A DNA stretch of 16,521 bases, taken from contig JAZDJN010000112.1 in NCBI GenBank assembly GCA_043803945.1, positions 1-16,521 of the forward strand. The letters run 5' to 3'. How positions within the stretch are numbered: the first letter of the stretch is position 1; every line of letters starts with the position of its first letter. The notes under the pieces are model-generated. The model was given only the letters and a program-made list of their open reading frames with translations. It was not told where the DNA came from and made no database searches. The stretch comes from a bacterium. GTDB lineage: Bacteria > Bacteroidota > Ignavibacteria > UBA10030. This document shows positions 1-16,521 of this stretch, piece after piece. The translations under genes were made by a program, and so were the position numbers.

Positions 1-165
1 ACTACAGCGACCATGCCCTCCGCAAGGGGGTAGGTCGGCACTACATAGCACTTTTATAGAGAATCGCCTAATGCTCGCTCCATTCGCGGACTTTCATCAG
101 AAAATGATCAAAAATATTTTTGAACTGTCGAACTTGGGTTAGTAAAGGATTTTCCAAAGGGGAAA

Positions 166-426
166 TTGATCACCTCGGGCACTTATAGCATTTGCCGAAA
201 TCCAATCTATTCCAGTTTTATCTGGTTTATATTGCCGGCAATTTCATTGCTCACCTTCACCTGGGTGTATTGTATGGCAGCGCTATTCTTAGCTATCGGT
301 GTAATGATTTTTATTGGAAAGGAAGAACACCAACCCTTGCAAATCTTCGGAAAGGATTATTCCGATTATACGGCAACCGTCAGCAGAATTATTCCTTTCG
401 TAAAACCACAGTCAGGAATGAAATGA
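166..426 (+). pseudogene. 5'-truncated isoprenylcysteine carboxyl methyltransferase (ICMT/PEMT)-like membrane protein fragment
   Basis: Motif LITSGTYSICRNPIY followed by hydrophobic helices and EE..L...FGKDY..Y...V.R.IP, typical of the family's C-terminal half. An in-frame TGA at 121-123 leaves no room for the usual N-terminal half. Confidence 0.7.
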
Positions 427-818
427 CTTTATCTCGATCCACATCTTTGATCATTCACGCCTTCATCGGATGGGCGCTCTGTGCAGCCACCATGGGTGTT
501 GGAATGGCCACAACATCGCTGCAGAACGCATTGATTATTCATGCTGTCGCCGCGCCCATCATATTTATCCTAGTGTCTCTGAGCTACTTCAACCGGCCTG
601 GGAGTTACAGTCCGTTGACAGGAGCGCTCGCTTTTGTCATCTTCGTGATTGCAATAGATTTCTTTGTTGTTGCCTTGGTTATCAACCGAAGTCTCGAGAT
701 ATTCACGAGTTTGTTAGGAACCTGGATACCATTCGGATTGATATTCGCTTCGACCTATCTGACTGGATTGGCAAAGGCCCATGTCATTCACGCTTCAAAA
801 AGTGGAAACCCAGCCTAA
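423..818 (+). CDS. Hypothetical integral membrane protein (~131 aa, about 4 TM helices)
   Basis: ATG at 423 overlaps the upstream TGA (ATGA). Hydrophobic segments occur throughout. The ORF-track extension to 192 overlaps the upstream gene and is unlikely. Confidence 0.75.
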   Translation: MTLSRSTSLIIHAFIGWALCAATMGVGMATTSLQNALIIHAVAAPIIFILVSLSYFNRPGSYSPLTGALAFVIFVIAIDFFVVALVINRSLEIFTSLLGTWIPFGLIFASTYLTGLAKAHVIHASKSGNPA

Positions 819-848
819 TCATCGGCTCCCTATTGAAGGATTAAACAA

Positions 849-1469
849 TTGCTCGAATATCTCCTCATTGGTTGCGGGTTCGCCTTCGCAGCCGCTATTC
901 AACCTGGTCCTTTGCAAGCATTTCTTCTATCCAGCGTTGCGCAGAAAGGCTGGCAACGCACACTGCCTGCCTCTTTCGCTCCGCTTCTCAGTGACGGACC
1001 TATTGCACTTCTCGCTCTGTTTGTACTCAACCGCATCCCTGAAACAATGAGCGGGATTCTCCAGGCAGCAGGTGGTGTTTTTCTGGTCTATTTAGCCTGG
1101 GCGAGTTACAGTCGATGGAGACAACAGACCACGACGGAGTCCGACACCAACGACTCGGTGCCGCGCACACTATTGCATGCGGCCACAGTCAATATCCTCA
1201 ATCCCAATCCCTATCTCGGCTGGAGTTTAGTTCTAGGACCTGCTGTTTTAGCAGCATGGCACCAAAGTCCTACGCATGCTCTTGTGCTCATCATCGCCTT
1301 CTACGCAACGATGGTCACCGTCTTGGCGTGTACTATTTTTCTGTTTGGAACAACACGCTTCCTGGATCCTGGCAGCAGGCGTGTACTTATACTTTTGTCA
1401 GCGATAACGCTCGCAGTGCTTGGCGTGTATCAGTTCACGGCAGGTCTGCTGAGAGGAGCCGCGGCTTAA
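849..1469 (+). CDS. LysE/RhtB family translocator
   Basis: N-terminal PGP motif (IQPGPLQAFLL), later NILNPNPYL motif, ~206 aa, about 6 TM helices; TTG start after AAGGA. Confidence 0.85.
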   Translation: MLEYLLIGCGFAFAAAIQPGPLQAFLLSSVAQKGWQRTLPASFAPLLSDGPIALLALFVLNRIPETMSGILQAAGGVFLVYLAWASYSRWRQQTTTESDTNDSVPRTLLHAATVNILNPNPYLGWSLVLGPAVLAAWHQSPTHALVLIIAFYATMVTVLACTIFLFGTTRFLDPGSRRVLILLSAITLAVLGVYQFTAGLLRGAAA

Positions 1470-1595
1470 CATACTCTATCGATGCTATATGTTGAAAGTC
1501 ATCACTAGTGAATATTCTGCAAGGAAATATTGTACCGCCTCAGCAAAGAGTGAAAGAGCAGCGACGCTGGCAGGAGAGAATCGCACTCAGGGGCA

Positions 1596-1720
1596 AGACA
1601 CACAGTTGTTAGCCCTGCGAAAGTGAGGACCCAGTGTCTTTGAAGAAAGCAAAGAGCCGATAAATAAGGCACTGGACGCTCGCTTGTGCGAGCGAGACAC
1701 AGTGTTCGAGAATGAGACAT
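1596..1720. repeat. Degenerate copy of the A/B palindromic doublet repeat found at 8922-9863
   Basis: A-like 27-mer GTTAGCCCTGCGAAAGTGAGGACCCAG (1608-1634), a 37-nt spacer containing CTTTGAAGAAAG, and B-like 27-mer CTGGACGCTCGCTTGTGCGAGCGAGAC (1672-1698). Flanked by B-tail remnants AGACACACAGTT and GTTCGAGAATGAGACAT. Confidence 0.85.
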
Positions 1721-1797
1721 AGTTCTGTCGCGCCTTTAAAAAGCTAAGGTAACCAAGAAGTTAAAATTCCATAATTATCATACTCTCGGGAGGAGTT

Positions 1798-1890
1798 ATG
1801 AACACTATTCAGATGTACTATCTCTATATCATGGCGAGTAAACGCAATGGGACATTATATATAGGAATTACCAAGGATGAGGTGGCATAA
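1798..1890 (+). pseudogene. Truncated GIY-YIG nuclease (N-terminal ~27 aa only)
   Basis: RBS GGAGGAG, then MNTIQMYYLYIMASKRNGTLYIGITKDEVA*, closely matching FYVYIMASKRNGTLYVGVTND of 9348-9665. Not in the ORF track because it is too short. Confidence 0.85.
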
Positions 1891-2183
1891 TGAATCCAGT
1901 CGAATATACCAAGGCATTAAGGAACATCGCTGCTATCTCCTGGATAGGATTGCTCTTCGTTGTCCTCGGTCTTGTATGGCTCGAGATTATTCCTTTCAGC
2001 GAATTTCTTCCCTTTGTTGTGCTGATCATCGGTGCAATTCCTATCGGTTGGTTCATGCTCCGCAATAAAGCACATTGTGAAACCTGCGGTTCGGAGATGA
2101 AAATATCCTCCGGTTTTCCAACGCTTGTGTATCGATGCAAAAAGTGCGGCGTGGAGGTGAATACTGGTATTTCTTCGGATTAG
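1890..2183 (+). CDS. Small membrane protein with C-terminal zinc-ribbon-like domain
   Basis: GAGGTG RBS; two TM helices, then CETC...CKKC. Confidence 0.7.
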   Translation: MNPVEYTKALRNIAAISWIGLLFVVLGLVWLEIIPFSEFLPFVVLIIGAIPIGWFMLRNKAHCETCGSEMKISSGFPTLVYRCKKCGVEVNTGISSD

Positions 2184-2339
2184 TGAGCTCTTTGGGCCTG
2201 TTTTTCCCGATGTATCTCTGTCCGGTCATTTTCGTAGAATTCAAGTAAGGTTTTTAATATTCAGGATGGTTTTCATCCAAAGAACAACACATGAGTTTCT
2301 GACACGCATTGGCGCGGCTGGAAAGAAAGGCAAGCTCAT

Positions 2340-2612
2340 ATGTCTATAAGTATCCTCCTTGGTGTATTAGCAGTTCTCTGTGCACTGGGTTCGGTGTTTA
2401 CCGGCGTACAAATTGCCAATGATCTCAAGGCCCGGGGAATTCCGGCAAACCCGGCGCTTGTGCGCTGGATGATATTCAAGTATATGGCAGAGTACAGGCG
2501 CATCACGCTGAAGGAAACAGGAACCATCGGGCCTCTCTACACCAGATGTGCAAACATCTCAGCGCTGGCAGCGCTGTTCGCCATCGCTGCAGTTCTGACA
2601 AAGGTGTTATAA
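2340..2612 (+). CDS. Hypothetical small membrane protein
   Basis: 90-aa ORF with N- and C-terminal hydrophobic helices, co-oriented with neighbours. Confidence 0.65.
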   Translation: MSISILLGVLAVLCALGSVFTGVQIANDLKARGIPANPALVRWMIFKYMAEYRRITLKETGTIGPLYTRCANISALAALFAIAAVLTKVL

Positions 2613-2663
2613 CTATGAGATAGGGAAAAACAGGTTCAGATGTATAGATTTAAGGAGAACGCC

Positions 2664-2837
2664 ATGTCGAACGAGAAAGTACAGTACAAGATGTTTCGGG
2701 GTGTGCTTGCTTCCTGGAATAACCTCTTTCTACAAGCTGCTGGGTTTGCTTCCAGCATTCCACCCGAAAAACTCATTTCTATTTCCCACAGTGCAGATAA
2801 TCTTGATAGAGTTGTTACCGTATGGTATCGGGAGTAG
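2664..2837 (+). CDS. Hypothetical small protein (~57 aa)
   Basis: AAGGAG RBS before ATG of MSNEKVQYKMFRG...VVTVWYRE. Confidence 0.6.
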   Translation: MSNEKVQYKMFRGVLASWNNLFLQAAGFASSIPPEKLISISHSADNLDRVVTVWYRE

Positions 2838-2841
2838 AACC

Positions 2842-3743
2842 ATGCACGCACTACAATTTCTTGCCATCGTCATCATTACTGGACTGATTTCTGTCATTCC
2901 GATCCATAAATGTGGGAGAGAAGATCCAAGTTGCACCAAAGGATCAGGGAACAATTCCTCTCAGCATTATTCGATGCTGAACACTTCCGATCATTTCGTT
3001 GCACCATTGTGATGGCAGCCCGAAACGGACTCATTCTGGTTGGAAACAATGAAGACAGAAATTATACAAAGACGGTTGTCACTTTCGTTCCTGCAACGCC
3101 GAACTATTACGGCAGGATCATTTTTGGTTACGACGATGGCCCGATGCAAGGAGGGATGAACGATCAGGGATTGTTTATCGACGGCAACGCGCTTGCACCA
3201 ACCGGCTGGAAACCCGACTCAGCTAAACGAACATACCCGATGAATATCCTGATGAGCATTCTGGCGACATGTGCAACTTGTCAAGATGTAAAGGCTCTCT
3301 TCGAACAATACAACGTTCCCGGGCTTAACCGTGCCCGGTTTCCTGTTGCCGATCGGACAGGTGCATCGATGGTTGTTGAATACGGAGAGGGCCGAGTCCA
3401 GTTTGTCCGAAGCAATACATGGTACCAGATTGCGACGAACTTTGTGATCTCCAATATCAAGAATGGTGAGTATCCCTGTTGGCGTTACCGCACTGCAGAT
3501 TCAATGCTCTCAACTTCTCAAGGATTGAGCGTGGACCTTATTCGGAACATACTCGATGCAACCCATCAGGAAGGCAACGGTTTGACAGTGTATTCCAACA
3601 TCTACGACCTGAAGAACGGAATGATTCATCTCTACAACCTCAGCAATTTCAATGATGTTGTTGTGATGAGTCTTTCTGAGGAATTGAAAAAAGGGCAAAG
3701 ACGGATCGAACTCCCTGCCCTGTTTCAACAAGCCCGGCAGTAA
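2842..3743 (+). pseudogene. Ntn-hydrolase (choloylglycine hydrolase / C45-like), apparently frameshifted between signal peptide and catalytic Cys
   Basis: The 2910-3743 frame has CTIVM...LVGNNED, GGMNDQGL, IATNF, R(Y)R and TVYSNIYDL motifs. The RBS plus signal-peptide-like MHALQFLAIVIITGLISV starts at 2842 in another frame and stops at 3012. Confidence 0.65.
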
Positions 3744-3794
3744 ACAGCATTCCCGCTTACACGAGTGAGTAAGCTGAAGGGAGACTGAAATACA

Positions 3795-4340
3795 ATGTTA
3801 CTCTGGTACGTTCTCTACACACTCGCCCTGGTGTTGTTTTCCTTCCTCGTATTCCGTGTCGTTGTGCGAAGAGACTATCGTAAAAGAGGCCGGTTGGGAC
3901 TGGTGTCGACGACGCTTGAGACTTTGATCTGGTTACCGTTCTTCACGTTCCCGTATATCTTCAAACTGCCTGCCCGGTCGGATTTTTGGAAGCTCGACTC
4001 GATTGGATCGGTACTCATCGTCATCGGTATCGTCTCGGTTATTGTGATCATGGGGTCATTGGGGTTCAGCCGTTCATTTGGTCAGCAGGTGAACACTTTG
4101 CGATCCCGGGGGCCATACAAGGTAACCCGAAATCCACAGATTATTACCGGCTCCCTGATTGTCTTTGGTACAGTGTTGTGCTGGCCCTCCTGGTATGGGC
4201 TCGGCTGGATTCTCCTCTATGGTGTTATGGCGCACGTGATGGTTATAACGGAAGAGGAACACCTCCGCGATGTGTTTGGTGAAGGGTATCTTGAGTACTG
4301 CCGGCAAGTACCGAGATACCTTCGATTGAAAAACCGATAA
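3795..4340 (+). CDS. ICMT/PEMT family membrane methyltransferase
   Basis: LRSRGPYKVTRNPQ motif and EEEHLRDVFGEGYLEYCRQVPRY C-terminus; multiple TM helices. Confidence 0.85.
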   Translation: MLLWYVLYTLALVLFSFLVFRVVVRRDYRKRGRLGLVSTTLETLIWLPFFTFPYIFKLPARSDFWKLDSIGSVLIVIGIVSVIVIMGSLGFSRSFGQQVNTLRSRGPYKVTRNPQIITGSLIVFGTVLCWPSWYGLGWILLYGVMAHVMVITEEEHLRDVFGEGYLEYCRQVPRYLRLKNR

Positions 4341-4378
4341 AAGACTTTTTCGTTTCTATTCGACGTGGAGTACACACC

Positions 4379-4657
4379 ATGAAACATCTTGCACCTCTGA
4401 GAATTCTTCTCTCTCTTCTCATGATCGGAAGTTCTCTTAATTGCTCTCAATCGAACTTGCCGTTCACGGATCGGCTGCAAAAGGCATTGGACGATAACAG
4501 ACAGGAGGTGCGGCGTGCCGTTGTTTTGGCGCTTATGGATTTTGAATCGGACAAAACTACGGAAGCACTTCAACAAGCGTTAAAGGATAGTGATTTTGAG
4601 GTGCGGATGTACGCCGAAGAGGCATTAAAGAAAATCAGAACGAAAGGACATAATTAG
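4379..4657 (+). CDS. Small HEAT-repeat protein with lipoprotein-like signal
   Basis: GGAG RBS; hydrophobic N-terminus ending in Cys; two HEAT-like units, ALDDNRQEVRRAVVLAL and ALKDSDFEVRMYAEEAL. Confidence 0.7.
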   Translation: MKHLAPLRILLSLLMIGSSLNCSQSNLPFTDRLQKALDDNRQEVRRAVVLALMDFESDKTTEALQQALKDSDFEVRMYAEEALKKIRTKGHN

Positions 4658-4794
4658 CACACATTGAGTAAATGAAAAAGATTTGCCGCCCTGCCTTCGG
4701 CAGGCAAGCAAAAGCGCCAGGAAAAAATATTAAGGTTTTTGAGTTCCTTTCAGCGTACTCTATAAAAACCGACTCAATATTGATTTGTTACGTT

Positions 4795-4990
4795 GAACTC
4801 CCTACGGAGTTCATTAATGCCTTCTGCTATTCTTACAAACATTAGACTCCTACGGAGTCATCCTTAGCCTCTACAAAAGCAGAATAATCCCGTAGGCCTG
4901 CCTGCCGCTTTGCCCGACGTAGGAGGGCAGGCAGGGATTAAACGTTTGTAACACTGATGAGAATAAGCATTCAGAACTCCAGAGGAGTTC
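4795..4990. repeat. Cluster of short REP-like hairpins in nested inverted arrangement
   Basis: GAACTCCCTACGGAGTTC (4795-4812), GACTCCTACGGAGTC (4845-4859), AATCCCGTAGG[insert]GATT (4886-4939), GAACTCCAGAGGAGTTC (4974-4990); flanks TTACAAACA / CGTTTGTAA are inverted. Confidence 0.7.
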
Positions 4991-5263
4991 CACTTAATAG
5001 AGTTATTCTGGGCAAATTCTATCACAACAAATACAATCTAATGATGGTGAGCAATTATATATTTTTCATAGTTCATGATAAGAATCTTTGCATCCCTTGT
5101 GTCCTTTGCGGTTCGATAGACAGTTTTAAGAAAATACAACGGTGGCACCAAACCTCTTGAATCAATCAGCCGATAGTGTGTAACATTTATAAATGCCTGC
5201 GTAAGAAAGAGAGAATGTGACCAGGAATTGCAGGATTCTGATAACCCTTTTGCTGGAGTGAAG

Positions 5264-6208
5264 ATGAATGTTCAATACATTGATCCGTTATCGCGAGGAT
5301 TTGAGCGGATGAAGAGTGCTCTCTTTCAACCGTTCGATCCGAAAATTTGGTTTGTGGTTGGATTTACGGCATTTCTCGCCGGTTTGACTGACTATCATCG
5401 CGGTGGAGACACCGGTTTTAAAAACCGGGGCAGTGTCAACTGGGAGGACATTTTATACCTCCCGGAAAAAATATGGGAATGGCTTATCAATAATCCCCTC
5501 TGGTTTACACTTGTCATTATTGCCATGGTGGTGATCATTATTCTTGCTGTGTTGTTTACCTGGTTGAGCTCCAGAGGGAAGTTTATGTTTCTGGACAACG
5601 TCATTCATCGTCGTGCTCTGGTCGTTGCTCCATGGCACGAGTATCGGAGAGAAGGCAATTCACTGTTTGTCTGGAGTTTCTCTTTCGGACTTCTGGCCTT
5701 CGGTATCATCGTTGTGTATGTCGTAACCTGTTTTCTCTCGTTGTATGGTCTGTATGAAGGAACCAATGATAGCGGCCTCCTCATAGCGCCGGCAATCTTT
5801 ATGGGTCTCGGTCTCATCACAATGTTCCTCCTGATAAGTTTTATCGAACTGCTTCTCGAAGATTTTATTGTACCGATCATGTACAAAAACAGAGTATCCA
5901 TGGTAGAAGCATTGCGATTGTTCTTCCCTCTCCTTGTTGCACATTTTTTCCGGTTCTTTGCGTATGCGCTTCTGGTTCTTTTGGTGACGGTGTTCCTCAT
6001 AGCCGGAATTGTTATGGTCGGCCTTCTCACATGCTGCATCGGATTTTTGGTACTCATTATTCCGTATATCAACGCTGTGGTGCTCCTGCCAATTTCGTAT
6101 ACGATGCGTGCATTCAGCGTTGAATTCCTGGAGCAGTTTGGACCGGAGTATCACTTCTTCCCAAGACGAGCAACGAACCCGGCCACAACAGAGACAACAA
6201 CGTCATAG
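5264..6208 (+). CDS. Multi-pass membrane protein of unknown function
   Basis: GGAG RBS before ATG 5264; about 6 TM helices, LTCCIG motif; first gene of an apparent operon. Confidence 0.8.
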   Translation: MNVQYIDPLSRGFERMKSALFQPFDPKIWFVVGFTAFLAGLTDYHRGGDTGFKNRGSVNWEDILYLPEKIWEWLINNPLWFTLVIIAMVVIIILAVLFTWLSSRGKFMFLDNVIHRRALVVAPWHEYRREGNSLFVWSFSFGLLAFGIIVVYVVTCFLSLYGLYEGTNDSGLLIAPAIFMGLGLITMFLLISFIELLLEDFIVPIMYKNRVSMVEALRLFFPLLVAHFFRFFAYALLVLLVTVFLIAGIVMVGLLTCCIGFLVLIIPYINAVVLLPISYTMRAFSVEFLEQFGPEYHFFPRRATNPATTETTTS

Positions 6209-6217
6209 GTGAAAACA

Positions 6218-6631
6218 ATGCAGATTTCCCGGACTAAGACTCTTTCACCGAATCAGCGCTTAACGAAAATTCTCCTCGCGGCAGGACTTATCCTCGTGAT
6301 GGCAGCGCTCTTCATCGTACCGCTCGATAACTTTCAGTCCTGCGCATTTCACTCGCTGACAGGGTATAGCTGTCTGACCTGCGGCATGACCCGCTCTCTC
6401 CATGCCATTTTGCATGGCGACCTCGTTGGGTCCCTGCGGTTTCATCTGTTCGGACCGATCCTGTTTCTATGCGTGTTACTGTTTTCCATCGTGTTGTGGC
6501 TGGAGATCGTTTCAGGGAGGGGATTGAAACTGAAAACAACAAGAGGGCATTTAAAACACTTCACCGTGCTCTTTCTTGTGTTCTGGCTTGTATATTGGGC
6601 GGGACGTATCTTGACAGAGCTTATCGCTTGA
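6218..6631 (+). CDS. DUF2752-like membrane protein
   Basis: C.FH.LTGY.C..CGMTRS motif plus TM helices; AGGTG RBS before ATG 6218 (GTG 6209 is an alternative start). Confidence 0.8.
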   Translation: MQISRTKTLSPNQRLTKILLAAGLILVMAALFIVPLDNFQSCAFHSLTGYSCLTCGMTRSLHAILHGDLVGSLRFHLFGPILFLCVLLFSIVLWLEIVSGRGLKLKTTRGHLKHFTVLFLVFWLVYWAGRILTELIA

Positions 6632-6686
6632 TAATGGATATTTGATAGGATCAAGATCCTTCCAGAATTGAAAAGGGATTTGTTCT

Positions 6687-7598
6687 ATGGGAGCAATTGA
6701 ATTACGGAATATCACGAAAACCTTCGGCAAACATCTTGCAGTGAATAATCTTTCCCTCGCAGTGCCTTCGGGAAGCGTGTATGGATTCATTGGGCCAAAT
6801 GGATCGGGCAAGACAACGACATTGCGGATGATCATGAATATTATTCCCCCGGATTCAGGTGAGATTCTGGTGCTTGGATCACACGTGTCGGCCGCCAGTA
6901 CAGACCGTGTCGGCTATATGCCTGAGGAACGCGGGCTCTACAGGCGGATGAAAGTAAAAGAACTGCTGCAGTTTTTTGGCAGCCTGAAAAGTGAGAATCA
7001 TGTAAAAGCGAGAGTTGATCAATGGTTACAGCGGCTCGACCTCACCGAATGGGCGAATAAGAAAGTTGAGACGCTCAGCAAGGGAATGGCACAGAAGGTT
7101 CAGTTTATTGCCACAGTTGTTTCCCAACCTGAGCTTGTGCTCCTCGATGAACCGTTTACTGGCCTCGATCCGGTCAATACCGATGTGATCAAAGATGCCA
7201 TTCTGGAACTTCATGCGCAGGGGACAACCGTCATCTTCAGCACACACGATATGAGCATGGCAGAAAAGATGTGCGATTTTATTTTCATGATTTTTAAGGG
7301 AAACAAAGTGCTCGATGGAACCCTCAGCTCGATTCAGGACAACTACGGCACCGATACACTTCGTGTAAGAACAGGCAATGGCGTCAGTGCACTTCAGAAT
7401 CTCCCCGGCATCGATAAGATTAATGACTTCGGGCAGCTTCAGGAATTACATCTTGCTCCCCATGGAGATCCGCAAAAAATTCTGCAGGAAATTCTGATGC
7501 GAACGACTGTTCAAAGTTTCGATATTACAAGACCCTCGTTGCATGACATTTTTATCAGAATTGCCAGGCCTGAGGCAAAGGAGGTCTCCCATGCGTAA
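6687..7598 (+). CDS. ABC-2 type exporter ATP-binding subunit (NatA/YhaQ-like)
   Basis: Walker A GPNGSGKTT, signature LSKGM, Walker B LVLLDEP, H-loop FSTH, C-terminal PSLHDIF. Confidence 0.95.
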   Translation: MGAIELRNITKTFGKHLAVNNLSLAVPSGSVYGFIGPNGSGKTTTLRMIMNIIPPDSGEILVLGSHVSAASTDRVGYMPEERGLYRRMKVKELLQFFGSLKSENHVKARVDQWLQRLDLTEWANKKVETLSKGMAQKVQFIATVVSQPELVLLDEPFTGLDPVNTDVIKDAILELHAQGTTVIFSTHDMSMAEKMCDFIFMIFKGNKVLDGTLSSIQDNYGTDTLRVRTGNGVSALQNLPGIDKINDFGQLQELHLAPHGDPQKILQEILMRTTVQSFDITRPSLHDIFIRIARPEAKEVSHA

Positions 7599-8907
7599 AA
7601 TACTCTTGTTTGCTATGCGTGAATATAAAGCGGCAGTGAAAACGAAAGGATTCATTATAGGGCTTATTCTTGCACCATTGGTGATGGGAGGGGGGATGAT
7701 TGCGTTTTTCCTCATGAAAGACCGTATTGATACGGATGATAAACGACTTGCCATCGTTGACCGTACTGGAAAAATTGCACAAATACTGATCGAAGCCGCA
7801 AAGGATCGAAATGAGAAAAGAATTGTTGACGAGACAACCGGAAAAAAGATCAAGCCCGCGTATCTCTTCGAAGTCGTACCGCCGAACAATGGAGACCCGA
7901 AAGGACAGCGCCTTGAACTCTCTGACCGTGTGAGAAACGGCAGCTTGTTTGCGTTCGTTGATATCGGTGCAAAGGTAATCCATCCGGGGGGCGACAGGGA
8001 TGCATCCAGCATTTCTTACTACGCGAAAAATGCAGCGATCGATGATCTTCGAAGCTGGCTTAGCGGACCCATCAATGTCCGTCTTCGCGAACTCCGGCTG
8101 GCAGATGCGGGCTTGAAAGAATCCGATATCAAAGACCTGTTTTACTGGGTAGGTGTTGACGGGCTTGGATTACTGTCGGTGGATAAGGAAACTGGAAAGA
8201 TTGAAGATGCACGGTCGGCAAGCCCGATCGAAGCACTTCTCATCCCCATCGTGATTATGATGCTCATGTTTTTAATGATTATGATGAGCGTTCCGGGAAT
8301 GCTGCATTCTGTGATGGAGGAGAAAACGCAGCGCATTGCTGAAGTGTTGTTGGGTTCAATCAAACCATTTGAATTCATGATGGCCAAAGTGTTAGGCGGT
8401 ATTGCCGTATCACTGACAAGCTCGGCGGTGTACATCGTTGGCGGAATTCTTGTTGTACAGTATATGGGCTATTCAGACTATGTTCCCTACCATGTAATTC
8501 CATGGTTTATCGCGTACATGCTTCTTGCCATTATCATGTTTGGTGCATGGTCGGCGGCATTAGGTTCGACCTGCAGCGAAGCGAAAGACGCTCAATCCTT
8601 AAGTTTCCCTTCAATGCTTCCTGCATTGTTTCCCATGTTCATCTATGTCCCCATTGCACGAGAACCGCTGGGAAGCTTCGCCACAGGGATGTCGTTGTTC
8701 CCTCCTTTCACGCCTCTGCTTATGACGCTCCGGCTTTGTACACCAGGCAGTGTGCCGCCATGGCAGCCGTATGCCGGTTTGCTGGGTGTGTTGTTGTTCA
8801 CACTCTTCTTTGTCTGGGTTGGCGGCCGTATTTTCCGTGTAGCAATTCTCATGCAAGGAACGCCGCCGAAACTGACCAATATTATTCGCTGGGCGATTCG
8901 TGGATGA
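7591..8907 (+). CDS. ABC-2 type exporter permease (NatB/YhaP-like)
   Basis: AAGGAGG RBS, overlap with the ATPase stop; REY..AVKTKGF, large extracytoplasmic loop, EEKTQRIAEVLL, PPFTP motifs. Confidence 0.92.
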   Translation: MRKILLFAMREYKAAVKTKGFIIGLILAPLVMGGGMIAFFLMKDRIDTDDKRLAIVDRTGKIAQILIEAAKDRNEKRIVDETTGKKIKPAYLFEVVPPNNGDPKGQRLELSDRVRNGSLFAFVDIGAKVIHPGGDRDASSISYYAKNAAIDDLRSWLSGPINVRLRELRLADAGLKESDIKDLFYWVGVDGLGLLSVDKETGKIEDARSASPIEALLIPIVIMMLMFLMIMMSVPGMLHSVMEEKTQRIAEVLLGSIKPFEFMMAKVLGGIAVSLTSSAVYIVGGILVVQYMGYSDYVPYHVIPWFIAYMLLAIIMFGAWSAALGSTCSEAKDAQSLSFPSMLPALFPMFIYVPIAREPLGSFATGMSLFPPFTPLLMTLRLCTPGSVPPWQPYAGLLGVLLFTLFFVWVGGRIFRVAILMQGTPPKLTNIIRWAIRG

Positions 8908-8921
8908 GAATAAACATCTTT

Positions 8922-9281
8922 GTCGTCCCCGCGAACGCGGCCTGCTTGCCGGTCGGGCAGGGAATCCAGCGCCGTTAAATGAGCGATTAACCGGTTTAGA
9001 AAGTCGCTGGACACCCGCGTTCGCGGGTGAGACACACTGTTGTCATCCCCGCGAAAGCGGGGATCCAGAGCCTTTGAAGAAAGGATAAACCGGTTTAGAA
9101 AGTCACTGGGTACCCGCGTTCGCGGGTGAGATACACTGTTGTCATCCCCGCGAAAGCGGGGATCCAGAGCCTTTGAAGAAAGGATAAACCGGTTTAGAAA
9201 GTCACTGGACACCCGCGTTCGCGGGTGAGACATGAAAAAGGAAAGTCATTCCCACGCAAGTGGGAATCCAGAGCCGTTGAA
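8922..9281. repeat. Left array of 27-bp palindromic repeats (A1-B1, A2-B2, A3-B3, A4), 99-bp period
   Basis: A = GTCATYCCCRCGNAAGYGGGRATCCAG at 8922-8969 (interrupted), 9042, 9141, 9245. B = CTGGACACCCGCGTTCGCGGGTGAGAC at 9007, 9106, 9205. A-to-B spacers are 37 nt. Confidence 0.95.
8941..8961. mobile_element. 21-bp mini-palindromic insertion CCTGCTTGCCGGTCGGGCAGG inside repeat A1
   Basis: Removing it restores a 27-mer GTCGTCCCCGCGAACGCGGGAATCCAG collinear with the other A copies. Confidence 0.75.
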
Positions 9282-9347
9282 ATAATAAGAAGAGAGAAAT
9301 ATCTATATTCCATTTCAAGGAAGGAGTGGAATATATAAGGTAGGACT

Positions 9348-9665
9348 ATGAAAACGAGTAAAACTTTTTACGTTTATATTATGGCAAGCAAACGTAATGG
9401 TACACTCTATGTGGGTGTGACAAATGACCTTTATCGGAGAGTGTATGAACACAAGCAGGATATCATTGAAGGTTTTACGAAGCGGTACGGCGTACATATA
9501 CTTGTCTACTATGAAATTGCTGAGGATATCTATGGCGCCATACAGCGTGAAAAACAATTAAAGAAATGGTATAGAGCCTGGAAGATTGAATTGATCGAGG
9601 CGAATAATCCATATTGGCTGGACCTGTATCAGAAGGATGGAAAAATTCTTCCACTACCTTTGTAA
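9348..9665 (+). CDS. Stand-alone GIY-YIG nuclease family protein
   Basis: YVYIM...LYVGVTNDL.RRV.EH, AIQREKQLKKW.RAWKIELIE..NP.W.DL; the conserved Tyr/Arg/His/Glu/Asn residues are present. Confidence 0.95.
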   Translation: MKTSKTFYVYIMASKRNGTLYVGVTNDLYRRVYEHKQDIIEGFTKRYGVHILVYYEIAEDIYGAIQREKQLKKWYRAWKIELIEANNPYWLDLYQKDGKILPLPL

Positions 9666-9669
9666 AACT

Positions 9670-9863
9670 GTCATTCCCACGTAAGTGGGAATCCAGCGCC
9701 TTTACAGAAGCAGCAGATCTGTAAGTAAGTCACTGGGCACCCGCGTTCGCGGGTGAGACATGAAAAAGGAAAGTCATTCCCACGCAAGTGGGAATCCAGA
9801 GCCGTTGAAGAAGCAACAAGCCTATAAGGTAAGTCACTGGACACCCGCGTTCGCGGGTGAAAC
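9670..9863. repeat. Right array of 27-bp palindromic repeats (A5-B4, A6-B5)
   Basis: A at 9670-9696 and 9773-9799; B at 9733-9759 and 9837-9863; spacers of 36 and 37 nt. Confidence 0.95.
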
Positions 9864-10038
9864 ATATAATCAAAACTAAACCGCTGAATACATTATTTCA
9901 ATCGTCAAATTCTTACCTTGTGTTCCCGTAAACACCCCTCATTGTTCTGAACGCGAAGAATTGACTTTCCACGCGGTGATCGCTAAGTTCTCAAGAATGT
10001 TATCCGATGGACACTGTTGCAGGAGGAGATGAAGGAGC

Positions 10039-10722
10039 ATGCCAATGACGAAAACCATTGAGCAGGAAAGTGAGCATGAGAACCCAGCCGCAACCATTGA
10101 TGTTGTGCCGGAGATTACTGCTTTTGGCGGAACACTTGCTTTGGCCTTCTTTTCCGGTTGGTCAACCCGGGATTTGATCTGGAGCCTCTGGCTCTCAAGT
10201 CTGACTGTCGGATTCTTGTCCGCTGCAGTCAAGCCAGTGTGTCGTGTATTCCAATCCGATCTCACCGCATTGGAACGCGTCTTTTCAATCATTGGAGTTT
10301 TAGGAGCTATGCTGATGTTCTCAATCCACTTCGGCTCGTTCCATTATTTGTATGCCGCTATGCTTGATTTACTCATGCCGTTGATGGATCATCCTGGACG
10401 TGTCTATATTGGAAAATTGACCTGGAAAGGAATATCACCATTCTCATTCTGGGTAACACTCGGCATCGCTTTTTCGCATTACTGGCCGGTTGCGGTACTT
10501 AATGTATTCCGTGATCGCCGCACAATCATGTCTGAAAATGAGCCGGGAAAAAATTTTGGCCCCTACCGTACAGTATTGAAACTGCACTTTCTTGTGATGG
10601 GGTTGGGTGCGTGTTATGGTTTGGGTCTGGAATCATTTCCTGTCTATGCAGCGGTGTTCATAGCGCTCTTTGTGCCGGCAACGCTATGGAAAAGAATTTT
10701 CGTGCGAAAACCTGAGGGGTAA
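10039..10722 (+). CDS. Membrane protein, possibly DUF6498-like
   Basis: AAGGAG RBS; multiple TM helices; GW...DLIWSLW and F.IHFG.FH motifs. The family assignment is tentative. Confidence 0.7.
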   Translation: MPMTKTIEQESEHENPAATIDVVPEITAFGGTLALAFFSGWSTRDLIWSLWLSSLTVGFLSAAVKPVCRVFQSDLTALERVFSIIGVLGAMLMFSIHFGSFHYLYAAMLDLLMPLMDHPGRVYIGKLTWKGISPFSFWVTLGIAFSHYWPVAVLNVFRDRRTIMSENEPGKNFGPYRTVLKLHFLVMGLGACYGLGLESFPVYAAVFIALFVPATLWKRIFVRKPEG

Positions 10723-10730
10723 AATATTTT

Positions 10731-11876
10731 ATGCGAAAAACAATTACGTTTTGTACATCTACTCCACAACTACCCCTTACAGTCTTTTTTAAAAACAGCA
10801 GAAGACAATTCTCTGATCGAATCATTGTTGTTCTTGGATGTATTTTTGTCTCCTGTGCTTCTCCGCAGCAGCGGTTCTCCACGCAAGAAGCAGTATTTCC
10901 CGGATCGAAGCTTGTAAAGTATGGCATCGTTCTGCCGGTTGGCCGTTATGGCGAGTGGGATTCCGGTATGGTTGAGTCGCCGGTTGTGTGGTACGATTCT
11001 GCCCGGAAGATGTATGGCATGGTGTACACCGGCTATGGGGGCACGGATTCGACGAAGCGCGGTTATAAGTACGTCACGGGCCCAAAAATCGGACTTGCAT
11101 GGAGCGGCGACCTGCTTCACTGGAAAAAAGATTCGCGGAGCCCAATTTTCTCCGGAAGCAATTTACCCGGTACATCCGATGCGTCTGGTGCCTCCGGTCC
11201 GTTTATCTGGCTGGAACAAGGAACATACCACCTGTTTTATTTTGGAGTGACGGGTAGCGGATATGAGAAGGGAGTAAAGACCATGAACCTTGCGACATCT
11301 ATCGATCTCTATTCCTGGAAACGGTATGAGGAGAACCCCATCATCTCACCATCCGGACAGGGTTGGCGCCGCGATGCAATCTGGCATCCGAATGTCGTGA
11401 AAGACAAGGAGATGTATTATCTCTTTTTCAACGCATCCGGTGTGGCAAATGGGCTCACAGAAGAATTTATTGGCTATGCAAAATCGAAAGACCTTTACCA
11501 CTGGATCGTCGATGATGAACATTCTCCAATTCTTGTCGGCAGCGCCCGGCTGGGTGCGTGGGATGCCACCGGCCGCGCAGGAGACCCAAGTGTCTATAAC
11601 ATCGGGAATGTGTGGTATATGGCATGGTACAGCTGGGATAGAACGAACTCGGCGGATGGCCTCGCCTGGACAACCGAACAGGAGTTTCCTTTGAGCTGGC
11701 GTGTGTACGAACGGAATCCAGTACTACGTATTGGTGAACCAGGATCTTATGATGCGCTGCATGCCGGGAAGCCGTTTATCTTCAGGGCCGGTAATGTGCA
11801 CTACCATTTTTATACAGCAGTCGCGCTTGACGAGACTCGACAAATCGCCGTTGCAACATGGCCGGAAAAAAATTAA
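10731..11876 (+). CDS. Five-bladed beta-propeller glycoside hydrolase-like protein (GH32/43/130 superfamily), probable lipoprotein
   Basis: Repeated blades (ESPVV..YGMVYTG..IGLAWS.DL.HW.K; LATS.DL..WKRY..NPII; GDPSV); hydrophobic stretch ending FVSC. The start codon is uncertain. Confidence 0.8.
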   Translation: MRKTITFCTSTPQLPLTVFFKNSRRQFSDRIIVVLGCIFVSCASPQQRFSTQEAVFPGSKLVKYGIVLPVGRYGEWDSGMVESPVVWYDSARKMYGMVYTGYGGTDSTKRGYKYVTGPKIGLAWSGDLLHWKKDSRSPIFSGSNLPGTSDASGASGPFIWLEQGTYHLFYFGVTGSGYEKGVKTMNLATSIDLYSWKRYEENPIISPSGQGWRRDAIWHPNVVKDKEMYYLFFNASGVANGLTEEFIGYAKSKDLYHWIVDDEHSPILVGSARLGAWDATGRAGDPSVYNIGNVWYMAWYSWDRTNSADGLAWTTEQEFPLSWRVYERNPVLRIGEPGSYDALHAGKPFIFRAGNVHYHFYTAVALDETRQIAVATWPEKN

Positions 11877-11957
11877 GAGGATTGAATCAGCAAGCTATTG
11901 ACTTCTTCTCCTCACCTTGTCTCACTCTCAAACTTTCATACTTCCATATTCCCACAT

Positions 11958-13679
11958 TCACTTATTTCTAAACATCACCTTCCCTCCAACAATTGTATAC
12001 AGCACTTTCGTCGTGGGAATCTCATCCTCCGGGATGGTCATAATATCTTTCGAGAGCACAGTAATGTCGGCAAGTTTGCCGGGTGTCAGTGATCCTTTGA
12101 TATTCTCATCAAAACCGGTGTAGGCCGCGTTGATGGTGTACGACTTCAAGGCCTCTTCACGGGTCATCCGCTGGCTGCCGTAGAAGACGGAACCATCCTT
12201 GAGCTTGCGGGAAACCGAGGCATAGAAACATGCAATTGGATCTTCCGCTTCGACCGGAGTATCGGTTCCGTTGCAGATAATAGCACCGCTCTTCATTAAC
12301 TTCTGCCAGACATATGCTCCTTCCTCTGCCCGCTGAGAGCCAAGACGGGCCAGTACATAGGGTGCATCCGACGTGCAATGGATTCCCTGCATCGCTGCAA
12401 TGACACCGAGCTTACCGAAACGGGGAATGTCGGTTGCATTGATGTGTTGTGCATGTTCAATCCGCCACCGCAAATTTGTCTTATCGGGATTTGCCTTAAA
12501 CGCATCTTCATAGATATTCAGCGTTTCCCGGTTGCCCCGATCGCCGATGGCATGAGTGCAGAGTTGAAAACCATGAGTGATCGCCAATCGTGCCGTCTCT
12601 TTCATTTCTTCCACTGGATCGGTATTTAATCCGGTACTGGTGCTCAGATCGGCGTACGGTTCCAGCAGCCATGCACCACGTGACCCGAGAGCACCGTCAA
12701 TGAGTCTTTTAATAGCTCGCACGGTCAGACGCTTATCGCCATAGTTGATGATGCGATAGTCGTCCATCTTTTTGGCAAGTTGGGCGTTGTTTTCTCCAAG
12801 CATCACCCAGAGGCGGATACCAAGTTGTTTTTCGTCGACAAGCTTCTTGTAGAAATCAACCGTCGAGTACGACACACCGGCATCGTAAAAGCTCGTGATA
12901 CCTTTGGAGAGGCATTCCTGCACAGCGGCCTGGACGATTTTTCGGTCGTAAGCATCGCTTTCCGTTTTGGTACGCATGGACCGAGACAATCCGAGTGCAT
13001 GACCGATCAACTCAGAAGCTGTCTCGCGAAATATTCCGATAGGATTTCCCCGGACATCTTTGAGGATCTCACCACCTTCCGGGCTCTTTGTCGCTTTTGT
13101 AATCCCCGCAAGCTGCATCGCTTTCGCATTGGCGAACGAGGCGTGGCCGCTCGCGTGTGTAAGGTAAACCGGATTGTCTGGCGATACTTTGCTCATGGCT
13201 TTGTATGTCGGAAATCCCTCGACGTTGGGCATTGGTGTTTTATTCCATTTTTCCTGATGCCACCCGCGTCCGAGAATCCATTCTCCGGGTTTTGCTTTCG
13301 CTGCGGCTTCTTTCACCATTTCAATGGCTTCATCCCAGTTTTTGATCTGCATGAGGTCGAGATTGAGTTTTGCATTGCCAAGACCCATAAAATGCCCATG
13401 CCCCTCAATCAATCCTGGAACTGCGAGTGCTCCCTTGAGATCGAGCACTTGTGTAGCCAGTCCTTTCAATCTCAATATCTCCGCATTGGTTCCGACGGCA
13501 ATGAGAATGTCTCCTTTGATGGCGACACATTCTGCGGCAGGTTTTGCTGGATCGACTGTTATGAATTTTCCATTGGTGATGATAACATCCGCTGGCTGCG
13601 GTGTCTGTGCGAGTCCAAGAGAGGATATGCTGACGATAAAGACAATGGACATGAGACGAAGTAGACGAGGTACATTCAT
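11958..13679 (-). CDS. YtcJ-like metal-dependent amidohydrolase (Amidohydro_3), secreted
   Basis: PGLIEGHGH, GRGW, DGALGSRGA, HAIGDRGN, RIEHAQ, GTD.PV, GSLTPGKLAD motifs; GGAGG RBS before ATG 13679; signal peptide. Confidence 0.93.
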   Translation of the reverse strand: MNVPRLLRLMSIVFIVSISSLGLAQTPQPADVIITNGKFITVDPAKPAAECVAIKGDILIAVGTNAEILRLKGLATQVLDLKGALAVPGLIEGHGHFMGLGNAKLNLDLMQIKNWDEAIEMVKEAAAKAKPGEWILGRGWHQEKWNKTPMPNVEGFPTYKAMSKVSPDNPVYLTHASGHASFANAKAMQLAGITKATKSPEGGEILKDVRGNPIGIFRETASELIGHALGLSRSMRTKTESDAYDRKIVQAAVQECLSKGITSFYDAGVSYSTVDFYKKLVDEKQLGIRLWVMLGENNAQLAKKMDDYRIINYGDKRLTVRAIKRLIDGALGSRGAWLLEPYADLSTSTGLNTDPVEEMKETARLAITHGFQLCTHAIGDRGNRETLNIYEDAFKANPDKTNLRWRIEHAQHINATDIPRFGKLGVIAAMQGIHCTSDAPYVLARLGSQRAEEGAYVWQKLMKSGAIICNGTDTPVEAEDPIACFYASVSRKLKDGSVFYGSQRMTREEALKSYTINAAYTGFDENIKGSLTPGKLADITVLSKDIMTIPEDEIPTTKVLYTIVGGKVMFRNK

Positions 13680-13867
13680 TGGTGGTCCTCCGGAATGGTA
13701 AAAGAGAATAAGCATCTCGTGGAAGAATTATTCAAGCGCGGTTAAAGATTGATTTATTTAAAGAGACTATCAAGCGAGTGAATTACCAATACACCACATC
13801 ATTCTCAAACTCCTTTCAGCATCGGATCATCTTCGCGCCATGGAGAGCACACCAGATGAAGAACGGT

Positions 13868-14941
13868 CTATCGCGGATTTGAAATCAGCATGTGCTCTTT
13901 GCAATCATCCATGTCGCAACATGTTTGGCAGACGCGCTTGAACACCTCAAAATCGATCAATTCGACTTGAGGCGTCAAATAATTTTCTTGTACCGGTTCT
14001 TGTTTCATCAAGTCGGTTGAGAGATATTTTTTGTTGTCATCGGAGAAGACGGTGACCACAACTGCATCCTCACCCAGTTCGTTCTGAACCTGAAGAGCAC
14101 CCAGAAAGTTTGCACCGGAGGAGATACCAACTGCAATGCCAAGCTTCTGTGCCAATTGCTGCGCCATGAGAATAGAGTCGCCATCGGGTACAGCTACAAC
14201 ATGGTCGAGTTTATCCAGTTGCACAATTGCAGGAATGAATTCGTCGGAAATGCCCTGAATGCGGTGCTTGCCGACTTTGTGCCCAGTCGACATGGTCGGC
14301 GATTCTGCAGGCTCGAGAGGATAAACTTTTATATCGGGATTTTGACGCCGCAGATATTGACCAACCCCCATCACCGTACCGCCTGTACCGACACCGGCGA
14401 CAAATGCATCCGGTGTCACTCCATGAAACTGTAGCTGCCACCAGATTTCGGGTCCTGTGGTTGTCGCGTGCGCTTCGACATTGGTGCTGTTGGAGAATTG
14501 ACATGGAAGAAACACGTTTGGATCATTCTTTGCCAACTCTTCAGTCATGCGGATGCTGCCGAGAAAGCCGCCTTCCTCGGGGGATACCAATCGTATTTTT
14601 GCTCCCAGGCACTTTATCAGGTTGATTCGTTCCTGCGACATCCAGTTCGGCATAAAAATTTGCACGGGGTGCCCAAGAGCGCGGCCGATAGCAGAAAATG
14701 CAATACCGGTATTTCCGCTTGTTGCCTCGGCGATGGTGTCGCCCGGTTTAATTGTTCCCTCTGCGTATGCGCGCTTCAGAACATGAAACGCCATCCGGTC
14801 TTTGATGCTGCCGGTCAGGTTCATGTGTTCTGCTTTGGCGTAGATAACTCGCTGCTTCCCCCTGAATGTAAAGGAGATAGCAAAAAGAGAAGTATTCCCG
14901 ATGATATGTTGGAGGCCTTTGAATTTATTCTCTCGTGACAT
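13868..14941 (-). CDS. PLP-dependent cysteine synthase family protein (CysK/CysM-like)
   Basis: IGNT.L, K.E..N.TGSIKDR (PLP Lys), [28 protein letters not shown]...KYLST. Confidence 0.93.
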
Positions 14942-15129
14942 AGTGCTGCTCTTTCAATGTTCGGTTGGATACGATATAGATTCAGTGGCACTTAGATAAG
15001 AAAATTTCATGTGAAAATCTAACCGGGATTCTCCCGGATGAAATAGAAGTTCAAAATTGGATCGAATTTTTGTACAATGCAACATCTGATCATGTGCAAA
15101 TCACAATGAATAATGGTGCGAGAAGGACG

Positions 15130-15474
15130 ATGACAGCACAACCTATTCCTTTCCAAACAATCGGCTGGGACCTCCTCCCGGCAACTGAGTATAAGGGCGA
15201 GACAGGCGCAGCATACTGGAAAACCGTTCAATTCGGCGGGCTTCGCATACGGGAAGTTGTCTATTCCGAGAATTACAAAGCCGACCACTGGTGTGAGAAG
15301 GGGCATGTGATTTATTGTATCGAGGGGGAGATGGTCACAGAACTTTCTAACGGTTCGGAGCATCTCCTCAAGAAAGGCATGACCTACATCGTATCGAATG
15401 GTGCAAGTTCGCACCGAACCTTTTCGAAAAGCGGTGTTAAGCTTCTCATTATCGATGGAGATTTTTTCGATTGA
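15130..15474 (+). CDS. DHCW-motif cupin fold protein
   Basis: AAGGA RBS before ATG 15130; GETG.AYW, Y.ADHWCEKGH, G..Y.VS..ASSHR, LLIID. Confidence 0.88.
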   Translation: MTAQPIPFQTIGWDLLPATEYKGETGAAYWKTVQFGGLRIREVVYSENYKADHWCEKGHVIYCIEGEMVTELSNGSEHLLKKGMTYIVSNGASSHRTFSKSGVKLLIIDGDFFD

Positions 15475-15494
15475 GAACTATTTAAAAAACAACC

Positions 15495-15800
15495 ATGGAT
15501 CAAATGAGCGAAGAGAAAAAGGAAGTAGACATCACAAAGATCGAACAGAAGCTAAATAAGAGAGGATTATCCCTCCGAGAAACTGCCCGCCAAATAGGTC
15601 TATCCCTCCCTACGATTCTCCGATTCTATAAAAACACCCACATTGGTAAGCGTAGCATCTTAAAAATGAAATTCTGGATTGATGAAGAAGACAAGCAGAA
15701 GAGGCAACGACCTGCTCAGAGGAGAAGAAGAATCCCTGAAATAATCAGATTGGCGATGAAGGGGTATTACAAACAGAGCATCTCACCTGATGTATTCTAG
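15495..15800 (+). CDS. Putative XRE/Cro-like helix-turn-helix protein
   Basis: RGLSLRETARQIGLSLPTILRF fits an HTH pattern; basic C-terminal tail. Confidence 0.65.
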   Translation: MDQMSEEKKEVDITKIEQKLNKRGLSLRETARQIGLSLPTILRFYKNTHIGKRSILKMKFWIDEEDKQKRQRPAQRRRRIPEIIRLAMKGYYKQSISPDVF

Positions 15801-15893
15801 TCAATAAAAAAGGGTGAGCCAGGGAGGTCGCAAGTCCTTTCACAACCAACCTGAGACCCGGGAGGGTCCCAAATCGTGCTGCAATAAAATAAA

Positions 15894-15924
15894 ACTGTTG
15901 CATGTTTGTCAGCAGTATTTTTTT
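15894..15924 (+). terminator. Possible intrinsic terminator after the HTH gene
   Basis: ACTGTTG/CAGCAGT stem followed by ATTTTTTT; an A-rich run precedes it. The stem is weak. Confidence 0.4.
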
Positions 15925-15990
15925 AACAGTTTTTTCTTTCCCTTAGGTCAAGTTAAATTATTAGGAAAAAAAAGGTGTTTAACTTTTAAC

Positions 15991-16019
15991 TTGACAAATC
16001 TTCGGCAACCGCTTATCTT
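15991..16019 (+). promoter_or_regulatory. Sigma70-type promoter upstream of the mini-ORFs and tRNA
   Basis: TTGACA (15991-15996), 17 nt, TATCTT (16014-16019). Confidence 0.7.
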
Positions 16020-16042
16020 ATTGTAAGAAAGGAGTTGATTTT

Positions 16043-16063
16043 ATGGGAAGAAAAAACGCCTAA
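16043..16063 (+). other. Mini-ORF MGRKNA (possible leader peptide)
   Basis: Strong RBS AAAGGAG directly after the promoter; ATG GGA AGA AAA AAC GCC TAA. Confidence 0.45.
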
Positions 16064-16162
16064 TACAATTATGAGACAAATTGTATTAGGCGCTGTAAGG
16101 AGTCTCGAAGAGTTGAAGCGGTTTGTCTAGACCGGCAGCCGCTTTAGCTCTTTACAAAGCGT

Positions 16163-16246
16163 GGAGAGGTGGCAGAATGGTTAATGCAACTGCCTTCTAA
16201 GCAGTCGTCTCGCGAGGACCTGTGGGTTCGAATCCCATCCTCTCCG
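16163..16246 (+). tRNA. tRNA with UCU (Arg) anticodon but class II, Ser-like body
   Basis: Acceptor GGAGAGG/CCTCTCC + G73; D arm GCA/TGC; anticodon stem ACTGC/GCAGT with loop CTTCTAA (TCT at 16196-16198); long variable arm GTCT/GGAC; T arm GTGGG-TTCGAAT-CCCAT. No encoded CCA (followed by CGA). Confidence 0.92.
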
Positions 16247-16270
16247 CGATGTTTTAATAGGGTTAAATAA

Positions 16271-16297
16271 TTAGATATGAAAAAATTTCATATCTAA
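16271..16297. repeat. Perfect 12-bp inverted repeat downstream of the tRNA
   Basis: TTAGATATGAAA-aaa-TTTCATATCTAA. Confidence 0.75.
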
Positions 16298-16300
16298 CAA

Positions 16301-16329
16301 ATTATAACAGATGTTATGATTGTAGTCAA
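16301..16329 (-). promoter_or_regulatory. Near-consensus sigma70 promoter facing back into the tRNA
   Basis: Minus strand reads TTGACT, 17 nt, TATAAT, with an extended -10 TG (ctTGACTacaatcataacatcTGtTATAAT). Confidence 0.7.
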
Positions 16330-16521
16330 GTTAATTTTGATTCTTGTAATTATTACAATGCCGAATTGTCTTAATTATTAATGAGTTTGCTATAAAAAGC
16401 ACCAATTGAAGATTTGTTCTGGTCACGATTTTGAGTGACACCTTCATTACCCGATTTGAGAAAATGTCACCATCGGGTAGGGGAAAAAATCAAATAATCA
16501 GATTTATGGTTTCATATTCTC

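Follow-up and report, generated by a model that had tools for sequence, protein, structure and literature searches.

The window analysed here is a stretch of 16 521 nucleotides of bacterial DNA (GCA_043803945.1, JAZDJN010000112.1:1-16521). Its segment 8922-9863 consists of 11 copies of a 27-nt repeat of the form GTC-hairpin-CCAG in alternating orientation, among which lies a gene for a small GIY-YIG nuclease. The array sits between convergently readable genes, directly after the gene for an ABC-2 permease. The repeat unit is composed of a GTC tag, a stem of 8 bp (A type) or 7 bp (B type), a 4-nt loop and a CCAG tail. All six A copies are on the plus strand and all five B copies are on the minus strand, and the six A and five B 27-mers that had been described as inverted doublets in an earlier reading of the sequence alone (the sequence-only reading) are thus all present. 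The description of the copies as plain 27-mers with a GTC frame applies to most of them, the exceptions being A1, which is split by a 21-nt palindrome, B2, which begins with ATC, and B5, which begins with GTT. The conserved spacer ends reported in the same reading were recovered, while the measured A-to-B spacer length was 35-37 nt and not 36-37 nt. The coordinates of all features are collected in Table 1 (SRM, Ssn-related motif).

Table 1 Repeat copies, nuclease gene and decayed second locus in the window
Feature	Position	Strand	Remarks
A1 SRM hairpin	8922-8969	+	Interrupted by a nested palindrome of 21 nt (8941-8961), with GTC tag and CCAG tail intact
B1 SRM hairpin, TCACCC type	9007-9033	-	Matches the published SRM search motif
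A2 SRM hairpin, ATCCCC type	9042-9068	+	Matches the published SRM motif; ssDNA fold of -9.8 kcal/mol
B2 SRM hairpin	9106-9132	-	Tag mutated to ATC; 3' stem altered
A3 SRM hairpin	9141-9167	+	27-mer identical to A2; matches the published SRM motif
B3 SRM hairpin, TCACCC type	9205-9231	-	Matches the published SRM motif
A4 dRS3-type hairpin (ATTCCCAC...GTGGGAAT)	9245-9271	+	76 nt 5' of the ssn start codon
ssn-like gene, 105-aa single-domain GIY-YIG nuclease	9348-9665	+	Pfam PF01541
A5 dRS3-type hairpin	9670-9696	+	4 nt past the ssn stop codon; same orientation as the gene
B4 SRM hairpin, TCACCC type	9733-9759	-	Matches the published SRM motif
A6 dRS3-type hairpin	9773-9799	+	27-mer identical to A4
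B5 SRM hairpin	9837-9863	-	Tag mutated to GTT
Decayed doublet	1608-1698		Degenerate A-type arm 1608-1634 (+), 37-nt spacer, B-type arm 1672-1698 (-)
Truncated ssn remnant, 30-codon ORF	1798-1890	+	64% identical to residues 1-28 of the protein of the intact gene

Nine of the 11 array copies retain the GTC tag, and the CCAG tail is present in every one; in context the tag reads TGTC or AGTC. The B-to-A linkers measure 8, 9, 13 and 13 nt. The spacers resemble each other, with common ends and two of them nearly identical, and a 97-nt block (spacer end, B arm, linker, A arm, spacer start) is duplicated with 93% identity on both sides of the segment formed by the gene and A5. The doublets are heterotypic, an arm of the ATTCC/ATCCC type being paired with one of the TCACC/CACAC type across three subfamilies that differ in loops and spacers. 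A CRISPR array was considered as an identity for the segment and rejected, as the repeats alternate in orientation and the spacers have common ends and include two that are nearly identical. A4, A5 and A6 fit ATTCCC-N8-GGGAAT, the definition of the Neisseria dRS3 repeat as quoted by Chenal et al. (2025, Nat Commun; PMC11893778), in agreement with the assignment made from the sequence alone. The degenerate search sequence published for SRMs is matched by five of the 11 copies (B1, A2, A3, B3 and B4); the other six deviate at stem positions (A4-A6), by the split (A1) or by tag changes (B2 and B5).

The palindrome nested in A1 belongs to a family of perfect palindromes with dozens of copies in the genome. 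A search with the frame CCTGC-N9-13-GCAGG gave 89 matches, many of them the same 19-21-mer, and further sites of the family were located at C37:9568, C98:63847, C104:90856 and C65:96302 (contig handle and position). Several copies, the one in A1 included, are nested within SRM hairpins, and similar nested inserts were seen in SRMs of relatives (downstream flanks of L044, L045 and L020).

The intact GIY-YIG nuclease gene that had been reported as the only gene inside the array was recovered as such: no other intact ORF with a family match lies within it. The encoded protein of 105 residues matches PF01541 over residues 7-80 (E 9.6e-18), has no other Pfam family at E values up to 0.001 and ends 25 residues past the GIY-YIG domain, so that it carries no DNA-binding extension. 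Residues Y10, Y21, R31, H35, E68 and N87 are invariant in nine close homologues. Upstream, A4 is separated from the gene by 76 nt, and downstream A5 follows after 4 nt; both of these neighbours are in the orientation of the gene, and all 11 repeat copies are found within 430 nt of it. A sequence search of the PDB with the protein gave no match at E values up to 0.01. The sole NCBIfam match was to the group I intron endonuclease model TIGR01453, with 23.4 bits below the cut-off of 56.05, and together with the missing DNA-binding domain this led to the rejection of an identity as a group I intron or homing endonuclease. The GIY-YIG homing endonucleases of the I-TevI and Seg types have the catalytic domain in common with the window protein and a selfish-gene lifestyle is plausible for it as well, but it lacks their C-terminal DNA-binding domain, and its characterized relatives cut only single-stranded DNA.

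A second and decayed locus lies within the same window (Table 1). The B-type arm of its doublet constitutes a sixth match to the published SRM motif, located beside a truncated copy of the gene that starts 99 nt after the doublet. Repeat and gene occur together at 1608-1890 for a second, independent time within 8 kb. The stop codon of the ssn remnant overlaps, as TAATG, with the start of a 97-aa ORF (1890-2183), which has apparently taken the place of the 3' portion of the nuclease gene and whose product includes two CxxC pairs and a hydrophobic segment.

Single repeat copies fold as ssDNA hairpins with energies of -7.5 to -9.8 kcal/mol (z-scores of -3.6 to -7.2 against shuffled sequences), and an A/B doublet has two possible folds, a single long hairpin or a pair of local ones. 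Across relatives the stems differ, each of the eight pairs showing compensatory changes, while the GTC and CCA frame is constant. More than one Watson-Crick pair type occurs at each of the 8 stem pairs in a set of 73 unique hairpin 27-mers from relatives, and the paired fraction over 146 27-mers selected by the frame only was 0.655, compared with a maximum of 0.531 in 200 partner shuffles. A scan of positions 8700-10100 against Rfam with E values up to 1 gave no match. In a promoter and terminator scan the counts were not above those of shuffled sequences; the two terminator-like matches (shuffle mean 1.5) lie on the minus strand at A4 and A6.

Chenal et al. (2025) described SsnA, a 94-aa GIY-YIG protein (cd10448) of Neisseria meningitidis, together with NTS, an oriented extension of dRS3. 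Purified SsnA is reported there to bind the NTS hairpin solely as ssDNA and in one orientation only and to cut a few nucleotides upstream of the motif, dsDNA and RNA of the same sequence being ignored. Cleavage was found to depend mainly on the three nucleotides preceding the palindrome and binding most on the C after it; activity was lost when the stem sequence was changed with retention of the structure, and the substitutions Y6A, Y17A and E64A abolished cutting. An SRM is given as being near 71% of the ssnA homologues, 42% being flanked on both sides, and the motif-flanked homologues number thousands. Loss of ssnA in N. meningitidis increased transformation with NTS-bearing DNA approximately fivefold in a motif-dependent manner, and the NTS-ssnA-NTS arrangement was likened by the authors to insertion sequences and to REP/RAYT. 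The same repeats had been described by Di Nocera et al. (2013, BMC Genomics; PMC3733652) as CGTC-tagged REPs (CGTC-1 to CGTC-4, with dRS3 as CGTC-1), in which the tag is often TGTC and the tail is CCA and which, according to these authors, 'seem lacking a dedicated transposase'. In the literature collection searched, no later paper on the Ssn family was listed beyond Chenal et al. (2025).

The window locus resembles the Neisseria system in several respects. Its protein is likewise a single-domain GIY-YIG protein of about 100 residues, in which the spacings of Y10, Y21 and E68 (11 from Tyr to Tyr and 58 from Tyr to Glu) are identical to those of the mutated catalytic residues Y6, Y17 and E64 of SsnA, a match by spacing and not by direct alignment. 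The repeats have the GTC tag, 8-bp stem, 4-nt loop and CCAG tail in common, the gene is motif-flanked in both cases and the motifs are clustered in mosaic arrays like the NIMEs of Neisseria. In contrast, the present host is an environmental bacterium, its genome is without an exact NTS, the tag is TGTC or AGTC instead of CGTC, the doublets pair two different stems, the copy number is low and the downstream neighbour of the gene is in the same orientation and not inverted. With the CGTC-tagged REPs as described by Di Nocera et al. (2013), the array has in common the TGTC tag, stems of 8-9 bp opening with A-T pairs, loops of 4-5 nt, the CCA tail and the organization as inverted dimers or large clusters, Chlorobi and Bacteroidetes being among the hosts listed there; it differs in that a dedicated nuclease gene lies among the repeats, as in the system of Chenal et al. 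(2025).

The window protein can be linked to the named Ssn family indirectly, through Kangiella taiwanensis: the genome of this species contains two matches to the protein (70 and 55% identity) and is scored YES in Supplementary Data 4 of Chenal et al. (2025) both for an SsnA homologue of >60% identity and for a cd10448 homologue. The array repeats are very probably SRMs, relatives of the Neisseria NTS and dRS3 within the superfamily of CGTC/TGTC-tagged REPs.

The association between gene and motif was analysed in a scan using one genome per species, which gave 593 relatives of the window protein; the flanks of the best 80 (58-73% identity) were inspected. These span Proteobacteria, Patescibacteria, Chloroflexota, Nitrospirota, Ignavibacteria, Cyanobacteria, Verrucomicrobiota and others. 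At least one SRM lies within 700 nt at 57 of the 80 best loci and none at 23, and the 80 loci together contain 130 SRM matches, compared with a mean of 0.64 and a maximum of 4 in 50 dinucleotide shuffles. The motif is typically forward when upstream of the gene and inverted when downstream of it: within 150 nt, a forward SRM is located upstream at 42 of these loci, an inverted SRM downstream at 33 and both at 23. The window-like arrangement, with an SRM of the same orientation at most 150 nt downstream, was read from the listing at 13 of the 80, and the exact published NTS is present at 12. The gene-motif association across phyla is strong.

Two of the loci recovered deserve separate mention. 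L090 (JABDRC010000072.1), a 4.2-kb contig of a metagenome-assembled genome (MAG) labelled as a Halobacteria archaeon, encodes a homologue of 60% identity whose gene is preceded, at a distance of 3 nt, by an exact NTS; this represents either a transfer into archaea or a binning error. In L105 (JBDIVS010000023.1), from a Wenzhouxiangellaceae MAG, the homologue lies in an array of 15 SRM matches within 1.7 kb, a denser mosaic than that of the window.

Among 61 genomes of the same family and the same order, a homologue (E up to 1e-10) was found in 25 and the strict pattern of the repeat in 12. The homologue is present in nine of the 12 pattern-bearing and 16 of the 49 pattern-less genomes, a comparison between kin that are not independent and with a pattern that misses variants with 9-nt loops. 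At the 28 homologue loci of these relatives, the published motif lies within 200 nt at eight and a relaxed frame at ten, nine of the latter ten falling among the 13 best-scoring homologues. In one relative (G042) all three pattern matches of the genome lie at most 2.1 kb from the gene and two flank it directly, with 13 nt between the end of the forward copy and the matched stretch and 18 nt between the latter and the start of the inverted copy. The flanks are heterotypic in same-family relatives too, while the arms are identical in many other phyla. Gene-bearing cassettes in relatives and gene-less doublets have one topology, namely forward arm, insert and inverted arm.

The genome-wide copy count suggested in the sequence-only reading was made with the frame GTC-N3-CCC-N8-GGG-N2-TCCAG, which occurs 15 times in the 5.54-Mb genome, eight of these in the array, and not at all in the reversed control. 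The published SRM motif gave 50 matches in the genome, compared with 15-28 in five simulated genomes, and a profile search with nhmmer combined with a doublet search gave approximately 18 doublet loci, in which there are approximately 30 convincing motif copies. An exact NTS does not occur in the 5.54 Mb; one match (C80:68017) appears when the initial C is omitted. Overall, the genome contains few SRMs. It contains 16 matches to the GIY-YIG domain, and gene and repeat are combined only at the window locus and its truncated neighbour. Most of the doublet loci are without a nearby nuclease gene, and two of the closer paralogues (56 and 51% identity) are without an SRM in their vicinity. Judged from this genome alone, gene and repeat seem only weakly linked.

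Seven heterotypic doublets of 84 bp with 9-nt loops were located at C26:76953, C54:87232, C87:227664, C108:4593, C16:257848, C21:41753 and C85:26545. They are enclosed in a MITE-like unit of about 130-140 nt with its own outer inverted repeats, which contain GTCTAAAAAG. Three copies of another hairpin, with the core TCCCGA...TCGGGA after TTG, flank a more distant small GIY-YIG paralogue of 37% identity (C101:46020-46292, inside C101:45614-46651). Hairpins of this kind occur 24 times in the genome and twice in the reversed control, and the locus suggests a second pair of nuclease and hairpin.

From this evidence the locus is very probably an Ssn/SRM system, consisting of an Ssn-family GIY-YIG nuclease and a cluster of its cognate hairpin motifs. 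The cross-genome test and the published biochemistry of SsnA support the central proposal of the sequence-only reading, a nuclease functionally paired with GTC-tagged hairpins in a REP/RAYT-like layout with a different enzyme, and the homology to SsnA, as characterized by Chenal et al. (2025), speaks for recognition of the repeats by the nuclease. The pairing of nuclease and repeat was already published in 2025, and the window locus is a further example of it and not a new system. Inverted hairpin doublets, BIME-like arrays and one small gene with its own repeats on either side are also common to the REP/REPIN-RAYT (TnpA-REP) systems, and both enzymes would act on folded ssDNA, here by homology to SsnA. 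A hydrolytic GIY-YIG nuclease nevertheless takes the place of the HUH Y1 transposase and the tag is GTC instead of GTAG; neither an HUH Y1 gene nor GTAG-tagged REPs characterize the locus, and only the layout of doublets and array is common.

The binding and cleavage chemistry of the window protein is deduced by homology from that of N. meningitidis SsnA. In single-stranded DNA each 27-mer would fold into a hairpin of 7-8 bp, to which the Ssn-like protein would bind in one orientation, with a requirement for the stem sequence and for the C right after the palindrome. Cleavage would need the GTC tag just before the palindrome, and the enzyme would be expected to hydrolyse the tag-bearing strand, a few nucleotides upstream of the tag, and to leave duplex DNA and RNA alone. 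For a doublet of forward arm, spacer and inverted arm, or for a cassette of arm, gene and arm, cuts are predicted just outside the unit on opposite strands. Given the sensitivity of SsnA to the stem sequence, the two arm types, A and B, may differ as substrates, and one enzyme may not serve both.

In this organism the locus most likely acts as a cassette that is selfish for the most part and spreads horizontally, with gene-less doublets as its derivatives; its nuclease may also cut ssDNA carrying the motif. The identity of homologues to the window protein reaches 73% in other phyla and 69% in genomes of the same family; the cross-phylum identity is thus no lower, which points to horizontal transfer. 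Together with the patchy distribution of the gene (25 of 61 relatives), copies broken by internal stops in some relatives and the truncated copy in the window, these identities fit a selfish cassette that moves horizontally. Neither a target-site duplication, nor an empty site, nor junction-level proof of mobility was found; in a synteny test, a homologue of the downstream gene (DUF6498) was present in one of 40 relatives, where the ABC-2 permease gene was not beside it, so that no empty site was available for comparison.

That the nuclease propagates the repeats, as the sequence-only reading proposed, is only a hypothesis, which was raised also by the authors of SsnA (Chenal et al., 2025). 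It can be developed into an analogy with REPtrons that extends the Ssn/SRM explanation and does not contradict it: the arm-ssn-arm cassette would be an autonomous, self-propagating nuclease-only element and the A-spacer-B doublets its miniatures, both propagated by the nuclease, with the arms acting as left and right ends as in IS200/IS605. Ssn would then be the long-missing enzyme of the CGTC/TGTC-tagged REPs, and the protein identities would reflect frequent horizontal spread. We regard this extended scheme as possible but doubtful. The single topology of cassettes and gene-less doublets is in its favour, as are the patchiness of the gene, its broken and truncated copies, the cross-phylum identities and four dispersed 84-bp doublets, the nearly identical spacers of which suggest recent spread. 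However, GIY-YIG enzymes are hydrolytic nucleases, which are not known to carry out a strand-transfer step. The copy number in this genome is low, target-site duplications and empty sites were not found, and the 84-bp doublets lie within a longer unit with outer inverted repeats of its own, which another enzyme could move.

A domesticated function, in which the nuclease would restrict incoming or exposed ssDNA bearing the motif and thereby limit recombination near marked loci, as proposed for Neisseria, is less probable still and is considered unlikely here. It draws on the motif-dependent rise in transformation upon loss of ssnA that was reported for N. meningitidis (Chenal et al., 2025), but the roughly 30 convincing copies in about 18 doublet loci of the present genome come nowhere near the hundreds known from Neisseria or Wolbachia, and with so few copies genome-wide marking would be weak.

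It is very improbable that the repeats are ordinary REP-like hairpins, serving as terminators or in mRNA stability, among which an unrelated GIY-YIG gene of the homing type lies by coincidence: the position of the array between convergently readable genes and directly after the permease gene, the terminator-like character of A4 and A6 on the minus strand and the many doublet loci without a nuclease gene would suit such a view, but the association recurs at 57 of the 80 best loci across phyla with 0.64 matches expected, the terminator-like count hardly differs from the shuffle mean, the group I intron endonuclease model scores far below its cut-off and the protein has no DNA-binding extension. 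An RNA reading, in which transcripts of the array serve the nuclease as structured RNAs, the other possibility raised in the sequence-only reading, or as guide-like ones, is disfavoured to the same extent. The regular spacing and partly variable spacer middles, superficially CRISPR-like, would suit it, but the repeats alternate in orientation, the spacers resemble one another, Rfam gave no match and purified SsnA did not interact with RNA of the same sequence (Chenal et al., 2025).

As an Ssn/SRM system, the locus adds an example from an environmental bacterium to a family characterized in Neisseria, and it offers a possible new pair of enzyme and site for ssDNA tools. Spread of the hairpins by Ssn nucleases would settle the origin of the CGTC-tagged REPs, and the genome could help in judging this because it combines several hairpin subtypes, heterotypic doublets, a truncated second copy of the gene and GIY-YIG paralogues with hairpins of their own.

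Follow-up and report, generated by a model that had tools for sequence, protein, structure and literature searches.

A serine-type tRNA gene with the arginine anticodon UCU in an Ignavibacteria genome as a candidate Arg-to-Ser mistranslator

Which amino acid is brought to the ribosome by a tRNA whose body is that of a tRNA-Ser, but whose anticodon, UCU, reads arginine codons? The question is raised by a gene near the end of the window, by which we mean the whole stretch of 16,521 nucleotides that was analysed. For deliberate mistranslation, no genetic route is clearer than a natural tRNA with a body of one identity and an anticodon of another. Few such cases are known from bacteria, namely the tRNA-ProX of actinomycetes and the allo-tRNAs, whose structures are odd and which come mostly from metagenomes and frequently lack activity. 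The tRNA described here, referred to below as the UCU tRNA, may be a rare case of such mistranslation in nature, either deliberate or tolerated, if it is used.

The tRNA gene is real, and ARAGORN, Rfam and the sequence itself agree with the first-pass annotation of the window, which had proposed a Ser-bodied tRNA with a UCU anticodon (Table 1). ARAGORN calls it as the only tRNA in the window, at 16163-16247 on the plus strand with a tct anticodon at position 34, and the Rfam tRNA model (RF00005) matches 16163-16246 over the full model with 63.1 bits (E 6.2e-12) and flags no non-standard pairs. The features from which it was originally recognised, namely the long variable arm, the GGAGAGG acceptor strand, G73, the CTTCTAA loop and the T after G18-G19, can all be read from the sequence. 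The acceptor stem (GGAGAGG/CCTCTCC) consists of 7 bp and the T stem (GTGGG/CCCAT) of 5 bp, including one G.U pair. Since an eighth acceptor pair would have to join T8 to T65, the fold is 7/5 and neither 8/4 nor 9/3, which bears out the canonical cloverleaf that had been suggested and distinguishes the molecule from the allo-tRNAs. The discriminator is a G (G73, at 16246), and the D loop is GAATGGTTAA, with T16181 directly 3' of G18-G19. The variable region is composed of one unpaired nucleotide, a 4-bp stem (GTCT/GGAC, with one U.G pair), a 5-nt loop and two unpaired nucleotides. The nucleotides that support the tertiary structure are intact (U8, A14, G18G19, U33, A37 and the T loop TTCGAAT), and CCA is not encoded in the gene.

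Table 1. Positions in the window of the UCU tRNA gene, its parts and the elements that flank it.
Feature	Position	Strand	Basis
Promoter-like module: inverted repeat GTCAAGTTAAA...TTTAACTTGAC overlapping TTGACA-17-TATCTT	15947..16019	+	Promoter scan, 10/12
Strong hairpin of 16 pairs followed by a T-run; terminator-like for minus-strand transcripts	16055..16094	-	Terminator scan, fold
193-nt contig from a groundwater metatranscriptome library (run X1), 0 differences	16103..16295		Contig placement on the window
Second leader hairpin, 9 nt before the tRNA gene	16107..16153	+	ViennaRNA folds
Class-II 7/5 tRNA with tRNA-Ser(UGA)-type body, G73, U20 and anticodon UCU	16163..16246	+	ARAGORN, Rfam, homology
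Anticodon TCT (UCU), reads AGA, possibly AGG; loop CTTCTAA at 16194-16200	16196..16198	+	Sequence, ARAGORN, Rfam, RNA-library contig
Variable region CGTCTCGCGAGGACCT, 16 nt	16206..16221	+	Sequence comparison
AT-rich trailer hairpin of 12 bp, downstream of the tRNA	16271..16297	+	Fold
Promoter-like TTGACT-17-TATAAT with TG, 11/12	16301..16329	-	Promoter scan
Terminal 140-nt repeat	16382..16521		blastn

The closest whole-molecule relatives of the UCU tRNA are the 84-nt tRNA-Ser(UGA) genes of its own genome and family. It is 77% identical to the Ser(UGA) gene on contig C98 of the same genome and 73-79% identical to the tRNA-Ser(tga) genes of relatives, with tga being the best match in 27 of the 29 relatives' loci. 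It shares with the native Ser(UGA) G73, a GGAGAGN acceptor strand, the D arm GCAGAAYGGYTAWTGC and the geometry of the variable arm, to which it adds one loop nucleotide. By sequence comparison, the body is paralogous to the tRNA-Ser(UGA) of the lineage and not to tRNA-Ser(GCU). The anticodon loop had been described as one base away from that of tRNA-Ser(GCU), but the Ser(GCU) of this genome has the loop TTGCTAA, which differs at two positions, and the anticodon stem and the other arms differ too; the comparison rules out descent from Ser(GCU) through a G34-to-U change. SerRS does not use the anticodon for identity, although the isoacceptor family is defined by it. The UCU tRNA contains the serine identity set, that is, a long variable arm, G73, G1-C72 and G2-C71, the last three of which are among the serine features listed in PMC9976931, while its anticodon is UCU and not the NGA or GCU of a tRNA-Ser.

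The UCU tRNA differs from the Ser(UGA) gene on C98 by 18 substitutions and one indel. These alter 7 of the 24 stem pairs, yet all 24 are standard pairs in the UCU tRNA, an outcome reached by only 4 of 200,000 random mutants with 18 substitutions. Its Rfam score is higher than those of the five native tRNA-Ser genes (60.8, 57.0, 56.3, 54.4 and 34.1 bits), the lowest of which belongs to a decayed second Ser(UGA) copy on contig C32. Judged by this pattern of change, the cloverleaf shows signs of selection.

The anticodon stem differs from that of Ser(UGA) in three of its five pairs, and the arm (ACTGC-CTTCTAA-GCAGT) is identical at 15 of 17 positions to the arm kept in the tRNA-Arg(UCU) genes of 29/30 relatives. 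However, four of the five stem pairs are also present in 6 of the 46 other tRNAs of the genome, and the arm of its own Lys(UUU) is identical to that of the UCU tRNA at 14 of 17 positions. The likeness is thus not peculiar to Arg(UCU), a particular Arg(UCU) donor cannot be claimed, and the idea that the arm was transplanted from tRNA-Arg(UCU) is weakened. Outside the anticodon arm, the molecule is of the serine type and unlike the lineage's tRNA-Arg(UCU), which belongs to class I and has a length of 75-77 nt. Bacterial ArgRS relies mainly on A20, as given for the E. coli enzyme (PMC9976931), and further determinants are C35, U/G36 and A/G73 (PMC9976931, Table 1). An A follows G18-G19 in all five native tRNA-Arg, whereas the UCU tRNA has a U at this site (T16181), so that A20 is missing, as the first-pass annotation had observed. 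The UCU tRNA does carry C35 (C16197), U36 (T16198) and an acceptable G73 (G16246), and partial arginylation is therefore possible.

AGA is an ordinary arginine codon in this genome, as had been assumed at the outset, so that any serine inserted there would be mistranslation. It occurs at a frequency of 7.5 per 1000 codons. In an alignment of rpoC with 29 relatives, 9 of the 10 AGA codons fall in Arg columns, and across 186 ortholog pairs, AGA is aligned with an Arg of the relative at 306 of 460 sites and with a Ser at 9. The proportion of Ser opposite AGA in the ortholog pairs (2.0%) is no higher than that opposite CGN codons (1.1-2.3%), which gives no support to the earlier idea of a local recoding device. 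The genome has also kept a canonical, A20-bearing tRNA-Arg(UCU) with 65.6 bits. Since AGA is frequent and still stands for Arg and its normal decoder is present, there is no codon reassignment, and a reading in which AGA has become a serine codon was rejected. AGA accounts for 10 of the 96 Arg codons in rpoC, as compared to 0-14.9% in the 29 relatives, and no avoidance of AGA was seen in this comparison. Because the codon is common and the ten in rpoC are mostly at invariant Arg, efficient insertion of Ser at AGA should be costly, and this expected cost argues for low or no activity of the UCU tRNA. The genome encodes a single SerRS (contig C44), which has the N-terminal tRNA-binding arm, and a single ArgRS (contig C104), which has the DALR domain; neither is on the contig of the tRNA. 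Each of these domains is matched only once genome-wide, and no synthetase paralogue is co-encoded with the UCU tRNA.

No counterpart of the UCU tRNA was found in 276 other genomes of the order. A looser pattern for long-arm tRNA(tct) identified none in 85 genomes of the family, with matches at noise level, and no tRNA is present at the DHCW-cupin orthologue loci of relatives (11 loci). A strict pattern that combined the D arm with UCU was scanned against 185,579 species genomes, possibly not including the window's own, and its single match was a chance hit inside a coding region, without a tRNA. A class-II pattern with UCU gave five non-own matches in 400 genomes of the phylum, as compared to six for the reversed control pattern, and ARAGORN called a tRNA in none of the five. 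One of them (L071), from another family of the class, is a Ser-like tRNA(UCU) that is damaged at its 5' end. An intact but rare analogue (L065) is followed after 125 nt by an IS1-like transposase gene. A GGAGAG-type acceptor combined with UCU gave no matches in viral contigs. Of 80 viral loci, 13 contain genes for tRNA(UCU) with a long variable arm, 14 in all; these phage genes mostly have A73 and in many cases an A after G18-G19. Those at L066, L067 and L075, from phage or metagenome contigs, have both A20 and A73. Since the phage genes mostly have A73, a long arm alone is no proof of serine identity.

The contig from run X1 is identical to the window over 16103-16295 and confirms the TCT, including the T at 16196 that had been marked for a check against reads. 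The library may share its sampling campaign with the genome. Strand, true ends and transcription are not deducible from the contig, and the flanks at 15600-16102 and 16296-16521 are without cover, so the contig is no evidence of a discrete transcript. Its end falls inside the trailer hairpin. A wetland metagenome (run X2) covers only the IS-like repeat (16385-16521), and runs X3 and X4 do not cover the window.

The promoter-like module upstream of the tRNA is 92% identical over 86 nt to C16:174333-174418, and these are the only two copies in the genome. The second copy precedes a class II ribonucleotide reductase gene (NrdJ-like by Pfam) by about 250 nt; the 500-nt upstream region of this gene gave no Rfam match at E <=0.1. 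The module may serve as the promoter of the tRNA. The 16-pair hairpin would fall in the tRNA leader on the plus strand, and the leader folds with -51.0 kcal/mol on this strand versus -34.5 kcal/mol for the reverse complement (ViennaRNA), the second leader hairpin folding better on the plus strand because of its G.U pairs. From the minus-strand promoter-like site, a putative start near 16294 would give a tRNA-antisense RNA that ends at the terminator at 16094-16055. The promoter match may be due to chance since the AT-rich spacer contains seven promoter-like sites versus 2.6 expected from shuffles. Copies of the terminal repeat were identified by blastn at C13:57913-58052 (100%), C46:1-151 (98%) and C36:13541-13680 (95%). 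Because the C13 copy adjoins a DDE transposase gene (Pfam PF13751, PF05598), the repeat probably marks one end of an IS element, which would also account for the end of the contig; it begins 135 nt downstream of the UCU tRNA. The neighbouring genes code for a DHCW cupin, a cysteine-synthase-like PLP enzyme and an amidohydrolase (Pfam, NCBIfam). With the same databases, only metabolic enzymes, the cupin and a weak HTH match were found among the neighbours, and no toxin-antitoxin or tRNA-dependent transferase genes, while PADLOC detected defence genes in none of the eight neighbouring ORFs. The roles as a toxin or an anti-phage effector that had been suggested for the tRNA are thus without support from its context.

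Our preferred reading, to which we give about even chances, is that the UCU tRNA is an intact and selectively maintained decoder of AGA that would be charged by SerRS, used by the ribosome and perhaps of benefit to its host, which would make it a potential Arg-to-Ser mistranslator. A tRNA-Ser of the lineage with the UGA-type body would have given rise to an extra gene in which the anticodon stem was rebuilt and the anticodon became UCU. The single bacterial-type SerRS, being blind to the anticodon, should charge its product with serine via the long arm, G73 and G1-C72/G2-C71. EF-Tu would deliver the charged tRNA to AGA, and perhaps AGG, in competition with the A20-bearing tRNA-Arg(UCU), and the predicted outcome is Arg-to-Ser substitution at a level that would depend on expression, charging and competition. 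The first-pass interpretation is retained in its serine identity set, lack of A20, 7/5 fold and arginine meaning of AGA, and abandoned in the Ser(GCU) origin, the toxin or anti-phage role and the recoding. In a more far-reaching version, which we consider clearly unlikely, a free-living groundwater host keeps the hybrid tRNA of canonical shape under selection as a programmed mistranslator for a conditional Arg-to-Ser response to stress, dormancy or invaders. Expression could then be driven by the promoter module whose only other copy precedes the class II ribonucleotide reductase gene, with the antisense transcript as a possible counter, and such a mistranslator could be host-encoded, proteome-wide and outside the allo-tRNA and ProX families.

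The UCU tRNA might also be an evolutionary by-product, a duplicated tRNA-Ser with an anticodon arm that drifted or recombined and that is tolerated, with negligible and unselected mistranslation, owing to weak expression, poor charging or strong competition. We regard this as unlikely, although it agrees with the singleton status of the gene among the 276 genomes of the order, the adjoining IS end and the damaged L071, and the decayed Ser(UGA) duplicate on C32 suggests that such duplicates arise and die here. Many allo-tRNA(UAU) genes are also inactive according to Mukai et al. 2017 (PMC5389517), and with AGA being frequent and not avoided, an active Ser inserter should be harmful. However, a neutral pseudogene with 18 substitutions should show broken stems like those of the C32 copy, whereas the UCU tRNA has retained every stem pair to an extent that random mutants rarely achieve, scores above every native Ser tRNA, has intact tertiary nucleotides and is present in an RNA library.

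Charging with arginine is less probable again. ArgRS would in this case read C35, U36 and G73, regardless of U20 and the long arm, and charge the tRNA in whole or in part, giving a harmless additional tRNA-Arg for AGA or a dual Ser/Arg identity. The C35, U/G36 and A/G73 determinants (PMC9976931) are all in place, the anticodon arm is close to that of the relatives' tRNA-Arg(UCU), the phage and metagenome genes suggest that a long arm need not block Arg identity, and a benign Arg identity would account for the absence of AGA avoidance. Against this, the A20 of all native tRNA-Arg is missing, the body outside the anticodon arm is that of a tRNA-Ser by homology, serylation by an anticodon-blind SerRS is expected regardless, and the arm likeness is unspecific. 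Very unlikely, finally, is a non-translational or regulated-toxic locus, be it a regulatory or IS-associated RNA, a toxic mistranslator checked by antisense RNA or a seryl donor for a biosynthetic enzyme. The predicted minus-strand start near 16294 coincides closely with the end of the RNA-library contig at 16295, but contigs carry neither strand nor true ends, and promoter-like matches are common in the AT-rich spacer. The strong minus-strand terminator, the promoter module with its sole second copy at the class II ribonucleotide reductase locus, the nearby IS end, the analogue L065 upstream of its transposase gene and the reported proximity of allo-tRNAs to toxin-antitoxin and transposon genes (PMC5389517) would also suit such a locus, whereas the neighbours include no toxin-antitoxin, defence or tRNA-dependent transferase gene.

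The setting is a useful one, with an ordinary tRNA-Ser paralogue, a nearly complete genome, a competing tRNA-Arg(UCU) and a common AGA codon. If charged with serine, the UCU tRNA would provide a simple and testable natural system for the bacterial tolerance and regulation of sense-codon ambiguity, and a ready 7/5 scaffold for work on Arg-to-Ser mistranslation. If inert or charged with arginine, it would reveal how the identity rules of ArgRS and SerRS settle a hybrid.

Among known systems, the best reading is that the UCU tRNA would resemble the allo-tRNAs in function but is canonical in structure. Allo-tRNAs are described as having a Ser-type body, non-serine anticodons, an 8/4 or 9/3 layout and tRNA-Sec-like features, and those tested insert Ser in E. 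coli according to their body and not their anticodon (PMC5389517, PMC7609411). The 9/3 allo-tRNAs include anticodons for AGA/AGG (PMC5389517; review PMC7609411), and the hosts named in the review are Clostridia, Proteobacteria and Acidobacteria (PMC7609411). Like them, the UCU tRNA combines serine identity elements with a non-Ser anticodon, and its IS end recalls the transposons or toxin-antitoxin genes near which they often occur, but it is a 7/5 cloverleaf without the 12-bp acceptor branch in 8/4 or 9/3 form and a plain paralogue of the host tRNA-Ser(UGA). The natural bacterial tRNA-ProX of Streptomyces and Kitasatospora, which is paired with ProRSx, likewise has a body and an anticodon that disagree and causes mistranslation when expressed in E. 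coli (PMC11415595). However, it has a dedicated synthetase paralogue, A33 and A34, while the UCU tRNA has one ordinary SerRS and a normal U33/A37 loop.

The same combination of a serine body and the Arg anticodon UCU is found in the engineered yeast tRNA-Ser(UCU,G26A) of Berg et al., which mainly decodes AGA and for which mass spectrometry showed Ser in place of Arg at about 3% (PMC8473984). This tRNA is man-made and eukaryotic and contains a dampening mutation, whereas the UCU tRNA occurs naturally in a bacterium and has an anticodon stem that was rebuilt. The invertebrate mitochondrial tRNA-Ser(UCU) also accepts serine, as predicted here, but in a true reassignment in which AGR means Ser, there is no competing tRNA-Arg(UCU), and fidelity is achieved via rejection by ArgRS, as Arg identity elements are missing (PMC4615739); here, AGA means Arg and tRNA-Arg(UCU) is present. 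In Candida and Ascoidea, the serine tRNA-Ser(CAG) reads a codon that belongs to another amino acid, as is suggested for the UCU tRNA, and some species decode this codon ambiguously (PMC6041473). The difference is that the former is eukaryotic, lineage-wide, directed at a Leu codon and accompanied by changed codon usage, while the UCU tRNA is known from one genome, which shows no sign of adapted codon usage.

The window contains a single tRNA gene, which has the anticodon tct (16163-16247, plus strand, by ARAGORN), on a contig of 16,521 bp in an assembly of 5.54 Mb (118 contigs, 46.5% G+C). Positions 16163-16246 match the Rfam tRNA model over its full length with 63.1 bits and no non-standard pairs marked. 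The layout is the canonical 7/5, since T would face T in an eighth acceptor pair, and ARAGORN, Rfam and direct reading of the sequence all agree with the structure described in the first-pass annotation. The genome contains 47 tRNA genes and one tmRNA, including a tRNA-Sec, a normal 77-nt tRNA-Arg(UCU) and five tRNA-Ser genes (GGA, CGA, GCU and two UGA). In alignments to these tRNAs, the nearest is the 84-nt Ser(UGA) type, which has the D arm, A26, the variable-arm layout, the T loop, the acceptor and G73 in common with the tRNA in the window. Full-length matches from a search of 60 relatives' genomes, fetched as loci, were 73-79% identical, and the matching gene was tRNA-Ser(tga) in 27 of the 29 loci; of the other two, one contained a Ser-like gene with the anticodon tat and the other yielded no call. 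The earlier proposal that the tRNA is one base from tRNA-Ser(GCU) was ruled out, as the loop of Ser(GCU) reads TTGCTAA in this genome, with further differences in the anticodon stem and the remaining arms. The observation of a Ser-bodied UCU tRNA is real and robust.

Features of the tRNA, its flanks and the terminal repeat (C13, C36 and C46 are other contigs of the genome)
Feature	Position	Strand	Description	Basis
Acceptor stem			GGAGAGG/CCTCTCC	read from sequence
Position 8			U8	read from sequence
D arm			GCA-GAATGGTTAA-TGC; G18 G19 then T16181	read from sequence
Position 26			A26	read from sequence
Anticodon arm			stem ACTGC/GCAGT, loop CTTCTAA; anticodon T16196 C16197 T16198	read from sequence
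Variable region			16 nt, including a 4-bp stem	read from sequence
T arm			GTGGG-TTCGAAT-CCCAT	read from sequence
Discriminator	G16246		CCA not encoded	read from sequence
Promoter-like module	15947-16019 (73 nt)	+	11-nt inverted repeat overlapping -35 box of TTGACA-17-TATCTT	
Leader hairpin 1	16055-16094			fold
Leader hairpin 2	16107-16153			fold
Trailer hairpin	16271-16297			fold
Promoter-like site	16329-16301	-		promoter scan
Terminator-like hairpin	16094-16055	-	with T-run	terminator scan
IS-type repeat copies	16382-16521; C13:57913-59725; C36:13471-13689; C46:1-151			

Judged by its sequence, the anticodon arm differs from a Ser arm by more than a point mutation in the anticodon. It is identical at 15 of 17 positions to ACAGC-CTTCTAA-GCTGT, a single flipped pair apart, which is the arm of the tRNA-Arg(UCU) in the genome and of 29 of the 30 tRNA-Arg(UCU) genes fetched from relatives. 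This similarity pointed at first to a graft of the arm from tRNA-Arg, an idea weakened by a control, in which six of the genome's remaining 46 tRNAs have four of the five stem pairs in common with it, and the Lys(UUU) arm is identical at 14 of 17 positions. The canonical tRNA-Arg(UCU) (C44:8180-8256) contains a G2.U71 pair and an encoded CCA end, which is absent from most other tRNA genes checked in the genome.

A class-II and UCU pattern gave no match in 276 other genomes of the order, and a looser pattern gave noise-level results and no long-arm tRNA(tct) in 85 other genomes of the family. In 400 genomes of the phylum, the former gave one relevant match, in a genome of the same class (L071, G421:C5, 1472-1549). 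This gene is Ser-like, with UCU, G73 and a long variable arm, its first three acceptor pairs are broken, it has no ARAGORN call, and its Rfam match (48.1 bits) spans positions 4-67 of the model; the gene is a pseudogene or else what remains of an integration site. A strict D-arm and UCU pattern found no tRNA in 185,579 species genomes, four tRNA(tct) genes in five stretches of metagenome contigs, and one long-arm tRNA(UCU) in viral contigs (L075). The metagenome locus L065 contains an intact Ser-like tRNA of 87 nt (1300-1386; UCU, G73, C20, Rfam 54.3 bits), located 125 nt upstream of an IS1-like transposase gene (ORF 1512-2333), a second and unrelated-looking instance of the same mismatch between body and anticodon. 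The other metagenome matches (L064, L066 and L067) and L075 have A20 and A73. A general long-arm UCU pattern gave 14 genes in 13 of the 80 viral loci returned (L164-L243); A73 prevails among these genes, G73 or U73 occurs in a few, and many have an A after G18-G19. Phage and low-GC contigs (L066, L067, L075 and the viral loci) thus bear long-variable-arm tRNA(UCU) genes, a class of which we know no description; the L066 gene is placed in a tRNA array alongside an 89-nt tRNA-Gly(UCC). From their sequences, L066 and L067 look like long-armed tRNA-Arg, and L075 and the 14 viral genes probably are. Since such tRNA-Arg probably exist, a long arm alone is no proof of Ser identity, and the putative Ser identity of the tRNA in the window rests on whole-body homology to tRNA-Ser. 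Another family of the order contains a 7/5 Ser-like tRNA with the Ile (AUA) anticodon UAU (L028, G048:C32, 1501-1585, minus strand), with a GGAGAGG acceptor, G73, a long variable arm, two non-standard pairs at the top of the anticodon stem and 53.3 Rfam bits. This tRNA is reminiscent of the inactive allo-tRNA(UAU) group, from which its canonical layout sets it apart.

The neighbouring genes code for a cupin with the DHCW motif, a small weak-HTH protein, a PLP enzyme resembling cysteine synthase and an amidohydrolase, and there are ABC transporter genes as well. None of eight neighbouring ORFs had a PADLOC match, and PHROGs gave weak HTH matches and nothing else. The final 140 nt of the window are repeated on three other contigs, and because the C13 repeat abuts a gene for a 539-aa DDE transposase (PF13751 and PF05598), a copy of an IS probably closes the contig, 135 nt beyond the tRNA. 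IS copies interrupt the assembly both here and near other tRNA genes, such as Tyr and Thr on C36, about 300-450 nt from the repeat. The promoter-like module ahead of the leader of the tRNA has exactly two copies in the genome; the other (C16:174346-174418, 92% over 86 nt) precedes a class II (B12-dependent) ribonucleotide reductase gene by about 250 nt, and the pair hints at common regulation or at duplication of the promoter. That IS and promoter copies are common to this and other contigs argues that the contig belongs to the genome.

A 193-nt contig (depth 9.7) from a groundwater metatranscriptome matches 16103-16295 without differences. The TCT anticodon, whose T at 16196 the first-pass annotation had proposed to check, is thus confirmed in a library other than that of the assembly, possibly from the same sampling campaign. 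The contig is strandless and places the sequence in the RNA library, which does not imply transcription. An antisense RNA of the tRNA would run between the promoter-like site and the terminator-like hairpin of the minus strand, with its start near 16295, where the metatranscriptome contig ends. It counts as no more than a lead, since promoter-like matches are frequent in the AT-rich spacer (seven observed versus 2.6 expected). A regulatory, antisense or toxic-element role is improbable.

The genome encodes one SerRS, with an N-terminal tRNA-binding domain, and one ArgRS, both on other contigs. By the rules set out by Giege and Eriani (PMC9976931), the Ser identity set is complete in the tRNA and of the same kind as in the host Ser(UGA). 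The same authors give bacterial Arg identity as A20 (the main E. coli ArgRS determinant), C35, U/G36 and A/G73; the tRNA has C35, U36 and G73 and lacks A20, which is kept in all five native tRNA-Arg. Serylation would be expected, because the Ser set is complete and A20 is absent, and partial arginylation may be possible. Charging with Arg or with both amino acids, with three Arg elements in its favour and the missing A20 against it, is a doubtful alternative.

Another reading is a tolerated by-product of negligible activity. Compared to the bona fide Ser(UGA) on C98, the tRNA has 18 substitutions and one inserted base, and seven of the 24 stem pairs are altered, three of them among the five of the anticodon stem; every one of the 24 is nonetheless still Watson-Crick or G.U. 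Among simulated Ser(UGA) mutants with 18 random substitutions, which presume a Ser(UGA)-like ancestor, 4 of 200,000 retained every pair. Its Rfam score exceeds those of the five native tRNA-Ser genes (60.8, 57.0, 56.3, 54.4 and 34.1 bits; 65.6 for the canonical tRNA-Arg(UCU)). The lowest score is that of the second Ser(UGA) copy (L107, C32:25624-25707), which is decayed relative to the C98 copy (54.4 bits), with G18 gone (AACAGC) and mismatches in the anticodon and T stems, so Ser(UGA) duplicates arise and decay in this genome. Given the surviving stem pairs and the high score, as against the decayed copy, the gene looks maintained, unlike a dying pseudogene. With such duplicates on one side and these signs of maintenance on the other, the by-product is unlikely, if the most credible of the alternatives.

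AGA accounts for 9,219 of 1,222,983 codons in 2,199 long ORFs (7.5 per 1000, 14% of Arg codons). Nine of the ten AGA sites in RpoC are in columns with Arg in 28-29 of 29 relatives and one is in a Lys column (pooled, Arg 0.89 and Ser 0.00), and 10 of 96 rpoC Arg codons are AGA, versus 0-14.9% in these relatives. Among 460 AGA codons aligned to the closest available relative (186 ortholog pairs, from 380 kb of G018), 306 correspond to Arg and 9 (2.0%) to Ser, versus 1.1-2.3% to Ser for CGN codons in the same pairs. Since AGA aligns with Arg, at a CGN-like Ser rate and with normal usage, it is plain Arg in this genome. RpoC columns, ortholog pairs and codon counts gave no signal of AGA avoidance, reassignment or local recoding, and the suggested local recoding device finds no support. 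The most likely reading, held with about as much confidence as doubt, is a SerRS-charged AGA decoder and potential Arg-to-Ser mistranslator, which selection keeps intact and which acts at a low or conditional level.

Searches of the literature, supplementary sequence lists aside, brought up no natural tRNA-Ser of 7/5 layout from bacteria that has UCU as its anticodon. The allo-tRNAs, Ser-type bacterial tRNAs with non-Ser anticodons, are defined (PMC5389517, PMC7609411) by 8/4 or 9/3 structures, which the tRNA in the window does not have. According to the same papers, the 9/3 class includes AGA/AGG anticodons, the allo-tRNAs that were tested insert Ser in E. coli, and many occur close to transposons or toxin-antitoxin genes. 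Other known systems are an engineered yeast tRNA-Ser(UCU,G26A) with about 3% AGA mistranslation (PMC8473984), tRNA-Ser(UCU) in invertebrate mitochondria where AGR is reassigned (PMC4615739), and tRNA-ProX, which is accompanied by its own synthetase (PMC11415595). The tRNA in the window is a variant within the known mismatch tRNAs rather than a new category, and its appeal is chiefly that it is simple to test.
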